Shown here: positions 1-64,000 of the stretch, one piece after another
Position numbering within the stretch: the stretch's first letter is position 1
Layout: every line of letters starts with the position of its first letter
Made by a program: the position numbers and the translations under genes
Assembly: GCA_964566535.1 (NCBI GenBank)
Contig: CAZMIO010000001.1
Coordinates: 62,001 to 126,000 of the forward strand
Length of the DNA: 64,000 nt
From: an uncultured Methanosarcinales archaeon
Lineage (GTDB): Archaea > Nanobdellota > Nanobdellia > Woesearchaeales > CAZOXR01
Direction: 5' to 3'
Notes under the pieces: model-generated
Told to the model about the DNA's origin: nothing
Databases searched by the model: none
What the model saw: the letters and a program-made list of their open reading frames with translations, nothing else

Positions 1-1
1 T

Positions 2-1600
2 GATTTTAGCGAGATGATTGTTAAGGGTGAGAAGGTTAAGGTTGTTGGTATTACTCACATTGATGTGTTTAAGCTGATTGTTAAGACTATGAAGGGTACT
101 TTGGAGACTGATTCTTATAGTTTAGATAATGTTGCTTTTGAATTGTTAGGTGAGAAGAAGGATTCTGTTGATTTAGATAAATTGGCTGATGTTTGGGATA
201 ATGATGTTTCTGGGTTGGGTGAGTATTGTAAGTATAATTTGCAGGATGCTAAGCTTACTTACGACTTATGTAAGAAGTTGCTTCCTACACTGCTTGAGTT
301 GGTTAAGATTGTTGGGTTGTCTATGCATGATGTTAATAGGATGGGTTTTTCGCAGTTGGTTGAGGGTTATTTGTTGAAGCAAGCTTACGATTTTAATGAA
401 ATAGCGCCTAATAAGCCGCATTATACTGAGATTGGTAAGAGACGTATGCAGACATATAAGGGAGGGTTTGTTTTTGAGCCGAAACCTGGTTTGTATGACA
501 ATATTGTTATTTTTGATTATAGAAGTTTGTATCCTTCTATCATTTCTTCTCATAATATTTCTCCTGGTACGTTGAATTGTAGTTGTTGTTCTGGTGATGA
601 GGTTCCTGGTGAGAAGTTTAGGTTTTGTAAGAAGGTTAAGGGTTTTGTTCCTACACTTATTGGTGAGTTGATTACTCGTCGAATGAGAATTAAGGAGATT
701 ATTAAGAAGAAGGATGATAGCTTTCTTAGGGCTAGAGATACTGTTTTGAAACTGCTTGCTAACTCTTTTTATGGTTATTTAGGTTTTTTTGGTGCAAGGT
801 GGTATAGTTTGGAGTGTGCAAAGTCAGTAACTTCTTATGGTAGGGCTTATATCCAGGATGTTATTTCTAAGGCTACGGAGTCTGGTTTTGAGGTTCTGTA
901 TTCGGATACTGATTCGGTTTTTTTGAGTCTTAATGATAAAACTGAAGATGATGCTTTGAAGTTTATTGATAGAGTTAATGTTAAACTGCCTGGCCTTATG
1001 GAGATGGAGTATGAGGGGTTTTATCCTTGCGGACTTTTTGTTTCTGCTAAGGACTCTGGTAGTGGTGCTAAGAAGAAGTATGCTTTGATTACGTCTGAGG
1101 GTAAGTTGAAGATTAAGGGTTTTGAGGCAGTTAGGCGTAATTGGAGTGTGATTGCTAAAGAGGTTCAGGAGAAGGTTTTGCGATTGGTTTTGGCGTCTAA
1201 AGATTCTGCTGCTGCTCTTAAGTATGTTAAGGAAGTTGTTAATGATTTAAGGAAAGGCGAGGTTGAGATTGATAAGTTGATTATTAAAACACAATTGCAG
1301 AAAGAGATTGGTTCGTATGATTCTGTTGGTCCGCATGTTGCGGTTGCAATTAGGATGAAGGAGAAAGGTGAAGAGGTTGCTGTTGGTTCTGTTATCTCTT
1401 ATGTTGTTGGTTCTGGTGCTGGTAGGATTAGGGATAAGGCGGTGTTGCCATCTGATGCTAAGGATTATGATGCAGATTACTATATTAACAATCAAGTAGT
1501 TCCTTCGGTTGAGAAGATACTTGATGTGTTTGGTTATTCTAAAGAAGATATATTGGCTGGGAAGGGGCAGAAGAAGCTTGATGGGTTTTTTAAAAGTTGA
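2..1600 (+). CDS. polB: Family B DNA polymerase, 5'-truncated by the window edge
   Basis: Motifs DYRSLYPS, KLLANSFYGY, YSDTDS, KKKY; C-terminal PIP box QKKLDGFF; frame is open from base 2. Confidence 0.97.
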   Translation, partial: DFSEMIVKGEKVKVVGITHIDVFKLIVKTMKGTLETDSYSLDNVAFELLGEKKDSVDLDKLADVWDNDVSGLGEYCKYNLQDAKLTYDLCKKLLPTLLELVKIVGLSMHDVNRMGFSQLVEGYLLKQAYDFNEIAPNKPHYTEIGKRRMQTYKGGFVFEPKPGLYDNIVIFDYRSLYPSIISSHNISPGTLNCSCCSGDEVPGEKFRFCKKVKGFVPTLIGELITRRMRIKEIIKKKDDSFLRARDTVLKLLANSFYGYLGFFGARWYSLECAKSVTSYGRAYIQDVISKATESGFEVLYSDTDSVFLSLNDKTEDDALKFIDRVNVKLPGLMEMEYEGFYPCGLFVSAKDSGSGAKKKYALITSEGKLKIKGFEAVRRNWSVIAKEVQEKVLRLVLASKDSAAALKYVKEVVNDLRKGEVEIDKLIIKTQLQKEIGSYDSVGPHVAVAIRMKEKGEEVAVGSVISYVVGSGAGRIRDKAVLPSDAKDYDADYYINNQVVPSVEKILDVFGYSKEDILAGKGQKKLDGFFKS

Positions 1601-1644
1601 GTTGAAGAAATAAATAAAAGGACTATTTGTGATTATTATTATTA

Positions 1645-2061
1645 TTATGCTACTATTTCTGGAACAGTGACTACTGAATCTTGTATATGGTGTTTAGGAT
1701 TAATTGGAGCAGAAATCTGCTGGGTAAAGTTCTCTTCACTGGAAAAAATTGGAATAATTTTGTTTCTTAATTTTCCGATAAAATTTAATCGAATTGATAT
1801 GATGTTATTTTTAATTGAAGCTTTGAAATCTCCATGAACTAAGTTATTAAATATTAGTTTTTTAAGACCTGATACTTTTGAAACATCAAAAATTCTGATT
1901 CCAGTAATAAAATTTTCTGTATCAAAATCAATTATAAAATTTTGAAATTCCACTGACATTTTGTAATCCCTATCCCTAATTCTAAAGGTCAGCATATCAT
2001 GCTTATAATCGTATAAAAACTCACCTTTTCCAGAAGCGTTTAAATGTCTTTCTTTATTCAT
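1645..2061 (-). CDS. DUF2283-like protein, putative antitoxin
   Basis: YDYKHDMLTFRI...IIDFDTENFITGIRIFDVSK resembles the DUF2283 pattern (YD..xD.L.I...D.D..G.I.GIEI..AS); overlaps the upstream small gene. Confidence 0.6.
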   Translation of the reverse strand: MNKERHLNASGKGEFLYDYKHDMLTFRIRDRDYKMSVEFQNFIIDFDTENFITGIRIFDVSKVSGLKKLIFNNLVHGDFKASIKNNIISIRLNFIGKLRNKIIPIFSSEENFTQQISAPINPKHHIQDSVVTVPEIVA

Positions 2062-2386
2062 TTTTTATATCCAGTTTAGGTATTTCGAGTATATTAATAA
2101 AAGTTACTATTGTTATTTTTTTATCGTCAACTTCTAGTATTAATTTCAGATAACCTTCAGGTTTACGGTAATATGCGGCGTATCTCCCATTAAATTGTAA
2201 GTATATTTTTCTAGGGCTCTCCTTTTCAATCATGTTAACTAACTCTTCTTCTTTAAATACTTTTCTTTGTTTTTCGCTTAAATGGTCAAGGGCATGGGTA
2301 GAGATGCTATTCTCTTTGTTAGTTAGAATACCTTTAAAATCAACTTTATTAATTTCTTCAATGGGACGTGTTGTATAATTATCCAT
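2054..2386 (-). CDS. DUF4258/RelE-like small protein, putative toxin
   Basis: ISTHALDHL near the N-terminus and ITIVTF at the C-terminus; coupled to the DUF2283-like gene. Confidence 0.5.
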   Translation of the reverse strand: MDNYTTRPIEEINKVDFKGILTNKENSISTHALDHLSEKQRKVFKEEELVNMIEKESPRKIYLQFNGRYAAYYRKPEGYLKLILEVDDKKITIVTFINILEIPKLDIKNE

Positions 2387-2473
2387 TGATGGTGAGTTAT
2401 CGTATGTACCATTTATATATTTCGGTTTTATTAGAGAAAACTTTAAATAAGCGTTGAGTTAAGGATTAGTTAG

Positions 2474-3049
2474 ATGAAAAAAAGAGGTGGGTTTCAACTG
2501 AGTATGAATTTTATTGTTATTATTGTTATTAGTATTGCTATATTGATTCTGAGTATTTCTTTTATATCTAAGATAATGTCTGCTTCAAGGACACAAGTTG
2601 CTGAAGCTGATGCCGCTTCTTCGCAGGAGATTGCTAGGTTGTTGAACTCTGGGCAGGCTGTTGCTGTTTCGCCTACTAATATTGATGGTTCTGGTGTTGT
2701 TGTTTTGGGGATTATGAATGATGGGAGTGTTGATGATGCTGGATTTGATAATAATTTTGGGTTTAGGGTAACTTATGATGATTGTGATGGAGGTTGTGGT
2801 TCTGGTTCCCCCGGTACTTGGGTTTCTAGATCTGGTGCAGATGAAGATGTTTATTTGATCCCTGAGTTTGAATCTGATGAATTTTTAATATCTGTAAATC
2901 CTGAATCTGGTGCTCCAGAAGGGACTTATGTCTTTAATGTTGATGTTAGAAAGGATAATAAACGTCCAGGTAATGAGGAGATTATATATGATGACCTTGA
3001 CAAAGATGAAAAGTACAAATCACTCCTAAAATTCTACGTAAAGATATAA
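2474..3049 (+). CDS. Pilin-like protein with class III signal peptide
   Basis: MKKRG/G-FQLSMNFIVIIVISIAIL: basic N-terminus, Gly cleavage site, hydrophobic helix; TATA box TTTAAATA at ~2442. Confidence 0.7.
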   Translation: MKKRGGFQLSMNFIVIIVISIAILILSISFISKIMSASRTQVAEADAASSQEIARLLNSGQAVAVSPTNIDGSGVVVLGIMNDGSVDDAGFDNNFGFRVTYDDCDGGCGSGSPGTWVSRSGADEDVYLIPEFESDEFLISVNPESGAPEGTYVFNVDVRKDNKRPGNEEIIYDDLDKDEKYKSLLKFYVKI

Positions 3050-3093
3050 TCACACCTAAAAAGTAGTAAAATTTATATATAGGAAGATTATAT

Positions 3094-5172
3094 ATGGTTA
3101 ATAGGATGTTAGAACGTATATTGAATCCACTGAAAAGGGCCGCTGTTATAGGTTTAGGACTGGCTGTAGGAGCTACAGCATTAAACCATATGGCTAAGAG
3201 AAATGAATCATTAGATCTTCTATTGAGTTATTTTGGTGCAACTAATGCACATGCGGCTCAACTAGCTCCTGATACTGGAATACCATTTCCTTCTTTACCA
3301 GGTTTTCCTCAACAAGTGGATGCTGGGGCAATTGTTACTGCTGATTTTGTTGGTGAAGATGGAGAACCTGAGATTTATGCTGGCGGAATGGGAAGATTAT
3401 ATGGGTGGGAAACCGATGGACAACCCATAAACAGTAATCCGGATGGAACTTTTTTCCCGTTGGGGAATAATGCTCCTATTGTAGGTATTCCTGCTATGGG
3501 GGAAATTGCTGATGGGATTAGAGCAATAGTTATCCCTGCTGATCGGCTTTATGTCGTTGGTCCTGATGGGCGAGAGATTCTGGATTCTTTGAGTTATGGT
3601 AATGATTCTACTGCTCCTACAACTATAGCTAGTCTCGATGGAGAAAGGATAAGTATAATTGGTAGTGGGAGAGGACAAAGTTCAATTCATGTTTATGATG
3701 TTCACAATCGTGGGGGAGTGTTAGAAGCAGTTACAAGAACAGGATTTCCAATGGGAGCTACTATGGACTCATCTCCAGCAATTGGACAATTAGATCCAAC
3801 TTCTCCTGAGTTAGAATTGGCATGGGGACAAGGAGATTTAATTCAAGCTGTTAATGCTAATGGAATTCCATTCCCGCCATATCCTATTACAATGATTGAC
3901 AGATATGGCTCAGAAGGTTCACCAGCAGTTGTTGATGTTGGTGGAGTTCAATATCTAATAACTGGAGTAGAAAATGATCTTATCATTTCAGGAAATGGTA
4001 GGGTTATTGAAGCTAACGCTGATGCTGATTTTGCTTCAACTTCACCATCAGTTCTCAAAATGCCAGATGGAACAGCAAGAATTTTTGCTAGTAATTATGA
4101 TGGAGGCACTTGGGGATTTGAATTTGATGGTAATATTATCACTCCACTAGTAGGATTCCCTCAGGAAACACAAGGACGTTTAAGAAGTCGTTCCCCTCTA
4201 ATAGGATATTTTGGAGATGATGGGATTCCAAAAGTTGTTCAAGCAGATGTTGATGGCAATATCTACGCATGGTATGCAGAAGGTGGAATGGAAGGGATTC
4301 CAGTTGCACCGTTCCCAATTGATTTAGGCTCACCAATAAGACATATTGCATTAGGTCATTATACGGGTGTTGATGGATTGCATGCTATATTAGCTGCAAG
4401 TGCTGAAGGAAATGTCCACGCTTTAGATTTAGGGTTAGAATCAAGAGCAAGAGATCATCCATGGCCATCATTCCAATACGATGATGCAAACACTGGTAAT
4501 CCTAATTATCAGGAACCACAAGGACAACCACAAAGAGCATGGGATGTTAATGGTGATAATCTGATAAATATAGTTGATTTAATCTTGGTTGCAAGGGATT
4601 TTGGGAAGATGACAACTGGGGCAGCTGATGTTAGTGGAGACGGCAGAGTTAATATTGTGGATTTAATCTTAGTTGCTCAGCATTTTGGTGAAGTTTATGG
4701 TGCGCCATCAATGAGTGCTAGTGAAAGGGTTCCTCATATATTTGATAATGCTTATGAAAAAGCATTGGTGGTTTGGGGAGAAATAAAGCAAGGAGCTGAT
4801 TATGGCGTTTCAATAGGTGATGTAGAGAGAGCTTTGGAATTGTTTGATAAATTAAGAGATGGATATGTTCCAGAAGACATAACTCCTGCTCAAACAGTAT
4901 TAATGAATAATTATCCAGATCCATTTAATCCTGAAACGTGGATACCTTTCATGTTAGGTGAAGGTGGAAATGTTAGAGTCAGCATTTATAATAGAGGAGG
5001 AAGTTTAGTCAGAACATTAGATTTAGGCCATAGAGAGCCTGGTGTTTATGACAGAAAAGATGAAGCAGCTCATTGGGATGGTAGGAATGAGTTTGGAGAA
5101 AAAGCTGCATCAGGATTATATTTCTACAGATTAAATAATGGACCAACAGGAAGAATGATGTTGGGGAAATAG
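3094..5172 (+). CDS. Secreted protein: FG-GAP/VCBS-like propeller repeats + dockerin-like pair + FlgD-Ig/T9SS-like C-terminal domain
   Basis: SSPAIGQLD and GSPAVVDV repeats; WPSFQYDDANTG; DVNGDNLINIVDL and DVSGDGRVNIVDL; NYPDPFNPETWIPF...WDGRNEFGEKAASGLYFYRL. Confidence 0.8.
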   Translation: MVNRMLERILNPLKRAAVIGLGLAVGATALNHMAKRNESLDLLLSYFGATNAHAAQLAPDTGIPFPSLPGFPQQVDAGAIVTADFVGEDGEPEIYAGGMGRLYGWETDGQPINSNPDGTFFPLGNNAPIVGIPAMGEIADGIRAIVIPADRLYVVGPDGREILDSLSYGNDSTAPTTIASLDGERISIIGSGRGQSSIHVYDVHNRGGVLEAVTRTGFPMGATMDSSPAIGQLDPTSPELELAWGQGDLIQAVNANGIPFPPYPITMIDRYGSEGSPAVVDVGGVQYLITGVENDLIISGNGRVIEANADADFASTSPSVLKMPDGTARIFASNYDGGTWGFEFDGNIITPLVGFPQETQGRLRSRSPLIGYFGDDGIPKVVQADVDGNIYAWYAEGGMEGIPVAPFPIDLGSPIRHIALGHYTGVDGLHAILAASAEGNVHALDLGLESRARDHPWPSFQYDDANTGNPNYQEPQGQPQRAWDVNGDNLINIVDLILVARDFGKMTTGAADVSGDGRVNIVDLILVAQHFGEVYGAPSMSASERVPHIFDNAYEKALVVWGEIKQGADYGVSIGDVERALELFDKLRDGYVPEDITPAQTVLMNNYPDPFNPETWIPFMLGEGGNVRVSIYNRGGSLVRTLDLGHREPGVYDRKDEAAHWDGRNEFGEKAASGLYFYRLNNGPTGRMMLGK

Positions 5173-5208
5173 AAACCTTTAAATAAATTCATCCTAAGAT
5201 TAGATTAA

Positions 5209-5937
5209 ATGAAAATAGAATATATGGATAAGGTTCTTCGGAATATTCTTATTGGTATTGCTGTTGTATTAGTCTTAGTCTTTATCGTAAAAGCGGTTTC
5301 TAAGGAATGTCCAAAAACTTGTGATGATGGAAATATGTGCACTTGGGATTTTTGCAATAAGCAAAAAAATTGTGAACATAAACCATTATCTGGTCCTCAA
5401 GCTGGTTGTACTGGTGAAGTTAGTGAATGTATGGAGATGGGATGTAGTGATAATGAATGTACTGAAGTGCCAATCGGTAATTGTTGTGGAAACAATATCT
5501 GCGAAAAGGCAACTGAGGATGTTGGAAACTGTGAAAAGGACTGTGTCAAACAATTAACTGGGCATTTTCAAGGGGTAAAGCAAACTTTCTGGAATGTAAG
5601 GGGTTTTAGAGTAATATTTGGGCCAGTTGCTCCAGAAGATCCTCAAAATACATGCGCTATTAAGTTTAAAACATCACCTGGAACAGTAGATATCAAGCTA
5701 AATGATCAAGTATTTGAGGATATTGAGACTGGTGAGGGATGGAGTGAACATAAACTGAGTTGTCTAGAATTTAGCGAAGAAGAGAATGATGTTTCAGTAA
5801 CTTCAGAACAGGATATGAAATTCTTCTTAGAAACCATTAATATGGATGATAATGGCGTTGATAAATACACTAGAGATGGAACAAGCTGGATTGATGATAA
5901 TAAGGATATGGCGATAGATATAGTTGAGTATAGGTAA
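5209..5937 (+). CDS. Membrane-anchored cysteine-rich surface protein
   Basis: N-terminal TM helix; CDDGNMCTWDFC and CCGNNICE...NCEKDC motifs. Confidence 0.65.
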   Translation: MKIEYMDKVLRNILIGIAVVLVLVFIVKAVSKECPKTCDDGNMCTWDFCNKQKNCEHKPLSGPQAGCTGEVSECMEMGCSDNECTEVPIGNCCGNNICEKATEDVGNCEKDCVKQLTGHFQGVKQTFWNVRGFRVIFGPVAPEDPQNTCAIKFKTSPGTVDIKLNDQVFEDIETGEGWSEHKLSCLEFSEEENDVSVTSEQDMKFFLETINMDDNGVDKYTRDGTSWIDDNKDMAIDIVEYR

Positions 5938-6008
5938 GATTTTCTAGTTATTACTTCTAAGTTAATATTGAAGATAGATTTATAAATTGATTATAATTCT
6001 TCTGTTGA

Positions 6009-7238
6009 ATGCAATATGAGATACACAGAGGAAAAGACACCCATTGTCAACTATGTGCATTTGAGTGGGGAGATAGGATTACTGCTATCGGAGAACATTA
6101 TAGGCTCAAATTTAATTTAGATGGTGATCTTACTGGTGCTACTACTCCATTCGAAACACCTAACTTAGTTTATACAGCTAGAGGAAGAGTTAATGGTTTC
6201 TTGGCTAGTGCTAATTTAGGTGAGCGTGATTCTACTATTTCGGATGATGCTGATTCATTACGTTCTGGTTATTTTGTGATGGAGATGCCAGAAGAAATGC
6301 GATTATTGTTTGGGAATACTGTGGCTAGAGAGCTTCAAAAATTATGTATGGACAATCCTGATGAAATCTTCTCTAGGGCTTCAGGAAGTAGTAGTAATAC
6401 CCAAAGAAAAAACGCAAGATTAACTGAATTAACAGACACATCTCGTTTAGTTCTTCCAGGAGATACGGTTGAGTCTGCTTATGAGTTATTACCCTTAATA
6501 GTTCAAAGAGGTTGTTATAGTGATTGTCCTGGCTGTGAGATTGGAAGTGAGGTTGGTTACAGAGCAGATGATTCAAGTATTAGAGCACAATTGGATTTTT
6601 TCCATAATGAATATCCATTAACAAGCAGAACTTACAAAGGCCTATTAATGGGAGGAGAAGATCCATTAATGTTAGGTACTGATAGATTGGTGGAAATTAT
6701 GCAAACAGCTGAAGCTGAATTTGGATTAAGCAGAAATCCTACAAGAATTGGACTTGATGGGTTTGGGGATTATGATACAACTGAGGGTTTTGCTTATATG
6801 TTTATGAGTTTTAAATCTATTAAAAGAAAAAGTGTTGAAGATCTAAGAAGATTAAAAGAAGCAGGATTAAGATGGGCAAATATTGGTTTAGAGTCTGCTG
6901 ATCAAAGAATATTGGATGAACATTTTCCAAAACAAACTTTAGATGATGTTACTGAAGGGATTGATAAACTAAATGAAGCAGGAGTTAATTTCTCACTAAA
7001 TGTTATAGCTGGTTTAAGAGAAGGGAATGTGGACCATCTATTGAAAACTTCAGAATTCTTAGGAAGTATGGGTTATGATGGAAGGGTTTTTCTTGCACGT
7101 TTTAAGAGATCAAATGGACTTTATGAGTTAAATAATGAAGAGTTTTTTAGGGAAGCTAGGCAATTTGTAGAAGATTATGAAAAACATCCGGGTGTAGATT
7201 GGAGAGCTGTTAAGGCTTATCCAATGGTTTTCCATTAG
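6009..7238 (+). CDS. Radical SAM protein (divergent)
   Basis: CxxxCxxC (CYSDCPGC), GGEDPL, LKEAGLRWANIGLESAD. Confidence 0.85.
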   Translation: MQYEIHRGKDTHCQLCAFEWGDRITAIGEHYRLKFNLDGDLTGATTPFETPNLVYTARGRVNGFLASANLGERDSTISDDADSLRSGYFVMEMPEEMRLLFGNTVARELQKLCMDNPDEIFSRASGSSSNTQRKNARLTELTDTSRLVLPGDTVESAYELLPLIVQRGCYSDCPGCEIGSEVGYRADDSSIRAQLDFFHNEYPLTSRTYKGLLMGGEDPLMLGTDRLVEIMQTAEAEFGLSRNPTRIGLDGFGDYDTTEGFAYMFMSFKSIKRKSVEDLRRLKEAGLRWANIGLESADQRILDEHFPKQTLDDVTEGIDKLNEAGVNFSLNVIAGLREGNVDHLLKTSEFLGSMGYDGRVFLARFKRSNGLYELNNEEFFREARQFVEDYEKHPGVDWRAVKAYPMVFH

Positions 7239-7307
7239 AAAACGAAAGCTTTAAATAGTACCCTAACATCATCAATTTATAATAATTCTGGTGAATTCTT
7301 AAACAGA

Positions 7308-7952
7308 ATGGTAGAAGCTAAAAACATAATGAAGACTGGTACAACAACAGTTGCTATTAAGTGTAGTGATGGTGTTGTTCTTGCTGCAGATAAGAGAGCT
7401 ACAGCAGGATACTTAGTTGCAAACAAAAAGGTAGAGAAAATAGTTAAGATTACTGACAATCTTGCTGTTACTACTGCTGGAACTGTTTCTGATATTCAAC
7501 TATTAATTAAGTTAATTAGAGCTGAATTGAAGCTAAAAAGTATAAGAATAAACAGAGATTTAAGTGTTAAAGAGGCCGTTAGTTTACTTTCAAATATGGT
7601 ATACAATAATATAAGGAAATTTAGTACAATTCCTGGAATATCTCACTTTATTGTTGGTGGAAAGGATGAGAAGGGAAGTCACGCTTATGATGTTGGGGCA
7701 GATGGTTCTGTTTCTGAAGTAGATGATTATGTTTCTTCAGGTTCTGGTTCTGTAATGGCATATGGAGTTCTTGAAACACTATATAAAAAAGATATGTCTG
7801 TTGATGAGGCTATTAAATTGGGTGTAAAAGCAGTAAATGCTGCTGTACAGAGAGATATTGCATCTGGTAATGGAATAGATGTTGTAGCCATAACAAAAGA
7901 TGGTTTAAAGAAAGTATTTAGTAAAGAGTTAGATATGACTATAAGTATGTAG
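7308..7952 (+). CDS. psmB: Proteasome beta subunit
   Basis: Propeptide then KTG/TTTVAI, AADKRAT, SGSGS, RDIASG. Confidence 0.97.
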   Translation: MVEAKNIMKTGTTTVAIKCSDGVVLAADKRATAGYLVANKKVEKIVKITDNLAVTTAGTVSDIQLLIKLIRAELKLKSIRINRDLSVKEAVSLLSNMVYNNIRKFSTIPGISHFIVGGKDEKGSHAYDVGADGSVSEVDDYVSSGSGSVMAYGVLETLYKKDMSVDEAIKLGVKAVNAAVQRDIASGNGIDVVAITKDGLKKVFSKELDMTISM

Positions 7953-7994
7953 GAGTTATTCTGAAAAACTAAAATATTCTTAGGAACTAGTTAA

Positions 7995-9890
7995 ATGAGC
8001 CAAATAATTAAAACAATTTTGAAGCACATACCTGATAACAAAGTTAGCGATGCAGGTTTTGAGGGTGCAAACATTGTTCTTTATACTAAAGATAAAGACT
8101 TTTTCTTAGATAATGGTGGATTAATCAAGAAAATAGTTGACGATATTAAGAAAAGAGTAGAGTTGCGGCCTGATCCTTCGATTACTATGGATATGGAGAA
8201 GGCTGAAAAAGAGATGAAGAAGATTATTCCTAAGGAAGCTAAGATTGATAAGATATTGTTTGATCCTCAGAGAAGCAGAGTTGTGATTGAGGCGGAAAAG
8301 CCTGGTCTTGCTATTGGTAAACAGGGTGCTTTTTTGAGGGAAATTAGGACAAAAACTATGTGGATACCTTTGATTAGGAGAACTCCTGCTATTAAATCTA
8401 AGTTAATTGATAATGTACGGGCAGTTTTGTACCAACATTCTGATTATAGGAGAAAATTCCTAGATAAAGTAGGTCATAGAATTTATGACGGCTGGATAAG
8501 GGAGAAGAAGAATGAGTGGATTAGAGTAAGTTATTTAGGTGGAGGAAGACAAGTTGGTAGAAGTTGTTTATTTTTACAAACACCTGAATCTAGGGTTTTA
8601 CTAGATTGTGGAGTAAATATTGCTACATCTGGGACTGATGCTTATCCAATGTTAGAGGCTCCTGAATTTAACATAAATGACCTTGATGCTGTAGTTATTA
8701 CTCATAGTCATTTAGATCATTCTGGTTTTGTACCTTACTTGTTTAAGTTTGGTTACAGAGGACCTGTTTATTGTACTGCTCCAACAAGAGATGTTATGGC
8801 TTTGTTGCAATTAGATCTAATTAAGATTGCTAAGAATGAAGGTAAGGAACCAATTTATACTGCTGATGATGTTAAGGAGATGGTTAAGCATACTATTTGT
8901 TTGGAGTATGATGAAGTTAGTGATATTACTCCTGATGTAAGGATGACTTTGTACAATGCAGGACATATTTTAGGTTCTGCTATGACTCACTTGCACATTG
9001 GAAATGGTTTGCACAATATGTTGTATACTGCTGATATGAAATATGCAAGAACTCAGTTATTAGAGCCTGCTGTTACACAATTTCCAAGGTTAGAAACTTT
9101 AATGTTAGAAAGTACTTATGGTGGGAAGGATAATGTCCTACCTCCACGAAAAGAACAAGAAGAACAGTTGAGGACAGTAATTGCTGATACTATGAAGAAG
9201 AAAGGTAAAGTGCTTATTCCGGTTTTAGGATCTGGAAGAGCTCAAGAAGTTGTTGTTCTTATTGAGAATATGGTGAGAACCGGTCTTTTAGATAAAGTTC
9301 CTGTATTTATTGATGGTATGGTATGGGATATTACAGCTATACATACTGCTTATCCTGAGTATTTGAACAATACTGTTCGGAAATTAATCTTTCATAAAGA
9401 TCAGAATCCATTTTTATCACCTATCTTTTCAAGAGTTGGAAGTAAGAAGGAAAGGAAAGAAGTAATTGAAGATACTGGTTCTTGTGTTATCTTAGCAACA
9501 TCTGGTATGTTGGTTGGAGGACCGTCTGTTGAGTATCTTAGGCAATTATGTGATAATCCAAATAATTCATTAGTTTTTGTTTGTTATCAGGGAGAAGGTT
9601 CTTTAGGTAGAAGAATTCAACGTGGTGAGAAAGAAATTAATTTTGGTTCTGCTGCTAAGCCTGAGATAAGTCCTATTAATATGAATGTTACAACTCTTGA
9701 AGGTTTTTCAGGTCACTCTGGAAGGCAAGAGCTTATGAACTTTGTTTACAAATGTCAACCTAGACCTAAGAAGATTATTTTGAATCACGGTGAGAATTCT
9801 AGATGTTTGGATTTGGCTTCTTCTTTGCATAAGGCTTGTAGGGTTGAGACTACTGCTCCTCGGAATTTAGATAGTTTGAGAATAAGATAG
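7995..9890 (+). CDS. fttA: beta-CASP ribonuclease aCPSF1 (transcription termination factor FttA)
   Basis: N-terminal KH domains, THSHLDH, AGHILGSA, GFSGHS; conserved position after psmB. Confidence 0.96.
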   Translation: MSQIIKTILKHIPDNKVSDAGFEGANIVLYTKDKDFFLDNGGLIKKIVDDIKKRVELRPDPSITMDMEKAEKEMKKIIPKEAKIDKILFDPQRSRVVIEAEKPGLAIGKQGAFLREIRTKTMWIPLIRRTPAIKSKLIDNVRAVLYQHSDYRRKFLDKVGHRIYDGWIREKKNEWIRVSYLGGGRQVGRSCLFLQTPESRVLLDCGVNIATSGTDAYPMLEAPEFNINDLDAVVITHSHLDHSGFVPYLFKFGYRGPVYCTAPTRDVMALLQLDLIKIAKNEGKEPIYTADDVKEMVKHTICLEYDEVSDITPDVRMTLYNAGHILGSAMTHLHIGNGLHNMLYTADMKYARTQLLEPAVTQFPRLETLMLESTYGGKDNVLPPRKEQEEQLRTVIADTMKKKGKVLIPVLGSGRAQEVVVLIENMVRTGLLDKVPVFIDGMVWDITAIHTAYPEYLNNTVRKLIFHKDQNPFLSPIFSRVGSKKERKEVIEDTGSCVILATSGMLVGGPSVEYLRQLCDNPNNSLVFVCYQGEGSLGRRIQRGEKEINFGSAAKPEISPINMNVTTLEGFSGHSGRQELMNFVYKCQPRPKKIILNHGENSRCLDLASSLHKACRVETTAPRNLDSLRIR

Positions 9891-9892
9891 GG

Positions 9893-10321
9893 TTAATAGC
9901 TAAGTTTGGGAGTTTCTGGCATTTCTAGTGTTTTTCTTTCTAAAGTATACGTTCTTGAAAGTCTTTCTAATGCTCCTTCAATCAGATCATCATTAACTGC
10001 TAGATTTAATACATGTCTGATATCACTATCACCGAATAATTGATGTTTAATTAACCTTTCAAGTTCCCCTACTACAAGGTCGACTGTTGCCCCAGTTCCT
10101 ATTAATATGCCCGGTGCCCTATCTCCTTCAGTTACAACTTCAATATCTGTTGGTGATGTTGTAACGTATGGATGTGAAAAATCGGTATAAAGTCTTTTGC
10201 AGTCTTCATGTATTTCATGTTGGAGCAATCGTTCTGCACCACCGCTAATATATGGTGCATTCATTAGACGTAGAATTTGAGCTGCATATTCTGGGTCAAC
10301 ATCAACAATTTGTAATTTCAT
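9893..10321 (-). CDS. Hypothetical protein
   Basis: 142-aa ORF with a TATA box ~25 nt upstream; no family recognised. Confidence 0.55.
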   Translation of the reverse strand: MKLQIVDVDPEYAAQILRLMNAPYISGGAERLLQHEIHEDCKRLYTDFSHPYVTTSPTDIEVVTEGDRAPGILIGTGATVDLVVGELERLIKHQLFGDSDIRHVLNLAVNDDLIEGALERLSRTYTLERKTLEMPETPKLSY

Positions 10322-10369
10322 TTAAGGTGAGGATTTGGATCAATTTAAATATTTATTTGTTTACTTCGA

Positions 10370-11794
10370 TTACTTAACAATCTTCTTTAGAATTTCCATG
10401 ACTTTTTTTCCGTCAACTTTCCCCCTATACTTTCCCATAACAATCCCCATATAAGCAGAAGGATTCAACCCTGGTTTTTGTTCTACAATTTTCTTTATTT
10501 CTGATTCTAAGTTTCCTGCTTCAACAACTTTGTACTTTGAGATGTTTAGTTTGTTTCCTTTGCAAACGTCTGCTAAGAGTTCAATTACTGCTGATTTAGG
10601 TATTTTCTTTTGGTCTAGGTAAGATAATATAATATCATAATCTGAGTCTTGTATTTCTGAAATGTCAAGATTCAGTCTTGATTTTATTTCTTTTGGAGTG
10701 TTAACTAAGATATTTGCAATTTCTTGTGGTTTTAGGTCTTTGTATTTTTCTACTAATTTTTCGAAAAGTTCGTTGTGTAGTAGTTCTTTTGTTAATTCTG
10801 GTGAAAGTTTGTATTTCTTTTCAAAAATAGCTGATTTTTCAGTTAGTAATTGAGGAGGTTTTATTTCTTCTAGAAATTCTTTTGTTATTTTTGTTTGTGG
10901 AACGTCTGTTTCAGGATACATCCTTTCTGCACCAGGCATTGGTCTTAGGAAAGATGTTTTTAGATCTGATTCTGACTTTCTTACTTGTGCTTCTATTTGG
11001 TTTCCTTTTTTTATGTCTTCTAATTGTCTGTGAACTTCGTATTCTATTACTTTGGGTATTGATTTTAGATCTTGAAATCCTTTTACTTCAGTTCTTGCTC
11101 CGTTTCTTATTGAGATGTTTACATCTTGTCTTATTGTTCCTATTCCTCTTTTGCACTTTCCAGTTGACCTTAAGATCATTCCTAATTGGGATGCAACTTC
11201 TTTTGCGTGTTCTGGGGATTTTATGTCTGGTGCGGTTCCTAATTCTATTAATGGTATTCCTAGTCTATCTAATTTGTACTTAGTGTAGTCTTTAGTTGTG
11301 TCTAGTTTTTGTGCTGCTTCTTCTTCCAAACATATTGAGTCGATCTTAACTTTTCCTTGTGATGTTTCTATGTAGCCGTCAGTTGCAATTAATGATGTTC
11401 TTTGGAATCCAGAAACGTTTGAGCCGTCTACTACTGTTTTTCTCATAACTTGTACTTCGTCTACTATTTTTGCGTTTAGTAGTAGAGCTACTTCAATTGC
11501 AGCTGTTAATGCTTCTTGATTCATTGGATGGGGTGGTTCTTCATCTAATTCCACTAAGCAAGTATCTTCTGAACTGGATTCGTAGATGAAAAGTTTTGAT
11601 TTTGACATTTCGTATTTTGCTGCTGCATCGATTTTTCCCATCTCTCCTGCAGATGCTCTTAGTCTTCTTTCTATCTTTACATCTGGTTGGTTAGTTGAGT
11701 TTAGAGTTAGGCAGTTGCAGAATAATTTCTTTCCTTCTAATTGCTGATGGATTTCTATTCCGCATTTGAAACCTAATTTAGAGTAATCTGTCAT
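10370..11794 (-). CDS. gatE: Glu-tRNA(Gln) amidotransferase subunit E (short form)
   Basis: GIEIHQQL..KLFC, MRKTVVDGSNVSGFQRT, RLGIPLIE, RGIGTIRQDVN, RPMPGAERMYPETD. Confidence 0.95.
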   Translation of the reverse strand: MTDYSKLGFKCGIEIHQQLEGKKLFCNCLTLNSTNQPDVKIERRLRASAGEMGKIDAAAKYEMSKSKLFIYESSSEDTCLVELDEEPPHPMNQEALTAAIEVALLLNAKIVDEVQVMRKTVVDGSNVSGFQRTSLIATDGYIETSQGKVKIDSICLEEEAAQKLDTTKDYTKYKLDRLGIPLIELGTAPDIKSPEHAKEVASQLGMILRSTGKCKRGIGTIRQDVNISIRNGARTEVKGFQDLKSIPKVIEYEVHRQLEDIKKGNQIEAQVRKSESDLKTSFLRPMPGAERMYPETDVPQTKITKEFLEEIKPPQLLTEKSAIFEKKYKLSPELTKELLHNELFEKLVEKYKDLKPQEIANILVNTPKEIKSRLNLDISEIQDSDYDIILSYLDQKKIPKSAVIELLADVCKGNKLNISKYKVVEAGNLESEIKKIVEQKPGLNPSAYMGIVMGKYRGKVDGKKVMEILKKIVK

Positions 11795-11866
11795 AGAGAA
11801 AATAGATGTAGAATTGATATTTAAAGGTTTGGTAAATGTAATTTAGAAATTTATGATTTTTATTTA

Positions 11867-13102
11867 TTAGAATACCATTCCTGGAGAAACACCTTGTTTA
11901 TAGGTTACCATGCCTTTTGGACCATAATCAATTCCCTTAACTGTATCTAAGACAAACCTTTGAGCCCTTAATGCAATTTGATTTGGATCAAGATAAAAGG
12001 GGTTACCTCCAGATGCAAGACCCACCGATGAGTTATCCCCAGATACTAGACCTAAACCTGCTCGAATAACTGCATCATATCTATATTCACTTGGTAATTT
12101 TATGATTGGTTTAGGAGATTCATTAGGTAATTTCAAGGTTAAGGAACAATCTGTCAAATTTAGATACAATGTTCCAAGTTGCCCTTCAACTACCATTCTC
12201 CTGTTATTACCTTTACCAATATATTTTCCCATTGATAAATGAACTGGAACACCTGCGTCTGTTTCCAAATCCATTTCAGCACAAGTCTCTCCAATAAGTT
12301 CAATTGGAAGGTCATGTTTTGTTTTTGCCATTGTTATGTACTCATCGCATCTTGCTGTTCTTACGACTGCTTCCTCAACTTTTACCCTTCCTAAATATTC
12401 TTCAAGGGCCATAACTGGTGCTATTGTATGAATTGCAAGGTCAGGAATCATTCCACCACCCTTCGATACATCAATTAAGTGTGGACCTCTGTGGTCTAAC
12501 GTTCCATATAATTCATCCCCTTCAAGGATCTCTACTGTAACAGACATTGGTTTTCCAATTATATCCTCAATCCTTCTTGTTAGATCTGGAGTGAATGGAT
12601 CACCACCAGGAGTTTGTAATGCAAGATCTCCATCAAAATAAAAAGAATTTCCCTTTATTAAACTATCAAGTGCAAGTAATGGTGTAGAATATGAAGCTAA
12701 AAATGATTCAAGCAATGCAATTACTGGATAGTCTCCAACCAATTGCTTAATTGTTTCAAATTGATAATCATCTACTGCGTATGGTTTTTCAACCATTACA
12801 CGGAATCCATTTTTTAATAAATCTTCTGCATCACTAGTATGGACCTCATTAGCATGCCCAAGGATAACTACTGGATCATTTGGTCTAAAGTTCAAAAGAA
12901 GATCACTTAACTTTTGGTCTTCCCTTCTTCTTAGATGAGGAACACCTAAAAAAGGATCAGTTTCAGTTCTTTCCCTTACATCCACTGTTGCAACTACATT
13001 AACAAGATTTTGGCCTTGCATCCTAACTAATGAAGGTGCTAAACATATTTGTAAATAGTCCCCCATACCAACAGCTATAATTTCATCCATATAGTCATCC
13101 AT
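11867..13102 (-). CDS. Divergent Gfo/Idh/MocA-family oxidoreductase
   Basis: N-terminal IAVGMG, VMVEKP, GGGMIPDLAIH. Confidence 0.7.
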   Translation of the reverse strand: MDDYMDEIIAVGMGDYLQICLAPSLVRMQGQNLVNVVATVDVRERTETDPFLGVPHLRRREDQKLSDLLLNFRPNDPVVILGHANEVHTSDAEDLLKNGFRVMVEKPYAVDDYQFETIKQLVGDYPVIALLESFLASYSTPLLALDSLIKGNSFYFDGDLALQTPGGDPFTPDLTRRIEDIIGKPMSVTVEILEGDELYGTLDHRGPHLIDVSKGGGMIPDLAIHTIAPVMALEEYLGRVKVEEAVVRTARCDEYITMAKTKHDLPIELIGETCAEMDLETDAGVPVHLSMGKYIGKGNNRRMVVEGQLGTLYLNLTDCSLTLKLPNESPKPIIKLPSEYRYDAVIRAGLGLVSGDNSSVGLASGGNPFYLDPNQIALRAQRFVLDTVKGIDYGPKGMVTYKQGVSPGMVF

Positions 13103-13199
13103 TTTAGAATAGAGAATTAATGTCCTTATTTAAAATTAATGAAGAATTTGAAAAACTTTTTATATTAATTATCAATTGTGGTTTGTTAGGTGATACAAT

Positions 13200-13982
13200 A
13201 TGTCATGGGGAATGAAAAACAGATTATCAAAAACAATTGATCCGAAAACAGGAAGAAGTGTTATGCTTGCAGTAGATCATGGTTACTTTCAAGGTCCAAC
13301 AACTGGGTTAAGGAATCTAAGAAAAGCTATAGATCCGTTGTTGCCTTTTGCTAATTGTTTGTATATAACAAGAGGGATGGTAAGGAATGTTGTTGATCCT
13401 GGCACAAATGTTCCTATATTCTTACGTGTTTCTGGTGGACCAAGCATTTTACAAGAAGATCTTTCTGATGAACACATAACTGTTTCTATGGAGGAAGCTT
13501 TAAGGATTAATGCGGTAGGTGTTGGAATGTCGATGTTTGTAGGTGGCAAACATGAATCAAGATCTGTTGCAAATCTTGGAGAACTTGTTAATGAAGCTGA
13601 GGCTTATAATATGCCGGTTTTGGCAATTACTGCAGTAGGTAAGGATATGGTTAGGGATTCTCGGTATATTGGGTTAGCATGTCGGATGGCTGCTGAACAA
13701 GGAGCTCATATAATTAAAACATATTATTGTGAAGGTTTTGAAGAAGTAATTGAAGCAGTAAATGGTGTTCCTGTTGTTATTGCTGGTGGAAAGAAGATTG
13801 AAGAAAAGGCTGCACTTGAGATGGCCTTTAATGCTATAAAGGCAGGTGCCGTTGGTGTTGACATGGGACGGAATATCTTTCAATCAGACAATCCAGTTGG
13901 TATGATTAAAGCTGTAAATGCAGTTGTTCATGATGGAAGAACTGTTGATGAAGCTTTTGAGATCTATCAGAAGAAGGATTAA
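13200..13982 (+). CDS. lsrF: LsrF/class I aldolase-family protein
   Basis: MSWGMKNRL, LAVDHGYFQGPTTGL, IIKTYYC, IAGGKK, GVDMGRNIFQ. Confidence 0.88.
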   Translation: MSWGMKNRLSKTIDPKTGRSVMLAVDHGYFQGPTTGLRNLRKAIDPLLPFANCLYITRGMVRNVVDPGTNVPIFLRVSGGPSILQEDLSDEHITVSMEEALRINAVGVGMSMFVGGKHESRSVANLGELVNEAEAYNMPVLAITAVGKDMVRDSRYIGLACRMAAEQGAHIIKTYYCEGFEEVIEAVNGVPVVIAGGKKIEEKAALEMAFNAIKAGAVGVDMGRNIFQSDNPVGMIKAVNAVVHDGRTVDEAFEIYQKKD

Positions 13983-14701
13983 TTAACTCCTGAAATATAA
14001 ACTATTGTTCCTCTTCTTACTCTGTCGTATAGGCCGATTATGTCGTCATTTCTCATCCTTATGCAGCCGCCAGATAATGGAGTTCCTAAAGAGCCTTCAA
14101 AATTAGTGCCATGGAAATATATACTTCTGTCTCTTGTATTCTTATTACTTCCAGTTAGTCCTTCTAGCCATATCATCCTAGTTAGAACACGGGCAATCTC
14201 ATCATTTGGGAAAAGTCGACTTCTTTTGTATATCTTCCTTATAGTTCCTCTAAATTTCCAGTCTTCAAATTCTTCTCCTTTTTGGGCTGTGTATTGAGGT
14301 CCTTTTCCTGTCTTTCCGTATACTCTTAGTAAACCATGAGGGGTTTTTTTACTGTCTGCCTTGTTACCAAATCCCTTTCTTCCGGTTGAAACTTCATATG
14401 TTGCTTGAACACTGAATCTACCATCTGAATAGCTCCCTACATGAACTTCTTGTTCTTTTCCTGAGACGACTAATACTGTTGAATAAGTTCTTCCATGAGA
14501 ATCTAGATAAGGGTAAAGGTTTTGTTGTAGTTCTTGGTCTAATCTATCATCTAAGTTTGATCTGTTTACTTGTTTAGGTGCAGTTTGTTCAGCTTCTGGT
14601 CCCGAGGGTATATCTTTAAGATCTGCTTCTTCTCGTTTACAAGATACCATACCTAAGGCTAGTGCAATTGCCATTAGTGCTGAAACATTTCTATTTGCCA
14701 T
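13979..14701 (-). CDS. L,D-transpeptidase (YkuD family) with lipoprotein-type signal peptide
   Basis: VSTGRKG...TPHG and IYFHGT...LGTPLSGGCIRM..DI..LY...GTIVYI; N-terminal ALALGMVSC. Confidence 0.88.
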   Translation of the reverse strand: MANRNVSALMAIALALGMVSCKREEADLKDIPSGPEAEQTAPKQVNRSNLDDRLDQELQQNLYPYLDSHGRTYSTVLVVSGKEQEVHVGSYSDGRFSVQATYEVSTGRKGFGNKADSKKTPHGLLRVYGKTGKGPQYTAQKGEEFEDWKFRGTIRKIYKRSRLFPNDEIARVLTRMIWLEGLTGSNKNTRDRSIYFHGTNFEGSLGTPLSGGCIRMRNDDIIGLYDRVRRGTIVYISGVN

Positions 14702-14819
14702 TGGTTTTGGGAAGGTTTATTTGGTTTTAAATGTATTGTTTTGTATCACTATGTTGTAGCTACAAATAAATAAGTTTTAATTCAATAAATTTTTAAAATA
14801 ACTATAAGTCACTCTAATT

Positions 14820-15797
14820 ATGAAAGTTGCTGTTTATCATAACAACAAAGACGTTAGAGTTGAGGAGAGAGATAGGCCTTCTATTCAGGATGGTGAAATA
14901 TTAGTTAAAGTTATTTCTTCTGGGATATGTGGTACTGATGTTATGGAGTGGTATAGGATAAAAAAAGCTCCTGGGATATTGGGTCATGAGATAGCTGGAG
15001 AGATTGTTGAGTCTAAGTCTGAGAAGTATAAGGTTGGAGATAGAGTATTTGTTAGTCATCATGTTCCTTGTGATGAATGTAAATATTGTTTAGATGATAA
15101 TCATACTGCTTGTTCTACTTTGCATAGTGGGAATTATGATCCTGGTGGATTTGCTGAATATGTTAGGGTTCCTAAACTTAATGTTGAGAAAGGAACTTAT
15201 ATTTTGCCTTCAAATGTTTCTTTTGATCAGGGAACTATGATTGAGCCTTTAGCATGTTGTGTTAGAGGACAGAGAGTAATTGATGTTAAGAAAGGCCATA
15301 CTGTTTTGATATTAGGTTGCGGTATTTCTGGATTGCAGAATATTGTAATTGCTAAATTAAAAGGTGCTAAAGTAATTGCCACTGATATTAATGAGGAAAG
15401 GTTGCGGAAGGCAAAAGAGTTTGGTGCGGATGAGGTTGTAAATGCTTCTGCTTCTATTGATGTTAAGGCTGATAGGGTAATTGTTTGTGCAGGTGCTTAT
15501 GCTGCTGTTGAGCAGGCTTTTAAATCGGTTGATAAGAAAGGAAAGATTTTATTTTTTGCAATTCCATCTAAGAATATTGAATTGCCAACTGTTGATTTTT
15601 GGCGGAATGAGATTTCAGTTGTTTCTTCATACGGTGCAGCTCCTGTTGATCTGGCTGAGTCTTTGGAGTTGATCTCTAATGGGAAATTGCCTAATATGAT
15701 AACACATAGGTTTTCTTTGGATGAAATTCAGAAAGGGTTTGATATTGTTGCAAGTGCTAAGGATAGTTTGAAGGTTGTTGTTGAGCCGAATAATTAG
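14820..15797 (+). CDS. Zinc-dependent medium-chain dehydrogenase (sorbitol/threonine dehydrogenase-like)
   Basis: GICGTD, GHEIAG, C..C..C.......C zinc site, ILGCGISG. Confidence 0.9.
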   Translation: MKVAVYHNNKDVRVEERDRPSIQDGEILVKVISSGICGTDVMEWYRIKKAPGILGHEIAGEIVESKSEKYKVGDRVFVSHHVPCDECKYCLDDNHTACSTLHSGNYDPGGFAEYVRVPKLNVEKGTYILPSNVSFDQGTMIEPLACCVRGQRVIDVKKGHTVLILGCGISGLQNIVIAKLKGAKVIATDINEERLRKAKEFGADEVVNASASIDVKADRVIVCAGAYAAVEQAFKSVDKKGKILFFAIPSKNIELPTVDFWRNEISVVSSYGAAPVDLAESLELISNGKLPNMITHRFSLDEIQKGFDIVASAKDSLKVVVEPNN

Positions 15798-15801
15798 AAA
15801 T

Positions 15802-16272
15802 CTATTGTAATTTGTTCACTTCTTCAACTAACTTTTTTTCTAATGACTCAGGTAGTTGGAAAATGCCCTCTGGGCTTACTAATGCGTGATTGTTATTTTG
15901 TTGGTAGGAACCTGATACTAATTTCCCACCTTCTACTTTAACTACTCCGACTATGTCGTAAGGTGGCACATTGCCTTTTGGGTCTTTTGTTCTTGCGTCG
16001 ATTATGTAGACTTGACCTTCCTTTTGTTTTTTTGCTTGTTCTTTTAGGGTAGGACTATTAAAGATTTCTTTTGAAATGATGGAGTGCATAAAATCTTTAA
16101 ATTCTTTATTTGCAACAAAATTTTCGTGTGAAACTTTTGGTTCTGTTCCTTTCACGATACCCATTATTGCTTTGCTGATCATTCCTTTCTTGAATGCTTT
16201 TTTGGGATCTAGAATGGATAAACATCTAATTTTCTCTCCGTTTTTATCAGTTAAGAAAAGGTAACTTTGCAT
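15802..16272 (-). CDS. Hypothetical protein
   Basis: 156-aa ORF with host-like codon use and TATA box; C-terminal IDAR...VPPYDIVG...SYQQN segment looks conserved but family not named. Confidence 0.65.
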   Translation of the reverse strand: MQSYLFLTDKNGEKIRCLSILDPKKAFKKGMISKAIMGIVKGTEPKVSHENFVANKEFKDFMHSIISKEIFNSPTLKEQAKKQKEGQVYIIDARTKDPKGNVPPYDIVGVVKVEGGKLVSGSYQQNNNHALVSPEGIFQLPESLEKKLVEEVNKLQ

Positions 16273-16325
16273 TTTATGTTGATTTAGTTGAAACTGTTTA
16301 TATATTTTTCTGAATTTCTGATTGA

Positions 16326-17069
16326 CTAAACCAAAAAACTCTTTGTTAAGTACATAAACGCTATCCCTAATATGAAGAATAAGAAAGACCAGATTGATTT
16401 TTTCATATCCAGTTCTTTGTGAAGTTCAGGTACTAAGTCTGATGCTGCTATGTAGATGAAGCCTCCTGCTGCGAATGGGAGGATGAATGGGATTATGCTT
16501 TTTACTGATGTTGAGAGGAAGTAGCCAGTTAGAGCGCCTAAGATACCCACAACGCCTGAGAGGAAGTTGAAGAGAAGTGCTTTTTGTTTTGAGAATCCTC
16601 CGTGAACTAAAACTGCAAAGTCACTTAGTTCTTGAGGTAGTTCATGGGCCATGATTGCCACAGTAGTTATTATTCCAAATGGGATGTTTACTAGGAAAGA
16701 GATTGCAATGATTGCTCCGTCTATGAAATTGTGGATTCCATCTCCAATTAAGTTCATGTAAGTGAATGTATGAACTTTGCAATGACCTTCATGGCAGTGA
16801 TGCCAATGCAAATATCTTTCTATCAGAAAGAAAAATGCAAATCCAATTAATACGAAGAGAAAAACTGATGAGTAAGGTGATGTTTCTAAGGATTCTGGAA
16901 TTAAATGGAGGAATGCTCCGCCCATTAAAGCTCCTGCTGAGAACCCTACTAAGATTAATATGATCTTTTTTAGAAATTTTTCTTTTAATGAGAATGTGAA
17001 TATACCTAACAAAGATAGTAAGCTGACAACTAGTGTACTTCCTAAGATCCAGAGTAGTGTTAGTTCCAT
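16326..17069 (-). CDS. ZIP family metal transporter
   Basis: HWHHCH loop, GDGIHNFIDG, HELPQELSDF, AAGGFIYIA. Confidence 0.93.
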   Translation of the reverse strand: MELTLLWILGSTLVVSLLSLLGIFTFSLKEKFLKKIILILVGFSAGALMGGAFLHLIPESLETSPYSSVFLFVLIGFAFFFLIERYLHWHHCHEGHCKVHTFTYMNLIGDGIHNFIDGAIIAISFLVNIPFGIITTVAIMAHELPQELSDFAVLVHGGFSKQKALLFNFLSGVVGILGALTGYFLSTSVKSIIPFILPFAAGGFIYIAASDLVPELHKELDMKKSIWSFLFFILGIAFMYLTKSFLV

Positions 17070-17111
17070 AAGGTGATTTGTTGGATTATTCTCTTTTTAA
17101 ATGTTTGTAGT

Positions 17112-18812
17112 TTATAGGATGATGTTTAGAAGTCCGCCAACAATTAAAGTTGAGACTACCATTATTATTGATGATTTAATCATATCTTTTATTCCTAGTT
17201 CTTTGATTAGGACGGTAAAGGTTGCAACGCATGGGAAGTACATTGTTAGTACTACAGATGCTATGATTAGTTGTTTTAGTGATAGGGCTAAAGGTATGAG
17301 TGCTCCAACTGCTACGTCTTTTCTTAGGAATCCAATGATTAAGGAAGCAACTGCTTCTTTTGGTAGTCCTAGGACGTTTACTACAATTGGTGCTGTTACG
17401 TTACTTACGAATGCGATGATTCCTAGGGAGTATAATAGGTTAATAATTAAGACTCCTACTAACATGTAGGGGACTGCAGTTCTTAGGAATGATTTTGATC
17501 GCATCCAGAGTTTTTTTAGGAGTGCATTTAGGTAGGGTATTCTATAGGGTGAGATTTCCATGAAAAGTTCAGGAGATTTTCCTTTTGTTAGTTTGTTTAA
17601 GATCAAACCTATAACTATTCCTACAATGAATAACGTTAGGAAGACAGGTGCTAAGCCCTTTAATCCATGTTTTCCAACTAATCCGAAAACCATTGCTGTT
17701 TGTGCTATGCATGGAACAGAGATTGCCATCATTGTTGCTGCAATGAACTTCTCTTTTCTTGATTCTAACACTCTAGTTGCTAATGCCCCTGGAACATTAC
17801 AGCCAAAGCCCATCATCACTGGAATGATTGCAAAGCCGTGTAGTCCTATTTTGTGCATTATGTTGTCTACTAAGACCGCTAGCCTTGGTAGGTAGCCAAA
17901 ATCTTCTAAGAAACCTAGAATTAGGTAGAATGCAAAGACGTATGGTAAGACCATTGCTATTGGGACATATAATCCTGTTGTTAACAGGCCCATTGATTGT
18001 AGGTAATCTACTTGTCCGCCTATTAAATTGCCTATGAGTATATCATGTAGGAAATTGTTTTGAAGTAAATTGCCTAGTGAGGTTATTAATGGTGTGTAGA
18101 GGTTGAATAAAGGATCGAAAATGTAACTGATTAAACTTTCTCCTATGAATCTTATGAGGAAGAATGAGATTGAGATTACAATTAGTGCTAATATTGCTCC
18201 TGGCAGTGGTTTAATGCTGGCATCACTTAGCGTTTCTAAGAACGTATGGTGTCTATGAGTTGTTGTTTGTACTTCTTTTATTGTTTTTCCTATCTGTTCC
18301 CATCTTTCTTTTTCAGTTTTTGTTTTTGATTCTGGTTTTTTTGCTTTAGGTAATGAATCAACTAACTTTTTTATTCCTTCTCCTGTTACTGCTACTGTTG
18401 GGATGACTGGGAGTTTTAGAATTTGTTCTAGTTTGTCTTTGTTGATGTCAATTCCAGTATGTTTTGTTTCATCCCACATGTTTAGAACAATAATCATGGG
18501 GACGTTTTTCTCCATTAGTTGGAGAGTTAGGTTGAGGTTTCTTTCTAGGTTTGTTGAGTCTAGGATGTTTATTATTAAATCTCCTTGTTTTAGCATGTCA
18601 ACTGCCACTTCTTCTGCTTTGTTTGTTGGAGATAAGGAGTAGGTTCCTGGAACGTCGATGATTTCATAGGACTTATCTTTTAATTGTAGATTTCCTTTTT
18701 TGAATTCTACCGTAGTTCCAGAATAGTTTGAAATAATTACATTTGTGCCTGTTAATCTCGAGAATATAGCACTTTTTCCGACGTTAGGATTTCCTATAAG
18801 GAGGACTTTCAT
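17112..18812 (-). CDS. feoB: Ferrous iron transporter FeoB
   Basis: GNPNVGKS, NYSGTTV, DVPGTYS, LEDFGYLPR, GFGCNVP, YFPCVAT. Confidence 0.95.
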   Translation of the reverse strand: MKVLLIGNPNVGKSAIFSRLTGTNVIISNYSGTTVEFKKGNLQLKDKSYEIIDVPGTYSLSPTNKAEEVAVDMLKQGDLIINILDSTNLERNLNLTLQLMEKNVPMIIVLNMWDETKHTGIDINKDKLEQILKLPVIPTVAVTGEGIKKLVDSLPKAKKPESKTKTEKERWEQIGKTIKEVQTTTHRHHTFLETLSDASIKPLPGAILALIVISISFFLIRFIGESLISYIFDPLFNLYTPLITSLGNLLQNNFLHDILIGNLIGGQVDYLQSMGLLTTGLYVPIAMVLPYVFAFYLILGFLEDFGYLPRLAVLVDNIMHKIGLHGFAIIPVMMGFGCNVPGALATRVLESRKEKFIAATMMAISVPCIAQTAMVFGLVGKHGLKGLAPVFLTLFIVGIVIGLILNKLTKGKSPELFMEISPYRIPYLNALLKKLWMRSKSFLRTAVPYMLVGVLIINLLYSLGIIAFVSNVTAPIVVNVLGLPKEAVASLIIGFLRKDVAVGALIPLALSLKQLIIASVVLTMYFPCVATFTVLIKELGIKDMIKSSIIMVVSTLIVGGLLNIIL

Positions 18813-19033
18813 TCTGTTTCTAGGATTATTTTTTTTGCCATGTTTCTTCCTAGTGCTGCTTTCATGTTGTCGATTTCTATTATCATTGGTCCTTTGAATG
18901 GCTGTTTTGAGAGAACTTTTACTTTTTTTCCTATCCTGATTCCTAGAGAAGAGACTTTAGTTTTGAATGTTGAGTTTTTATCTAACTCTATTATTGTTCC
19001 TTGTTTTCCTGGTTTTAGTTCTGCTAGATTCAT
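18809..19033 (-). CDS. feoA: FeoA protein
   Basis: LGIRIGKKV...PFKGP...ALGRNMAKKI; overlaps the feoB start. Confidence 0.9.
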   Translation of the reverse strand: MNLAELKPGKQGTIIELDKNSTFKTKVSSLGIRIGKKVKVLSKQPFKGPMIIEIDNMKAALGRNMAKKIILETE

Positions 19034-19034
19034 T

Positions 19035-19406
19035 TTAGTAGTCTTTTAGGAATTTTATTAATTTGTCGTATGACTCTTTGCTTAGGGAATGTTCGATCTT
19101 GCATGCATCCTGCATTGCTGTTTCTTTGTTAATCTTTAGTACGTTTGTGAAGAATTTGACTAAGGCTTCATGTCTTTTGTAAACTTGATCTGCAATTTTT
19201 TGACCTTTAGTTGTTAGTTCTATGTTAGAATATCTTTTGTAGGTTACTAGTCCCTTAGTTGCTAAGTTTTTTACTGCTTCTGTTACAGAAGGAAGCGTAA
19301 CATTTAGTCTTTTAGCTAGTTCTTTAGTTCTGACGATATCACCTTCTTTCTTTATTATGCTTATTGTTTCTAGGTAATCTTCTAAGCTTTGACTTAAGTT
19401 ATTCAT
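19035..19406 (-). CDS. DtxR/MntR family metal-dependent repressor
   Basis: SLEDYLETI, LAKRLNVTLPSVT, RHEAL, DACKIEH. Confidence 0.93.
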   Translation of the reverse strand: MNNLSQSLEDYLETISIIKKEGDIVRTKELAKRLNVTLPSVTEAVKNLATKGLVTYKRYSNIELTTKGQKIADQVYKRHEALVKFFTNVLKINKETAMQDACKIEHSLSKESYDKLIKFLKDY

Positions 19407-19410
19407 AATT

Positions 19411-19430
19411 GTTAGGTTAGCCTAACTTGT
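19411..19430. promoter_or_regulatory. DtxR/IdeR-type operator of the dtxR-feoA-feoB operon
   Basis: GTTAGG-TTAG-CCTAAC inverted repeat; TTAGGTTAGCCTAAC equals the first 15 nt of the DtxR consensus; lies between the TATA box (19431-19437) and the start codon. Confidence 0.8.
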
Positions 19431-19432
19431 AT

Positions 19433-19819
19433 TTAAACTTTACGCTTAGATTTAGAAATCTGTTTTTTAGGAGGTGGATTTTTTTTGCTAAATCTATCTG
19501 AGATATAATCTCTGATCCTTTCTCTGAGATGGTAAGAATGTTTTTGCATCACATAGTTACCTATTGCTGAGAATAGATAAAAAACTATAGAAACTCCAAA
19601 TAAGATGTAGATTACTGTGAAGATTTTGGACATATCATTTGTTGGATGCATGTCTCCGTATCCAACTGTTGTTAATGTGGTTACTGAAAAATAAACTGAG
19701 TCTACGTAGGACCACTTTTCCAGATCATGATATACTATTGTTCCTGCGCTGATAAGTACGATTGTTATGAAAATTGCTACAGAAACTTTGAAATGTATTG
19801 GTTCGTTACTGACTTCCAT
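19433..19819 (-). CDS. Minimal 2-TM potassium channel
   Basis: DSVYFSVTTLTTVGYGD selectivity filter between two TM helices. Confidence 0.92.
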   Translation of the reverse strand: MEVSNEPIHFKVSVAIFITIVLISAGTIVYHDLEKWSYVDSVYFSVTTLTTVGYGDMHPTNDMSKIFTVIYILFGVSIVFYLFSAIGNYVMQKHSYHLRERIRDYISDRFSKKNPPPKKQISKSKRKV

Positions 19820-19942
19820 ATGTGATTTATTTGATTAAAGGTATTTAAATGTATCTGTGTAGATTTTATTTGTTAGTTCTACAGAATTAGGTTGTTGTAA
19901 TCTTGAAAGGAAATCTAAAAAAAATAAAAAAATAAAAAAGAA

Positions 19943-20188
19943 TTATTTCTTTTTCTTTTTCTTACCGCCTCTTACCATCTTTGCTTTTGAGACATTTCCT
20001 TGTTTGTCTACATAGTAAAGATAGCCTGATTCTCTTTCAATGCCACACTTGTGCATCGTTTCCATCTTCTTCTTATACTTTTTACCAGGTCTCTTCATGT
20101 TAACTCTGGCACAGTTACCTTTCTTATCTACAAAGTAAAGGAAACCTGACTCTCTTGTTATTCCACATTTACATACTACACTTCCCAT
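19943..20188 (-). CDS. Small basic DNA-binding protein with two Cc1-like repeats
   Basis: GITRESGFLYFVDKKGN and GIERESGYLYYVDKQGN, poly-Lys tail; GAGGTGA Shine-Dalgarno upstream. Confidence 0.7.
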   Translation of the reverse strand: MGSVVCKCGITRESGFLYFVDKKGNCARVNMKRPGKKYKKKMETMHKCGIERESGYLYYVDKQGNVSKAKMVRGGKKKKKK

Positions 20189-20355
20189 TCAAATCACCTC
20201 GTGAGTTTCTTTTTTGTGGAGGTAGAATATAAAGCTTTCGGTTATTAGTAGTTGAACAATTACGACTTCTCGATGAGAAAAATGGATTTTTGGTGATTAG
20301 TCTATTCCACTTAGGCGGATAATGAGAAAACTTTATATAAAAATCAATTATCTTT

Positions 20356-21243
20356 ATGACTATGGGGAACATAGAAGAGTACAAGAAAGCAGGTAAGATT
20401 GCAGCTGAAGCTTTAGCATTTGGTAAAGGTTTAATTGTTAAGGGTGGCTCAGTTCTAGATTTATGTAATAAAGTTGAGGAGAAGGTTTTTGAACTTGGTG
20501 GGGAACTTGCTTTTCCTGCACAGATTTCTATGAATGATATTGCAGCTCACTTTTGTCCAGAAGATGATGATGAATTGAAGTTTAACGATGAGCTAGTTAG
20601 TTTAGATGTTGGCGTTCATGTTAATGGTTTTATTGGAGACAATGCAGTTACGGTCGATTTGTCTGGAAAGAATTCTGATTTGGTTAAAGCTTCTAGGGAA
20701 GCACTTGAGAACGCACTTAAGGTTGTTAAGGTAGGTGTTCCTTTGAATGAGATTGGTAAGGTTATTGAAGAGACGATTAAAGGTTTTGGTTTTTCGCCTG
20801 TTAAGAATCTGTCTGGTCACGGTTTAGGAGAATTTGATGTTCATTGTAGGCCTACTGTACCCAACTTTGATAATGGTGATACAACTAAGTTAGAGAAAGG
20901 ACAAGTAATTGCAATTGAGCCTTTTGCTACAACTGGTGGTGGGCTAATAGCAGAGAAAGGAGATGCTTCTGTTTTTAATTTACTTGGGAAGAAACCTGTT
21001 AGGATTGGTTTTGTAAGGGAAATTATGAAACAGATTGAGAGATTTAATGGGTTACCTTTTACTACAAGGTGGTTGACTAAGAACTTTTCTGAATCGCAAG
21101 TTAATTATGCTTTGAATCAGTTTAAGTTGCTTGGGATATTGAAAGAGTATCCTCCGCTTGTTGAGAAACAGAATGGATTGGTTAGTCAGGCAGAACATTC
21201 TGTTATTGTTGATGATGAGATTTTAGTTATTACTAATGTTTGA
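20356..21243 (+). CDS. map: Type II methionine aminopeptidase
   Basis: NDIAAHF, DVGVHVNGFIGDNA, NLSGHG, AIEPFAT, SQAEHS. Confidence 0.96.
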   Translation: MTMGNIEEYKKAGKIAAEALAFGKGLIVKGGSVLDLCNKVEEKVFELGGELAFPAQISMNDIAAHFCPEDDDELKFNDELVSLDVGVHVNGFIGDNAVTVDLSGKNSDLVKASREALENALKVVKVGVPLNEIGKVIEETIKGFGFSPVKNLSGHGLGEFDVHCRPTVPNFDNGDTTKLEKGQVIAIEPFATTGGGLIAEKGDASVFNLLGKKPVRIGFVREIMKQIERFNGLPFTTRWLTKNFSESQVNYALNQFKLLGILKEYPPLVEKQNGLVSQAEHSVIVDDEILVITNV

Positions 21244-21585
21244 TTATTGGGATAAATATTTACCAATTTCACTGCCAACTATAAATTCTACGGCTGTTAA
21301 GCCTGCTTGAATGGCACAACCTGCGAAATGATAATCTCTTCTTCCTAGTGGATCATGTACTCCATGTTCGTCAGCAATAATGTCAGCATGATGAGATCCA
21401 TACCATACTTTATATGCTGTTATTGCTACTATTGGGATTGCAAGTAATTCAACATCAAAATTATCGGCTCTCATAGCTTCGGTTAGGGTTCCAAGTGCGA
21501 CCATTGTCAGTTCTGCTGTTATTGCAGTAGCTAAATCCCATTTGTCCATCTTCCTTATGATCCTTACTAAACCTTTTTCTTCCAT
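21244..21585 (-). CDS. Hypothetical membrane protein
   Basis: 113-aa ORF with hydrophobic segments; TATA box upstream. Confidence 0.55.
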   Translation of the reverse strand: MEEKGLVRIIRKMDKWDLATAITAELTMVALGTLTEAMRADNFDVELLAIPIVAITAYKVWYGSHHADIIADEHGVHDPLGRRDYHFAGCAIQAGLTAVEFIVGSEIGKYLSQ

Positions 21586-21664
21586 AGGAAAAGGTAGTAT
21601 AAATTGATTTAATAATATTATGATTAAGGAAAGTTTTAAAAGGTTCTTTGTTTTATTTATTCTT

Positions 21665-22210
21665 ATGGCGCATGAATATTTACTTCCGTTTTTTGCTATA
21701 TTGTTAGCTGAGTTAGGGGATAAGACTCAATTGGCTGTGTTTTGCTTAGCTTCTAAGACGAAGAAATACGTTCAGTTGTTGATTGGTGTTATGCTTGCTT
21801 TTATTGTTGCAGATGGGTTGGCTATATTGTTTGGTGACTTTATTTCTAATTATATTCCTCTCTCTTTTATTAAGATTGGTTGTGGTGTTGTGTTTATTGT
21901 TGTTGGAATTGTGTTTTTGTTGAAGGATAAAGAAGGGGAAACTACTTGTGAGCTTAAAACACCCCTTGGTTCTGGTTTTGGTTTGGTATTGATTTCTGAG
22001 ATGGGTGATAAGACCCAGATTGCATCTGCACTTTTTGCAACAAGGTATAATCCTTGGATTGTGTTTTTTAGTGTAATTTTGGCTTTGTTCTTGATTTCGG
22101 TTTTGGCTGTGTTTTTTGGTAAGTTTATTATGGATAGGGTTGATAGAAGAATTGTTTCTAAGGTTTCTGGAATATTGTTTGTTATCATTGGAATAGTGTG
22201 TTTCTTTTAG
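21665..22210 (+). CDS. UPF0016/GDT1 (TMEM165) Mn2+/Ca2+ transporter
   Basis: Two ExGDKTQ motifs (AELGDKTQ, SEMGDKTQ); start placed at the ATG ~25 nt after the TATA box. Confidence 0.92.
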   Translation: MAHEYLLPFFAILLAELGDKTQLAVFCLASKTKKYVQLLIGVMLAFIVADGLAILFGDFISNYIPLSFIKIGCGVVFIVVGIVFLLKDKEGETTCELKTPLGSGFGLVLISEMGDKTQIASALFATRYNPWIVFFSVILALFLISVLAVFFGKFIMDRVDRRIVSKVSGILFVIIGIVCFF

Positions 22211-22279
22211 TGTTTGTTACTACTTTTAAGGAGTTCTAAATAGAAAGATTTAAAAAGGGCTGTTTTTTAGCTTATTTGT

Positions 22280-23176
22280 ATGGTAGATGATGAACTATAC
22301 TTTAGGTTAACTAGACCTGGATTTGATGAAATTAGGGAGTTTTCTTTAGATACTAGTGTATTAGAAGCGGAGATTACTGCACAGACTGGTTATGGTTTAG
22401 ACCCTCAAATTGGGCCTGTTGCATGGTCAGATGGTTCTGATTTAGAGAGATATGAAGATTTAGTTCCCGAATTTGCTAAAGCGGAATCTATATCGCCTAA
22501 TCGTATTAAGGTAGGATTTCATACTATTGACTTACAGAGAATGGTTGAAGAACATGAAGATGAATTAGCACCTCATGCAATGGAAGTTAGAAATGTTAAA
22601 GAACTTGAAGATCATATGTTAAAGGCATACCAAGTTGCATATGCTAATTATGTGCGTGGAAAGAGAAACTATGGCAGTAGTTTTCCAGATAAAAGTTGTG
22701 GAATCTCATCAAGTAATGTAATGTTATCTCTTATCGAGCTAGGGTATACGAATGCATTATTTGTGGCAAACTCAGAATATGATCATTCTTATGTTGTGCT
22801 TCCTTTTGTTATGAAGGATTCTGGCTATAAAGGAGTGATTGTTGTTGATCCTGCTTCAGAACAGTTGTGGTCAGAAGAATCTGGGAAACCAAGAAATGCA
22901 GTATTTGTTAGAGAAGGTAGTGATTGGGATTACAAAACAATGTGGGCTGGTGAGGGCCAAGAATTAGAGACTGATGAAGGGCAAAGAAGGAACTTATTCC
23001 CAGAGACTTTTGTTGGACTTAAAGATGTTGGAAGATATTTGGATGAAGAAGATTTGGACCCTTTTGAAAAATTAATTATTACAAAAATGGCTGATGAGTA
23101 TGGGGGCGAAGTTGAGCCATTAGAAGCTGCATATGATAATCCAGTAAGACTGAGGAATCTTCATGACGCGAGATAA
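22280..23176 (+). CDS. Putative Cys-His-Asp (transglutaminase/papain-like) enzyme, paralog 1
   Basis: FPDKSCGISS, YDHSYVV, VVDPASEQLW; colinear with the next two ORFs. Confidence 0.65.
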   Translation: MVDDELYFRLTRPGFDEIREFSLDTSVLEAEITAQTGYGLDPQIGPVAWSDGSDLERYEDLVPEFAKAESISPNRIKVGFHTIDLQRMVEEHEDELAPHAMEVRNVKELEDHMLKAYQVAYANYVRGKRNYGSSFPDKSCGISSSNVMLSLIELGYTNALFVANSEYDHSYVVLPFVMKDSGYKGVIVVDPASEQLWSEESGKPRNAVFVREGSDWDYKTMWAGEGQELETDEGQRRNLFPETFVGLKDVGRYLDEEDLDPFEKLIITKMADEYGGEVEPLEAAYDNPVRLRNLHDAR

Positions 23177-24097
23177 TTTGTTTTTTGATTTGAGTGGAAT
23201 TGGATTAGATGGAGTTAGAGAGAGATGTCTTTAGTTCCAGGTATGCTGGAGAAAGAGATTGCTAGGCTGAATGGTGGGTTGAATTTGGGTTCTCAAGAAA
23301 GTGTTGATGGTATGAGCAGAGAAGATGAAGAGCATTATGGGAGGTTGATTCCGTTTTTTAGTGAAGGAGTATATCCCATGAGGGCACTTCATGAATTAGT
23401 TCAAACTAGTCCAGCTATTGATGTTCCGCATGCTATGTTAGTTAATGATGTGGCTGAGTTAGAAGGGCATATGTTAAAAGCATACCAGGTTGCTTATGCG
23501 CACTATGCGCTTGCGAAGAAAGATGGAGATCTTGATGGGTTTCCTTATTCGTTTTGCGGTTTATCAGCCGGTAATGTTGTACTTTCATTGTTTGCACATG
23601 GTTATACTAATGCTGCTTTTGCAGAGAGTAAGACAGGTGGACATTGTTACCCTGTTTTGCCCTTTGTTATGGGTGATGGTAGTGGAGTTAATGGTGTAAT
23701 TGGTATTGATCCAACATCAGATCAATTGTGGAAAAGAATAACAGATGATGAGCTTGCTGAATTTGCTTCTGATGGTCAAATTCCTCCAACTTCTGATGAA
23801 TTATGGGGACCAATTGAAAGTTATGAAGAAATACCAGGACCGAGAAATGCTGTTTTTATAGCTCAGGGAGATGATTGGGTGTATGATGCGACATGGAGAG
23901 AAGGAGAGAATCTTTTTCCAGACTTTGTTACTGGTTATGCTGCACTTAGAGAATTTGTTTTGGATAGAGATAGGTGGCAATGGTCCCCTCTTGCAGTTTT
24001 TAAGGATATTCGACACAATGGAGCTTTTGAGGGTGGTGAAAAGTATCTTCAAGCTGCGTATGGCAATCAAGTAAGATTAGGTGAGATTAATGGTTGA
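23163..24097 (+). CDS. Putative Cys-His-Asp enzyme, paralog 2; N-terminus out of frame at an (AG)4 tract (open ORF 23225-24097)
   Basis: [27 protein letters not shown]; homologous N-terminus MTRDNLFFDLSGIGLDGVRE starts at 23163 in another frame. Confidence 0.65.
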
Positions 24098-24914
24098 AGA
24101 TAGTTTATTTTTTGATTTATCAAGGATTGGACTAGATGAAGTTAGGCCTGTTTCTTTAGTTACAAGTACGTTGGAGGAGGAGGTTGCTGGGCAGAATGGA
24201 AACTTAGATTTGGGTTCTAGAACCAGTGTCCTAGGTATGGATCCAGATGATGAAAGACATTATAATGAAATGGTACCATTTTACTACAGTTGGGGAAGTT
24301 TACCTATTGATCGGCTCGTAGAATTAATTGAGAAGAATGAAGATAAATTAGATCCTCACTCAATGTTAGTAGAAGGTGTTGAAGAGTTAGAAGAACATAT
24401 GTTGAGAATTTATCAAACTGCATATGCACATTATGCTCTTGGACTAAAATCTAATATCAAAGGAACATTTCCTGATGAATGTTGTGGTATATCTGCTAAT
24501 AATCTTGCTGTTTCATTGATGGACCATGGGTACACAAATGCAGTTTATATACATAATGGTCTTTATGATCATTGTTATGTTGTTGTTCCTTTTGTTATGA
24601 AAGATGGTAGCTTTAAAGGGTCAATTATAGTTGATCCTACATCTGATCAACTTTGGTCTAAGTTGAATAAACAACCTAAAAATGCTGTTTTTGTAGTTCC
24701 GGAAAAAGGGTGGGAATATCGTACTAATTGGAGGTCTGGCAGTGACCTTGTACCTCAAGATGTTGTTTCACTTGGTTTGATAAATGAATACATTAAAGGG
24801 AAAAAAACCGGAACTGTTTTTTCAACGGATGTTGCTAAGTCTTATCTTGCTCCAAATGCTCGTGAATATTTTGAAGCTGCTTTTGCTAATCCAATGAGAT
24901 TAGATGCCGCTTAA
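24090..24914 (+). CDS. Putative Cys-His-Asp enzyme, paralog 3
   Basis: [27 protein letters not shown]; start MVEDSLFF matches paralog 1 MVDDELYF. Confidence 0.65.
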
Positions 24915-24958
24915 CAAAAGGTTTAAAAGGTATGAAAACCTCCTTTTTATTATTGAAA

Positions 24959-25336
24959 ATGATAGAATTAGACTTTAAGAAACAAAACGGAATGGTTCCT
25001 GCTATTGTGCAGGATGTAAAAACCGGTCAAGTGCTGATGCTTGCTTATATGAATGAGGAAGCATGGCAGAATACTTTAGAGACTGGTAAGGCTCACTATT
25101 ACAGTAGATCAAGGAATAAGCAATGGATGAAGGGAGAAGAATCTGGTAATATTCAGTTAGTTAAGGAAGTTTTTGTTGATTGTGATGAAGATACTGTTTT
25201 ACTTAAAGTAGAACAAGTTGGAGATGCTGCTTGTCACAAAGGTTTTGAATCATGTTTTTTCAGGAAAGTTTCAGACGGTAAAGTTGAGGAAGTTGGGAGA
25301 AAGGTTTTTAATCCAGAAGAGGTTTATAAGAAGTAA
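24959..25336 (+). CDS. hisI: Phosphoribosyl-AMP cyclohydrolase
   Basis: [35 protein letters not shown]. Confidence 0.95.
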
Positions 25337-25337
25337 A

Positions 25338-26216
25338 ATGGCTGAAAAAATATTAAAATTAGGAATTCCAAAAGGTTCTTTACAAGAATCTACTATCCGG
25401 ATGTTTAAGAAAGCAGGCTTTAACATTACAGTACCTGAAAGGTCATATTTTCCAGACATAGATGATCCTGAGATTGAGTGTATGTTAATTCGAGCTCAAG
25501 AGATGGCAAGGTATGTTGAGGATGGCATACTAGACTGTGGGCTAACTGGAAAAGATTGGGTTGAGGAGAATCGAGCTGATGTTCGGGAAGTTGCTAACTT
25601 AGTTTATGCTAAGCAAGGTTTACGAAAAGTTAAATGGGTACTTGCTGTTCCTAATGATTCTGATATTAAGTCAGTTAAGGACCTAGAAGGTAAAAGGATT
25701 GCAACAGAAGCTGTTAATATTGCTAAGGATTATCTTGAGAAGAATGGAGTTAAGGCCGAGGTTGAGTTTTCATGGGGAGCTACTGAAGTTAAACCTCCAA
25801 AATTAGCTGATGCTATTGTTGAGATTACTGAGACTGGTTCTTCGTTAAGAGCTAATAATCTTCGAATTGTTGAGACTATATTAGAGTCAACAACTCGGTT
25901 TATTTCAAATAAAGATGCATGGTATGATTCTTGGAAGCAGAAGAAGATGAGTCAGATTGCTATGTTGTTAAAAGGTGCGATTGATGCTGAAGGTAAGGTT
26001 GGGATGATGTTGAACATTAAGGAAGAGAAGCTAGAGGGTATTTTGAAGGTGCTTCCTGCTTTACAGAAACCAACAGTTTCTAACTTGAGTGAGAAAGGAT
26101 GGCTTGCTATTAATACTATACTTGATGAGAATATTGTAAAGAGCATAATTCCTAAGTTGAAGGATGCAGGGGCTACTGGAATTGTTGAGTATCCGCTGAA
26201 TAAGATTATTTTGTAA
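25338..26216 (+). CDS. hisG: ATP phosphoribosyltransferase (long form)
   Basis: [33 protein letters not shown]-terminal regulatory domain. Confidence 0.96.
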
Positions 26217-26643
26217 CTAAGAATTCTACTTCATCGTCTAAAGTGTGAGATGTTAGGTGACCTGTTATGTTTGTGACTTGTAGTTGATGGATGTCTGGAT
26301 GAGAGTTAGCATACTCTAAGTCTGCTGGGTAATAGAAACCATCTCTTTCGCTGTAATGATATGTTTGGCCTAAGTATAATAGTGATGGTCTATCACCGTG
26401 GTTGTGGTCTAGATGTACTAACGCTGCTGAGAATAGTGTACCGTCTTTTGTTTTTTCTAATGTGAATGTGTAATGGACTATTTGTTCGCTCTCAATGAAT
26501 CTTAATGTTCTTGGATTGTGAGCTGTTAGAGCTACACTGTATTTTGGTTGCATAACAGTATCTAATGAATCTGGTGCGTCCATACAGCCTGGCGATAAAG
26601 CAATTGCTGCTGCTAATGCTAATCTTTTTATTAAATCCCCCAT
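26206..26643 (-). CDS. Hypothetical lipoprotein-like secreted protein
   Basis: [15 protein letters not shown] signal; TATA box upstream. Confidence 0.55.
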
Positions 26644-26731
26644 TAGAAAAAGGGGTGTGAATTAGTTTAAAAATGTGATTAAGAAGATTAAATAAGAATT
26701 ATTTAAATAATCTTTACAGTTCCTTAACTAA

Positions 26732-27562
26732 ATGCAAGAACCAAGTTGCGTGCAAGAAGCACGTCAAAGATCAAGTGAAGGTTATAATACGGGAAATGAT
26801 TTGACTACTGGTATTATTAGAGGACAGTATGCCCTCGATGCGTTAGAAACTTTAGTAAATCCTCCAAGTGATAGACCTTTACGTATTCTAGAAGTTGGAA
26901 TAGGGTATGAAAATGACATGTTTAAGTGTCCAAATGATTGTCCTTATGAACCATACAGAATAAGTTCGTATCTCGAATTTAGAGGTATAGATTACCAGAT
27001 GGTTATTGTGGATTTGGATGAGAGGGTTGTTGAAGATTTGAAAAGAAGAACTACAGTATATGTAAGTTCAAATCAATTAGATACTTTTAGACATAGGCCT
27101 ACATGGGAACAGTACCTTTGTTGGACAAATCAAGAAGGTAAATCCTGGACGGCATCTGTTTCAGGTCAATCTGTTAGAGGGAATGAACTAATTATATCTG
27201 ATGGTGCTCTAGCAACAGGGGATGCATATGAGTTTTTTGAAGCAGCTGCTGTTCCTTCTTCTTTTAGATCTAAGATGGATAATGGAGAAGTAGTTGTTCT
27301 GCAGGGAGATGTTGCAACTGTTGATTTATCTGGGTATGATCCTTTTGATATGGTAGTATGCATGAACGTTCTATATCAGCTAGATAAAGATGGGCAAACA
27401 TTAGCATTATATAATATGGCCCGCGCACTTTCGATAGGAGGAGTATTAGTTATAGATAACTACGATTCAGAAGAGTTGATGAGAGAGTTAGGATTTCGTG
27501 TACAACACACTTTTCAAAAAGATAGGGCAACACATACTGTGGCCCTAAGAAGGTTTTTATAA
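26732..27562 (+). CDS. Class I SAM-dependent methyltransferase (CheR-like C-terminus)
   Basis: ILEVGIG, VDLD, QGDV, FDMVVCMNVLYQ, L..GGVLVI. Confidence 0.75.
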   Translation: MQEPSCVQEARQRSSEGYNTGNDLTTGIIRGQYALDALETLVNPPSDRPLRILEVGIGYENDMFKCPNDCPYEPYRISSYLEFRGIDYQMVIVDLDERVVEDLKRRTTVYVSSNQLDTFRHRPTWEQYLCWTNQEGKSWTASVSGQSVRGNELIISDGALATGDAYEFFEAAAVPSSFRSKMDNGEVVVLQGDVATVDLSGYDPFDMVVCMNVLYQLDKDGQTLALYNMARALSIGGVLVIDNYDSEELMRELGFRVQHTFQKDRATHTVALRRFL

Positions 27563-29002
27563 CTTAACTTCCTCTTCTTTTCCTGTTTTCATGTCTTTTA
27601 TTTTGTAGGAGCCTTGCTTGATTTCGTTTTCTCCTAAGACTATTGTTTTCTTTGCTTTGATTGAGTTTGCGTACTTGAACTGGTTTCTTAGGTTACGTTC
27701 TGAGAGATCAACATCTACTCTGTTTTTTTCTCTTAGTTTTGTTGCTAACTCTAGTGCTTGTTGTTTTACATCTCCAATTGTGATTATGTAGATGTCTGGA
27801 GCTAGGTTTATTTTTGGTAAGAGGTCTTTTTCTTTAAGTAAGAGAGTTAGAGTTGAGTAGCCTAATCCGAATCCAGTTGCTGCTGTTGGTTCTCCTTTGA
27901 ACTGCTCTACCATTTTATCGTAACGGCCTCCTCCTGCGATTGCTCTGAACTTTTCTTCTTTGTCAAAACATTCGAAAACGGTTCCAGTGTAGTATGCTAA
28001 GCCTCTTGCAGTTGAGAGATCGACTTGGATGAATTCTTTTCTGCTCTTTAGAAGGTTTAGGATTGCTTTTATTTCATTTAATCCGTTTTCTGCTTCTTCG
28101 TTTAAGTCAGATGTCTTTATTTCTTTGATATTTGTTATGTTTAGTGTGGATGTGATCTTAGCTATCTTTTCATCGTCTAAGTCTAGCTTTTTTAGTTCGT
28201 TTAGAAATTCAATGTCTGATAATTTTGATCTTTTGTCTATTATTCTTATTACATCATTTATTATGTCCTTGTTTACTATGTCTAATAGTAGTCCTTCTAG
28301 GAGCTTTCTGTTGTTTATTTTGATGAAAAAATCTTTGCTTGTTAATCCTAGGCTTTGTAGTGAGTCTATTAATAGGTTTAGGATTTCAGCATCTGCCTCT
28401 GGTTTGTCTGAGCCGAACAATTCAACGCCGTATTGGTAGAACTCTCTTAGTCTTCCTGTTTGTGGACGTTCATAACGCCACATTCTGGTTAAGTAGAACC
28501 ACTTTACTGGTTTTGGGAGCTCTTTTTGCTTTTCGATGAACATTCTTGTAGCTGATACTGTTATGTCAAACCTTAAGCCTAGCTCTTCACTGCCTTTTTT
28601 TTCTATTATGAAGATTTGGTCTCTTATCTCTTGGCCTTGTTTTACTGTTAGAAGGTTGGTGTTTTCGAATGCTGGGGCTTCGATTTGCTTAAAATTGTAG
28701 TTTTCAGCGGTTTTCATGAATTTCCTGAATATTGTCTTTCTTTGCTCCATATCTTCAGGGTAGAAATCTGATGTTCCTTTGGCTTTTTGGAATTGTTTGG
28801 ATACTTCTTTGTCTAGTTTTTGGATTGTTTTTTCTGTTTTCTCTGGAAGGTTCTTTATGGGGGCCTCTCTGCCGGTCACTAGACGCCTTACAGAGTCCCT
28901 AATTGCTTCAGAGATGCTAGAATACATGCCTACGTCTACTAGCATGTTTAGTTCTTGAATGAGTTCGTCAGTTAGCCTTATTTGTTTAGTTTGCATTACC
29001 AT
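27557..29002 (-). CDS. hisS: Histidine--tRNA ligase with N-terminal ribbon-helix-helix domain
   Basis: KGTSDFYP, WRYERPQTGRLREFYQ, RGLAYYTG, GGGRYD, anticodon-binding domain; extra N-terminal QIRL...LVDVGMYSSISEAIRDSVRRL. Confidence 0.95.
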   Translation of the reverse strand: MVMQTKQIRLTDELIQELNMLVDVGMYSSISEAIRDSVRRLVTGREAPIKNLPEKTEKTIQKLDKEVSKQFQKAKGTSDFYPEDMEQRKTIFRKFMKTAENYNFKQIEAPAFENTNLLTVKQGQEIRDQIFIIEKKGSEELGLRFDITVSATRMFIEKQKELPKPVKWFYLTRMWRYERPQTGRLREFYQYGVELFGSDKPEADAEILNLLIDSLQSLGLTSKDFFIKINNRKLLEGLLLDIVNKDIINDVIRIIDKRSKLSDIEFLNELKKLDLDDEKIAKITSTLNITNIKEIKTSDLNEEAENGLNEIKAILNLLKSRKEFIQVDLSTARGLAYYTGTVFECFDKEEKFRAIAGGGRYDKMVEQFKGEPTAATGFGLGYSTLTLLLKEKDLLPKINLAPDIYIITIGDVKQQALELATKLREKNRVDVDLSERNLRNQFKYANSIKAKKTIVLGENEIKQGSYKIKDMKTGKEEEVKL

Positions 29003-29021
29003 TGTAATGCTTATGTAATGC
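28993..29021. promoter_or_regulatory. Putative operator O1 overlapping the hisS start codon
   Basis: GCATTAC-CATT-GTAATGC-TTAT-GTAATGC: palindrome plus a third half-site at 11-bp spacing. Confidence 0.7.
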
Positions 29022-29078
29022 TTTAACTATATAAATATTGCGGTTTTTTGGGCTTAAGTTTGGTTGTTTTTGGTTAGT

Positions 29079-29107
29079 GCATTACTATCGTAATGCTTAC
29101 GTAATGT
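29079..29107. promoter_or_regulatory. Putative operator O2 upstream of the hisS TATA box
   Basis: GCATTAC-TATC-GTAATGC-TTAC-GTAATGT; same architecture as O1, 86 bp away. Confidence 0.7.
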
Positions 29108-29256
29108 GCTGATAATAACTGTTTAAGTCCCAGATTTATTCGTAGGATTTTGGTTGGTTTGAGGGCGTGTTTGGTAATTGCATTCAGTATCCAAATCAAC
29201 CAAAAGTTTTATATATAATCACTACTTGCTAGGTATTACATGGAGGATTGATATTA

Positions 29257-29583
29257 ATGGAATTAGGACAAACAGTTAGAAATGCAGTGCGTACAGTGGC
29301 ATTAGGAACATTAGTTGCAATTGCAGCTTGTAGTGCAACAACAAGTGGACCGGGAAATAGAGTTGGAGAAGCAGGTTTACCAGCAGCATTTAGTGGTTAT
29401 ACTTTTAAGAAAGCAGGAGATGCTCGGAGAATAAATCAATCGTTTGAGGCTCTTCAGGCTCAAGGTTATGCAAATGACGTTGGAGCATACTTAGAAGCTG
29501 TTGATAGAGCAGATGGTCAAGATGATGACCATGTTAATGCAATTTATGTAGCAAAGGTAAATAGTCAAATAGATCGAAACTAA
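29257..29583 (+). CDS. Hypothetical lipoprotein-like protein
   Basis: GGAGG Shine-Dalgarno; RTVALGTLVAIAAC signal. Confidence 0.6.
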   Translation: MELGQTVRNAVRTVALGTLVAIAACSATTSGPGNRVGEAGLPAAFSGYTFKKAGDARRINQSFEALQAQGYANDVGAYLEAVDRADGQDDDHVNAIYVAKVNSQIDRN

Positions 29584-29606
29584 AACTTTATTTTTTTATT
29601 TCTTTT

Positions 29607-30308
29607 TTAATTAGAATTAATTTGTTTTAAGTCTTTTAAATCAATCTTCTCTTTGTAAATAGCCATTCCTAGAGCAGAATTAATGTTATTTTCCTCTAAT
29701 TCTTTTATTTCTTCTAGCGTTGTTATTCCGCCTGCTGCAGTAATATCGTTAGTAGTTGAATTTCTTAGTTTTTTGAAGAAATCTAAGTTTGTTCCTTGTA
29801 ACATGCCTTCTTTGTCGACGTATGTGCATAGGAATTCGTCGCAGTAGGGTTCTAACTCTTTGATTACTTTGAATATGTTAATTCCAGTACCTTGCCTCCA
29901 GCCTTTGATTACCACTTCTTCTTTTTTTGTGTCTAGGGCTATGATTATTTTGTTTTTTCCAATTGTTTTGTTTAAATCTTTTAGAAAATCAAAATCAATG
30001 TTATTATCTTTGAAAACTGAACTGCTGATAATTACTTTTTTAGCGTCTAAATCAATTAATTCTTTTGCTTTTTCTATTGTTCTTATTCCGCCGCCAACTC
30101 TGCAATTTATTTTTTTGATTATTTCTTTGATTAGGTTGATGTTGTCTGCTTCTCCCTTAGCTGCATCTAAGTCGATTAATTGAATTTGTTTGAAAGGTTT
30201 GAATTTTTCTATTAAAGAATCAATATCTGCTTCTTCTAAGGCTTTTTTTTCTCCTTGAATTAGCTGAACTGCTTTGCCGTTCATTAAATCTATGCATGGA
30301 AATATCAT
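29607..30308 (-). CDS. hisA: ProFAR isomerase HisA
   Basis: IFPCIDLMNGKAVQL, IDLDAA, VGGGIR, DKEGMLQG, AAGGI. Confidence 0.9.
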   Translation of the reverse strand: MIFPCIDLMNGKAVQLIQGEKKALEEADIDSLIEKFKPFKQIQLIDLDAAKGEADNINLIKEIIKKINCRVGGGIRTIEKAKELIDLDAKKVIISSSVFKDNNIDFDFLKDLNKTIGKNKIIIALDTKKEEVVIKGWRQGTGINIFKVIKELEPYCDEFLCTYVDKEGMLQGTNLDFFKKLRNSTTNDITAAGGITTLEEIKELEENNINSALGMAIYKEKIDLKDLKQINSN

Positions 30309-30454
30309 TTTTGAGGTAATGTTATTGGTCCTGAACAGCCTTTTAATTCTGGTTTTAGTTTGCTTGCTGTAAAGTTTGCAGACTGCAAACTAGACTTTTC
30401 TGAATTTATATTGAAATTCGCCGGTGGTATGAAAAATGTTGTGTTAAACCACAT
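30305..30454 (-). CDS. 49-aa small ORF translationally coupled to hisA (below the ORF-track cut-off)
   Basis: MWFNTTFFIPPANF...GPITLPQK*; stop overlaps the hisA start (ATGA); TATA-like TTATTAAA ~25 nt upstream. Confidence 0.45.
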   Translation of the reverse strand: MWFNTTFFIPPANFNINSEKSSLQSANFTASKLKPELKGCSGPITLPQK

Positions 30455-30545
30455 GGTAATTAGGGGTTTTTGATGGTTTAATAAGTTAACTGATTTTTAT
30501 ACTATTTCCGCAATCTTTTTATTCTATTGAGTAAATTTAGTTAAT

Positions 30546-30890
30546 ATGGCATACAAACAAGTGATATTGGTGAGGCAGGATTTGAAATTGCCTAAGGGGA
30601 AGATGTCGGTTCAGGTGGCTCATGCTTCTGTTGGTTCTTTGGTTAAGTCGCACAAAGATGATGTTTCTAGCTGGAAGAAGGAAGGGATGAAGAAGGTTGC
30701 TCTTAAGGTTAAAGATTTAGCTGAATTGATGAAGTTTAAGGAAGATGCCGAAGATGCTGGTTTAGTTGTTTCTTTAATTGAAGATGCTGGCAAAACGGTT
30801 GTTGAGCCAGGTACAGTAACTTGTTTAGGTATTGGTCCTGATAAGGAAGAGAAGATAGATAAGGTTACTGGCAAATTGAAGATGGTGTAA
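30546..30890 (+). CDS. pth2: Peptidyl-tRNA hydrolase Pth2
   Basis: KQVILVRQDL, GKMSVQVAHA, DAGKT, TCLGIGP. Confidence 0.96.
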   Translation: MAYKQVILVRQDLKLPKGKMSVQVAHASVGSLVKSHKDDVSSWKKEGMKKVALKVKDLAELMKFKEDAEDAGLVVSLIEDAGKTVVEPGTVTCLGIGPDKEEKIDKVTGKLKMV

Positions 30891-30934
30891 TTCCATAAGA
30901 TTAATAAATGGACTTTAATTCTATTGTTTCTAAT

Positions 30935-31055
30935 GGGCTCGTGGCTCAACCTGGTAGAGCACAAGACTCTTAGTGAACTTTAAGTTCAATAGAAATCTTG
31001 CTGTTGCGGGTTCGAACTGCTGGTTACTATCAGTGCGAAAGTCCCGTCGAGCCCA
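30935..31055 (+). tRNA. tRNA-Lys(CTT) with two introns (37/38 and T-loop)
   Basis: Acceptor stem GGGCTCG/CGAGCCC; CAAGA-CT-CTT-A..A-TCTTG; inserts at 30973-30994 and ~31017-31041; removing them leaves a 74-nt cloverleaf. Confidence 0.88.
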
Positions 31056-31113
31056 TTTTACTTATTTCCTATAAGACAAAGGTTTATAAGCCGTGCTTTT
31101 TTCTATTTTTTAT

Positions 31114-32448
31114 ATGAAAGAGAATAAAGTGGATGGTTTTATCAAGAATCCTAAGAAGGCTTTGTTTAAGCTGAGTATCCCTATAATAATTGGGATGATG
31201 GTTCAAGTACTGTATAATGTAGTTGATACTGCTTTTGTTGGTAGGTTAGGTGCAGAAGCTATTGCTGCTTTGACTTTTTCGTTTCCTTTGTTTTTTCTTT
31301 TGATTGCTTTGAATGCTGGTGTTGCGGCTGGGATGAGCTCAAGAATTTCTCGTTATTTAGGTGAGAAGAAGAAGGAAGCTGCTGAGAATACTGCGATGCA
31401 TGGTTTGTTAATCACTGTTATATTAGCTGTTTTTGTTTTTGTTTTTGGGTTGATGATTTTGAGGCCTTTCTTTTTGTTGTTGGGTGCTGAAGGTAATGTT
31501 TTAGAGCTTGCTGTACAGTATATGACTGTAATTTTGTTTGGAGTATTTTTTATGTTTCCCTCTTTTGTGTTTAATTCAATTTTTGCTGCTCAAGGAGATA
31601 CTAAGACTCCTATGAGAGTTCAAATACTTGCTTTAGTGTTGAATATGGTATTGGATTATGTGTTCATATTTATTTTAGGTTATGGTGTTGCAGGGGCTGC
31701 ATTGGCCACCTCTATTTCATTTGTAGTTGCCTTATTAGTTTATCTGCATTATATTGGGCATAGGTCTTATTTGAAGTTAGAGATGAGTGTGTATAGATTT
31801 TCCCTAGGTATTGTAAAGCAGATAGTTAAGGTTGGTGCTCCTGCTACAATTATGACTTTGTTGTTGTCTGTTTATATGATGTTTATCAACAGATTTATGG
31901 CTCATTTTGGGGTTAATTATGTTGCGGCTTTTGGTATTGCTTCTAGATTAGAAACTGTTGTTGTAATGCCCATGTTAGGTTTTAATATGGCCCTTATGAC
32001 CCTGGTTGGGATGTTTTATGGTGCTAAAAGATTTGATCTTATGAAGGATATCATCTATTATGCGATGAAAATAGCTTTATTGTTTACAGTTGGCATTGGA
32101 ATTGTATTTTATGTTTTACCTTCTATGTTTTTGAGTGTTTTTACTAACGATGCTTTGCTTATTAGTTTAGGTGCTGCTTATTTACGAATAGATGTTTTTG
32201 CTTACCCTCTTATGGCAGTTGGGATGATGATCTCTCGTGCAATGCAGGGAATGGGTGATGGATTGCCAGGATTAGTCATTAATTTAGTTAGGATAGTAGT
32301 TGTTGCAATCCCACTTGCTTACATATTTGTGTTTGTGTTAGGTTTTGGTTATCTATCAATTGCAGTTGCGATGATTATAGGCGGATTTACTGCTTCATCA
32401 ATAGCTTGGGTTTGGTTAAGAATTAGGTTGAAGAAGATGTTGGGTTAG
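31114..32448 (+). CDS. MATE family efflux transporter
   Basis: LYNVVDTAFVGRLG, GDTKTPM, LGYGVAGAALAT; ~12 TM helices. Confidence 0.93.
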   Translation: MKENKVDGFIKNPKKALFKLSIPIIIGMMVQVLYNVVDTAFVGRLGAEAIAALTFSFPLFFLLIALNAGVAAGMSSRISRYLGEKKKEAAENTAMHGLLITVILAVFVFVFGLMILRPFFLLLGAEGNVLELAVQYMTVILFGVFFMFPSFVFNSIFAAQGDTKTPMRVQILALVLNMVLDYVFIFILGYGVAGAALATSISFVVALLVYLHYIGHRSYLKLEMSVYRFSLGIVKQIVKVGAPATIMTLLLSVYMMFINRFMAHFGVNYVAAFGIASRLETVVVMPMLGFNMALMTLVGMFYGAKRFDLMKDIIYYAMKIALLFTVGIGIVFYVLPSMFLSVFTNDALLISLGAAYLRIDVFAYPLMAVGMMISRAMQGMGDGLPGLVINLVRIVVVAIPLAYIFVFVLGFGYLSIAVAMIIGGFTASSIAWVWLRIRLKKMLG

Positions 32449-32853
32449 TTATTGTTGAAGTTCTTTTTGTGCTTGGAGTAGTGCTGCTAGGTCTAGTCTT
32501 TTTGAATCCGTTGGGGATGCCGTTCTATAATCTAATCCTAATGCAGAATAACATGTTTCTGCATGTTTTATTTCAGTTAATATCTCGTCTGCTCTTGTTA
32601 AAACTTCATCTTGAAGAGGATGTTCGGATGGAGAATATCCTCTGAGTGTCTTATCAAAGGCACCATCAGATATCTCTAAAGTCTCTTTAGGAAGACCATA
32701 TCTTGATATATAATACCATCTAATTGTATTTTCAACAGCAGCATCAGACATTCCTAAAACATCTTCGAAAGTATCTGATAAAGTTCCACTTTGATCAAGT
32801 TGTTGTGATGCTCTCCTTGTGTGTCTTCTTAATGAACTTCCTAGAGGTCCCAT
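32449..32853 (-). CDS. Hypothetical protein
   Basis: 134-aa ORF with TATA box ~25 nt upstream. Confidence 0.55.
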   Translation of the reverse strand: MGPLGSSLRRHTRRASQQLDQSGTLSDTFEDVLGMSDAAVENTIRWYYISRYGLPKETLEISDGAFDKTLRGYSPSEHPLQDEVLTRADEILTEIKHAETCYSALGLDYRTASPTDSKRLDLAALLQAQKELQQ

Positions 32854-32913
32854 AAGAAATTGGAGTTGAATAATGTATATAAATGTTTGTTTGAGTATAG
32901 TTTAAGAAGTTAG

Positions 32914-33252
32914 CTACTCTCTTTGTTTTACTTTGAATTCTTCTTTGGTTTTAATTAGTTCTTCTGTTTCTAACTTTAGAATGTTGGGTTTAATGGAAGG
33001 TAGTTCTAATTGTGGTGGATTAGAATCTTTGTTGATGAATTCTAAGCTGACGTCTACTGTTTGTTTCTTTGTTTCTAAAGTTTGGATAGGAACGTCTTTT
33101 AGAAAATTCTCTACTTTTGAAATACTTAAATCATGAATTTGTTTGATTGAATCTATTATTCCCACGTTGTTGTTGATGTCTTCCTTAAATGGAGACCCTT
33201 TTTCAAATAGTTTCTTGATATCTTCTTTTGTTTGTATTGCTGGATGAATCAT
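32914..33252 (-). CDS. Hypothetical protein
   Basis: 112-aa ORF with TATA box upstream. Confidence 0.55.
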   Translation of the reverse strand: MIHPAIQTKEDIKKLFEKGSPFKEDINNNVGIIDSIKQIHDLSISKVENFLKDVPIQTLETKKQTVDVSLEFINKDSNPPQLELPSIKPNILKLETEELIKTKEEFKVKQRE

Positions 33253-33284
33253 AGAAATCTTGAATGAATGGTAGTATATAAATG

Positions 33285-34265
33285 TTACCTAGGAGCTTTA
33301 AGATAATTCCATTGAGTTGGCATTCTTCCTTGAGGGTTGACTTCTAAAGGGTGAGGTGTCCAAGAACCAGCATGATGTATTTTAGTTCCTTGCGTTAATC
33401 TTGCAACAATATCTCCGGATCTATCCATGACATAAATATCATTACCGCCAATTCCGTCCATATTTGATGTGAATGCAATATATTCTCCATCTGGTGACCA
33501 AAATGGTTGGTATTGTTTTATATTTGAAACTGTCAGAATATCTAATTTAGTGCCCCTGGGAGTCATGGTAACGATGTCTTCCCCCAACAATATTATTGAT
33601 TGGTAAGCAATTAAATCTCCTGTAGGGGACCATGCTGGAAATCTATCGGCATCTGTAAGCCTTTCGCTTATTAACTCAACATTAGATCCATTTGAGTCCA
33701 TAACATAAATGGCAGGTAACGTCGACCAGTCTCTTCCGATTGATGTAAATGCTATTCTTTGTGAATCGGGTGGCCAAGTTGGATAATAATCTAAACCTGA
33801 TTGGAAATTAGTTAGATTTCTTCTATTTGATCCATCAGCACCCATTACCCACACATCAACATTCCCTCCCTCACTAGATTCGTAAGCAATCCTAGTTCCG
33901 TCAGGAGACCAATCAGGGCTGTAATTGCTGGACTGATTATTTGTTAGATTTACTTGGCTAGATCCGTCAGAATCCATTACATATATATCTCTATCCAAAT
34001 GATTTCCACTCCTATTTGAAGCGAAAACAATCTGTTGTCCGTCTGGAGAGAATGAAGGGTGCCAGTCATTTGCTGGATGGTTAGAAACATTTGTTTTTTT
34101 AGTTCCATCTGCGTTCATAGTAAAGATTTCATCATTCCCATTCTCGCTTCTAGAATATGCTATCCTTCCTTCTAAGCCCCTGGCAGCAGCAGAAGTTGCT
34201 AGTGCTAGAGCGCCAACTGCTAAAGTAATATAGGTTGCTGTCTTTAATCTTTGTATTAAGTTCAA
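33285..34265 (-). CDS. Secreted TolB-like (PD40) beta-propeller protein
   Basis: Signal peptide; repeats PSFSPDG, PDWSPDG, PAWSPTG, PFWSPDG and IYVMDSDGS. Confidence 0.9.
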   Translation of the reverse strand: MNLIQRLKTATYITLAVGALALATSAAARGLEGRIAYSRSENGNDEIFTMNADGTKKTNVSNHPANDWHPSFSPDGQQIVFASNRSGNHLDRDIYVMDSDGSSQVNLTNNQSSNYSPDWSPDGTRIAYESSEGGNVDVWVMGADGSNRRNLTNFQSGLDYYPTWPPDSQRIAFTSIGRDWSTLPAIYVMDSNGSNVELISERLTDADRFPAWSPTGDLIAYQSIILLGEDIVTMTPRGTKLDILTVSNIKQYQPFWSPDGEYIAFTSNMDGIGGNDIYVMDRSGDIVARLTQGTKIHHAGSWTPHPLEVNPQGRMPTQWNYLKAPR

Positions 34266-34348
34266 TCTAAGTGTAGGTAATGTTAGAATCTTTATAAATA
34301 TTATTCAATATCAAAACTCTTTTAAATCATTATGAAATTTGGTATCTT

Positions 34349-34783
34349 ATGATTGAGTTTAACGAAGACGGGAGTTTGAAGCTTCCTGAGAGGTTGGAAG
34401 AGAAGAAGAAAAAAGAAGAATTTAGGATGCAGAAGGGGAGGTGTGTGCATATTAGGAAAGAACAGGTGAGTTTTGATTCACCTAAGAAATGTGTTCTTCA
34501 CTTGAAGTTATCTGAGGCCATTATAGATAATAGATTTGTTGATACGACTTACAAATACTTTAGTTCTGATTCAGAGGTTCCTTCTAAGATAATTAAGATT
34601 AATGAGAAAGAGTTTGACATTGAGATTGGCACTTGTTTTAGGAGATGTACTGATTGTTGTGATCTTATTAGAAGGTTTAGGGAGTTTTTGGATGGTAATG
34701 TGATTGAGGAGAAGGGCAGTTGCACTTTTGAGGCTAGGGCTTTTGGTAATCCAGATTTCTGTTATGAGGATATGTTTGAGTAA
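34349..34783 (+). CDS. Hypothetical protein (Cys-containing)
   Basis: 144-aa ORF with strong host-like codon bias. Confidence 0.7.
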   Translation: MIEFNEDGSLKLPERLEEKKKKEEFRMQKGRCVHIRKEQVSFDSPKKCVLHLKLSEAIIDNRFVDTTYKYFSSDSEVPSKIIKINEKEFDIEIGTCFRRCTDCCDLIRRFREFLDGNVIEEKGSCTFEARAFGNPDFCYEDMFE

Positions 34784-35014
34784 TTAACTTTTAGAAGAAA
34801 GTCCTGCAAATATTAGGGAATAAATAATTATTAACATTAATCCAAATGTGTCAGCAACACTTGGAGCTAGGTGATTGATGAATGTATAAATAAAGGATGG
34901 GAACTCTTTAATTGATCCAAGAATAATATCCATTGATATTCCCACGATAAAAAATACCATAAGACCGAATGTGAATAAATTTCTGTATTCTTTTGACATG
35001 TGTAGTATAATCAT
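34784..35014 (-). CDS. Small hypothetical membrane protein
   Basis: Two hydrophobic helices. Confidence 0.5.
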   Translation of the reverse strand: MIILHMSKEYRNLFTFGLMVFFIVGISMDIILGSIKEFPSFIYTFINHLAPSVADTFGLMLIIIYSLIFAGLSSKS

Positions 35015-35082
35015 TAACTTTATTATAAATTTTTTGGATTATTGAGTAAAGTATTTAATAGTGTAGATTTCTTTAGTTGTTT

Positions 35083-35994
35083 ATGGAATTTCCTAAATTG
35101 AAGTCGAAAGCGATATTAGCTCCGATGGCTGGAGTTACTGATGTTGCTTTTAGGGTTTTGGCTCGGAAATATGGTGCTTCGTTAACATATACTGAGTTTG
35201 CTAGTTCTGCTGCTATTGTTAGGGATGTTACTAAGACTTTTGAGATGATTAAGGTAGATAAGTCTGAGAAGCCAGTTGGAGTTCAGTTGTTTGGTGGTTC
35301 GCCTGATGAGATTGTAACTGCTGCTAAGAAGGTTGAAAGTAAATTTGATATTATTGATATTAATTGTGGGTGTCCTGTTTGGAAGGTTGTAAGAACAGGT
35401 GCTGGGAGTAAGCTGATGGATGAGCCTAAAAAAATTAAGTTATTGGTTGAGAAGTTAGTTAAGAAGATTAGTAAACCGATAACTGTAAAGCTTCGGACTG
35501 GTGCTGATAAGAAACATATTAATGTTGTAAAGGTTGCTAAATTGGTTGAGAAGGCTGGGGCTTCAGCTGTTGCTGTTCATGGTAGGACTGCTAAGCAAGG
35601 TTATAGTGGGGAGGCTGATTGGAAGATTATTAAGAAGGTTAAGGATTCAGTTAACATTCCAGTTATTGGTAATGGTGATGTTTTTTCAGCTGAAGATTTT
35701 AAGTTGAGGTTGGAGGAAAGTGGGGTTGATGCGATAATGATTGGTAGAGGTGCGATTGGAAATCCTTATTTATTTACACAGATAAATGAGTATATGCAGA
35801 ATGGTTCTTATTCTGAACTTAGTAAGAACGAACAGTTTTTTGAATATTTGAAATTGGCTAAGAAATTTAAGATTGATTTTAAGAAGATTAAAGGGCATGC
35901 AATGAAGTTTAGCAGAGGAATAGAGGGTGGTGCTAAGATTAGGGTTAAGGTTGATAAGGTTAAGAGTTTGAATGAATTAAAGAAGTTGTTTTAG
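35083..35994 (+). CDS. dusB: tRNA-dihydrouridine synthase (DusB-like)
   Basis: LAPMAGVTD, IDINCGCP, VHGRT, GNGDV, MIGRGAIGNP. Confidence 0.93.
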   Translation: MEFPKLKSKAILAPMAGVTDVAFRVLARKYGASLTYTEFASSAAIVRDVTKTFEMIKVDKSEKPVGVQLFGGSPDEIVTAAKKVESKFDIIDINCGCPVWKVVRTGAGSKLMDEPKKIKLLVEKLVKKISKPITVKLRTGADKKHINVVKVAKLVEKAGASAVAVHGRTAKQGYSGEADWKIIKKVKDSVNIPVIGNGDVFSAEDFKLRLEESGVDAIMIGRGAIGNPYLFTQINEYMQNGSYSELSKNEQFFEYLKLAKKFKIDFKKIKGHAMKFSRGIEGGAKIRVKVDKVKSLNELKKLF

Positions 35995-35995
35995 G

Positions 35996-36856
35996 TTATC
36001 TTTTACCAGTATAGGACCATTTTTGATAACCAGGTAATCCTGCTCTAATATCGGGGCCAATATGTAATCTATTAAAATTAAACCCTCCTACTCCTTCAAA
36101 CATTGGCTCGCCTTGCTCATATAGAAAACCAACTTTTGGATCTGATGTGTAACCATCAATCCCAGTAACCCATATACCGTTAACAGCTACTGGTCCATCC
36201 GAGGTTTTACCGAACTGATTGAGAACTGTTAATCCTAAATCAATGTCTCCTCGTTCTGACAATGAAATCATAATATCAAGTCCTGTTACAACTCCATCTT
36301 GAAACATATCTGACCTAAAATTGTGGGGTTTGACTTCAACGTCTCTATATTCGCGTACTATTCTATCTTCTACATCAGGATTACTATTTGGAAAATCAAT
36401 CCGGACATCAGGAACAACTAATCCATGTTCGTTTCTTCTTGTAACTTCAGCTCTGAAAGCAGAATAGATTTCTTCAAGCTTCTCAGGATCCATCTGGAAA
36501 AAAACTAACTTCATATTATCTCGATAAGGAAATGTATCCATCTTATGAACAGGTAATTCAGTTCTTCTACCTCCTCCTCCAAACATAAAAGAATACCACC
36601 AATTTGGTTGTCCATTATAAGAATCAACAACGTGAGTTTCTAGTTTAGGATCCCAATGTGATTCAACATCACCTAACCCTCTCATAACGTCATATACACT
36701 AAAATAACCGGGTTTGAAAATATCTTCTCTAACTGCTTCAATACCTTCTGTGGGATTAAGAATTGTAGAAGTTTCGTCATCAGTAGTTATCTCAACTACT
36801 CCCCTAATACCTTTTGGCCTTGTATCTCCAGGGTTTAGTTGAAGTCTTAATGACAT
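35996..36856 (-). CDS. Hypothetical protein with internal duplication
   Basis: REDIFKPGYFSVYDVM and RSDMFQDGVVTGLDIM repeats. Confidence 0.65.
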   Translation of the reverse strand: MSLRLQLNPGDTRPKGIRGVVEITTDDETSTILNPTEGIEAVREDIFKPGYFSVYDVMRGLGDVESHWDPKLETHVVDSYNGQPNWWYSFMFGGGGRRTELPVHKMDTFPYRDNMKLVFFQMDPEKLEEIYSAFRAEVTRRNEHGLVVPDVRIDFPNSNPDVEDRIVREYRDVEVKPHNFRSDMFQDGVVTGLDIMISLSERGDIDLGLTVLNQFGKTSDGPVAVNGIWVTGIDGYTSDPKVGFLYEQGEPMFEGVGGFNFNRLHIGPDIRAGLPGYQKWSYTGKR

Positions 36857-36907
36857 AATTAAGAAGAATATAGATTGTTATTTAAATTTTGTTAAAAAAG
36901 AAAAAAA

Positions 36908-38002
36908 TTACTTAACAAACATCCCAATTATCTTTGCAATGATGTTTGCGAAGAATCCAGGCTCTTTTCCACCTGCGGCTGATGTTGATTCTATCTTGTC
37001 AAGTTTTTTGTTTACTGTGTAGGATACTTCTTTTGTTTGTCCTTTTGGTACGTGATCGAAGTTCCACTTGACGACTGGGTCATTTACTAAGATTTCTGGT
37101 TGTTCTGAGAAAATTAGTTTGTCTGCTGATTCAGCAGTTGTTTTTGGGATGTTTTCAATTAAGTCTATTCTGTTTAGGCTTTTTTCGTGTGTAATTCCTA
37201 CAATAGTCTTTGATTGGTGGGCTGATTTTAGACCATCTTTTGTGCTTATTTTGTAAACTATCAGTTCTTTTTTGATATCTGGAGTCTTTGATTTTCTTAT
37301 TTCTTCTAGAGTTTCTTTTGCTTTTTGGTTGTCGATTTCAGTGATTAATTGGTCAACTAGGCTGTCTTGAGGAGACTCTTTTCTATCTACTTCTTCAATG
37401 TTGTAGTTTTTGTTTTTGATGTCTTCTTCTGTAAGCCCTAGCTCGTCTGCAATGCCCCTTATCTCTTCGTTAGATAGTTCTCTTGGAACTGGTTTAACCT
37501 GTCTGTTAGTGATGAGGTCTACTACTTCTGATGCTCCGTCATCGCTAATTAAGCCTGAAAGTATACCTACAATTGCTCCTGAGAATCCTGCAGAAGTAAC
37601 TTTGAAATTAAATTGTTTATTTTCTTCTTTTGATTCTAGATTGGCGTTAGAGTATTTGAAAGTGGTACTCACTTTGTGAGTGCCTCCAGGAAGGACTGAT
37701 GGAAGATGTACTGTTCTAGATTTTACTTCTGATTCTGGGTTTCTTTCATCTCGCTCAAAGGATTTTAGTTCTTCTTCAATTATTTGACGGATGATTTCAT
37801 TCTTTGATTCTGCAGTTACGCTTTCTATGTATGTGTTTGGTGCGATTGTTGTGTCTATTTTTAACTCACTATTTGGAGTTATTTCAATTTCTTCAGAAAT
37901 ATCGTTTCCGTTTATTTTAACTGAAATATCTTGTGCAGATACTAAAGATATTAGTAACGCGAATATTGCTAAGTATGTTATTATCTTTCTCAATATAAAC
38001 AC
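36908..38002 (-). CDS. Secreted/membrane-anchored hypothetical protein
   Basis: Signal peptide LLISLVSA; IENIPK...DPVVKWNF; C-terminal amphipathic tail. Confidence 0.7.
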   Translation of the reverse strand: MFILRKIITYLAIFALLISLVSAQDISVKINGNDISEEIEITPNSELKIDTTIAPNTYIESVTAESKNEIIRQIIEEELKSFERDERNPESEVKSRTVHLPSVLPGGTHKVSTTFKYSNANLESKEENKQFNFKVTSAGFSGAIVGILSGLISDDGASEVVDLITNRQVKPVPRELSNEEIRGIADELGLTEEDIKNKNYNIEEVDRKESPQDSLVDQLITEIDNQKAKETLEEIRKSKTPDIKKELIVYKISTKDGLKSAHQSKTIVGITHEKSLNRIDLIENIPKTTAESADKLIFSEQPEILVNDPVVKWNFDHVPKGQTKEVSYTVNKKLDKIESTSAAGGKEPGFFANIIAKIIGMFVK

Positions 38003-38067
38003 CCCCTGTTTAATGTTTAGTTAGTTTGATTGATAGTATATAAAGATTGCTATGCTGTGAATAGAAA

Positions 38068-38850
38068 TTATTTTTTTAAGATTATTATCGGAACATCTTT
38101 TTTATAAAGGTCATTTCCAGAAGTTATTTTCTCTATTGTGAAGTGTTTTTTAAGTTTTTTTAGAAATTTTCCCTTGAGTGGTATATTCATTTTAAAGTCA
38201 CCCATTACCCCCCATCTTTTTTTGTATTCTGTGAATTCATATTTAGTTATTATGTGCTTTTTGTACGATTCAGTTAGTTTATTTAAACTGGTGTTACTGT
38301 TCATGGTGTCTTCTTTAAAATCATAATCTGCAAGAACAACTTCATTCCAAACAGCTGAAAATGGGTTTAGGTGTGAAAGATTTTTTCTGTATTTACTGAA
38401 TATTTGTTCATGAGTTAGGATATTGTTATTTTCTCTTAAGGGGACCTTTAATATTAGCCTTCCATTTGGATTTAGATGGTTTTTTATGTTTTTGAATATT
38501 TCATCGTGGTCTTTTACTGGTGTTACTGTTGTTGCAAGGTCACCGATGAAAACATCAAATGTTTCTTTGAATTTCATGTCTCTCCAATCACTTTCAATTA
38601 GGTTCTTCGTTGAGTCTTTATGAATTAGGAATTGTTGTAATTCTAGAAAGTTTTCTTTTTCATATTCAATGCACTTGTATTTCACATTATTTGATTTGCA
38701 TAAATATCTAAATTCTACGGTTGTTAGCATTGTTACTACAAAATAAAAAGAGTCTACGATTGATAAGTCCATAAATGATGAGAAGATGACTACTCCTACT
38801 ATTGTGATGGATGTGATTCCTATAGTAACTTTTTTTTCAAGTTCGTTCAT
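38068..38850 (-). CDS. Chimeric ORF: K+-channel N-terminal fragment fused to a methyltransferase-like domain lacking motif I
   Basis: VDSFYFVVTMLTTV (pore helix without GYG) runs into EFRYLC...DWRDM...FDVFIGD...LNPNGRLI. Confidence 0.6.
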   Translation of the reverse strand: MNELEKKVTIGITSITIVGVVIFSSFMDLSIVDSFYFVVTMLTTVEFRYLCKSNNVKYKCIEYEKENFLELQQFLIHKDSTKNLIESDWRDMKFKETFDVFIGDLATTVTPVKDHDEIFKNIKNHLNPNGRLILKVPLRENNNILTHEQIFSKYRKNLSHLNPFSAVWNEVVLADYDFKEDTMNSNTSLNKLTESYKKHIITKYEFTEYKKRWGVMGDFKMNIPLKGKFLKKLKKHFTIEKITSGNDLYKKDVPIIILKK

Positions 38851-38957
38851 AAGAAATGGGGATGTAAATTGCTATATAAATACTACTATTCGGGAGTGGT
38901 TTGGATTAGAAATGCAAATTATTATTTAACTTCAGCTAGATTATCTGGATGTAATCT

Positions 38958-39617
38958 TTAATTATTGGCAAACAAATCCTGCAAAGATTCGTAAGCTTTA
39001 ACTGAATCTTTTTGTCTTAGGATTAAGGTTAGTTCTGTTTGTGTTGAGACTATTTCGAAGATATTTATATTTTCCCAGGCTAGTTTTCTGATTATTGTGA
39101 AGATAACTCCTGGAGTGTGTAGGAAATCGCCTCCTTTGAAGTTTATGCTTAATGCTGTTAAACCAGGTTCTTTTGCTAAGATCTTCTCTCCTTTTATTAA
39201 TTTCAGAAGCTTTTCTTTGTATTTCTCGCTTATGATTATGCTAACTTCATAATTACCCAGGATAGTGTTAAGGATATCTCCTTTCTCGAAATCAACTAAA
39301 TTATATATTAATTTGAGTTTGTTAAGTAGATCTTTTGATTTTTGAACAGTTATATCACAGATATTTGTTTTCATAACTAATTCAGCATTATAGTTAAAGT
39401 TTTTAACTCCTTGATTGTCTTTCTCTAATTCATCTGCATAACGCCTTAATGCCATTACTATGGCTGAATGTTTTATCTTTTTCTCTAATTCATGCTCTAT
39501 TTTTCCTTGTATTTGTTCTGCTAGGTTCCCATAACTGATAAGTTTCTGGGATAGAGCTTCTTGTAGAAAAGGCTTGTCTTTTACAATTTTCTTCACTAAG
39601 TGGCTTATTGTTACCAT
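38958..39617 (-). CDS. ACT-domain protein with N-terminal helical/HTH-like region, putative amino-acid-responsive regulator
   Basis: PFLQEAL...LAEQI...AIVMALRRY; ACT motif TPGVI...LAWENINIFEIVSTQTE; divergent from dapB. Confidence 0.75.
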   Translation of the reverse strand: MVTISHLVKKIVKDKPFLQEALSQKLISYGNLAEQIQGKIEHELEKKIKHSAIVMALRRYADELEKDNQGVKNFNYNAELVMKTNICDITVQKSKDLLNKLKLIYNLVDFEKGDILNTILGNYEVSIIISEKYKEKLLKLIKGEKILAKEPGLTALSINFKGGDFLHTPGVIFTIIRKLAWENINIFEIVSTQTELTLILRQKDSVKAYESLQDLFANN

Positions 39618-39720
39618 AAAACTCCTTGTTAGTATAATAACAGAATGTTTATATAATATATAAATGTTGTGATTTGTAATTAGAAATGTTTTTAAAGAGA
39701 TTGAGGTTATTTATAGTAAA

Positions 39721-40464
39721 ATGAATATTGCAATAATCGGATACGGAAAAATGGGACAGATAGTCGAGAGAATAGCTAAAGATAGGGGTATTAATGTAAA
39801 ATCAATAATTGATCCTCACTCTTCGGATGCTGATTTTAGTGATATTAATGAAGAGTCATTAGAAGGTGTTGATGTTTGTATTGAGTTTTCTTTGCCTGAA
39901 GCTGCTTTGAGCAATGTTAAGAAGATAGCTGCTTTGAAGAAGAATCTAGTTTTGGCTACAACTGGATGGTACGATAAGCTGGATGAAGTTAAGAAGATAG
40001 TTAAGAAAGCAGGAATTGGTTTTATGTATGCTTCAAATTTTTCAATTGGTGTTAATGCTTTTTTTAGAATTGTTGCTGAAGCTGCTAAGGTTATGAATAA
40101 GATTGAAGAGTATGATGTTATGGGTTATGAGATGCACCATAACAGAAAGAAAGACAGTCCATCTGGAACTGCTAAGTCCATTTCTGAGATTTTGTTAGAA
40201 AATATTAAGAGGAAGGATAAAGTAGTTGAGGATAAGCTAGATAGGAAGATTGAAGATAATGAATTACACTTTGCAAGTGTTCGAGGGGGAGATATTCCTG
40301 GAACGCATTCTGTTATGTTTGATTCTTCAGCAGATACAATTGAACTGAAGCATACTGCAAGAACAAGAGATGGTTTTGCACTTGGTTCTGTTATGGCTGC
40401 TGAATGGTTGAGCGGAAAAAAAGGTTTTTTTAGTATAGGTGATATGATGAAGGAAATAATTTGA
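39721..40464 (+). CDS. dapB: 4-hydroxy-tetrahydrodipicolinate reductase
   Basis: GYGKMG, ATTG, ASNFSIG, EMHHNRKKDSPSGTA, R.GFALG. Confidence 0.95.
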   Translation: MNIAIIGYGKMGQIVERIAKDRGINVKSIIDPHSSDADFSDINEESLEGVDVCIEFSLPEAALSNVKKIAALKKNLVLATTGWYDKLDEVKKIVKKAGIGFMYASNFSIGVNAFFRIVAEAAKVMNKIEEYDVMGYEMHHNRKKDSPSGTAKSISEILLENIKRKDKVVEDKLDRKIEDNELHFASVRGGDIPGTHSVMFDSSADTIELKHTARTRDGFALGSVMAAEWLSGKKGFFSIGDMMKEII

Positions 40465-40474
40465 GGAGGCGAAA

Positions 40475-41074
40475 ATGGCTGAAACAAAAAAAACTGTTGC
40501 TAAAAAACCAGAGAAAATTTGTAGTAATTGTAGGACTAAACTAACTGGTGAATCAAAAAGAGTTGTGACAAAAGAAGGCGGAATTGCAGAGTTGTGCTTT
40601 AAGTGTCATGAGGGTATTGAGAAGGCATTGCACATGGAATCAAAAGATGTTAACTTTCCATTAGCTTTAGGATTAGGATTGATAGCTGGAATAATTGGAG
40701 CTTTTATTTGGTATGGTATTGTCGTACTGACACAATGGCAGTTTGGATTAATTGCTTTAGTTATTGGATATTTAGTAGGATTTGGAGTAATGATTGGAGC
40801 TGGCAGGAGAAGATCTGTTAGTCTGCAAATTATGAGTGGGGTAATTGCTTTAGGCTCTATCCTATTTGGAGAAGTTTTGATAACTAGTCATTTTGTTTTA
40901 CAAGCAATGGCTGAACAAGGAATGAAATTAGGTTTTTTTGATCTTGATTTAGGAAAGGTTATTGGTTTGACATTTGAACTATTAGGAGAAGACCCCCTAA
41001 CATTATTGTTTTGGGGAATTGCGGTTTGGGTTGCATTTGGAATTCCTAAGCCTGCTAAATTGAGGACTGTGTGA
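40475..41074 (+). CDS. Membrane protein with N-terminal Zn-finger
   Basis: CSNC...CFKC followed by ~4 TM helices; GGAGG SD. Confidence 0.7.
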   Translation: MAETKKTVAKKPEKICSNCRTKLTGESKRVVTKEGGIAELCFKCHEGIEKALHMESKDVNFPLALGLGLIAGIIGAFIWYGIVVLTQWQFGLIALVIGYLVGFGVMIGAGRRRSVSLQIMSGVIALGSILFGEVLITSHFVLQAMAEQGMKLGFFDLDLGKVIGLTFELLGEDPLTLLFWGIAVWVAFGIPKPAKLRTV

Positions 41075-41080
41075 GGTGAA

Positions 41081-41965
41081 ATGAAAATGTTTAAAGGAGT
41101 TTATACGGCAATAGTAACACCATTTAATGATGATGAGTCTGTTGATTACGAGACGTTTAATAAGTTAATAGACTTTAATATTGATAATGGTGTTACTGGT
41201 ATAGTGCCTTGCGGTACTACAGGTGAGAGTCCTACTTTGAGTCATGATGAGCATGACAAAGTAATTGAGGCGACTGTTAAGCATGTTGACGGTAGAGTTC
41301 CAGTAATTGCTGGTACTGGTAGTAATTGTACTAAGGAGGCTATAAGGTCTACTCAGCATGCTGAACAGGTTGGTGCAGATGCTTGTTTGTTGGTGAATCC
41401 TTATTACAATAAGCCAACGCAGGAAGGACTTTATAGGCACTTTAAGGCAATTGCAGATTCTGTTAAGTTTCCTTGTATTGTTTACAATATTAAGGGTAGG
41501 ACTGCTATTAATGTTGAGACTTCTACTTTGATTCGGTTAGCTAAGGATTGTAAGAATATTACTGCTGTTAAGGAGGCTTCTGGTGATCTTGAGCAGATGA
41601 AAGAAGTAATTAAGCAGAGGCCAGATGGTTTTTCAGTTCTATCTGGAGATGATAATATGACTCTGGATTTGATTAAATCTGGTGGGGATGGAGTTATATC
41701 AGTTGCTTCTAACTTAGTTCCTGATAGGATGTCGAAAATGGTTAATGCTGCTTTGGATGGAGATATGCCTGCTGCTGAGGATTTGAATAAGGAGTTAGCT
41801 CCTCTTTTTGAGGCTATCTTTATTGAGACTAATCCAATTCCTGTAAAGGCTGCTCTTGCTATGAAGGGAATGCTTAAAGAAGTTTATAGGCTGCCTATTT
41901 GTGAGCTAATGCCAGAGAGTAGGGAAGAATTGACGAAGGTTTTGAAAGAGTTGAAGGTATTGTGA
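41081..41965 (+). CDS. dapA: 4-hydroxy-tetrahydrodipicolinate synthase
   Basis: TAIVTPF, GTTGESPTL, PYYNKP, KEASG, SGDD, ETNPIPVK. Confidence 0.97.
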   Translation: MKMFKGVYTAIVTPFNDDESVDYETFNKLIDFNIDNGVTGIVPCGTTGESPTLSHDEHDKVIEATVKHVDGRVPVIAGTGSNCTKEAIRSTQHAEQVGADACLLVNPYYNKPTQEGLYRHFKAIADSVKFPCIVYNIKGRTAINVETSTLIRLAKDCKNITAVKEASGDLEQMKEVIKQRPDGFSVLSGDDNMTLDLIKSGGDGVISVASNLVPDRMSKMVNAALDGDMPAAEDLNKELAPLFEAIFIETNPIPVKAALAMKGMLKEVYRLPICELMPESREELTKVLKELKVL

Positions 41966-41969
41966 GGTA

Positions 41970-42575
41970 ATGAAAATGGTTCAAAATAGAACTGCTGTAG
42001 AGATTTTAAGAAGGGTTTTGAGAGATGAGAGACTTGAAGAGATTATTTCTTTTAGTGAAGATGGTGATGTTGTCCAAGAGGAAGATAGAAAATTATTAGA
42101 TGAAATAGATAGGAACTTTAGGAAAGTTATAGCTCCTGATGATATTGAGGCTATAACTGAGTTAGCACTTGGAGGATATGATAGGTCAGATGTTTATCAA
42201 GGTGAACAAACTGAGGGCCTTTGGTTTTTAGGTTTTGATTCAGTATTAGAGGGTCCGGGAAAAGATTCCGAAAGATTTGCATATTTTGGTCCTCGAACTC
42301 GTCGTTCCAGCTTAGAATACCCGTATTCGACTATAACTTCAAGAAAATGTGATACTTTATTAACTGTTGGACAAGATTTACCCCATGTGTTTAGCGGAGA
42401 TGATGGTGTGTACAAGGCAATCTTATGGAGTATAAGGGAAGATTCTGATGGATATGTTCTGATTAAGTTTCATTCAACTCCAGATATTTTTGAAGATAAA
42501 ACGGTAAGGATAACTTATGAAACTAATAATCTGGATTATGCAAAAACTCATCAGCATTGGTTTAATGGAGTTTAG
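41970..42575 (+). CDS. Hypothetical protein
   Basis: 201-aa acidic ORF directly after dapA, GAGGT SD. Confidence 0.55.
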   Translation: MKMVQNRTAVEILRRVLRDERLEEIISFSEDGDVVQEEDRKLLDEIDRNFRKVIAPDDIEAITELALGGYDRSDVYQGEQTEGLWFLGFDSVLEGPGKDSERFAYFGPRTRRSSLEYPYSTITSRKCDTLLTVGQDLPHVFSGDDGVYKAILWSIREDSDGYVLIKFHSTPDIFEDKTVRITYETNNLDYAKTHQHWFNGV

Positions 42576-42586
42576 TTAAAGATTGT

Positions 42587-43783
42587 TTAGTTAACTTCAA
42601 GTTTTCCGATTTTTGTAACAACTATTAAACTAATTGTAACAACCCTATCATAATGACTATCATTATCAGAATTATATCTTCTAAAAACTAATCCAAATTT
42701 CAGATTACCCTTTGTGGAGATGCCACAAAAAACTTCATTCAAATTCATTGAGAAATTTTGATCAAATTGAGAATGCTTTCCCCCACCACGTAATTGTTGA
42801 AATAAATGAAGTCCACTATTTCTTGGTGCAATAAACGTATAAATATCATTAGAATAATGATGTTGTCTGTTAATATAAAACATACCGGGTTTTGGTCCAT
42901 TCTCATCAGATTCACGAACTTGTTCAACAACATTAGCTTTAATTTCGTAATCTGGTGCCAATTTAGATCTTAAAAAATTCTCTAATCTTTGTCCAGCTAA
43001 TAATATCTTTCCATTATATAAATCCATAACGCATTGGTTCCAAACTTCCTCATTAAAAAAATCATGGTATCTTAGAAATTCATCAACTTTTTCTTCGATA
43101 AATTCTTTATTTTTTAATGCTTCAATTAAGTCAGGTTCTTTTGGTTCTTTAGGAAAACCTTGAAATCCATCATATTTTGCACATAATTCTGCATATCTTT
43201 TCAAATAATTTTTAATAAAATCTAGTCTCACATTCTCAGTAACGTATGGAGTATCTGCCATCCGTGCAACTGCTATTGCTTGTGGTGTTAAAAACGCTAT
43301 TGCTAAAAAGATTAAGGGAATATCGTTTATGAAACTGGTTGGTCTTACTGTATTGAGAATTGACTGTATATGGTGGCTGAAAATTCTTTTGACTTTGTGT
43401 TTAATGGGGCTTATGATTTTTTGATCTATTTTGTATCTAATGATAAGGGCCATAATCCTACTTCTTATCGATCTCTCATACCTTCTGATCTCTTTAGGAT
43501 CACCTCCTTTTAATGCCTGAAGATAGGATTTGCCAAACCAATGTTTTTTGAAAAGCATATCATAAATTTCTTTGTAGATCTCCTGCATGGGAACTTCATC
43601 TGGTGAGAATCCTTCGCCCCTGATCCTGGATTTGTCTAATATCTCCTTTAGTTCTTCCATGTCTTCTATTTTAGAATTAATGTCTCTTCTTTTGCTTTTA
43701 TCTCCGTGTTCTCCCCTGTACTTTTGTAGGCTATATTCTAGAAAACGATTGTATCTTTTTAGTATTTCAGCTCTATTTCGCAT
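42587..43783 (-). CDS. Hypothetical protein with a central hydrophobic helix
   Basis: 398-aa ORF; no family recognised. Confidence 0.6.
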   Translation of the reverse strand: MRNRAEILKRYNRFLEYSLQKYRGEHGDKSKRRDINSKIEDMEELKEILDKSRIRGEGFSPDEVPMQEIYKEIYDMLFKKHWFGKSYLQALKGGDPKEIRRYERSIRSRIMALIIRYKIDQKIISPIKHKVKRIFSHHIQSILNTVRPTSFINDIPLIFLAIAFLTPQAIAVARMADTPYVTENVRLDFIKNYLKRYAELCAKYDGFQGFPKEPKEPDLIEALKNKEFIEEKVDEFLRYHDFFNEEVWNQCVMDLYNGKILLAGQRLENFLRSKLAPDYEIKANVVEQVRESDENGPKPGMFYINRQHHYSNDIYTFIAPRNSGLHLFQQLRGGGKHSQFDQNFSMNLNEVFCGISTKGNLKFGLVFRRYNSDNDSHYDRVVTISLIVVTKIGKLEVN

Positions 43784-43832
43784 AGATCTAACTTGGGTTT
43801 AACTATTTTAAATAACTTTTGTTAAGAATGAA

Positions 43833-45098
43833 TTAAATATTCTTTAATTTATTAAAATCTAGGGTTGAGAAATAATCTTCAACTGTTTCTGCTCTTCTTA
43901 TTTCTATTACTTCTCCGTTAGGTCTTAGTAGAAGTTCTGAGCTTCTTAACTTTCCGTTGTAGTTGAAGCCCATTGCATGTCCATGTGCTCCTGTATCATG
44001 GATTACTAGAATATCGTTTGTGTCTATCTTTGGTAGCTTTCTGTCTATTGCGAACTTGTCGTTGTTTTCGCACAATGAGCCTGTTACGTCGTAGGTGTTG
44101 TTTGATGGTTTGGTCTCTTTTCCTAGGACAGTTATGTGGTGATATGCTCCGTATAACGCTGGTCTCATTAAGTTAGCCATGCATGCGTCTGTTCCTACAT
44201 AATCTTTGTAAGTATGCTTTAGATGTCTTACTTTAGTTACTAAGAAACCAAAAGGTCCTGTTATCATTCTACCTGACTCCATTACAATTCTTACTTCTGG
44301 TAAGTTGTTAGCTTCTATTGTTTCTTCATAGGCTTTTTTTATTCCTTGCGAAACTTGGTTTAAATCAATTGCTTTATCGTCTAGTTTGTATGGAATTCCG
44401 TATCCACCGCCTAAGTTGATGAATTCTATGTTGATGTCTAGTTTCTTTTTTATTTCTACGACTAATTCAAATAGCATTCTTGCTGTGTCTATGTGGTAGT
44501 CTGGGTTTAGTTCGTTAGAAGCTACCATTGTATGAAGCCCAAATCTTTTTACTCCTTTTTCTTTTAGGAGTTTGTAGCCTTCTAGGAGTTGTTTTTTTGT
44601 GAATCCGTATTTTGCTTCTTCTGGTTCTCCAATTATTGCGTTTCCTCCCTTTAATGGGCCTGGATTGTATCTGAAGCAGATTAAGTCTGGTAGATTTCCG
44701 TTTAGAGCTTTTTCTAGGTATTCTATGTGAGAGATATCATCTAGGTTGATTACTGCTCCTAGTTGTTTTGCTTTTACGAATTCTTCTGCAGGAGTATCGT
44801 TTGATGTGAACATGATGTCTTCTCCTTTGATACCTGCTTTTTCTGATAAGAGAAGTTCTGGTAGGGATGAACAATCAGTTCCCATCCCTTCTTCTTTTAG
44901 TATCTTTAGTATGAATGGGTTTGGACATGCCTTTACAGCGAAATGGTTTTTGAAGTTAGGTATCCAAGAGAAAGCTTTGTATAATTGTTTAGCATTATCT
45001 CTAATTGCCTTTTCATCATAGATGTGAAAAGGTGTTTTATTAGATTCTATTATTTTTTTTATTTTTGCTAGGTTAAATGGTAGCGTTTTCTTTGTCAT
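43833..45098 (-). CDS. lysA: Diaminopimelate decarboxylase
   Basis: FAVKAC, EEAKYG, INLGGG, ESGR, MRPALYGAYH, GSLCENND, MGFNYN. Confidence 0.94.
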   Translation of the reverse strand: MTKKTLPFNLAKIKKIIESNKTPFHIYDEKAIRDNAKQLYKAFSWIPNFKNHFAVKACPNPFILKILKEEGMGTDCSSLPELLLSEKAGIKGEDIMFTSNDTPAEEFVKAKQLGAVINLDDISHIEYLEKALNGNLPDLICFRYNPGPLKGGNAIIGEPEEAKYGFTKKQLLEGYKLLKEKGVKRFGLHTMVASNELNPDYHIDTARMLFELVVEIKKKLDINIEFINLGGGYGIPYKLDDKAIDLNQVSQGIKKAYEETIEANNLPEVRIVMESGRMITGPFGFLVTKVRHLKHTYKDYVGTDACMANLMRPALYGAYHHITVLGKETKPSNNTYDVTGSLCENNDKFAIDRKLPKIDTNDILVIHDTGAHGHAMGFNYNGKLRSSELLLRPNGEVIEIRRAETVEDYFSTLDFNKLKNI

Positions 45099-45122
45099 GG
45101 TGGTTTAGATAAAGAAGTAGTA

Positions 45123-45150
45123 TTTTAAAGTTTGTGTTTGTATGGTAACA
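45123..45150 (+). repeat. 28-bp direct repeat, copy 1 (includes the lysA TATA box)
   Basis: TTTTAAAGTTTGTGTTTGTATGGTAACA; 27/28 identical to 46702-46729. Confidence 0.85.
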
Positions 45151-45155
45151 GTTGT

Positions 45156-45274
45156 GTCAAAAACCACCCATCACAGATGAGTGGCATGACTGTAGCATAG
45201 CTAACATCATTTAGGTGGTTTTTGAGCATGCTCAGAATTCCACTCTAACCACTAATCACAGATTGGTGGAATTC
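45156..45274. mobile_element. Short twin-hairpin element resembling a non-autonomous IS200/IS605 derivative
   Basis: Hairpins CCACCCATC-ACA-GATGAGTGG (45164-45184) and CCACTAATC-ACA-GATTGGTGG (45249-45269); begins GTCAA; no ORF. Confidence 0.5.
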
Positions 45275-45335
45275 AAACATTTAAAAAATTGTTATTTTAG
45301 AATACCCTGCTCTACAAAAGTATGTTTAATATAAT

Positions 45336-46514
45336 TCACTGAACTCTTACTCTTATCGCCATATCCAACTCTACACTAAAATCATCAAAACCACAACCTA
45401 CATCCCTAAAATGATCTCCATTGCTAGGTTGATTACCTGCCTTAGCTTGTCCCCTATGCCAAACAGCATTTCCTCTATCTATTGTACGAGTTACAGGATC
45501 AGCACCTATATCTAATTTTTTTGCTAATGCTTCTAGAGGGACTAGTCCAAAAGGAATATCTTCAACAAGCCTTCTATCACCGTATAAATCATCAACACGG
45601 ATTGTTTTTTTGCCATATGTATTAAACAACATTTCTTCTACTTCCATATCTCCATCGTTATTTTCATCAACCCTCATAAGCCAAGTTTTTAAATCACTCA
45701 ATTTATGACCCAATTTTTCAGCAATCTGCCGCCTTACCTCATAAATCTCTTCCATCCTCTCTGCAGCAAACCCGCTTAAGGCACCATATACACTTAATTC
45801 TATCCCTCCTTCTGTTGAGCCTCCAGATATCCTTCGAACAACCTGGTCATTAGCGAGGCAATTAACAACATTCTCATTTGCTATTACACTTACAGCATTA
45901 ATCGTTGAATCATTATTCTGCAAAGCTACACAAAATGGGCTTACCCCATCGACAAAAGAGCCCTCTCCAAATAGTTCATTCAACATTCTAACAATCTCCT
46001 CATTATCATCTTCTCGTAATCCAGCATATCCCAAAGCCCTCTTTTTATTCATTATCCTAACACCATACGTAGCACCATCTAAGTCATCTGCCTCAGGCTG
46101 TTTAGCATAAAAGATGGAGGATGATACTTCGCCAATCCTATAATCTCCTTCAACGCCCTTTCTAAGGAGGTAAGATGAAGCAAATTTTCCTGGGAAAAGT
46201 ATGATAGGAACATCTTCACTTAAATAGGTGCTAAAATTCCCACCGACAGTTCCATGTGCTTGAGCAGATAATGCCAATAGTACTAATTCTGCATCTTCCA
46301 TAGCACATTCAAGATCGGGAGTAACCCTAACCTCAATTATATCCCTTTTTTCATCTTTTGGAGGCTCAACAGAATCAGCGTAATCAACCATAATCCTCTC
46401 AGCATCACAAGCATGCTTACCTCTCCCAGTTAGAACAATGTCATGTCCAGCTTGTGTAAGGTAACTTGCAGTAGCAAGACCCACATTCCCCATACCATAA
46501 ACACATATTTTCAT
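45336..46514 (-). CDS. NAD/NADP octopine/nopaline (opine) dehydrogenase family protein
   Basis: MKICVYGMGNVG Rossmann motif; RRLVEDIPFGLVPLEALA C-terminal family motif. Confidence 0.8.
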   Translation of the reverse strand: MKICVYGMGNVGLATASYLTQAGHDIVLTGRGKHACDAERIMVDYADSVEPPKDEKRDIIEVRVTPDLECAMEDAELVLLALSAQAHGTVGGNFSTYLSEDVPIILFPGKFASSYLLRKGVEGDYRIGEVSSSIFYAKQPEADDLDGATYGVRIMNKKRALGYAGLREDDNEEIVRMLNELFGEGSFVDGVSPFCVALQNNDSTINAVSVIANENVVNCLANDQVVRRISGGSTEGGIELSVYGALSGFAAERMEEIYEVRRQIAEKLGHKLSDLKTWLMRVDENNDGDMEVEEMLFNTYGKKTIRVDDLYGDRRLVEDIPFGLVPLEALAKKLDIGADPVTRTIDRGNAVWHRGQAKAGNQPSNGDHFRDVGCGFDDFSVELDMAIRVRVQ

Positions 46515-46701
46515 TTTTCTGATGACAATATTTACATACTGCAAATTCTGATTTAGTCAGAGGATAATGATATCACATTTAAAATCTTGCTCTCATCAGG
46601 CAAAGTCAACTAGTGTAGTCCAGACGAGGCTAAAACTGATGGGGATGTTTTCTTACGTGCTTTTATGAAAACTTATAAATATTGTAGGAGTAACATTGAA
46701 T

Positions 46702-46729
46702 TTTTAAACTTTGTGTTTGTATGGTAACA
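46702..46729 (+). repeat. 28-bp direct repeat, copy 2
   Basis: TTTTAAACTTTGTGTTTGTATGGTAACA. Confidence 0.85.
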
Positions 46730-46787
46730 AAAATAGTAATTGTAGAAAACAATAATTTAATAAAGTTACATAAACCTGATTCTACAC

Positions 46788-47543
46788 ATGAAACAAGGAT
46801 TTTGGACAGTTGTTAAGGAGATTGTAAAGAAGGCTGATGTGGTAATTGAGGTTCTTGATGCACGGATGCCCCATTTGACTAGGATTAGGAATATTGAACG
46901 GTATACTTTTGAGAGTAATACTCCTTTAATTTTAGCTATAAATAAAGCCGATATTGTTTCTGATGAGACTGTTTCTAAACTTAAAGATGAGTTTCATAGT
47001 GAGAATTTTGTTTTAATTTCTGCTAAAACTGGACTTCATATCTTAGATTTGGTTAAGAGGATAAAAACTACTGTTAAAAGTAAAGAGATTAAGGTAGCAA
47101 TAATTGGTTACCCTAATACTGGTAAGAGTTCATTGATAAATAGATTCTCTAAAGGTGGGAAGGCAAGAACGTCTTCTGAGTCTGGATTTACCAGAGGATT
47201 ACAGCTGATAAATGGTAGGTCTGGGTTTCTTCTGTTTGATACTCCTGGAGTTGTACCTTACGCTGACAGAGATGAGGTTAGATTAGGTTTAATGTCTGGG
47301 ATAAGTCCGCATAAGTTAAAAAATCCAGATGTTGTTGCTACTGAATTGATTAAGCTCTTTAAGGATAAGAATCCTAAGGCATTTTCTTCAGTTTTTGATG
47401 TTAATATGGATGTTGATCCTTATGATATTTTAGAAGAAGTTGGTGAGAAGAAGAAACTTTTGATTAAGGGTGGGGAAGTTGATGAACGAAGAGCGGCGAT
47501 AATGGTTTTAGAGTTTTGGCATAAGGGGAAGTTGAGGTTGTGA
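46788..47543 (+). CDS. Circularly permuted ribosome-biogenesis GTPase (RbgA/YlqF family)
   Basis: EVLDAR, NKAD (G4) precedes GYPNTGKS (G1) and DTPG (G3). Confidence 0.93.
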   Translation: MKQGFWTVVKEIVKKADVVIEVLDARMPHLTRIRNIERYTFESNTPLILAINKADIVSDETVSKLKDEFHSENFVLISAKTGLHILDLVKRIKTTVKSKEIKVAIIGYPNTGKSSLINRFSKGGKARTSSESGFTRGLQLINGRSGFLLFDTPGVVPYADRDEVRLGLMSGISPHKLKNPDVVATELIKLFKDKNPKAFSSVFDVNMDVDPYDILEEVGEKKKLLIKGGEVDERRAAIMVLEFWHKGKLRL

Positions 47544-47552
47544 TTATATGTT

Positions 47553-48431
47553 TCAACTATAACATGTGGCAATTAAATATTTATTTTTTATTGCAGATTT
47601 CGTAATTTTAATCATAGTATCTAATAGTTGGTTATATTCTTTTGGATTAAAGTTTCCAATAGAGAACTTTTCTTCAATAACAGTTTCATTGATGGGGTTC
47701 TCTTCCTTATCTAATCCTTTAAACATCTTGAATTTACCTGATTTTAATAATTTAATCTGAGGTTCTGATAATACTGATTTAACATACTCTTCTGAATTAA
47801 AGAGGTTAGAATATTCAGATATAAGTTCCATCAGGGACATCTTATTATACTTTTCTTTTGAAGGTCTCCATGAGTCCTTGTGCTTGTAATATTCCAATCC
47901 TAATTCTTTTTGAAGATGTTCCCTTATGTCAATTGCCTGATTGTAGAGGTATTCCCTCAACTTTTTAGTATCGCTTTCTTGAATTTTTAGGATTGACATA
48001 TGATTAAGCTTTACTCTTAAGGGATTTTTGTAGACAACAACTTCATGGTCCCTTATGTGGCCATGAATTCCGTCCTTATCTGTTTTGACACCATCTTGAT
48101 ATAATTGGCTTACTTTTTTAGAAAATAATTTCAGATTTTTGTTGACGAACTTTTTTACAGTTTCTAATGTTTTTAAAACTGCTTTAGGCTTAAATGTAAT
48201 GTCTTTATTTTTATCGTCCTCATCGTAAGAAGTATTGTCAGCCTTATCAAAAAAATCAAAATCTACTCTGCCTTTTAAATGTTCTCTAATAATTTTACCG
48301 TCCTCATAATTGTCAGAAAAAATTTCTGAGAAATGGTAAGCCCTTCTGTCGATGCGAGTGTCCTCTTCGTATACCCGTTTTATTCCAGTTTTAGTCTTTT
48401 CGACAGCACAGAATTCAAAGTCAACTCCCAT
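47553..48431 (-). CDS. Hypothetical protein
   Basis: 292-aa ORF with TATA box upstream. Confidence 0.6.
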   Translation of the reverse strand: MGVDFEFCAVEKTKTGIKRVYEEDTRIDRRAYHFSEIFSDNYEDGKIIREHLKGRVDFDFFDKADNTSYDEDDKNKDITFKPKAVLKTLETVKKFVNKNLKLFSKKVSQLYQDGVKTDKDGIHGHIRDHEVVVYKNPLRVKLNHMSILKIQESDTKKLREYLYNQAIDIREHLQKELGLEYYKHKDSWRPSKEKYNKMSLMELISEYSNLFNSEEYVKSVLSEPQIKLLKSGKFKMFKGLDKEENPINETVIEEKFSIGNFNPKEYNQLLDTMIKITKSAIKNKYLIATCYS

Positions 48432-48512
48432 TTACATCAATTTAGAATTAGTTTATTTAAAATTAACTGATTTTATCAATTATTCAATGATGGCCAAAAA
48501 CCTAGTAATAAT

Positions 48513-49565
48513 TTAATTGCCTTTTTTTAGTCTTTTAATTGCGTCATCGATTTCATTATTAGGCTTATTTCCTAATGCTTTTTGGACAAGATCAATGGAA
48601 TTATCTTCTTTTTGTTTTGGTTCTTCTTTTGGTTGTTGAGTTATTCCACTTGTTTTGTCTTTGATCTTTTCTGAAATTGCTTTAATGTCGGGTTTTGGTT
48701 CTAGCGCTTTACCTAATACATCAATGCCGTCTTCTGCCCATCTTGGAAGAATGTGGATTGATAATATTCCCTCTTCGTTATCTGTTGCTTCTCCGCTTTT
48801 TAGTATTATATTTGAACCTTGCGCACCTAGACCCTCGAAAACGGCAGTTGCAGCAAAGGATGCAACGTAAAATAAGTGTGAAGAAGATGCTTCATTAAGG
48901 TTTTCAATTAATGAGTGTTCTTCTTGTGAAAAAATGATAAGATGGCCTTTTGATAATGGATTATTTGGTGCAACTACGATTGATTTTTCATCTTCATAGA
49001 TTAATTGGGATTCAGCCTTTATGCTTGCTAGGTGGGGTGCTTCTGGGATATTTCCGTTATGCCAGGCAGCAGGATTTCTATTGAAATGGTTACCGAGCAT
49101 TATAGGGATATTTTTAGAAAGCATATCATAAGTTTGTTTTAGTTCTTCTTTTGGAAGCTCTTGGTCACTGTTAAACCAAAATTTAGAAAATGAATCATCA
49201 CTTCCTCTTGGTAATATGTGCATTAAGAAGTGAGGTGCTTGTTGTCCAGCTGCTCCTCCGTTTGCAATAAAAACATTTATTCCAGTTCTGACCATAGCAG
49301 TTTTTATTGAATTTGAAAGCCTAGGTATTAATCCAAACATATGTTTGAATGTTTCTGGGGGAATGTAGGGCATTATTGGATAGTGTTCTTTTGGCATAAA
49401 CAGTACATGACCTTCAACCCAAGGATTTATGTCAGTAGTTGCAATTGTAAGACTATCTTCAAAGACAATATTGCTTTCTGTCTCTTTGGAGATGATTTTA
49501 CAAAAAACGCATTGTTTCTTTTGTTCATCTAATTGTGCCCTTACTTCAGGTGTTATTTCTACCAT
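48513..49565 (-). CDS. Tandem HIT-domain protein
   Basis: CVFCKI, DINP..GH...PKEH, GQQAPHFLMHILPR; second domain IYED...GH...IHILPR. Confidence 0.85.
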   Translation of the reverse strand: MVEITPEVRAQLDEQKKQCVFCKIISKETESNIVFEDSLTIATTDINPWVEGHVLFMPKEHYPIMPYIPPETFKHMFGLIPRLSNSIKTAMVRTGINVFIANGGAAGQQAPHFLMHILPRGSDDSFSKFWFNSDQELPKEELKQTYDMLSKNIPIMLGNHFNRNPAAWHNGNIPEAPHLASIKAESQLIYEDEKSIVVAPNNPLSKGHLIIFSQEEHSLIENLNEASSSHLFYVASFAATAVFEGLGAQGSNIILKSGEATDNEEGILSIHILPRWAEDGIDVLGKALEPKPDIKAISEKIKDKTSGITQQPKEEPKQKEDNSIDLVQKALGNKPNNEIDDAIKRLKKGN

Positions 49566-49628
49566 TGTATGTTGGAGTTTGGTTTAATTTATAAAAGTTG
49601 GTGAAAAAGGTTTATTGTGATTGACGGT

Positions 49629-50330
49629 TTAATTACTTAAAACGTCATCGGCAAACTTTAGTAAGTCAGCTGGTTCTATGGCATTAAAAGTTTGATCTTC
49701 CCTTAAATGGACTAATAATCCATCGAAAACTGTGATGTCATACTCTTCTTTAATGATTTTTGAATAGACTGCAAGCTGCATTGAATATTGGTGGAATTTA
49801 TTGTGTGGTAGATTACTTAATTTGCCTTGTGCCATGTCCCAGTATTTATCTCTTTCAATCTCTTTGCTTGATGTTTTCCAATCTAATAAATAAATTCTGT
49901 TGTTTGTTTTGTTTTTTAAGACTAAGTCTATCGTTCCTGCGACTTTGTACTTTTTAGAAAAAATCCTTACTTCTGAGCCTAGAACTTGAAAATGTGAGTA
50001 ACATTTTAGGAAAGTTGAAACGTGTTTGACTTTGTTTAGTTCTTCATTAGTTAGTTCTTCACCATTACAGAACCTTTCTGCTAGATTGTGAGTGGCCGTA
50101 CCATTATCTCTGATAGTATCCCATTCATCTAAGATGGATTTTGGATCAACGCCTCTTTGTAGTGCTAGTTCATTTGCTACTTTTATGGCGTCGAATGGGA
50201 AGAAAGATTGTAATTTGGTTGTTACTGATTTTAATACGATGTCTCCTTCGATAGTATATTTATGTTCTTTTTCTTCGAACTGAAGATTATGTTTTTTATT
50301 GTGTTCAGAAATTTTATTTACGGGACTCAT
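49629..50330 (-). CDS. PD-(D/E)XK nuclease (phage exonuclease/Cas4-like)
   Basis: GTATH, SEVRI, AGTIDLV, LDWKTS, YSMQLAVY. Confidence 0.85.
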   Translation of the reverse strand: MSPVNKISEHNKKHNLQFEEKEHKYTIEGDIVLKSVTTKLQSFFPFDAIKVANELALQRGVDPKSILDEWDTIRDNGTATHNLAERFCNGEELTNEELNKVKHVSTFLKCYSHFQVLGSEVRIFSKKYKVAGTIDLVLKNKTNNRIYLLDWKTSSKEIERDKYWDMAQGKLSNLPHNKFHQYSMQLAVYSKIIKEEYDITVFDGLLVHLREDQTFNAIEPADLLKFADDVLSN

Positions 50331-50427
50331 GAATATTTTTATTTAGGGGTGGTTTATATGTTTTTCTTAAATCCTGGAGTGGTGAATGGGTTAGTTGATT
50401 GATTGGCTTTACCCTGTGAGAATAAGG

Positions 50428-50525
50428 CGCCAAGGGCAGGATTTGAACCTGCACGTCCGTGAGGACAGCTGCTTTCTGTAATTATATTCGAGGCAGCCGG
50501 AATAGCCGGATTATCCGACCTTGGC
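50428..50525 (-). tRNA. tRNA-Ser(CGA) with a 37/38 intron
   Basis: GCCAAGG/CCTTGGC acceptor stem; GCTGC-CT-CGA-A[13 nt]A-GCAGC; long variable arm; GGTTCAAATCC. Confidence 0.9.
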
Positions 50526-50759
50526 TTAATTTTTATTTTCTGGATTCCATTCGGCGTTTTTTAGGAACCAGCGGATAACTGATTCAATGATAAATATCAT
50601 TATTATGATTGTTACTAAGGTAACGATTAGATTAGTAAATGTGAAACCTTCGTTTTGGTATGACTTATAGCTTGTTATGCCTATTCCAATTGTTGCTGAA
50701 ATGTAACTTATAATTCTGGTCCAGGTTCTAACAACTCTAACTCTTTTAGTGGGGTCCAT
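50526..50759 (-). CDS. Small hypothetical membrane protein
   Basis: Two TM helices. Confidence 0.6.
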   Translation of the reverse strand: MDPTKRVRVVRTWTRIISYISATIGIGITSYKSYQNEGFTFTNLIVTLVTIIIMIFIIESVIRWFLKNAEWNPENKN

Positions 50760-50761
50760 CT

Positions 50762-50992
50762 TTATCCTAACACTTCAATTGTTTTTTCTATTGTCTTGTT
50801 TAATGTTTCTTTTGCAGTATCTGAGTTTTGGACTATTGAAATTCCTTTCTTTATTACATACCCTGTTGTTTTTGCTAATGCCTTTCCTGTTTCCTTTGCT
50901 AGGCCAGGGTATGTTAGAACAAATGTTACTAGAACTATAAGAATAAACACCCAAGCTAGTAGATTGAATAGTTTTGCTTTTTTGGTTTTCAT
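50762..50992 (-). CDS. Small hypothetical membrane protein
   Basis: N-terminal TM helix; TATA box upstream. Confidence 0.6.
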   Translation of the reverse strand: MKTKKAKLFNLLAWVFILIVLVTFVLTYPGLAKETGKALAKTTGYVIKKGISIVQNSDTAKETLNKTIEKTIEVLG

Positions 50993-51028
50993 AGAGTAAT
51001 TAGAAATAGATTATTTATATAAATGTTA

Positions 51029-51325
51029 TTATAATCCGTTATCGCCTACTGGAAGTCCTCCCATGTGATAATCATCATCAATCCTTTGTTCTAGTAGTCC
51101 TAGACCGTTTCTTAATTTCTCAGTATCTATAGGTCTTGTAATGCTTCCAACATTGAACTCATCTGCTCTATCGATTAAGTCCGAAACTTCAACGGTTTTA
51201 GCTATTGCTTCCCTAACAGAAGTGTAATCTCCATGGTAAATTCCTCTAAGTCCAGCCCTAATTCCCCTTTCTAATCTGTGGCTCTGAACGTAATCAAGAA
51301 GATATTGAATTGGTTTAACTGCCAT
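51029..51325 (-). CDS. Hypothetical protein
   Basis: 98-aa ORF with TATA box upstream. Confidence 0.55.
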   Translation of the reverse strand: MAVKPIQYLLDYVQSHRLERGIRAGLRGIYHGDYTSVREAIAKTVEVSDLIDRADEFNVGSITRPIDTEKLRNGLGLLEQRIDDDYHMGGLPVGDNGL

Positions 51326-51371
51326 ATAAATCTAGAAGTTACTGGTGTATTTAAATGTTGTTGAAATTAAA

Positions 51372-51643
51372 CGCTCCCGCTGGGATTCGAAGCCAGGCAA
51401 CTAAGAAGTTAGTTGACACCTTNNNNNNNNNNNNNNNNNNNNNNNNNNNNNNNNNNNNNNNNNNNNNNNNNNNNNNNNNNNNNNNNNNNNNNNNNNNNNN
51501 NNNNNNNNNNNNNNNNNNNNNNTGTAGGCCTCGTTTGCTCAGCCCACTGAGAAATAACGCTCCCGCTGGGATTCGAAGCCAGGCAACTAAGAAGTTAGTT
51601 GACACCTTTGTAGGCCTCGTTTGCTCAGCCCACTGAGAAATAA
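51372..51643 (-). repeat. 86-bp tandem repeat containing the tRNA-Glu 3' end (at least 2 copies; spans the gap)
   Basis: Unit 51558-51643 is complete; 51372-51422 plus 51523-51557 join to exactly one more identical unit. Confidence 0.88.
51423..51522. other. Scaffold gap (100 N)
   Basis: Run of N inside the tandem repeat. Confidence 1.
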
Positions 51644-51739
51644 CGCTCCCGCTGGGATTCGAACCCAGGTGATTGCCTTGAGAAGGCAAGATGATTGACC
51701 GGATTGTGCGATTTTTAACAATCTCTACACTACGGGAGC
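51644..51739 (-). tRNA. tRNA-Glu(CTC) with a D-loop intron
   Basis: GCTCCCG/CGGGAGC acceptor stem; TTGCC-TT-CTC-AA-GGCAA; ~21-nt insert (51704-51724) after GTGTAG. Confidence 0.88.
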
Positions 51740-51744
51740 ATAAA

Positions 51745-51842
51745 CGCCGCGGCCCAGATTTGAACTGGGAAATCCTTAACGGAAACAGCCTGTTTGGTTA
51801 CAAATTCCAGGGCTGCGCAGTACCAGGTTGTGCCACCGCGGC
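51745..51842 (-). tRNA. tRNA-Ser(GGA) with a 37/38 intron
   Basis: GCCGCGG/CCGCGGC; CAGCC-CT-GGA-A[13 nt]A-GGCTG; long variable arm; conserved position after tuf-rpsJ. Confidence 0.9.
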
Positions 51843-51991
51843 AATAAGTTAAGAAATTCTTTATTTGTTTATAAAAGTTTTTGTTAGAATCAATGAAAAA
51901 ATGAATAAAAAAGCCAATGAAGAATTAAATTAATAAATAAAAAATTATTGGAAAAAAAGTTGAATTGTAATGAAAATTAGAAATTATAGAA

Positions 51992-52300
51992 CTACTCAAT
52001 CATCTCAATCTCAATATTTAATCCTTCTGGGATAGGAACTCTCATTACTAAGTGTAGAGCACGTTCATCTACACCTAGATCAACTAATCTTTTATGAATT
52101 CTCATCTCGTATCTTTCCCAAGAAGCCTTTCCATCTCCGCAAGGAGACTTTCTAGTAGTTAGTTTTAATTTTTTAGTAGGAAGAGGAATTGGTCCACGTA
52201 TGTCTACCCCGGTTTTTTCAGCGATATCTTTAATGTATTCACAAACTTCGTTTAGTTTGTTTATGTCGATGCTTGCTAATTTTATTCTTGCTTTTTGCAT
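51992..52300 (-). CDS. rpsJ: 30S ribosomal protein uS10
   Basis: [25 protein letters not shown]. Confidence 0.98.
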
Positions 52301-52390
52301 TTTGGTTCACTTGAATACATTTAAGGCTTGCTTCATGATGAACATTAGTTCGCCATGAACGGGTAGATCCCTTAAAAAAATGAAAAAAAA

Positions 52391-53671
52391 TTATTTTTTT
52401 GTTAGGTCAATACACATTCCAGCTGCAACTGTTGAGCCAGAGTCCCTTATAGCGAATCTTGCTAGTTGGGGAATTTCTTTCTGCTTTTCAATTACAAGAG
52501 GCTGCACAGGCTTTAATCTTACAATAGCTGCGTCTCCATTTTTAATGAAGTCAGGGTTTTCCTGAACAACTTCACCGGTTGCTGGATTAAGCTTTTTTTC
52601 GATAGCCATAACCTGACATGCAACTTGTGCTGTATGTATATGGAATACAGGTGTATATCCTACTGTAACAACAGTTGGATGGTTTAATACAACAATTTGA
52701 GCTGTAAATTCAGTCGCAATTGTTGGTGGATTATCTGTATGTCCTAGTACATCTCCTCTTACAATGTCTTTCTTTTCTATTCCTCGAACGTTAAATCCAA
52801 TGTTATCTCCAGGTTCAGCTTGCTGCTGCATCTCGTGATGCATCTCAATTGTCTTTACTTCACCAGGAACTCCCTTACCTTCTCTTCCAGGTACAACGAT
52901 AACTTTATCGCCTAACTTCATAACTCCTGTTTCAACTCTTCCAACAGGAACTACTCCGATACCTGTGATGCTATAAACATCCTGAATAGGTAGTCTTAAT
53001 GGTAAATCGGTTGGCTTCTCAGGTTCTTTTACTTTGTTAATTGCGTCAAGTAATGTGTCTCCTGAATACCATGCCATCTTCTCTGATTTCTCAGCGATGT
53101 TATCTCCTGGTAATGAAGCAATTGGTATGAATGGAACTTCATCAGGTTTGTAACCAACACTTTTTAACAGGTTACCAACATCTTCTTTGATTTTGTTGAA
53201 ATTTGCTTCATCGTAGTCCTTCATATCCATTTTGTTAATTGCTACAATAAGCTGGTTAACTCCTAATGTTCTTGCTAAGAAAACGTGCTCTTTTGTTTGA
53301 GCCATAACTCCGTCATTAGCTGCAACAACAAGTACACCAGCATCAGCCTGTGCTGCACCAGTAATCATGTTCTTAATGAAGTCCTTGTGTCCAGGTGCAT
53401 CAATTATTGTAAAATAAGATGTATCTGTCTCAAACTTTTTGTGAGCCAAGTCAATGGTAACTCCTCTTTCTCTTTCTTCTTTTAAGTTATCCATTACGAA
53501 TGCGAATTCGAATCCACCTTTTCCTAATTCTTCAGCTTTTTCTTTAAGCTTTCTCATAGCAGCTTCATCAATATTTTTTGTATCGAATAGTAATCTACCT
53601 ACTGTAGTTGACTTACCGTGATCAACGTGCCCGATAAATACAATGTTTATGTGTGGTTTTGTTTTAGCCAT
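52391..53671 (-). CDS. tuf: Translation elongation factor aEF-1alpha
   Basis: [33 protein letters not shown]. Confidence 0.98.
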
Positions 53672-53840
53672 ATTAATCCCTCCGTACTATATTTCTATGA
53701 ATAATAGTATTCTAAGAGTTTTGTATAGATTTATAAATGTTATGGTTTTTTATTCCCGAATATCCTATGTGGGTTTTGACCTAATCATTACTTCATAATG
53801 GGAATAAGAGTTTAAATATGATGGTGTTTGTTAAGGGGTT

Positions 53841-55733
53841 ATGACTGAGTTGAAAAGGGTTTTGGGGTTTCCTGCTATCTTGTTGATTACTATTAATTCT
53901 ATAATGGGTACTGGGATTTATTTCTTGCCTGCAGCTGGTGCTAAGTACGCTGGACCTGCCTCAATATTATCTTGGATTATAATGTCAGTCATTGCTATCT
54001 ATATAGGGATGTGTTTTGCTGAGTTAGTATCTATGTTTCCTAAGGCAGGTGGAGTTTATGAGTATTGTAAGCAAACTTATGGGAGATTTATTTCTTTTTT
54101 GATCGGATGGTTACTGTTGATTGCAGGAAATATTACAATTTCTATGTTGATTGTAGGGGCGATACAGTATCTGTTACCTTATCCGCTGCCGCTTGTTAAG
54201 ACTGCGCTATCTATATTTTTCATATTGGTGTTTAATTTTATCGCTTACAAGGGTATGAAGACTTCTGCGTTTATGTTAGTGTCTTTTGCTGTTATGACTA
54301 TTGGTATTTTGTTGGCATTAATTATTCCTGGGTTGTTTAGTTTAGAGCCTAGTAATTTTCAACCGTTTTTTGTTTTTGGAGGTTCAAGTATCTTTATCAC
54401 GCTGTTTTTTATCGCTGAGACTTTCTTTGGATGGGAGTCTGCCGCATTCTTAGCTGAAGAAACGAAGAATCCTGAGAAAGTAATGCCCAAAGCTATGATT
54501 TATGGTACAATTGTAATTGCAATAATGGCCATTACTTTGAGTGTTGTTGCTTTGGGAAACATTAAATGGAAAATTTTTGGTGGGTCTGGAGCACCTTTAG
54601 CTGACTTGGGAGGAGCTATCTTTGGAGCTACTGGGCAGGACTTATTTAGTTTAGGAATATATATTGCAATCATTAGTGCAGTTGCATGCTGGGTTGTTAG
54701 TTCTCCGAGATTAATATTGGCTTTAGCTAGAGATAAATTATTTTTGAGTCAGTTTGCAAAGATTCACCCCAAGTATAATACCCCTCATAGAGCTATATTT
54801 TTACAGACCATCATTACAATAACATTGATATTAATAGTGGGGGGAGCTTATAGGATGTTATTGTTATTGTTAATTCCGCTTGCAATTGTAATATATTCGT
54901 TTACACTGGTAAGTTTGGTTTCGTTGAGGTACAAAAAACCTCATCTTAAGAGGCATTTTAAGGTTCCATTTGGGAAGGTAGGGCCTATATTAGTCATATT
55001 GTTTAATATTTTTTTAATTGTGATGTGGGCAACACACGAAGAAGGTGCAATTGATTCACTTAAGTTTGGCGGTTCACTTGTTTTGGTTGGGATTCCTATT
55101 TATTTCTTGCTTGAGATGTACTATAATCCTAAGAGTATCAGGATAGTTCAGGATACTTTGGCCTATCTTACTTTGATTACTGAAGGTATTGGGCTGCCTG
55201 TTAAGAGGAGAAAAGAAATAATAGCATTGCTTGGAAAAATTAAAGGAAAAACTGTACTGGAATATGGGTGTAGTGTTGGGACATTAACTATGCACCTTGC
55301 TAAAGAGGTAGGTAAAGGCGGTAGGGTTTATGCAACTGATAGTTCTAAAAGAGAGGTAGATATAGCTCAAAAAAGATTAGATAAAAAAGGACATAAACAT
55401 GTTAAAGTGTTGCATGATGAAGACCATCATAAAAGGATACATCCTCACGTTCCTAAGCTAGATACTGCTGTTTCTGTTGGAATGATGGGTTATGTTCAGG
55501 ATATGGGTGCTGTTTTGAGTGATGTTAACAAAAGGTTGAAGAAAGGTGCTAAGATATGTTTTGTTGATTATGATAAGTTCTTTGATATCATTCCTAATAA
55601 AGAATGGTTGGGCGATGATAAGAAGATAAAGCGAATGTTTCACAATGCTGGGTTTACGGTTGGAGTTCTTCGTAAGCAAGGTTTTGCATGGAAGTATGTT
55701 ATTATTTATGGTGTTAAGTTTAAGAATGTTTAG
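53841..55733 (+). CDS. APC-family amino acid permease with C-terminal SAM-methyltransferase-like domain
   Basis: IMGTGIY, FAELVSMFPKAGG.Y, GWESA..LAEE.KNP; then VLEYGCSVG...VYATD. Confidence 0.88.
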   Translation: MTELKRVLGFPAILLITINSIMGTGIYFLPAAGAKYAGPASILSWIIMSVIAIYIGMCFAELVSMFPKAGGVYEYCKQTYGRFISFLIGWLLLIAGNITISMLIVGAIQYLLPYPLPLVKTALSIFFILVFNFIAYKGMKTSAFMLVSFAVMTIGILLALIIPGLFSLEPSNFQPFFVFGGSSIFITLFFIAETFFGWESAAFLAEETKNPEKVMPKAMIYGTIVIAIMAITLSVVALGNIKWKIFGGSGAPLADLGGAIFGATGQDLFSLGIYIAIISAVACWVVSSPRLILALARDKLFLSQFAKIHPKYNTPHRAIFLQTIITITLILIVGGAYRMLLLLLIPLAIVIYSFTLVSLVSLRYKKPHLKRHFKVPFGKVGPILVILFNIFLIVMWATHEEGAIDSLKFGGSLVLVGIPIYFLLEMYYNPKSIRIVQDTLAYLTLITEGIGLPVKRRKEIIALLGKIKGKTVLEYGCSVGTLTMHLAKEVGKGGRVYATDSSKREVDIAQKRLDKKGHKHVKVLHDEDHHKRIHPHVPKLDTAVSVGMMGYVQDMGAVLSDVNKRLKKGAKICFVDYDKFFDIIPNKEWLGDDKKIKRMFHNAGFTVGVLRKQGFAWKYVIIYGVKFKNV

Positions 55734-55975
55734 TCTGTGACTGCGTTATCAATAGAACTATCGTCTCCAAGCCTTCTCCTTACATTATAACCTGCTAGAA
55801 CACAGTAAAGCGCTGTTCCCCCAACAACCAATGAAAATCCTAAAACTGGATGATCATGTAGAACTTCTCCAGTCCTACGATAAAGTTCCATTGCTTCTTG
55901 AGGTGCTCTTTCAATGCATCCTAGAATTGGGCTTATAACAGCTTCAACAGCGTGTTCATAACGTGGTACTATCAT
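55730..55975 (-). CDS. Small hypothetical membrane protein
   Basis: 81-aa ORF with one TM helix; TATA box upstream. Confidence 0.5.
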   Translation of the reverse strand: MIVPRYEHAVEAVISPILGCIERAPQEAMELYRRTGEVLHDHPVLGFSLVVGGTALYCVLAGYNVRRRLGDDSSIDNAVTD

Positions 55976-56009
55976 AAGAGGCGGGAGAGTATATCTAATA
56001 TTTAAATCT

Positions 56010-56810
56010 TTATGGGAGAAATAAGGTTCTTTTTACTTTATTGTCTAGAATGTCTTGGACCTTTTGTTTGCCATTTGCAACTATTGTTAGGATCCCCTTC
56101 TTTCCCACCTTTTTTGCTGTCATAATTTTTGATAGCATGCCGCCGGTTCCCATTATTGAGCCTTCTTTTGAGGCCATGTCTTCTATCTCTTTTGTGAATT
56201 GCTCAACAACAGGGATTAGTTCGTAGCAAGTGTTTTTTCTTGGGTCTAGGGTGCATAAACCGTCAACGTCTGTGAGCATTACCAGTAGGTCGACATTTAG
56301 ATTTTCTGCAACTAATGCTGCTAGTTCATCATTATCGGTGAAAACGTTTTTTGATCTTAATAGTAATTCTTCTTTTGTGACAACATCATTTGTGTTTATG
56401 ATCGGGATGGTATGGTTCTTTAAGTAGGCATTAACTACTTCTTTGATATTTTTTACTTCCTCTGCTGTATCAAAGTTATAGTGAGTTAGCAGAACTTGTG
56501 CTGTTTGGATTCTATAAGGTTTGAATAGGTCTGTGTAGATTTTCATCAATCTTACTTGTCCTTTTCCAGAGAGTAGTTGTAGGCTTAGTGCGTTTTTAGG
56601 CCTTTCTGATATTTTCTCAACTTCCATGCCTGCTCCAACTGCGCCTGATGAGATTATGATTATTTCTTTTCCTTTGTTTTTTAGTCTTGCAATCTCTTCT
56701 GTCTTTTGTTTTATCCAGTTAAGATTGAGTTTATGGTTTTTGGTTATTGTGGATGTACCTATCTTGATTAGGATTCTATTAGCTTTGTTTATCTTTTCTT
56801 GGAATGTCAT
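56010..56810 (-). CDS. proB: Glutamate 5-kinase (no PUA domain)
   Basis: IKIGTS, SSGAVGAG, PIINTND, DNDELAA, LTDVDGL, GTGGM.SK. Confidence 0.95.
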   Translation of the reverse strand: MTFQEKINKANRILIKIGTSTITKNHKLNLNWIKQKTEEIARLKNKGKEIIIISSGAVGAGMEVEKISERPKNALSLQLLSGKGQVRLMKIYTDLFKPYRIQTAQVLLTHYNFDTAEEVKNIKEVVNAYLKNHTIPIINTNDVVTKEELLLRSKNVFTDNDELAALVAENLNVDLLVMLTDVDGLCTLDPRKNTCYELIPVVEQFTKEIEDMASKEGSIMGTGGMLSKIMTAKKVGKKGILTIVANGKQKVQDILDNKVKRTLFLP

Positions 56811-58096
56811 TTTATCCTCCTATGAAGGAATCTTTTTGCGCTTTCTCCGCTATAGTCTTCGACAACGTGGCCGTGACCGATTAATCTGAACTTGTAGATT
56901 GTTAATCCGCCTAGTCCTACTGGGCCTCTTGCGTGGACTTTGTTTGTTGAGATTCCGACTTCGGCTCCGAGGCCATATCTGAATCCATCGCTGAATCTTG
57001 TTGAGGCATTCCACATGACTGATGCTGAGTCCACTAAGTCCATGAATTGTTTTGCGGATTCTTTGTTTTCTGTAACAATTGAGTCAGTATGTCCTGAACC
57101 GTATTTGTTTATATGTTTGATTGCTTGGTCTAAGTTATCTACTATTTTTATTGAGAGTATTAAGTCATTGTATTCTGTTTTCCAGTCTTCTTCAGTTGCT
57201 TTTTTTAGTTGTTTGTTCTTTACTATCCTTCTTACTCTATCATCAACTCTTAGTTCAACATTATTCTTTAGATATTTCTTTATTATAATTGGGAGGAATT
57301 TCTTTGCAATTGATTTGTGAACTAGTAATGTTTCCATGGAGTTGCAGACAGCAGCGTATTGGCATTTTGAATCGTAAGATATTCTAACTGCTTTTCTGGT
57401 GTTTGCATTTTTATCAACATATACATGACAGATTCCGTCAGCATGTCCTAGAACTGGAATCTTTGTGTTGTCCATGATGTACTTTACGAATTCGTTTGAG
57501 CCTCTTGGGACTAGTAAGTCAATATATTTGTCTAACTCTAGGATTTTTTTTACGTCTTCTCTTGTTTCTAAAAGGTATAGTAGATTGGTTGATAAGCCAG
57601 CTTTTTTTACTGCTTTTTGAATTAGGCCGAATAGTGTCTTGTTTGAATTTAACGCTTCTGAACCGCCCTTTAGTAGGACTGCGTTTCCTGATTTGATGCA
57701 TAAACATGAGATTTGAACTAAGGCGTCTGGGCGGGACTCGAATATTGCCCCAATTACTCCGATTGGAGATGAGATTTTGAGCAGTCTTAGTCCTTTGTCT
57801 AGGTCCATAACTGAAAGAGTTTTTCCAATCGGGTCGTCTAGATTAATAAGGCCATGAATTCCTTGAATCATTTCGTCTATCTTAGTTGGATTAAGTTCCA
57901 ATCTTTTTAATAATGAATCTGAAAGGTTACTTCTTTTTGCATTATCTATGTCTTTTTTGTTTGCTTTTAGGATTAATGATTTACTTTTTCTTAATGTTTG
58001 AGCTATTAGTTTTAAGGCATTATTTCTCTTTTTTTGTGGAGATGTGGCTAGGTTGATTGATTCTTCCTTTGCTTTGATTATGTTTTGTATTTTCAT
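56807..58096 (-). CDS. proA: Gamma-glutamyl phosphate reductase
   Basis: GVIGAIFESRP, LKGGSEA, CNSMETLL, NASTRFSDG, HARGPVG. Confidence 0.97.
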   Translation of the reverse strand: MKIQNIIKAKEESINLATSPQKKRNNALKLIAQTLRKSKSLILKANKKDIDNAKRSNLSDSLLKRLELNPTKIDEMIQGIHGLINLDDPIGKTLSVMDLDKGLRLLKISSPIGVIGAIFESRPDALVQISCLCIKSGNAVLLKGGSEALNSNKTLFGLIQKAVKKAGLSTNLLYLLETREDVKKILELDKYIDLLVPRGSNEFVKYIMDNTKIPVLGHADGICHVYVDKNANTRKAVRISYDSKCQYAAVCNSMETLLVHKSIAKKFLPIIIKKYLKNNVELRVDDRVRRIVKNKQLKKATEEDWKTEYNDLILSIKIVDNLDQAIKHINKYGSGHTDSIVTENKESAKQFMDLVDSASVMWNASTRFSDGFRYGLGAEVGISTNKVHARGPVGLGGLTIYKFRLIGHGHVVEDYSGESAKRFLHRRIK

Positions 58097-58875
58097 CTGC
58101 CTAGTTCTTGCGATCTTTTTTTTGCTTCTAAAATTGTTTTGTCTATCTTTTCTTTGATTATTGATGATTCTAATACCTTTCTTCCTGCCACTGTTGTTCC
58201 GTTTGGTGAGGATACCATATCAATTAGTTCTTTTGGTGATATTCCTGTTTGTTGGAGTAATGCTGCTGTTCCTTTGAATGTTTGTAATGTAAGTTCGCTG
58301 GAGATTTCTTTGCTTAATCCTTGTTTATGGCCGGCTTCGATCATTGCTTGGATTAGGTATGAGACAAATGCTGGGCCAGATCCTGAGAGAGCAGTTACTG
58401 CGTCTAGGTTGCTTTCGTTTAGTAAGTATGCTTTTCCTGCTGAGTTTAGGATTTTTTCGATTATTAATAGGTCTTTGTCTTTTACTTTTTTTCCAACTGC
58501 AAATCCTGCTGCCATTTCATTTACTAAGCAAGGGGTGTTTGGCATTACCCTTACTATTCTTGCGTTTTTTAGTTTTGATTCTAATTGTTTAATTGTTATG
58601 CCTGCTGCAATTGAGACTACTAGTTTGTTTGTGTCTGCTATTTCATCTAATACTTCTCCTATGTTTTGAGGTTTTACAGCTAAGAAGATTATGTCTGAGT
58701 TTAATAGGTCTCTATTGTTTTTTGTTGTTTTTATGTTTAGTTCTTTACTTAGTTTAGTTAGTCTTGAGTCGTTTTTATCTGAAGCTATGATATTTTTTGA
58801 TAGTTTGCTTTTTTGTATGGCTTTAATTAGTGCTTCAGCCATCTTTCCTGCTCCTATGAATCCTATGCTTGTCAT
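58093..58875 (-). CDS. proC: Pyrroline-5-carboxylate reductase
   Basis: GAGKMA, LAVKPQ, SIAAG, RVMPNTP, SGSGPA, SPNGTT. Confidence 0.96.
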   Translation of the reverse strand: MTSIGFIGAGKMAEALIKAIQKSKLSKNIIASDKNDSRLTKLSKELNIKTTKNNRDLLNSDIIFLAVKPQNIGEVLDEIADTNKLVVSIAAGITIKQLESKLKNARIVRVMPNTPCLVNEMAAGFAVGKKVKDKDLLIIEKILNSAGKAYLLNESNLDAVTALSGSGPAFVSYLIQAMIEAGHKQGLSKEISSELTLQTFKGTAALLQQTGISPKELIDMVSSPNGTTVAGRKVLESSIIKEKIDKTILEAKKRSQELGR

Positions 58876-58977
58876 AGTTAAAAGTTTAGATGGATAAAGT
58901 ATTTAAACTTTTGGTTCAATTGTTGCTTTTATTCAATAGGAGATAACTATATAAAACACTAATATTTCGTTTTCTTG

Positions 58978-61779
58978 ATGAAGAATATAATTATTAAGGG
59001 TGCTCGTGAACATAATCTGAAAAATGTTAATATTGACCTGCCTAGAGATAAGTTTATTGTAATCACTGGTCTATCAGGCTCTGGGAAATCAACTCTTGCT
59101 TTTGATACATTATATGCTGAAGGTCAACGAAGATATGTTGAATCACTTTCTGCTTATGCCAGACAGTTTCTTGGGCTGATGAGTAAGCCAGACGTGGATT
59201 CTATTGAAGGGCTTTCTCCTGCAATTTCAATTGAACAAAAGACAACTTCAAAAAATCCTCGCTCAACCGTTGGAACGGTTACTGAGATTTATGATTATCT
59301 AAGGCTTCTTTTTGCTCGCATTGGAATACCTCATTGCCCAGTTCATAATATCAAGATTCAATCACAAACACCTGAAAGAATTGCAGAGAACATTGGAAAA
59401 GATTTATCTGGTGAGGTTGTTATCTTATCTCCCATTATCAGACAGAAAAAAGGAACTTATGAGAAACTAATTCTTGATTTGAACAAGGAAGGGTATAGCA
59501 GAGTAAGGGTTAACAAGAAAATTCAGAGAACTGATGAAAAAGTAAAACTTGAGCGGTATAAAAAACATGATATAGAGATTGTGATTGACAGATTGAACTG
59601 TTCAGATAAGTCAAGATTAACAGAGAGTGTTGAGAATGCCTTGCTTAAATCAAAGGGATTGATCATAGTTGTTGATGACAAGGGGAAAGACCACTTGTAT
59701 TCGTCAAGAATGGCTTGTCCTAAATGTGGAATTGTTTTTGAAGAACTTCAGCCAAGGATGTTTTCCTTTAACAGCCCTTTTGGTGCATGTGAAGAATGTT
59801 CTGGTTTAGGGATAAAAATGGAATTTGATCCTGACTTAATGATTCCAGATAAAACAAAATGTATTGCAGATGGAGCAGTAATGGTTTACAGAAATGCAAT
59901 TGATGGGTGGCGTGGACAGTATTTGGGTGCTGTTGCAAAACATCATGGTTTTGATGTTTTTACTCCAATTAAAGATATTTCTAAAGAACAGTATGATGTT
60001 TTACTTCATGGTTCTTCTGAGAGAATCAAATTTAGTTTGTCAATGAAGAACGGTGATGCTAATTGGTCTAATATCGGGACCTGGGAGGGCCTTATTCCTC
60101 AGTCTGAGCGGTTATATCGACAAACTGAATCAGACTATAGGAAAAGGGAATTAGAGAAGTATATGAGGATTAGTGCTTGTCCTAAATGTAATGGTAAAAG
60201 GCTAAAAGATAAGATACTTGCAGTAAGGGTAGGGGGGAAATCAATTATTGAAGTGACTGAGATTTCTATTAAAGATAGTATCTCATTTTTTGAAAATTTA
60301 ACATTAAATGATAAGGAAAAAACTATTGCAAAGCAAGTTTTAAAAGAAATTAATTCTAGATTAAACTTTTTAGGGAAGGTTGGACTTTCATATCTATCTT
60401 TATCCAGATCTGCTGGAACTTTGTCTGGAGGAGAGGCCCAAAGAATAAGACTTGCAACACAGATTGGTTCTAACCTTATGGGTGTTATGTATATCTTAGA
60501 TGAGCCTTCAATTGGGCTACATCAAAGGGATAATCAGAAACTGATAGATACTCTGCACAGATTAAGGGATATTGGGAACACACTCATTGTTGTAGAGCAC
60601 GATGAAGATACAATAAAAAAAGCAGATTATGTTGTTGATATGGGACCTGGTGCTGGGCTTCATGGAGGCAGGGTTGTTGCCAAAGGAACGCCAAGTCAAA
60701 TTGAGAAAAACAGTAAGTCTTTAACAGGGAAATATTTATCAAGAAAGCTTGGGATTGAAGTCCCTAAAAAAAGGAGGGTATCAGAAAAGTATATTCATGT
60801 TAATGGGTGCAAACAAAATAATCTTAAGGATATCGATGTTAAGATACCGATTGGTTTACTTACTCTTATTACTGGTGTTTCTGGTTCAGGTAAATCTACA
60901 TTGATTTATGAGATTTTGTATAAGGCATTGATGAGGAAACTTCATAATTCTAAACTTCTTCCTGGGAAACATGATAGTATTGCTCTTGATTCTGAGATTG
61001 ACAAGATAATTGTAATTGATCAAACGCCTATTGGAAAAACTCCAAGGAGTAATCCTGCAACGTATACGAAGGTATTTGATGAAATCCGTAAGATTTTTTC
61101 AGAAGTTAGGGATTCTAAATTGAAGGGGTATAAACCTGGAAGGTTTTCTTTTAATGTCAAAGGTGGGAGGTGTGAGGCATGTCAGGGCGATGGTGTAATA
61201 AAAATTGAGATGAACTTTCTGCCTGATGTATATGTTGAATGTGAAGATTGTAAAGGCAAAAGGTACAATAAAGACACACTTGAGATTAAGTATAAGGATA
61301 AGTCAATTGCTGATGTACTATCTTTGACTGTTGAAGAAGCATTAAGTTTATTTGAAAATATTCCCCAGATTAAAAATAAGATTGATACTTTGATGAGGGT
61401 TGGCCTTGGTTATATTAAATTAGGGCAGAGTTCTATTACTCTCTCTGGTGGGGAGGCTCAAAGAATAAAGTTAACTAGGGAGCTTGCTAAGAAAGCAACT
61501 GGAAAAACAATTTATATCTTAGATGAACCAACAACAGGTCTTCATTTTCATGATGTAAAAAAATTGATTAGGGTTCTAAATGATCTGGTTGGAAAGAATA
61601 ATACAGTAGTTGTTATTGAGCACAATCTTGATGTTATTAAATCAGCAGACCATATAATTGATTTAGGGCCTGAGGGAGGGGATGCTGGAGGTTATGTTAT
61701 TGCGCAAGGTGGGCCTGAGGCGATTTCTAAGAACGAAAAAAGTCATACAGGACAATTCTTAAAAGAAATCTTAAAATGA
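58978..61779 (+). CDS. uvrA: Excinuclease ABC subunit A
   Basis: Two ABC ATPase sites ([16 protein letters not shown]), LSGGEAQR twice, zinc fingers. Confidence 0.98.
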
Positions 61780-63323
61780 TTGACTTAAAAAATATTCCAG
61801 AAAGTCCAGGGTGTTATTTATTTATGGACAAAGAAGGTAGGATAATCTATATTGGGAAGGCTAAGAATCTTAAGAAGAGAGTTAGTTCATATTTTCAGAA
61901 AAAAAGTTTTGATACTAAAACTGAGATATTGATTGGAAAGATTAAAGATGTTTCTTTTATTGCAACTAACAATGAGGTTGAGGCTTTAATTCTTGAGAAT
62001 AATTTAATTAAGAAAAATACGCCTAAATATAATATCAATCTTAAAGATTCTAAAAGGTATGCATATATTGAATTAACTAGGGAGAAGTTTCCTAGATTAG
62101 TTATTGCTAGGAAAAGGGTTTCTTCTGGGAAATATTTTGGTCCTTTTGTCTCTGGGACAGATAGGAATTATGTTAGGGAGCTTATTATTAAAACATTTAA
62201 GATTAGGACTTGTAAGAAATTCCCTAAAAAACCTTGTTTGAGATACCATATCAACTTATGTAGCGCACCTTGTGTGGGGCTTATTACTGAAACTAATTAT
62301 GATTCTGATGTTAGGTCTGCTGTTATGGTGCTTCGAGGTCATAATTCTGAATTGATTTCTGAATTAAAAAATAAAATGAATGACTCTTCTGAGAAAAAGG
62401 ATTATGAAAAGGCCATTGCGAGAAGAAACCAGATTCAAGCGGTTAAATGGTTATCTGAAAAGCAGACAATGGAGCGACAGAAAAAATATGATGAAGATAT
62501 CATCAACTTTATTGTAAAGGAGAGTAGGGTTTATTTGATTTTGTTTAATCTGTACAAAGGGATGCTTGAGAATAAACAGGAATTTGATTTTTTGTTTAAT
62601 GAGAATTTCTTTGAAGAATTTTTGGTGCAATATTATTCTGATAATCCCGTTCCTAAAGAGCTGATATTACCTAAATTGGTTGATGAATCAATTGGCCATT
62701 TCTTAAAGGAAAGAAGGAAGAATAATGTTATAATTACAGTTCCAAAGATTGGTGAGAAAAAGAATCTTTTGGAGTTAGTTGGGAAAAATATTGAGCTGAC
62801 TTTCTTTGGGGATATGACAAAACTTGATGACCTTAGGGCGAAGTTAAAATTGAATGAAAATCCTAATGTAATTGAATGTTTTGATATCTCGCATTTGTCT
62901 GGAACTTCAACAGTAGGATCAATGGTGCAATTCAGAAATGCAAAACCAGATAAATCAAATTATAGGAGATTTAAGATAAAAACTGTTTCTGGGATTGATG
63001 ATTTTGCTGCGATTTCTGAGGTTGTGAGTAGAAGATATAAAAGATTGATTTTAGAGAAAAAGGAACTGCCTAAACTAATAATTATTGATGGTGGTAAGGG
63101 TCAGTTATCAGCTGCGTTAGATGAACTTAATAAATTGAATCTTAAGATTCCAATTATTTCTATTGCTAAGAAAATGGAGGAGATATTTGTTCCAGGACTT
63201 TCTTTTTCAATAAGATTGGATAGGAAGAGCAAGGCACTTTTGTTGATTCAGGAGATGAGGGATGAGGCTCATAGGTTTGCAATTAAATATAATAGGCTGC
63301 TTAGGAAGAAGGAGATTAAGTAA
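61776..63323 (+). CDS. uvrC: Excinuclease ABC subunit C
   Basis: GIY-YIG (PGCY...YIGKAKNL), [22 protein letters not shown]. Confidence 0.96.
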
Positions 63324-63362
63324 CCCCAAAATCTATAAATACCAATTAATTCACATATTACT

Positions 63363-64000
63363 ATGCATAAATTTCAACTTAAGTCAACATTCAAACCGAA
63401 AGGTTCGCAGCCTGAAGCGATAAAGCAATTGGTTAGCGGTCTTGATAAAAAGTTTAAGGCACAGACACTTTTAGGAGTTACTGGTTCTGGGAAGACTTTT
63501 ACTATGGCTAATGTTATTAGTAAATACCAGAAGCCTACACTTGTTCTTGCTCATAATAAGACTCTTGCTGCACAATTGTATAGCGAGCTAAAAGACTTTT
63601 TTCCAAATAACCGGGTTGAATATTTTGTTTCGTACTATGACTATTATCAACCTGAATCTTATATTGCATCAAAGGATCAGTATATTGAAAAGGATGCTGA
63701 GATTAATGCGAAGATTGAGCAATTAAGACTTGCGGCTACTGCTTCACTAATGTCACAGAATGATACAATTGTTGTTTGTTCTGTTTCTTGTATTTATGGT
63801 TTAGGGAATCCTGATAACTTTGAAAAATTAGGTTTTGAATTAAGTGTAGGGCAGAAAATTGAGAGAACGCAGATTTTACAAAAATTAATTCCTATTCATT
63901 TTGAGCGAAATGATCTAGAATTAATGCCTGGAAGATTCCGTGTTAAGGGAGACACAATTGATTTCATACCAGGATATTTTGATAACATCATTAGAATTGA
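63363..64000 (+). CDS. uvrB: Excinuclease ABC subunit B, 3'-truncated by the window edge (not in the ORF track)
   Basis: MHKFQLKS...[42 protein letters not shown]. Confidence 0.97.

Follow-up and report, generated by a model that had tools for sequence, protein, structure and literature searches.

RESULTS

Organization of the P0001 gene

The window, a 64,000-nucleotide stretch of an archaeal contig, contains a plus-strand gene for a protein, designated P0001, in which a β-propeller, a dockerin, a helical hairpin, and a C-terminal domain (CTD) follow a predicted leader (Table 1). The source genome is 1.45 Mb in size and 91% complete, with 0.09% contamination. An earlier sequence-only reading of this DNA had quoted several strings from the tail, and all of them lie in frame within the single open reading frame of 692 aa. 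Archaeal TATA boxes stand at a characteristic spacing from the start codon; the spacing from the box in Table 1, together with the starts of P0003 and P0004, favors the ATG at 3106 over that at 3094, making 3106 the likely start. A similar TATA-like box also precedes the second copy of the tail, on contig C5 (see below).

Table 1. Coordinates of the P0001 gene and its parts within the window
Feature	Position	Strand	Basis or remarks
Archaeal TATA box TTTATATA	3072..3079	+	Read from sequence
Whole gene P0001	3094..5172	+	692 aa (688 aa if the start is 3106); propeller-dockerin-hairpin-CTD, predicted secreted
Long Sec-type leader	3106..3258	+	aa 16-34 moderately hydrophobic; hydropathy scan
Degenerate FG-GAP-type β-propeller	3265..4509	+	AlphaFold model and Foldseek; 36% identical to P0005, an FG-GAP protein
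Dockerin, two Ca-loop/helix repeats ending FG	4540..4689	+	PF00404 above cut-off
Helical hairpin linker, after A-P-S motif	4690..4881	+	Tail-model helices 74-93 and 102-116
Poribacteria-type CTD (T9SS type-A-like/FlgD-Ig β-sandwich)	4882..5169	+	NPETWIP motif, LGH..GVY insertion

By a heuristic call, signal peptidase I would probably cleave the leader after A-H-A-A and leave Gln as the first residue of mature P0001. The hydropathy scan detected no further membrane-spanning stretch beyond the leader. β-Propellers were the top Foldseek matches of the AlphaFold model, whose full-length version has a mean pLDDT of 52 and is poor outside the propeller. The FG-GAP repeats of Pfam gave no match to P0001 in a Pfam scan, and the calcium motifs of the propeller are degenerate. 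The dockerin is recognized by Dockerin_1 (PF00404) at 33 bits (cut-off, 22.9), with repeats at 4540-4605 and 4627-4689 in which the loop Asp and Asn residues are mostly retained (deviations, G489N and N514S). Its structural matches are 2y3n_B (TM by target, 0.80; E, 0.016) and 2ozn_B (Z, 7.5). The CTD is recognized by FlgD_ig (PF13860) at 31.7 bits (cut-off, 27), and the best structural match of its model is the PorU CTD 6za2 (Z, 10.1; rmsd, 2.3; 88 residues aligned); Vpr (9.4) lies within 1 Z of it, in effect a tie, and an S-layer domain follows closely (9.1).

One protein, P0004, is 54% identical to P0001 overall, has a similar leader, and is probably its archaeal orthologue. Identity between the two is 93% over the last 81 propeller residues, 46% over the rest of the propeller, 73% in the dockerin, and 28% in the hairpin, which makes the hairpin the fastest-changing part of the protein. 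The P0001 hairpin also does not have the Trp that is conserved in 86% of bacterial tails.

P0001 is carried by an archaeal genome

A chimeric segment had been raised as one finding that would undo the earlier reading. Assembly continuity was assessed with contigs from independent sequencing runs. Contigs from 4 of the 4 runs examined, each from a different study and none flagged as a possible source of the assembly, tile positions 1649-8351 in overlapping pieces and carry the gene into its archaeal neighbors. Single contigs (4201-6189 and 4259-6124) cross the end of the propeller, the tail, and the next gene, and no joint falls within the P0001 gene in the tiling contigs of the four runs. Around P0001, gene order is identical in a contig that was deposited separately. 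The archaeon recurs across many seawater metagenomes: the stretch is present in 20 runs from 15 studies (2 of the 20 being a possible source of the stretch), with at least half of its words in 14. Small shares of it occur in two vent runs, and there is no RNA data set among the runs listed with the stretch.

The genes for aCPSF1 and GatE, both above NCBIfam cut-offs, lie within 7 kb of the P0001 gene, and for a nearby proteasome beta gene the archaeal model is the best match, just below its cut-off. The GC3 of P0001 is 0.16, compared with a genome mean of 0.27 ± 0.05 (1,075 ORFs). By this measure its codons look ameliorated, host-like and even extreme, and such host-like codon use implies that the transfer is old. 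A scan for sigma-70 promoters performed at chance level. Judged by its sequence and setting, P0001 is now native to the archaeon. An origin in a chimeric assembly or in contamination of the bin is extremely improbable, being contradicted by the bridging contigs of four studies, by a 332-kb contig with archaeal markers, by the archaeal promoter and host-like codons, and by the location of the second copy, which is flanked by the archaeal NAC and Kae1 genes; nothing speaks for it in the case of the P0001 gene itself, and it could apply to a single-ORF contig of another genome (G104, below).

The tail and the propeller come from Poribacteria-type proteins

The tail search returned 1,240 cluster representatives at an E value of ≤1e-30, well past anything that chance would give, and the motif NxPxPFNP[ED]TW[ILVM]P is present in 144 of the best 149 matches (P0004 excluded). 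It had been considered that the tail might prove to be a generic archaeal FlgD-Ig domain; with an NPETWIP-type motif in nearly all of the best matches, that explanation fails. FlgD-Ig domains do occur in relatives (e.g., G167:C8, G233:C14, and G389:C2), where they are without the motif. When 42 of the best bacterial tail matches were scanned with Pfam, their passengers were mainly WD40, LRR, LDL-receptor, and cohesin domains, which fits the Poribacteria signature described by Kamke et al. (PMC3909097). In the top two Atlas clusters for the tail, "Candidatus Poribacteria" is the commonest taxon (8 to 10 members with a record per cluster). Most tail matches are without names; the comparison with named relatives comprised one Poribacteria record, which scored 101 bits against the P0001 CTD, and seven from outside that phylum, which belong to Zixibacteria, Marinimicrobia, Cloacimonetes, and Eisenbacteria and scored 26 to 69 bits. 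The Poribacteria-type assignment made in the sequence-only reading is thus borne out by both the clusters and the named record. P0001 retains 50 of the 57 tail columns that are conserved at ≥90%.

The propeller was compared with 122 FG-GAP relatives. The best six scored 159 to 200 bits and all others scored ≤78. Of these six closest nonorthologous relatives, five have an ETWIP-type CTD at the end (P0179 and four that satisfy the strict motif), and the sixth has no tail. P0180 and P0181 have a dockerin as well and give the best CTD match in this propeller-relative set (63%). Since five of the six closest relatives of the propeller share the NPETWIP-type tail, the gene looks to have been acquired whole rather than grafted with a tail. 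Of the earlier alternatives for the tail (acquired from a bacterial partner's surface-sorting system, mimicking it, or docking onto it), acquisition from bacteria is supported and extends to the propeller, which comes from the same donor family. On these sequence comparisons, P0001 is very probably an old whole-gene acquisition from a Poribacteria lineage.

Of the known proteins, the Poribacteria secreted repeat proteins with a TIGR04183-like tail, as described by Kamke et al. 2014 (PMC3909097), are the nearest: dockerin, A-P-S hairpin, and NPETWIP CTD are shared in the same order, with 41 to 46% tail identity. The propeller subfamily is shared with the FG-GAP proteins P0005 and P0177 to P0181 (33 to 36% identity). 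P0001 differs from the Poribacteria proteins in being encoded by an archaeon with an archaeal promoter and codons, in its degenerate propeller calcium motifs and decayed hairpin, in the lack of a cohesin anywhere in the archaeal genome, and in having two copies rather than a very large family. Elsewhere, a scan of named genomes with the P0001 tail gave, out of 32 pattern matches, one weak dockerin-only locus in an Alphaproteobacteria MAG. In IMG/VR, three full tails lie on two bacterial-looking contigs, and nothing archaeal was seen in the three tail loci that were read.

A second copy in the same genome

The genome-wide count of such tails that had been proposed gave exactly two, P0001 and P0168. 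The second protein (1,184 aa) is encoded on contig C5 beside tRNA-His, with the archaeal NAC gene upstream and Kae1 downstream, and its passenger domains are unrelated to those of P0001. Both CTDs are nearer to a bacterial match (126 and 132 bits) than to each other (99 bits). A FastTree analysis (141 of 151 rows; the G104 protein was dropped by the coverage filter) grouped three tails with a support of 81 and a long-branch warning, and four tails were unresolved by IQ-TREE (58 rows). The trees cannot separate one acquisition from several for the two copies. Two further dockerin-like stretches occur in the genome.

T9SS-type CTDs across the Woesearchaeales

Among 401 genomes of the class, the full tail was found in this genome only (317 and 289 bits; next, 101), with one more full-tail case in G104, on a single-ORF contig. 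T9SS-type CTDs of different styles are common. Of 401 order genomes, 42 had a PF18962 match above the cut-off, and 72 had one at an E value of ≤0.001; above the cut-off, this model was found in 3 of 251 genomes sampled from the class Alphaproteobacteria and in none of 14 named controls. PF13860 scored above its cut-off in 33 of 401 (47 at an E value of ≤0.001). Each of the looser counts, 47 and 72, contains one genome flagged as unpublished (G182, G337), on which the above-cut-off counts do not depend. Kin genomes are not independent in these order-wide counts. A closed relative (G016, 1.30 Mb) has four PF18962 matches, and the loci read lie among genes such as those for L15e and RNA polymerase D. 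The only genome of the same family (G001) has two CTDs of a different style; CTD style is thus not fixed at the family level. Across the archaeal class, similar dockerins are common features of unrelated proteins.

Archaeal CTDs resemble each other more within genomes (median, 70.5 bits; 27 pairs) than between them (45.4 bits; 1,803 pairs), after prior removal of 8 rows as generic, truncated, or duplicate, and 16 of 42 have their closest archaeal CTD within their own genome. A similarity of this kind could arise from duplication alone.

T9SS membership and machinery

The archaeal host had been described as a cell with no T9SS, and the machinery searches agree with this: in the 91% complete genome, PorV (with a positive search control) and Omp85/BamA were not found and PorU was not found above its cut-off. 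The control of the SprA search was silent, so that search is uninformative. TIGR04183 scored 12.7 bits on the P0001 tail, below its cut-off of 23, and PF18962 had no match in this genome (G000); most bacterial relatives showing PF18962 likewise fall below its cut-off. By sequence, P0001 can be placed in the poribacterial tail family and is not strictly a T9SS cargo. It shares a C-terminal β-sandwich fold, a Sec leader, and the lack of a membrane anchor with the type A CTD cargo of Bacteroidota (TIGR04183, PF18962; PorU CTD 6za2). Unlike such cargo, it falls below both HMM cut-offs, has Arg for a conserved Lys, and is encoded in a genome in which no outer membrane, PorV, PorU, or BamA was found.

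The conserved Lys column near the C terminus is Arg in P0001 (Arg687), P0004, P0168, and the G104 protein. In 148 bacterial rows, this column holds 118 Lys and 27 Arg residues, and in 49 C-terminal archaeal CTDs the position six residues from the end is Lys in 35 and Arg in 10. From its position, we infer that the Arg687 column corresponds to the functionally important Lys of PMC10994853. According to the same paper, what the conserved CTD motifs determine is the fold and not contacts with the translocon, so the retention of the conserved tail positions noted above is no proof of docking. By a crude heuristic, some of whose calls are visibly false positives, the leader is followed by Gln in 23 of 33 CTD proteins and in 20 of 107 own-genome controls.

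Cohesins and other envelope proteins

Of 144 bacterial tail-bearers, 61 have a cohesin (48 of 131 once the seed rows are removed); the nearest bacterial relatives of P0001 are also without a cohesin in cis. The six-frame translation of the archaeal genome gave no cohesin match, either with Pfam Cohesin or with a profile made from cohesins of Poribacteria (best E, 0.93). A cohesin-like sequence, recognized by eye, precedes CTD genes in a relative (G066), and giant Ig-like surface proteins are encoded in the genome studied here. P0001 shares the duplicated Ca-loop/helix dockerin fold of known cohesin-dockerin pairs (2y3n, type II, Bacteroides cellulosolvens; 2ozn, Clostridium perfringens NagJ/NagH). 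In contrast to those pairs, the producer genome is without a cognate cohesin, and the putative pairing would cross domains of life.

Lipoprotein-like and barrel-like proteins also occur in these genomes. In the P0001 genome, an OmpA-type barrel is predicted for one secreted protein (TM, about 0.6 to 0.7; low-confidence model, pTM 0.25), and G016 has a PorV-family barrel that scored below cut-off. These predicted barrels would fit proteins aimed at a two-membrane cell. Barrel-like matches do not concentrate in genomes with CTDs (3 of 11; about 2 would be expected). None of the three peptidoglycan-attacking families searched for (SLT, M23, and PG_binding_1) was found.

DISCUSSION

The sequence and continuity data indicate that P0001 is real, native, and Poribacteria-derived, and they make binding to a partner plausible. 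Our leading reading, held tentatively, is that the old acquisition now docks on a bacterial, probably poribacterial, surface. P0001 would be exported by Sec and its leader cleaved, leaving no membrane anchor on the protein. The dockerin would then bind cohesins on the Poribacteria cell, with the propeller as a possible second binding face and the CTD serving as a folded module or as a second recognition tag. Dockerin-cohesin docking is the likeliest step in this scheme because no cohesin was found in the archaeon itself and poribacterial surface proteins display many. The dockerin, and not the CTD, is the better docking candidate. On this reading, P0001 would act much as a cohesin-docking surface protein that bears a T9SS-like tag. 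The stronger conservation of the dockerin than of the propeller body between P0001 and P0004 was counted for docking, as were the other proteins of a diderm-envelope type (the OmpA-type barrel in a genome where BamA was not found, and the G016 barrel).

Several observations were counted against docking. Motif conservation is fold-driven, and the Lys column is Arg. The lack of a cohesin in cis in the closest bacterial relatives means that the architecture may simply be inherited. Similar dockerins sit on many unrelated proteins of the class, and two further dockerin-like stretches occur here. The codons are fully ameliorated and the branches are long, which points to an old event and need not say anything about a partner today, and, with the genome 91% complete, a cohesin could be missing from the assembly. 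SLT, M23, and PG_binding_1 were not found, barrels were not enriched, and the barrel model is of low confidence.

Many of these points lend weight to a passive, old horizontal transfer, which is the main rival and only somewhat less probable. P0001 would then be a generic archaeal surface or secreted adhesin, made up of propeller, Ca-binding dockerin, and Ig fold, with no present link to Poribacteria, its tail kept for folding. Fold-driven motif conservation (PMC10994853), the decayed linker, the change from Lys to Arg, the fully ameliorated codons, the generic FlgD-Ig domains and dockerins of many relatives, and the absence of hits to the three peptidoglycan hydrolase families would all be expected. 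Passive transfer does not readily account for the same rare tail on two genes with different passengers, in this genome only among the 401 of the class. Nor does it supply an anchor on the protein, or a cohesin in the genome, by which P0001 could be held on the archaeal cell, and the order-wide CTD frequency is well over that of the non-T9SS control group.

Secretion hijack, in which the archaeon delivers P0001 into the periplasm of a partner whose CTD-reading machine then places it on the partner surface, is improbable. The CTD is C-terminal and complete and has the PorU CTD as its best structural match; most C-terminal archaeal CTDs retain, six residues from the end, a Lys or an Arg; these genomes also encode lipoprotein-like and barrel-like proteins; and Gln often follows the leader of CTD proteins. 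Set against this, Kamke et al. 2014 found no Por structural genes in Poribacteria (PMC3909097) that could read the tail, and the scheme would also demand a route into a periplasm. The Q-rule is specific to Bacteroidetes and is not a sorting signal, as stated in PMC5837995, and the Lys is Arg in both copies here. It is less probable still that the dockerin clips P0001 onto an undetected cohesin-like domain of an archaeal surface protein: the incompleteness of the assembly, the giant Ig-like proteins, and the cohesin-like sequence of G066 would allow it, but neither cohesin profile gave a match.

To our knowledge, the established hosts of DPANN archaea are archaea. Whether any DPANN archaeon has a bacterial host is stated to be an open question in PMC8204110. 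Woesearchaeota with predicted antibacterial tools have been described (Vigneron et al. 2022, PMC9723730; PMC12352652) and share with the present case DPANN proteins aimed at bacterial envelopes. Those tools are murein transglycosylases and TlyC-like proteins, whereas the three peptidoglycan families searched for were not found here. The main text of PMC9723730 contains no T9SS or Por term. No paper pairing "Woesearchaeota" with "type IX secretion" or "Nanoarchaeota" with "Por secretion system" was found in a search whose coverage mostly excludes subscription journals, and the matches listed include no report of such tails in DPANN archaea; supplements could list such domains. New here are the read-level continuity, the link of the propeller to the same donor, the comparison with named records, the CTD counts across the order set beside a control group, and the predicted barrels.

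Were passive transfer the explanation, P0001 would still clearly represent the passage of a secretion-tagged protein from one domain of life to another, and its tail could help to find the machine that reads poribacterial CTDs. Under the leading reading, a lineage-specific bacterial tail on two native genes names both a candidate partner and a candidate binding pair. The order-wide count of 42 in 401 makes T9SS-type CTDs in these archaea a pattern and not an oddity. A broader proposal, which we regard as rather unlikely as a whole, is that the archaeon may be an episymbiont or parasite of Poribacteria that recognizes its host through docking proteins taken from that host's own surface system, and that the CTD style in each Woesearchaeales or related genome could be a fingerprint of the phylum of its bacterial host. 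If true, one could predict the host, in a form open to testing, for roughly one-tenth of the order.

Tail genes and their compositional class in the source genome

In the source genome (G000), a second gene for a Poribacteria-type tail is immediately preceded by tRNA-His on contig C5, and it encodes a beta-helix, a TolB-like propeller, a dockerin, and a T9SS-type C-terminal domain (CTD). Both tail genes fall in a class of 38 G000 ORFs in which GC3 is low and codon positions 1 and 2 are GC-rich, as does a radical SAM gene in the neighborhood of the studied gene (window 6009-7238); the class also contains several orphans that have either a bacterial-looking leader or a lipobox. Paralogous secreted proteins encoded on C1 and C7 carry Asp-rich repeats and a dockerin-like stretch without a CTD.

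Features identified in the window, elsewhere in the source genome, and in compared genomes
Feature	Location	Basis
Secreted coiled-coil protein with predicted OmpA-type barrel end	G000:C2:161943-164054 (L124:3944-6055)	Structure model
PorV/PorQ-family barrel with signal peptide	L141:5847-6758 (G016)	51.8 bits, below the cut-off of 90
Second Poribacteria-type tail, 1184-aa secreted protein	G000:C5:10700-14254 (L001:6701-10255)	
Paralogous secreted protein pair	G000:C1:185629-188016 and C7:15673-17676	
Pilin-like gene, upstream of studied gene	Window 2474-3049	
DUF2283 gene and small neighbor	Window 1645-2386	
Small signal peptide-short domain-CTD proteins	L019, L020, L021, L022, L029, L038, L039, L042	
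Internal CTD-like domains, 400-850 residues before C terminus	L006, L031, L036, L071, L087, L088, L089	

Variation in and upstream of the studied gene

The 81 residues closing the propeller of the studied protein (P0001 residues 392-472; window 4267-4509) are 93% identical to P0004, its probable archaeal orthologue, versus 46% for the remainder of the propeller, which may reflect recombination or strong constraint. Comparison of contigs showed that other samples carry a different allele of the upstream pilin-like gene at about 2805-2890, with many substitutions and small indels. The DUF2283 gene and its neighbor, which we take to be a toxin-antitoxin-like pair, may be optional, because one contig of metagenome run X5 omits window 1648-2517 and other runs show loose ends there.

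Barrel-type proteins

The final ∼185 residues of the coiled-coil protein model as an OmpA-type outer-membrane barrel; no BamA was found in G000. A giant Ig/cadherin-like gene follows the coiled-coil/barrel gene, and three loci (L132, L133, and L137) show a comparable pairing. The closed archaeal genome G016 has four CTD matches, and a Tat-like lipoprotein gene adjoins its candidate PorV/PorQ-family gene.

CTD proteins across the order and outside archaea

Many genomes of the order encode recurring proteins of 230 to 270 aa that consist of a signal peptide, a short domain, and a CTD; a large extracellular gene frequently lies immediately ahead of the gene for such a protein. Internal CTD-like domains cannot serve as terminal tags because of their distance from the C terminus. 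One genome of the Alphaproteobacteria-class control (G870) has seven matches to PF18962, a T9SS-type CTD model, which may represent contamination or a parallel case. IMG/VR contigs classed as viral (L098 to L100) encode full dockerin-CTD tails among bacterial-looking genes; mobile elements may be carriers of the tail.

Follow-up and report, generated by a model that had tools for sequence, protein, structure and literature searches.

The question raised by this locus is whether a histidyl-tRNA synthetase (HisRS) whose N-terminus bears a domain of the ribbon-helix-helix (RHH) kind controls its own gene. We analysed a window of 64,000 nucleotides (the whole stretch of DNA presented here) from a genome of 1.45 Mb, for which an earlier note had proposed that such a fusion, with approximately 70 extra N-terminal residues, represses hisS through twin operators, possibly by looping, at a locus flanked by histidine biosynthesis genes. 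Sequence analysis leads us to conclude, with a probability of about 0.8, that HisRS represses its own transcription by means of an apparently captured RHH head and operator. The gene has the following parts:

27557..29002, minus strand: hisS with an N-terminal RHH domain, a single open frame of 481 aa and the only hisS of the genome
28871..29002, minus strand: RHH head, aa 1-44, supported by Pfam RHH_1, AlphaFold, Foldseek and conservation
28796..28870, minus strand: linker, aa 45-69, a low-confidence loop plus a helix (54-68)
27560..28795, minus strand: HisRS catalytic and anticodon-binding domains, of the Thermoplasma/trypanosome-like type, with motif 3 GFGLGY lacking Arg

The junction and both operator arrays (see below) are found with 0 differences and 0 gaps in contigs of the runs X5, X6 and X7, which come from three studies; thus, no stop codon or frameshift separates the RHH domain from HisRS. 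A contig of X9 spans both arrays, and the junction lies outside its coverage. In public databases the fusion proteins are named merely histidine--tRNA ligase, and a literature search of main texts that covered few subscription papers returned no description of an RHH-HisRS fusion.

The assignment of the head as an RHH domain, expected from the earlier note, was borne out by the profile and structure comparisons. Residues 1-51 alone score 21.5 bits with Pfam RHH_1, against a cut-off of 20.5; the score within the whole protein is 17.2, under the cut-off, and relatives score 23.9-35 bits. AlphaFold predicts for the head, with a pLDDT of 94.4, an extended N-terminus followed by two helices (12-23 and 30-43), i.e., the strand-helix-helix fold; T5, Q7 and R9 belong to the predicted recognition strand. 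The monomer models contain no beta-strand in the head, which is expected because the RHH sheet forms in the dimer. The best Foldseek matches are the RHH domains of ParD and NikR (probability 0.98, TM 0.85, E 0.17), and a search of the ESM Atlas with aa 1-110 gave no usable feature match. Two of these values count against the autorepression model: the Pfam cut-off is passed only narrowly, with the head excised, and the Foldseek E value is above 0.001. Residues Q7, I8, R9, L10 and T11 are invariant across 31 fusions. Judged from the coding sequences, purifying selection acts on the head no less strongly than on the enzyme: pN is 0.035-0.28 versus a pS of 0.31-0.73, and 9 of 11 pairs have a lower pN in the head than in the body.

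The linker varies among relatives in length (26-52 aa) and in sequence, and a comparison with the tails of the free RHH proteins described below detected no homology (hhalign probability 0.3%). An intact VapB-type antitoxin was rejected, given a linker with no recognisable relation to that toxin-binding tail and the absence of a PIN gene of the partner family from this genome and from the surroundings of all fusion loci. The cell-division regulator CdrS was likewise rejected (NF058555, 24.8 versus a cut-off of 100).

The remainder of the protein, residues 70-481, is HisRS (TIGR00442, 384.9 bits versus a cut-off of 286.75), with motif 2, the RGLxYY loop and the anticodon-binding domain (PF03129, 48.5 bits). 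The best solved relatives are HisRS of Thermoplasma acidophilum (1WU7, E 2e-81) and of trypanosomes (3HRI and 3HRK, 2e-69), which share the HisRS body and a motif 3 without Arg and differ in that the RHH head is absent. The label Thermoplasma/trypanosome-like rests on the 1WU7/3HRI alignments, because a literature search covering few subscription papers found no paper on the motif-3 subtype. HisZ was rejected (TIGR00443, 207.6 versus 271.65), and the neighbouring HisG bears the long-form C-terminal domain. We infer that the fusion protein aminoacylates tRNA-His, since it is the product of the sole hisS here and in 25 of the 26 other fusion genomes. A full-length dimer prediction scored 0.86, compared to 0.00 for the best control, with contacts agreeing to at least 93% and a pLDDT of no less than 83; of the known pairs 20 of 30 attain this mark, and of the single chains 1 of 23. 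The model reproduces the textbook HisRS dimer, probably through similarity to known structures. Residues 67-82, right after the linker, lie in the modelled dimer interface, and the confident contacts name no residue before 67, residues left unnamed being uncertain in such predictions.

The promoter region of hisS contains the following elements:

28993..29021, minus strand: predicted proximal operator, with heptamers at 29021-29015, 29010-29004 and 28999-28993
29028..29035, minus strand: TATA box TTTATATA, recognised by sequence, preceded by a purine-rich BRE-like stretch (~29036-29046)
29079..29107, minus strand: distal array, again with three heptamers, located 86 bp upstream and present at no other of the 27 fusion loci

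On the coding strand the proximal array reads GCATTAC-ATAA-GCATTAC-AATG-GTAATGC and spans the ATG codons at 29002 and 28996; its heptamers, with centres 11 bp apart, occupy the stretch from the TATA box to the first codons. The distal array reads ACATTAC-GTAA-GCATTAC-GATA-GTAATGC. Each is 29 nt long, and the two are 90% alike. The twin arrays and their spacing, 86 nt between arrays and 11 bp between half-sites, are thus as the earlier note had described them. The palindrome pattern with up to two mismatches has 2 matches in the window versus 0.16 expected; in the whole genome, triple 11-bp arrays occur only at these two places under both motif definitions given below, so that hisS carries all of them. 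With a matrix derived from the sites of 22 further fusion loci, the two arrays reach 34.6 and 32.3 bits, compared to 14.9 bits for the next independent site. The genome holds no other member of the same RHH family, the next match reaching 19.6 bits versus 86.4; therefore, no other protein of this family is present to bind the sites in trans. In archaea the distance from TATA box to start site is characteristic, and by this spacing we infer that transcription starts near the first ATG, i.e., that the mRNA is leaderless.

Comparison with relatives ties the array to the fusion. The RHH-HisRS fusion was found in 27 of the 401 genomes of the order (Woesearchaeota, going by database labels), in 8 families. 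All 27 fusion loci have heptamer half-sites in 11-bp phase directly 3' of the TATA box, with three in a row in 25 of 27 by the strict motif and in 27 of 27 by a looser one, which adds GTTAC/GTAAC and was defined after the two exceptions were seen; triple arrays were found at none of the 64 unfused hisS loci. These loci are related by descent, and the counts are non-independent events. Among 12 metagenome fusion loci, eight have a triple at -22/-11/0, two have a triple displaced upstream together with the TATA box, and two have an in-phase pair only. In 24 of 27 fusion loci a TATA-like box precedes the centre of the first half-site by 14-17 nt, and where a leader was gained (L092, L158 and L159) the array remains beside the TATA box, distant from the ATG. 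The heptamers are conserved while the spacers vary. L004 and L091 have lost the first ATG and retained GTAATG; in both, the middle half-site is flipped with the exact 11-bp phase kept, as expected of a DNA binder with two-fold symmetry. The half-sites of L092 form three direct repeats. All 25 fusions with Val at codon 2 use GTA there, versus 30% GTA in the enzyme bodies; this argument is weaker than its nominal value because GTA likewise encodes V22 in 23 of 26 fusions.

Both head and operator have counterparts outside hisS. Free-standing RHH genes of about 80 aa match the fusion head and its operator, carry the array on their own start (a pair in 31 of 40, a triple in 14 of 40), and in 33 of 40 cases lie beside a convergent (tail-to-tail) PIN gene. 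No free RHH gene adjoining hisS, i.e., no pre-fusion state, was seen among the free-RHH loci examined, which have short flanks. The same head is found on two HisRS subfamilies: in one pair the heads are 98% and the bodies 34% identical, and the bodies bearing the head are only 32-36% alike. In quick trees with AU tests, the heads form one group (SH-aLRT 92), whereas a common group is rejected for the fused bodies (AU p 1.3e-35), and so is a single clade for those of type A (AU p 1.5e-4). Since the heads group together and their bodies are scattered, the head was kept, or re-attached, when the body changed; its survival across two subfamilies points to selection for control of HisRS dosage in small-genome archaea. 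Head and operator were apparently taken from a toxin-antitoxin-type regulator.

We propose that hisS acquired the first half of an RHH gene encoding an autoregulated antitoxin of the VapB/ParD type, along with the promoter and operator of that gene, but neither its toxin-binding tail nor its PIN partner. The resulting protein would be a HisRS dimer of the normal kind to which two RHH heads are tethered by flexible linkers; the paired heads would bind one pseudo-palindromic heptamer each, (G/A)CATTAC in either orientation. Three such bound pairs, aligned at intervals of one helical turn in the stretch from the TATA box to the start site, would block assembly or opening of the initiation complex, and surplus HisRS would lower hisS transcription, providing negative feedback on the enzyme level. 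Three dimers of ~110 kDa, placed 11 bp (~37 A) apart, would be crowded, so that the stoichiometry may differ. The distal array here is probably extra binding capacity, for loading or cooperative spreading, and gating by a ligand is not assumed.

Several other readings of the same data should be considered. Repression could be substrate-gated, with histidine, His-AMP or tRNA-His setting the binding strength and transcription rising when charging capacity is short. The alanine-dependent repression by AlaRS and the proline switch of PutA (discussed below) are precedents, the interface residues 67-82 of the dimer model would offer a coupling route, and retention of the head through body exchange shows that it matters specifically on HisRS. 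A tight allosteric path is, however, hard to reconcile with the variable linker and with a head that works on such dissimilar bodies, and the regulon is limited to hisS; we therefore consider gating possible but tentative. A version in which an essential translation enzyme domesticated the operator and DNA-binding head of an antitoxin, in which occupancy of its active site by His, His-AMP or tRNA-His sets operator binding, and in which head plus promoter form a fixed socket for unrelated, horizontally acquired hisS genes, we regard as doubtful; if true, it would be a one-protein charging-feedback loop for archaea with leaderless mRNAs, which are barred from leader-based attenuation. The histidine pathway itself is not included: besides hisS, the host has homologues of hisI, G, D, B, F and A, and no array site was found at any of them, hisG was found in only 12 of the 26 other fusion genomes, and a his-pathway regulon was rejected for this genome, in which the only two triple arrays are both at hisS. 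As the earlier note stated, hisI/hisG (24932-26216) and hisA (29607-30308) do flank the gene; unrelated genes separate them from hisS, and its transcription unit excludes them.

Looping, in which HisRS dimers, or RHH pairs between dimers, bridge both arrays around the TATA box, is favoured by the placement of the arrays 8.2 turns apart on either side of the BRE/TATA region and by twin arrays at the free RHH gene L170. Between the two arrays, 1 of 21 heptamer positions and 3 of 8 spacer positions differ (P 0.052), and the flanks are unrelated, which suggests that the distal array is maintained. Conversely, 26 of the 27 fusion loci have no distal array within the upstream sequence covered (at most 400 nt, with 103 and 311 nt for two loci), nor has any of the 12 metagenome fusion loci, and the archaeal RHH mode described in PMC5569661 is cooperative spreading from a distal site; looping is unlikely here and fails as a general mechanism. 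Of the earlier proposal, the synthetase as repressor of its own gene stands as far as the fusion and the proximal array as hisS operator are concerned, on comparative evidence, and the general looping and the histidine biosynthesis link are dropped; the origin of the module in a free RHH gene paired with a PIN gene, and its retention through exchange of the HisRS body, go beyond that proposal. It is also conceivable that a toxin-antitoxin cassette landed ahead of hisS and gave it a promoter, with head and sites as leftovers without a regulatory role. Such pairs do adjoin several fusion loci (Fic/Doc-like and RHH-like genes upstream in f129/f132), and the many close relatives without the head, together with the scattered type-A bodies, allow repeated loss; purifying selection on the head, conserved heptamers amid variable spacers, a phase that survives flips and shifts, and retention across two subfamilies make this very improbable. 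Action of the repeats as RNA, with a hairpin over the start codon controlling translation, has least to recommend it and is hardly credible: transcription of the entire array would let the half-sites pair (-9.3 kcal/mol, z -2.8), but an mRNA beginning at the TATA-derived start would hold the third half-site only and has no fold (-0.1 kcal/mol), and neither the direct repeats of L092 nor arrays far from the ATG fit a hairpin.

Autorepression by HisRS has partial parallels in known systems. E. coli AlaRS binds DNA at the promoter of its gene, alaS, and represses it in a way that depends on alanine (Putney and Schimmel 1981, cited in PMC6918089 and PMC13046290), which is what we propose here, for another synthetase in another domain of life. 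The fusion has a dedicated RHH domain and a phased heptamer array; alanine dependence is a feature of AlaRS, for which no appended transcription-factor domain is described in the passages of these papers that concern it. PutA is an enzyme with an N-terminal RHH domain and an autogenous repressor with a proline switch (PMC5293562), and the present locus shares the N-terminal RHH and the predicted operator sites at its own promoter. PutA dimerises via its RHH domain, and its switch responds to proline and to membrane binding, whereas HisRS dimerises via its catalytic core, is a translation enzyme and apparently controls one promoter. The haloarchaeal RHH antitoxin NgVapB1 binds GTGCTAC-N4-GTATTAC (operator PPS1 of NgVapBC1) downstream of a TATA box and represses (PMC13488343), which is a precedent from experiment; RHH, the 7-4-7 layout, GTATTAC versus GCATTAC here, the position and, as proposed, autorepression are alike. 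NgVapBC1 differs by its toxin-binding tail, which HisRS replaces here, and by a co-transcribed VapC co-repressor; in the free RHH relatives the PIN gene is on the opposite strand. The archaeal viral proteins SvtR, AvtR and F55 are autorepressors that occlude the initiation complex at their promoters, as RHH dimers on arrays with distal sites, and differ in being, as presented in PMC5569661, stand-alone regulators with other site sequences and no enzyme fusion. Self-repressing synthetases are known chiefly from the one old E. coli case, and AlaS is, according to PMC13046290, the only example of perfect coupling cited by Hlavacek and Savageau. The archaeal case has a recognisable DNA-binding domain, a defined 29-bp predicted operator and a traceable donor, and is thus directly testable; it would also illustrate a route from a toxin-antitoxin-type regulator to the control unit of a housekeeping gene.

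One more open reading frame lies upstream of the arrays:

29248..29583, plus strand: divergent ORF, 111 aa, with a signal-peptide-like start and no Pfam match

It is not clearly part of the regulatory system, and has its own TATA-like box (~29207-29215) at a distance of approximately 100 bp from the distal array.

The fused hisS of the window and the elements of its promoter are as follows; an array consists of heptamer half-sites, (G/A)CATTAC in either orientation, with centres 11 bp apart.

27557-29002, minus strand: fused hisS, a single open frame of 481 aa
Residues 70-481 of its product, minus strand: HisRS part (TIGR00442 384.9 bits, cut-off 286.75)
29021-28993, minus strand: proximal array, three heptamers, ending over codons Met-Val-Met
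29035-29028, minus strand: TATA box TTTATATA, upstream of hisS
29107-29079, minus strand: distal array, upstream of hisS

The earlier note had described an RHH-like N-terminus on HisRS and twin arrays at the hisS promoter, and both were recovered. Residues 1-51 scored 21.5 bits with the Pfam RHH_1 model (cut-off 20.5; only 17.2 inside the whole protein), AlphaFold predicted an extended N-terminus followed by helices 12-23 and 30-43 (pLDDT 94.4), and Foldseek placed the RHH domains of ParD and NikR at the top ranks (probability 0.98, TM 0.85, E 0.17). No stop or frameshift separates this domain, the head, from the enzyme: contigs of runs X5, X6 and X7 (three studies) read through the junction and through both arrays without a single difference or gap, and contigs of run X9 cover both arrays, with the junction outside their coverage. 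The fused hisS is the only copy found in the source genome (91% complete). The best solved relatives of its enzyme body, the HisRS of Thermoplasma acidophilum and of trypanosomes, have in common with it a motif 3 without arginine. HisZ (207.6 bits versus a cut-off of 271.65) and CdrS were rejected as identities.

We estimate a probability of about 0.8 that paired heads on the three heptamers shut the hisS promoter when HisRS is in surplus. This reading relies on established RHH behaviour: RHH dimers place a two-stranded sheet in the major groove, bind arrays cooperatively and keep the archaeal initiation complex off the promoter by occlusion (PMC5569661). Paired heads would bind the heptamers on one helix face, downstream of the TATA box and ahead of the start site. 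The transcription start, which we take from the usual archaeal TATA spacing, would make the mRNA leaderless and thus leave no room for leader-based control; RNA from this start does not fold. The dimer model of the fused HisRS reproduced the usual interface. Three large dimers at 11-bp spacing would be crowded, so that pairing may take place between heads of different dimers, or the linker of 26-52 aa may supply the reach. Gating of operator binding by a ligand, supported here only by precedent, appears rather unlikely. The protein would work like E. coli AlaRS (as cited in PMC6918089 and PMC13046290) and is built like PutA (PMC5293562). A literature search, with subscription papers and supplements outside its scope, turned up no account of an RHH-synthetase fusion; the RHH-HisRS is real and conserved, and is apparently an undescribed variant of the self-repressing enzyme.

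The head profile was searched over 401 genomes of the order, and the best 150 of 288 matches were considered, the rest being weaker than E 4e-11. Among the matches listed, long fused frames occur in at least 26 genomes (the source genome and 25 others), plus G318, in which the head lies at a contig end; together these genomes represent at least eight families. It should be noted that the counts of 27 and 26 include five genomes flagged as unpublished (G209, G374, G207, G205, G132), and that no conclusion rests solely on them. The fusion is the sole hisS in 25 of the 26 other fusion genomes; G344 carries, besides the fusion, a second hisS (L151 on contig C1) that is unfused, divergent and contains an insertion. 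Of 80 loci examined in a metagenome scan, 12 were further fusion loci. All long proteins retrieved with a relative's head (31/31) were HisRS, labelled, where named, Woesearchaeota or Nanoarchaeota; a search of 401 genomes sampled from the class found no HisRS fusion outside the order.

The expected co-occurrence of array and fusion was upheld. Half-site pairs in 11-bp phase are present at 27/27 fusion loci and triples at 25/27 when the motif is kept strict, as AT(T/C)AC or its complement (27/27 with a motif widened after the two exceptions had been seen), compared to no triples and three pairs, each more than 100 nt upstream, at 64 unfused hisS loci; the fusion loci are kin, and their counts are therefore not independent events. 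Among the 12 metagenome fusions, eight have triples at -22/-11/0, two have triples moved upstream, and two have an in-phase pair only. Three features suggest that the site acts at the DNA level: L004 and L091 have an inverted middle heptamer in unchanged phase, the array remains next to the TATA box in three loci that gained a leader (L092, L158, L159), and a TATA-like box lies 14-17 nt ahead of the first half-site centre in 24/27 loci. Where a fusion has Val at codon 2, it is always encoded by GTA (25/25), versus 30% in enzyme bodies, yet V22 is also GTA in 23/26. Purifying selection acts on the head, whose pN is lower than that of the enzyme body in 9/11 pairs.

The two hisS arrays are the only triple arrays in the source genome; a matrix built from 22 other loci scored them at 34.6 and 32.3 bits, and the next independent site at 14.9. 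Two wider claims found no general support. The distal array is not general, being present in 1/27 fusion loci and absent from all 12 metagenome fusions; in the source genome it may still be used, since the heptamers of the two arrays differ at 1/21 positions and the spacers at 3/8 (P 0.052), and one free-standing RHH gene (L170) also has twin arrays. A tie to histidine biosynthesis was not supported, as the site is found at none of the genome's his-pathway genes. Among the other fusion genomes, hisG was found in 12/26 and was not found in G025 (one contig, 99% complete). The source genome has scattered histidine biosynthesis genes (hisI/G, hisA, hisD/B, hisF; contigs C1 and C10).

The head appears on more than one kind of body. 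In G347, G313 and G209 it is joined to a second HisRS subfamily, 32-36% identical to other bodies and with Arg in motif 3 in G347 and G209; G347 and G266 have heads that are 98% identical and bodies that are 34% identical. This second type accounts for 10/36 protein clusters and 4/12 metagenome loci, which makes a single misassembly unlikely. Monophyly was rejected for all fused bodies (41 rows, AU p 1.3e-35) and for the 22 first-type bodies alone (35 rows, AU p 1.5e-4), both tests using quick trees of thinned sets, from which two long branches and G318 had been left out. Either hisS bodies were replaced while the head and promoter stayed in place, or the head itself was transferred; head losses in unfused relatives are also possible.

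Most closely related to the head are RHH genes that stand alone and encode about 80 aa. Their own start is covered by the same array (pair in 31/40, triple in 14/40), and a PIN gene lies tail-to-tail with 33/40 of them. In the head tree, the 26 fused heads group together within the free ones (SH-aLRT 92, 43 columns). An experimental precedent for the donor is the haloarchaeal RHH antitoxin NgVapB1, which binds GTGCTAC-N4-GTATTAC downstream of its own TATA box and represses (PMC13488343). In a sub-clade whose heads have Val in place of Thr at position 5, heptamer position 2 is T in 25/28 half-sites, compared to 2/86 for Thr-5 heads; this amounts to a single change at the level of a clade, and it fits protein-DNA co-variation without proving it. 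No homology of the fused linker to the free RHH tail was detectable. In G632, which belongs to a different order of the class, a calcineurin-like metallophosphoesterase (L153:2529-3539; relatives P0123 and P0109) bears a head of this kind together with a two-box operator, so fusion of the cassette has happened more than once.

An antitoxin identity for the fused product was rejected; a search of the source genome found no PIN of the partner family and no further RHH of the head's family. In 33/40 free RHH loci (L031-L035, L038 and others), the RHH gene and its PIN partner converge with overlapping stops instead of being co-transcribed, an uncommon arrangement for type II toxin-antitoxin genes. 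In L170 (the locus with twin arrays), L176 and L178, free RHH genes of 74-75 aa with heads near the fused type converge with an SRP-receptor-like gene (FtsY-like, judged by eye) and not with a PIN gene.

By weak Pfam matches, fused hisS is directly preceded by a pair of genes, one Fic/Doc-like and one RHH-like, at L073:2576-3149 and at its equivalents in fusion loci f129 and f132; antitoxin/PIN-like pairs flank hisS, by eye, in G347 and G313. A methionine-aminopeptidase-like gene (Peptidase_M24; window 20356-21243), convergent to hisS in the source genome, is near hisS in several fusion loci, marking the ancestral site; in the source genome the two are separated by inserted genes, hisI/hisG among them. 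Three tandem paralogues at 22280-24914 (298, 290 and 277 aa) have no Pfam match; their conserved Cys, His and Asp are, by eye, suggestive of a papain/transglutaminase-like triad, and their look-alikes in the ESM Atlas are unnamed bacterial clusters.

Follow-up and report, generated by a model that had tools for sequence, protein, structure and literature searches.

A TolB-like propeller gene of an archaeon that probably came from Poribacteria and retains a Poribacteria-type C-terminal tail

Results

The genome of the archaeon studied here (G000; 1.45 Mb, 91% complete) carries a gene for an intact TolB-like β-propeller that ends in a C-terminal tag of Poribacteria type, and we consider it likely that the gene was taken whole, long ago, from a bacterium of that phylum. 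It lies in a stretch of 64,000 nucleotides, which we call the window and which occurs in seawater and marine metagenomes. The assignment of the donor to Poribacteria is well supported, and we hold it with considerable confidence; the fuller account that we prefer, in which a borrowed propeller gene with an eroded tag would yield an exported binding protein and the tag would be a relic, we hold with moderate confidence. The coordinates of the features are collected in Table 1.

Table 1. Positions of the propeller gene, its parts and two further Poribacteria-type genes (window coordinates unless a contig is named)
Feature	Position	Strand	Remarks and basis
PD40 propeller gene with Poribacteria-type tail	33285..34265	-	326 aa, TTG start; ORF, Pfam, alignment
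N-terminal hydrophobic helix, residues 1-31	34173..34265	-	AlphaFold helix 2-31; hydropathy peak 1.9
TolB-like PD40 β-propeller, residues 35-302	33360..34163	-	Pfam, AlphaFold, Foldseek
C-terminal tail, residues 308-326	33288..33344	-	predicted disordered; PSSM, AlphaFold, HMM
Tail core, V309-K323	33297..33341	-	
TATA box TTTATAAA	34291..34298	-	33 nt upstream of start; genome-wide peak -33 to -28
Second Poribacteria-type gene	3094..5172	+	692 aa, dockerin and T9SS-A-like CTD (PFNPETWIP subtype)
Third Poribacteria-type gene	G000:C5:10700-14254		dockerin and Poribacterial CTD subtype

The propeller protein and its tail

Pfam recognises PD40 repeats in the ORF with E=4.8e-38, and the best Foldseek matches to the propeller are TolB chains (1c5k: TM 0.76 over 278 columns, 23% identity); propeller fold and PD40 repeats are shared with E. 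coli TolB (PDB 1c5k and 2hqs). An earlier reading made from the letters of the DNA (the sequence-only reading) had called an ORF with a PD40 domain and a tail at this locus and had likened the propeller to TolB, and both calls are borne out, the former by ORF, Pfam, PSSM and colinear alignment. We rejected the protein as a TolB proper, since it lacks the N-terminal TolB domain and reaches 204 bits against a cut-off of 343 for TIGR02800; it also differs from TolB in that none of the ORFs around it was recognised as a tol-pal gene and in that it carries an extra tail.

In the AlphaFold model, computed from a 36-row alignment, a helix at residues 2-31 precedes a propeller modelled with confidence (mean pLDDT 87.5), and the tail, residues 308-326, is disordered, with pLDDT under 50. 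Judged by structure model and hydropathy, the protein has both an export signal, in the hydrophobic helix, and an extracellular passenger, in the propeller, and residues 1-31 are predicted to be a signal peptide or a membrane anchor. Archaea export proteins by the Sec pathway through such an N-terminal helix. The archaeon would export this protein by the same route, and the product would be a surface or secreted binding protein, whose role, by analogy with the TolB propeller, would be non-catalytic peptide binding.

The C-terminus of the ORF reads ...WTPHPLEVNPQGRMPTQWNYLKAPR. The motif core V.P.G[KR]..T.W..[LIV]K is present within 10 residues of the stop as VNPQGRMPTQWNYLK, with 3 residues between it and the stop. 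No folded T9SS CTD (TIGR04183/PF18962) was matched on the protein, and the tail is unlike such a CTD in that no β-sheet is predicted, CTD motifs are absent and no translocon was found in the archaeon.

Recognition of the tail

Scored with an ungapped PSSM built from 51 Poribacterial tails, the query being left out, the archaeal C-terminus ranks first among the 3256 ORFs of the genome with 18.8 bits, the next reaching 1.8. None of 10000 shuffles of its last 40 residues attains this score, and 12 of 113 natural Poribacterial tails score no higher. Thirty-five PD40 homologues have tails that align colinearly with the archaeal one; W302 and W319 are invariant and V309 and K323 nearly so.

For a profile of the terminus, which the sequence-only reading had proposed, the outcome is divided: a local profile HMM built from 153 tails places the archaeal tail first among the 3256 C-termini, but only at E=1.1, which is not significant. 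Its score was not significant with any of the HMMs, whether built from 38, 51 or 153 tails, and the archaeal ORF was not among the matches in whole-ORF searches; the test of the tail was therefore carried by the PSSM. At the DNA level we used a tail pattern that had been loosened so as to fit the archaeal tail, and because its reversed control matched 19 times in 401 archaeal genomes, it is the position of the tail, its reading frame and the homologous domain to which it is attached that make it significant, rather than the pattern by itself.

Distribution of the tail motif

The DNA pattern matched 35, 45, 8 and 42 times in the four named Poribacteria genomes and once, away from any C-terminus, in 46 other named bacteria, where the control matched 7 times; this search covered 50 of 76 genome loci. 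Single matches were found in 5 of 101 genomes from the phylum of a Latescibacterota genome (control 5) and in 1 of 61 from the phylum of an Eisenbacteria genome (control 2). Matches outside Poribacteria in these samples are at chance level. The attribution to a Poribacteria or general FCB type made from the sequence thus stands in its first half but not in its second, the V.P.G[KR] form being at chance level elsewhere. There was no match in 400 archaea of the same order (control 19), nor in 250 archaeal genomes of the same phylum, which partly coincide with the 400 and of which 62 lie outside the order; these two tallies, and those of CTDs and of PPS in the order given below, include the unpublished genomes G136, G211 and G213, and no claim depends on those by themselves.

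From 119 other homologues listed, we chose by eye 38 that bear the tail, a single one of which carried a taxon name, namely Poribacteria. In the 76 named genome loci, the PD40 proteins with a tail belonged to two genomes of Poribacteria; one protein of Latescibacterota has a related tail that lacks V.P.GK. The Poribacterial passengers of the tail are LamG, Kelch, BNR, CBM, PKD/cohesin and PD40 domains. No Pfam or NCBIfam model for the tail was among the matches of 15 and 12 test proteins; the Poribacterial family of PD40 proteins with a 'TWG' tail is not described in either database, and the tail motif itself is unnamed and undescribed. In titles and abstract openings, we found no mention of the tail or of a transfer between Poribacteria and Woesearchaeota.

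A 79-kb contig from a viral collection (L115 and L116; IMGVR_UViG_2740892559_000001) contains two canonical matches to the tail pattern, one of which ends a 264-aa protein adjoining a CTD protein. The contig may be a host-derived region or possibly a transfer vehicle.

Origin of the gene

At E<=1e-35 the archaeal protein is matched by 77 of 151 Poribacteria genomes, in many cases over its full length and at 38-41% identity, and the alignment with the Poribacterial homologues is colinear across the junction of propeller and tail and through the tail itself. Poribacterial proteins made up of a signal peptide, PD40 repeats and a 'TWG' tail (P0006, a DUF5050 protein of Ca. Poribacteria, L117, L142 and L147) share with the archaeal one its length class, the order of its parts and the W-x-V.P.G..W..LK junction, at 33-41% identity. 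The archaeal protein differs from these in being encoded by a single copy with host codons, a TATA box and a TTG start, in a genome where no T9SS-like machinery was found. Sixty relatives gave only weak, partial matches to the propeller protein. When Atlas clusters are shown by features, nine of ten are mainly Poribacteria; the structure search puts other phyla first.

The propeller domain taken on its own gives close best scores (189 bits for Poribacteria, 182 for Chloroflexota). In a propeller tree of 65 rows, the archaeal gene is a long branch with no starred set, beside two non-Poribacterial long branches. In a second tree of 50 rows, from which 15 long or near-copy rows had been dropped, a clade with Poribacteria obtained p=0.7 in the AU test, the constrained tree being 9 lnL better. 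This value does not reject a clade with all Poribacteria, nor does the propeller tree alone place the gene; for a PD40 tree, by which the sequence-only reading would have had the bacterial origin judged, compatibility with Poribacteria stands and a firm placement does not. Since the propeller tree does not decide the origin, the donor assignment rests on the tail and the architecture.

An exhaustive phmmer search, the results of which were dominated by long repeat proteins, returned no close orthologue, and no sister archaeal orthologue suitable for dN/dS was found in the homologue searches. The flanking genes in five relatives gave no synteny matches and hence no empty site. We infer a direction from Poribacteria to the archaeon because a Poribacteria genome holds dozens of copies against one in the archaeon. 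Compared with other bacterial-derived genes of DPANN archaea, this one bears a phylum-diagnostic tag, which converts a vaguely bacterial gene into one with a named donor.

The gene in its archaeal setting

The gene looks native to the archaeon in its TATA box, its host codon usage and the occurrence of the same context in a second contig. Its GC3 is 0.27, against a genome mean of 0.29 and values of 0.41-0.83 in 59 Poribacterial homologues, and its codon fit lies at the 91st percentile among host genes. The archaeal TATA promoter that the sequence-only reading had assigned to each tailed gene is confirmed by TATA-like boxes that precede the two starts by 33 and 22 nt. TTG starts are rare in this genome, being found in at most 12 of the 320 genes with such a TATA box. 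Among the datasets listed as containing the stretch, none is of RNA.

We also weighed the reading that the gene is an artefact or a product of convergence, arising from chimeric assembly, from an error in binning or from a generic propeller that bears such a tail by chance. The propeller is indeed generic, the HMM score of the tail is weak, and three of the four sequencing runs contributed only short contig pieces on the stretch, which leave the tail region without cover. Against this reading, the gene sits inside a 332-kb contig among archaeal genes, its codon usage is that of the host, and its tail combines colinearity with homologues and the first PSSM rank. Moreover, contig L170, a separate assembly though not necessarily from a separate habitat, repeats 10.2 kb of the gene context at 99.82% identity, and none of its 18 differences falls in the gene. 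We regard an artefact or convergence as hardly credible and as already largely refuted.

Fourteen of the 18 differences from L170 cluster in 130 bp inside the MATE gene (31581-31710 of the window), like a recombination tract. A lysine-poor class makes up 123 of the 1095 proteins of the genome (in the window, for example, 6009-7238, 11867-13102 and 35996-36856); its members in the window are low in GC3 and rich in T at third positions, whichever the strand, and most of them have a TATA box of their own. All three Poribacteria-type genes of the genome belong to this class.

The tag in Poribacteria and its wear in the archaeon

Motif matches of at least 8 bits number 122 in 2.4 Mb of the Poribacteria genome G062. 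In 113 of them the stop follows 1-10 residues later; of the remaining 9, 7 stand immediately before a T9SS-A-like CTD and have L in place of the W. This W-to-L variant forms a motif-like linker directly before the CTD in 10 of the 44 CTD proteins, a position like that of the linker of T9SS type A CTDs. In a structure model, the fused linker comes out disordered (residues 1-50 have pLDDT under 50), like the RgpB linker that is cut by PorU, as outlined in PMC4804311; given this model, we dropped the idea that the tail binds a CTD in trans. The A/S-V start of the Poribacterial tail resembles, and no more than resembles, the cleavage preference for a small residue followed by Ile that is outlined in PMC11969387, where the shortest known CTDs are given as 40-55 aa, against about 19 aa for the tail.

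SprA-, PorU- and PorV-like genes are present in all four Poribacteria genomes inspected (G061-G064; e.g. L197-L203), of which the SprA-like (about 2200 aa) and PorU-like (about 2100 aa) fall below the family cut-offs and the PorV family, with 11-17 matches per genome, lies above its own. As outlined in PMC3909097, no T9SS-like structural genes had been found in Poribacteria; Table S9 of that paper may concern the CTD proteins. Cohesin matches number 11 and 17 in Poribacteria, and no SprA, PorU, PorV or cohesin was found in the 91% complete archaeal genome. From these observations, we hypothesize that the Poribacterial tag is probably the detached linker of a T9SS-like domain, acting as a processing or anchoring signal.

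The archaeal tail keeps the V, P, G, T, W, L and K of the core, and departs from the Poribacterial tails in an E before the V and in N-Y after the W. Neither the E nor the N occurs at these places in any of 153 Poribacterial tails; the residue after W is G, A or S in 113 of 113 and in 153 of 153, and the W-N form has no match in 81 Poribacteria genomes. We read the loss of these small-residue positions as erosion after what would have been the release of the tail from its bacterial reader. A worn relic, which the archaeon's own machinery would not read, is a likelier interpretation of the tail than an export signal still at work. Mean conservation towards Poribacteria is 41% for the tail core, 40% for the propeller and 16% for the signal region; the parity of the first two values counts against a relic and would fit continued selection. 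The eroded tail can be regarded as a natural mutant, which suggests that the bacterial reader holds the small residues before V and after W.

Further Poribacteria-type genes and CTDs in the order

The second tailed gene that the sequence-only reading had placed some 30 kb away is real, and profile searches identify a dockerin and a FlgD_ig domain in it. The CTDs of the two dockerin genes are 53-57% identical to Poribacterial CTDs and 50% to each other, and a CTD tree of 98 columns gives neither of them a resolved position. Of the repeated acquisition proposed earlier, the greater nearness of each CTD to Poribacterial ones thus stands, and the tree adds no resolution; repeated acquisition from Poribacteria is plausible on these identities. 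Genes of this kind lie in clusters in Poribacteria, so that they may also have arrived in a single block and been dispersed later. For the three tailed genes of the genome the phylum indicated is one and the same, a situation uncommon among relatives of this archaeon, and all three are old. Inside the second protein, residues 551-567 match the tail PSSM weakly (5.5 bits) at a distance of 40 residues from the CTD that follows; genuine fused linkers are separated from the CTD by 6 residues, so this match is probably accidental.

T9SS-A-like CTDs are matched in 33 of 400 other genomes of the order Woesearchaeales (including L151-L169 and L205-L211). Five of eight CTD loci that we read (in G016, G178, G174, G073 and G001) have clear archaeal flanks as judged by matches to G000, the remainder showing the gene alone, being truncated by the end of a contig or being less clear-cut; several of the loci in clear archaeal context have TATA boxes. 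From 19 loci we extracted 11 CTDs, of which 10, including that of a genome of the same family, are of non-Poribacterial type and one (G108) is Poribacterial. The latter belongs to a second Woesearchaeales lineage (L204; G108:C167:72-3194, minus strand), in which a protein of at least 1041 aa combines PD40-like repeats, a lipase-like motif (GHSMGG), a dockerin and a Poribacteria-type CTD; its GC3 of 0.30 is like that of host genes, and its contig is only 3.2 kb long. The CTD subtype might serve as a barcode of donor or host across Woesearchaeales.

Partnership or shared habitat

Bacterial hosts for DPANN archaea have been proposed, as a question still open, and extracellular bacterial-type proteins of Woesearchaeota have been read as hints of association with bacteria (both as outlined in PMC8204110 and PMC12352652). 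Three Poribacteria-type genes in one genome supply a concrete pair to examine, this member of the Woesearchaeota and pelagic Poribacteria. A host relationship between the two is plausible; that Poribacteria are the host or partner of this archaeon, as the sequence-only reading would suggest of its bacterial donor, we consider doubtful.

In one form of such a relationship, the archaeon would live on Poribacteria, as hosts or prey, and actively dock on them: it would have kept the captured tag together with the dockerins and CTDs to bind the surface machinery of the partner, with PorV-type barrels, sortase-like proteins and cohesins as proposed targets. The genes are three, with two types of tail, at three loci; the receptor candidates enumerated above are plentiful in Poribacteria and were not found in the archaeon, and the core residues of the tag are retained although the codons are host-like. 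The stretch is found in seawater metagenomes, and free-living seawater Poribacteria exist, as outlined in PMC7883664; PMC8204110, as cited, lends the general notion of bacterial hosts. What counts against docking is that the archaeal tail no longer has the nearly invariant G behind its W or the small residue ahead of its V, and that all three genes are old (about 40% identity for the propeller, 53-57% for the CTDs), a recent transfer being absent. We also compared the 1095 proteins of the genome with 2.4 Mb (43%) of G062, and, of the 167 matches, those at 45% identity or more or with low lysine, inspected by eye in this single genome slice, added no Poribacteria-specific gene to the three tailed ones. 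Nor does another bacterial-type gene of the window, which encodes a YkuD L,D-transpeptidase domain (13979-14701, minus strand; E=3e-16) behind a lipoprotein-like signal, point to such a partner: its nearest Atlas clusters are bacterial (Pseudomonadota, Bacteroidota) but not Poribacteria, it has no match in three Poribacteria genomes, and with no Poribacteria signal we rejected it as a host marker. Docking seems to us unlikely on balance. We give equally little weight to the full scenario in which the archaeon lives on free-living Poribacteria, has repeatedly captured their surface genes and displays the labels of its host (TWG tail, dockerin, T9SS-like domain). If it were true, the labels would dock on the cohesins and T9SS-like barrels of the host, and a DPANN archaeon would have a bacterial host that can be named, phylum-specific tails being host barcodes across Woesearchaeales.

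It is a stronger possibility, though one that we place somewhat short of even, that Woesearchaeales opportunistically collect genes for secreted proteins from many diderm neighbours with no specific partnership, the three Poribacterial genes reflecting a shared habitat, many such donor genes and possibly one block transfer. The CTDs scattered over the order, in archaeal context at the five loci named above and nearly all of non-Poribacterial type, speak for this, as does the large target that Poribacteria offer, with some 113 tail genes and 44 CTD genes over 2.4 Mb. On the other side, the tailed genes of G000 are of Poribacterial subtype in three of three cases, against one of 11 CTDs from other relatives, and the two CTDs of G000 are not each other's closest relatives. 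Such scavenging is compatible with the account that we prefer, a propeller gene borrowed whole with its tag since worn; ecology is the sole difference.

PPS genes

The PoK/PPS pair was considered as a further link to Poribacteria and rejected: the named best matches of the PPS protein of G000 are from Woesearchaeota or Nanoarchaeota, and 22 of 301 genomes of the order carry it. Going by these matches, PPS is inherited within Woesearchaeota. A PPS pathway in Poribacteria has already been published (PMC7883664, in outline). We note archaeal-type PPS genes in Poribacteria at L310:9969-10712 (G062) and in L333 (G038); the Poribacterial PPS scores 320 bits (64%) against a Woesearchaeales homologue and 231 bits against Thermococcus PPS, which, for the two archaeal references compared, may be a hint that Woesearchaeales are connected with the transfer already published.
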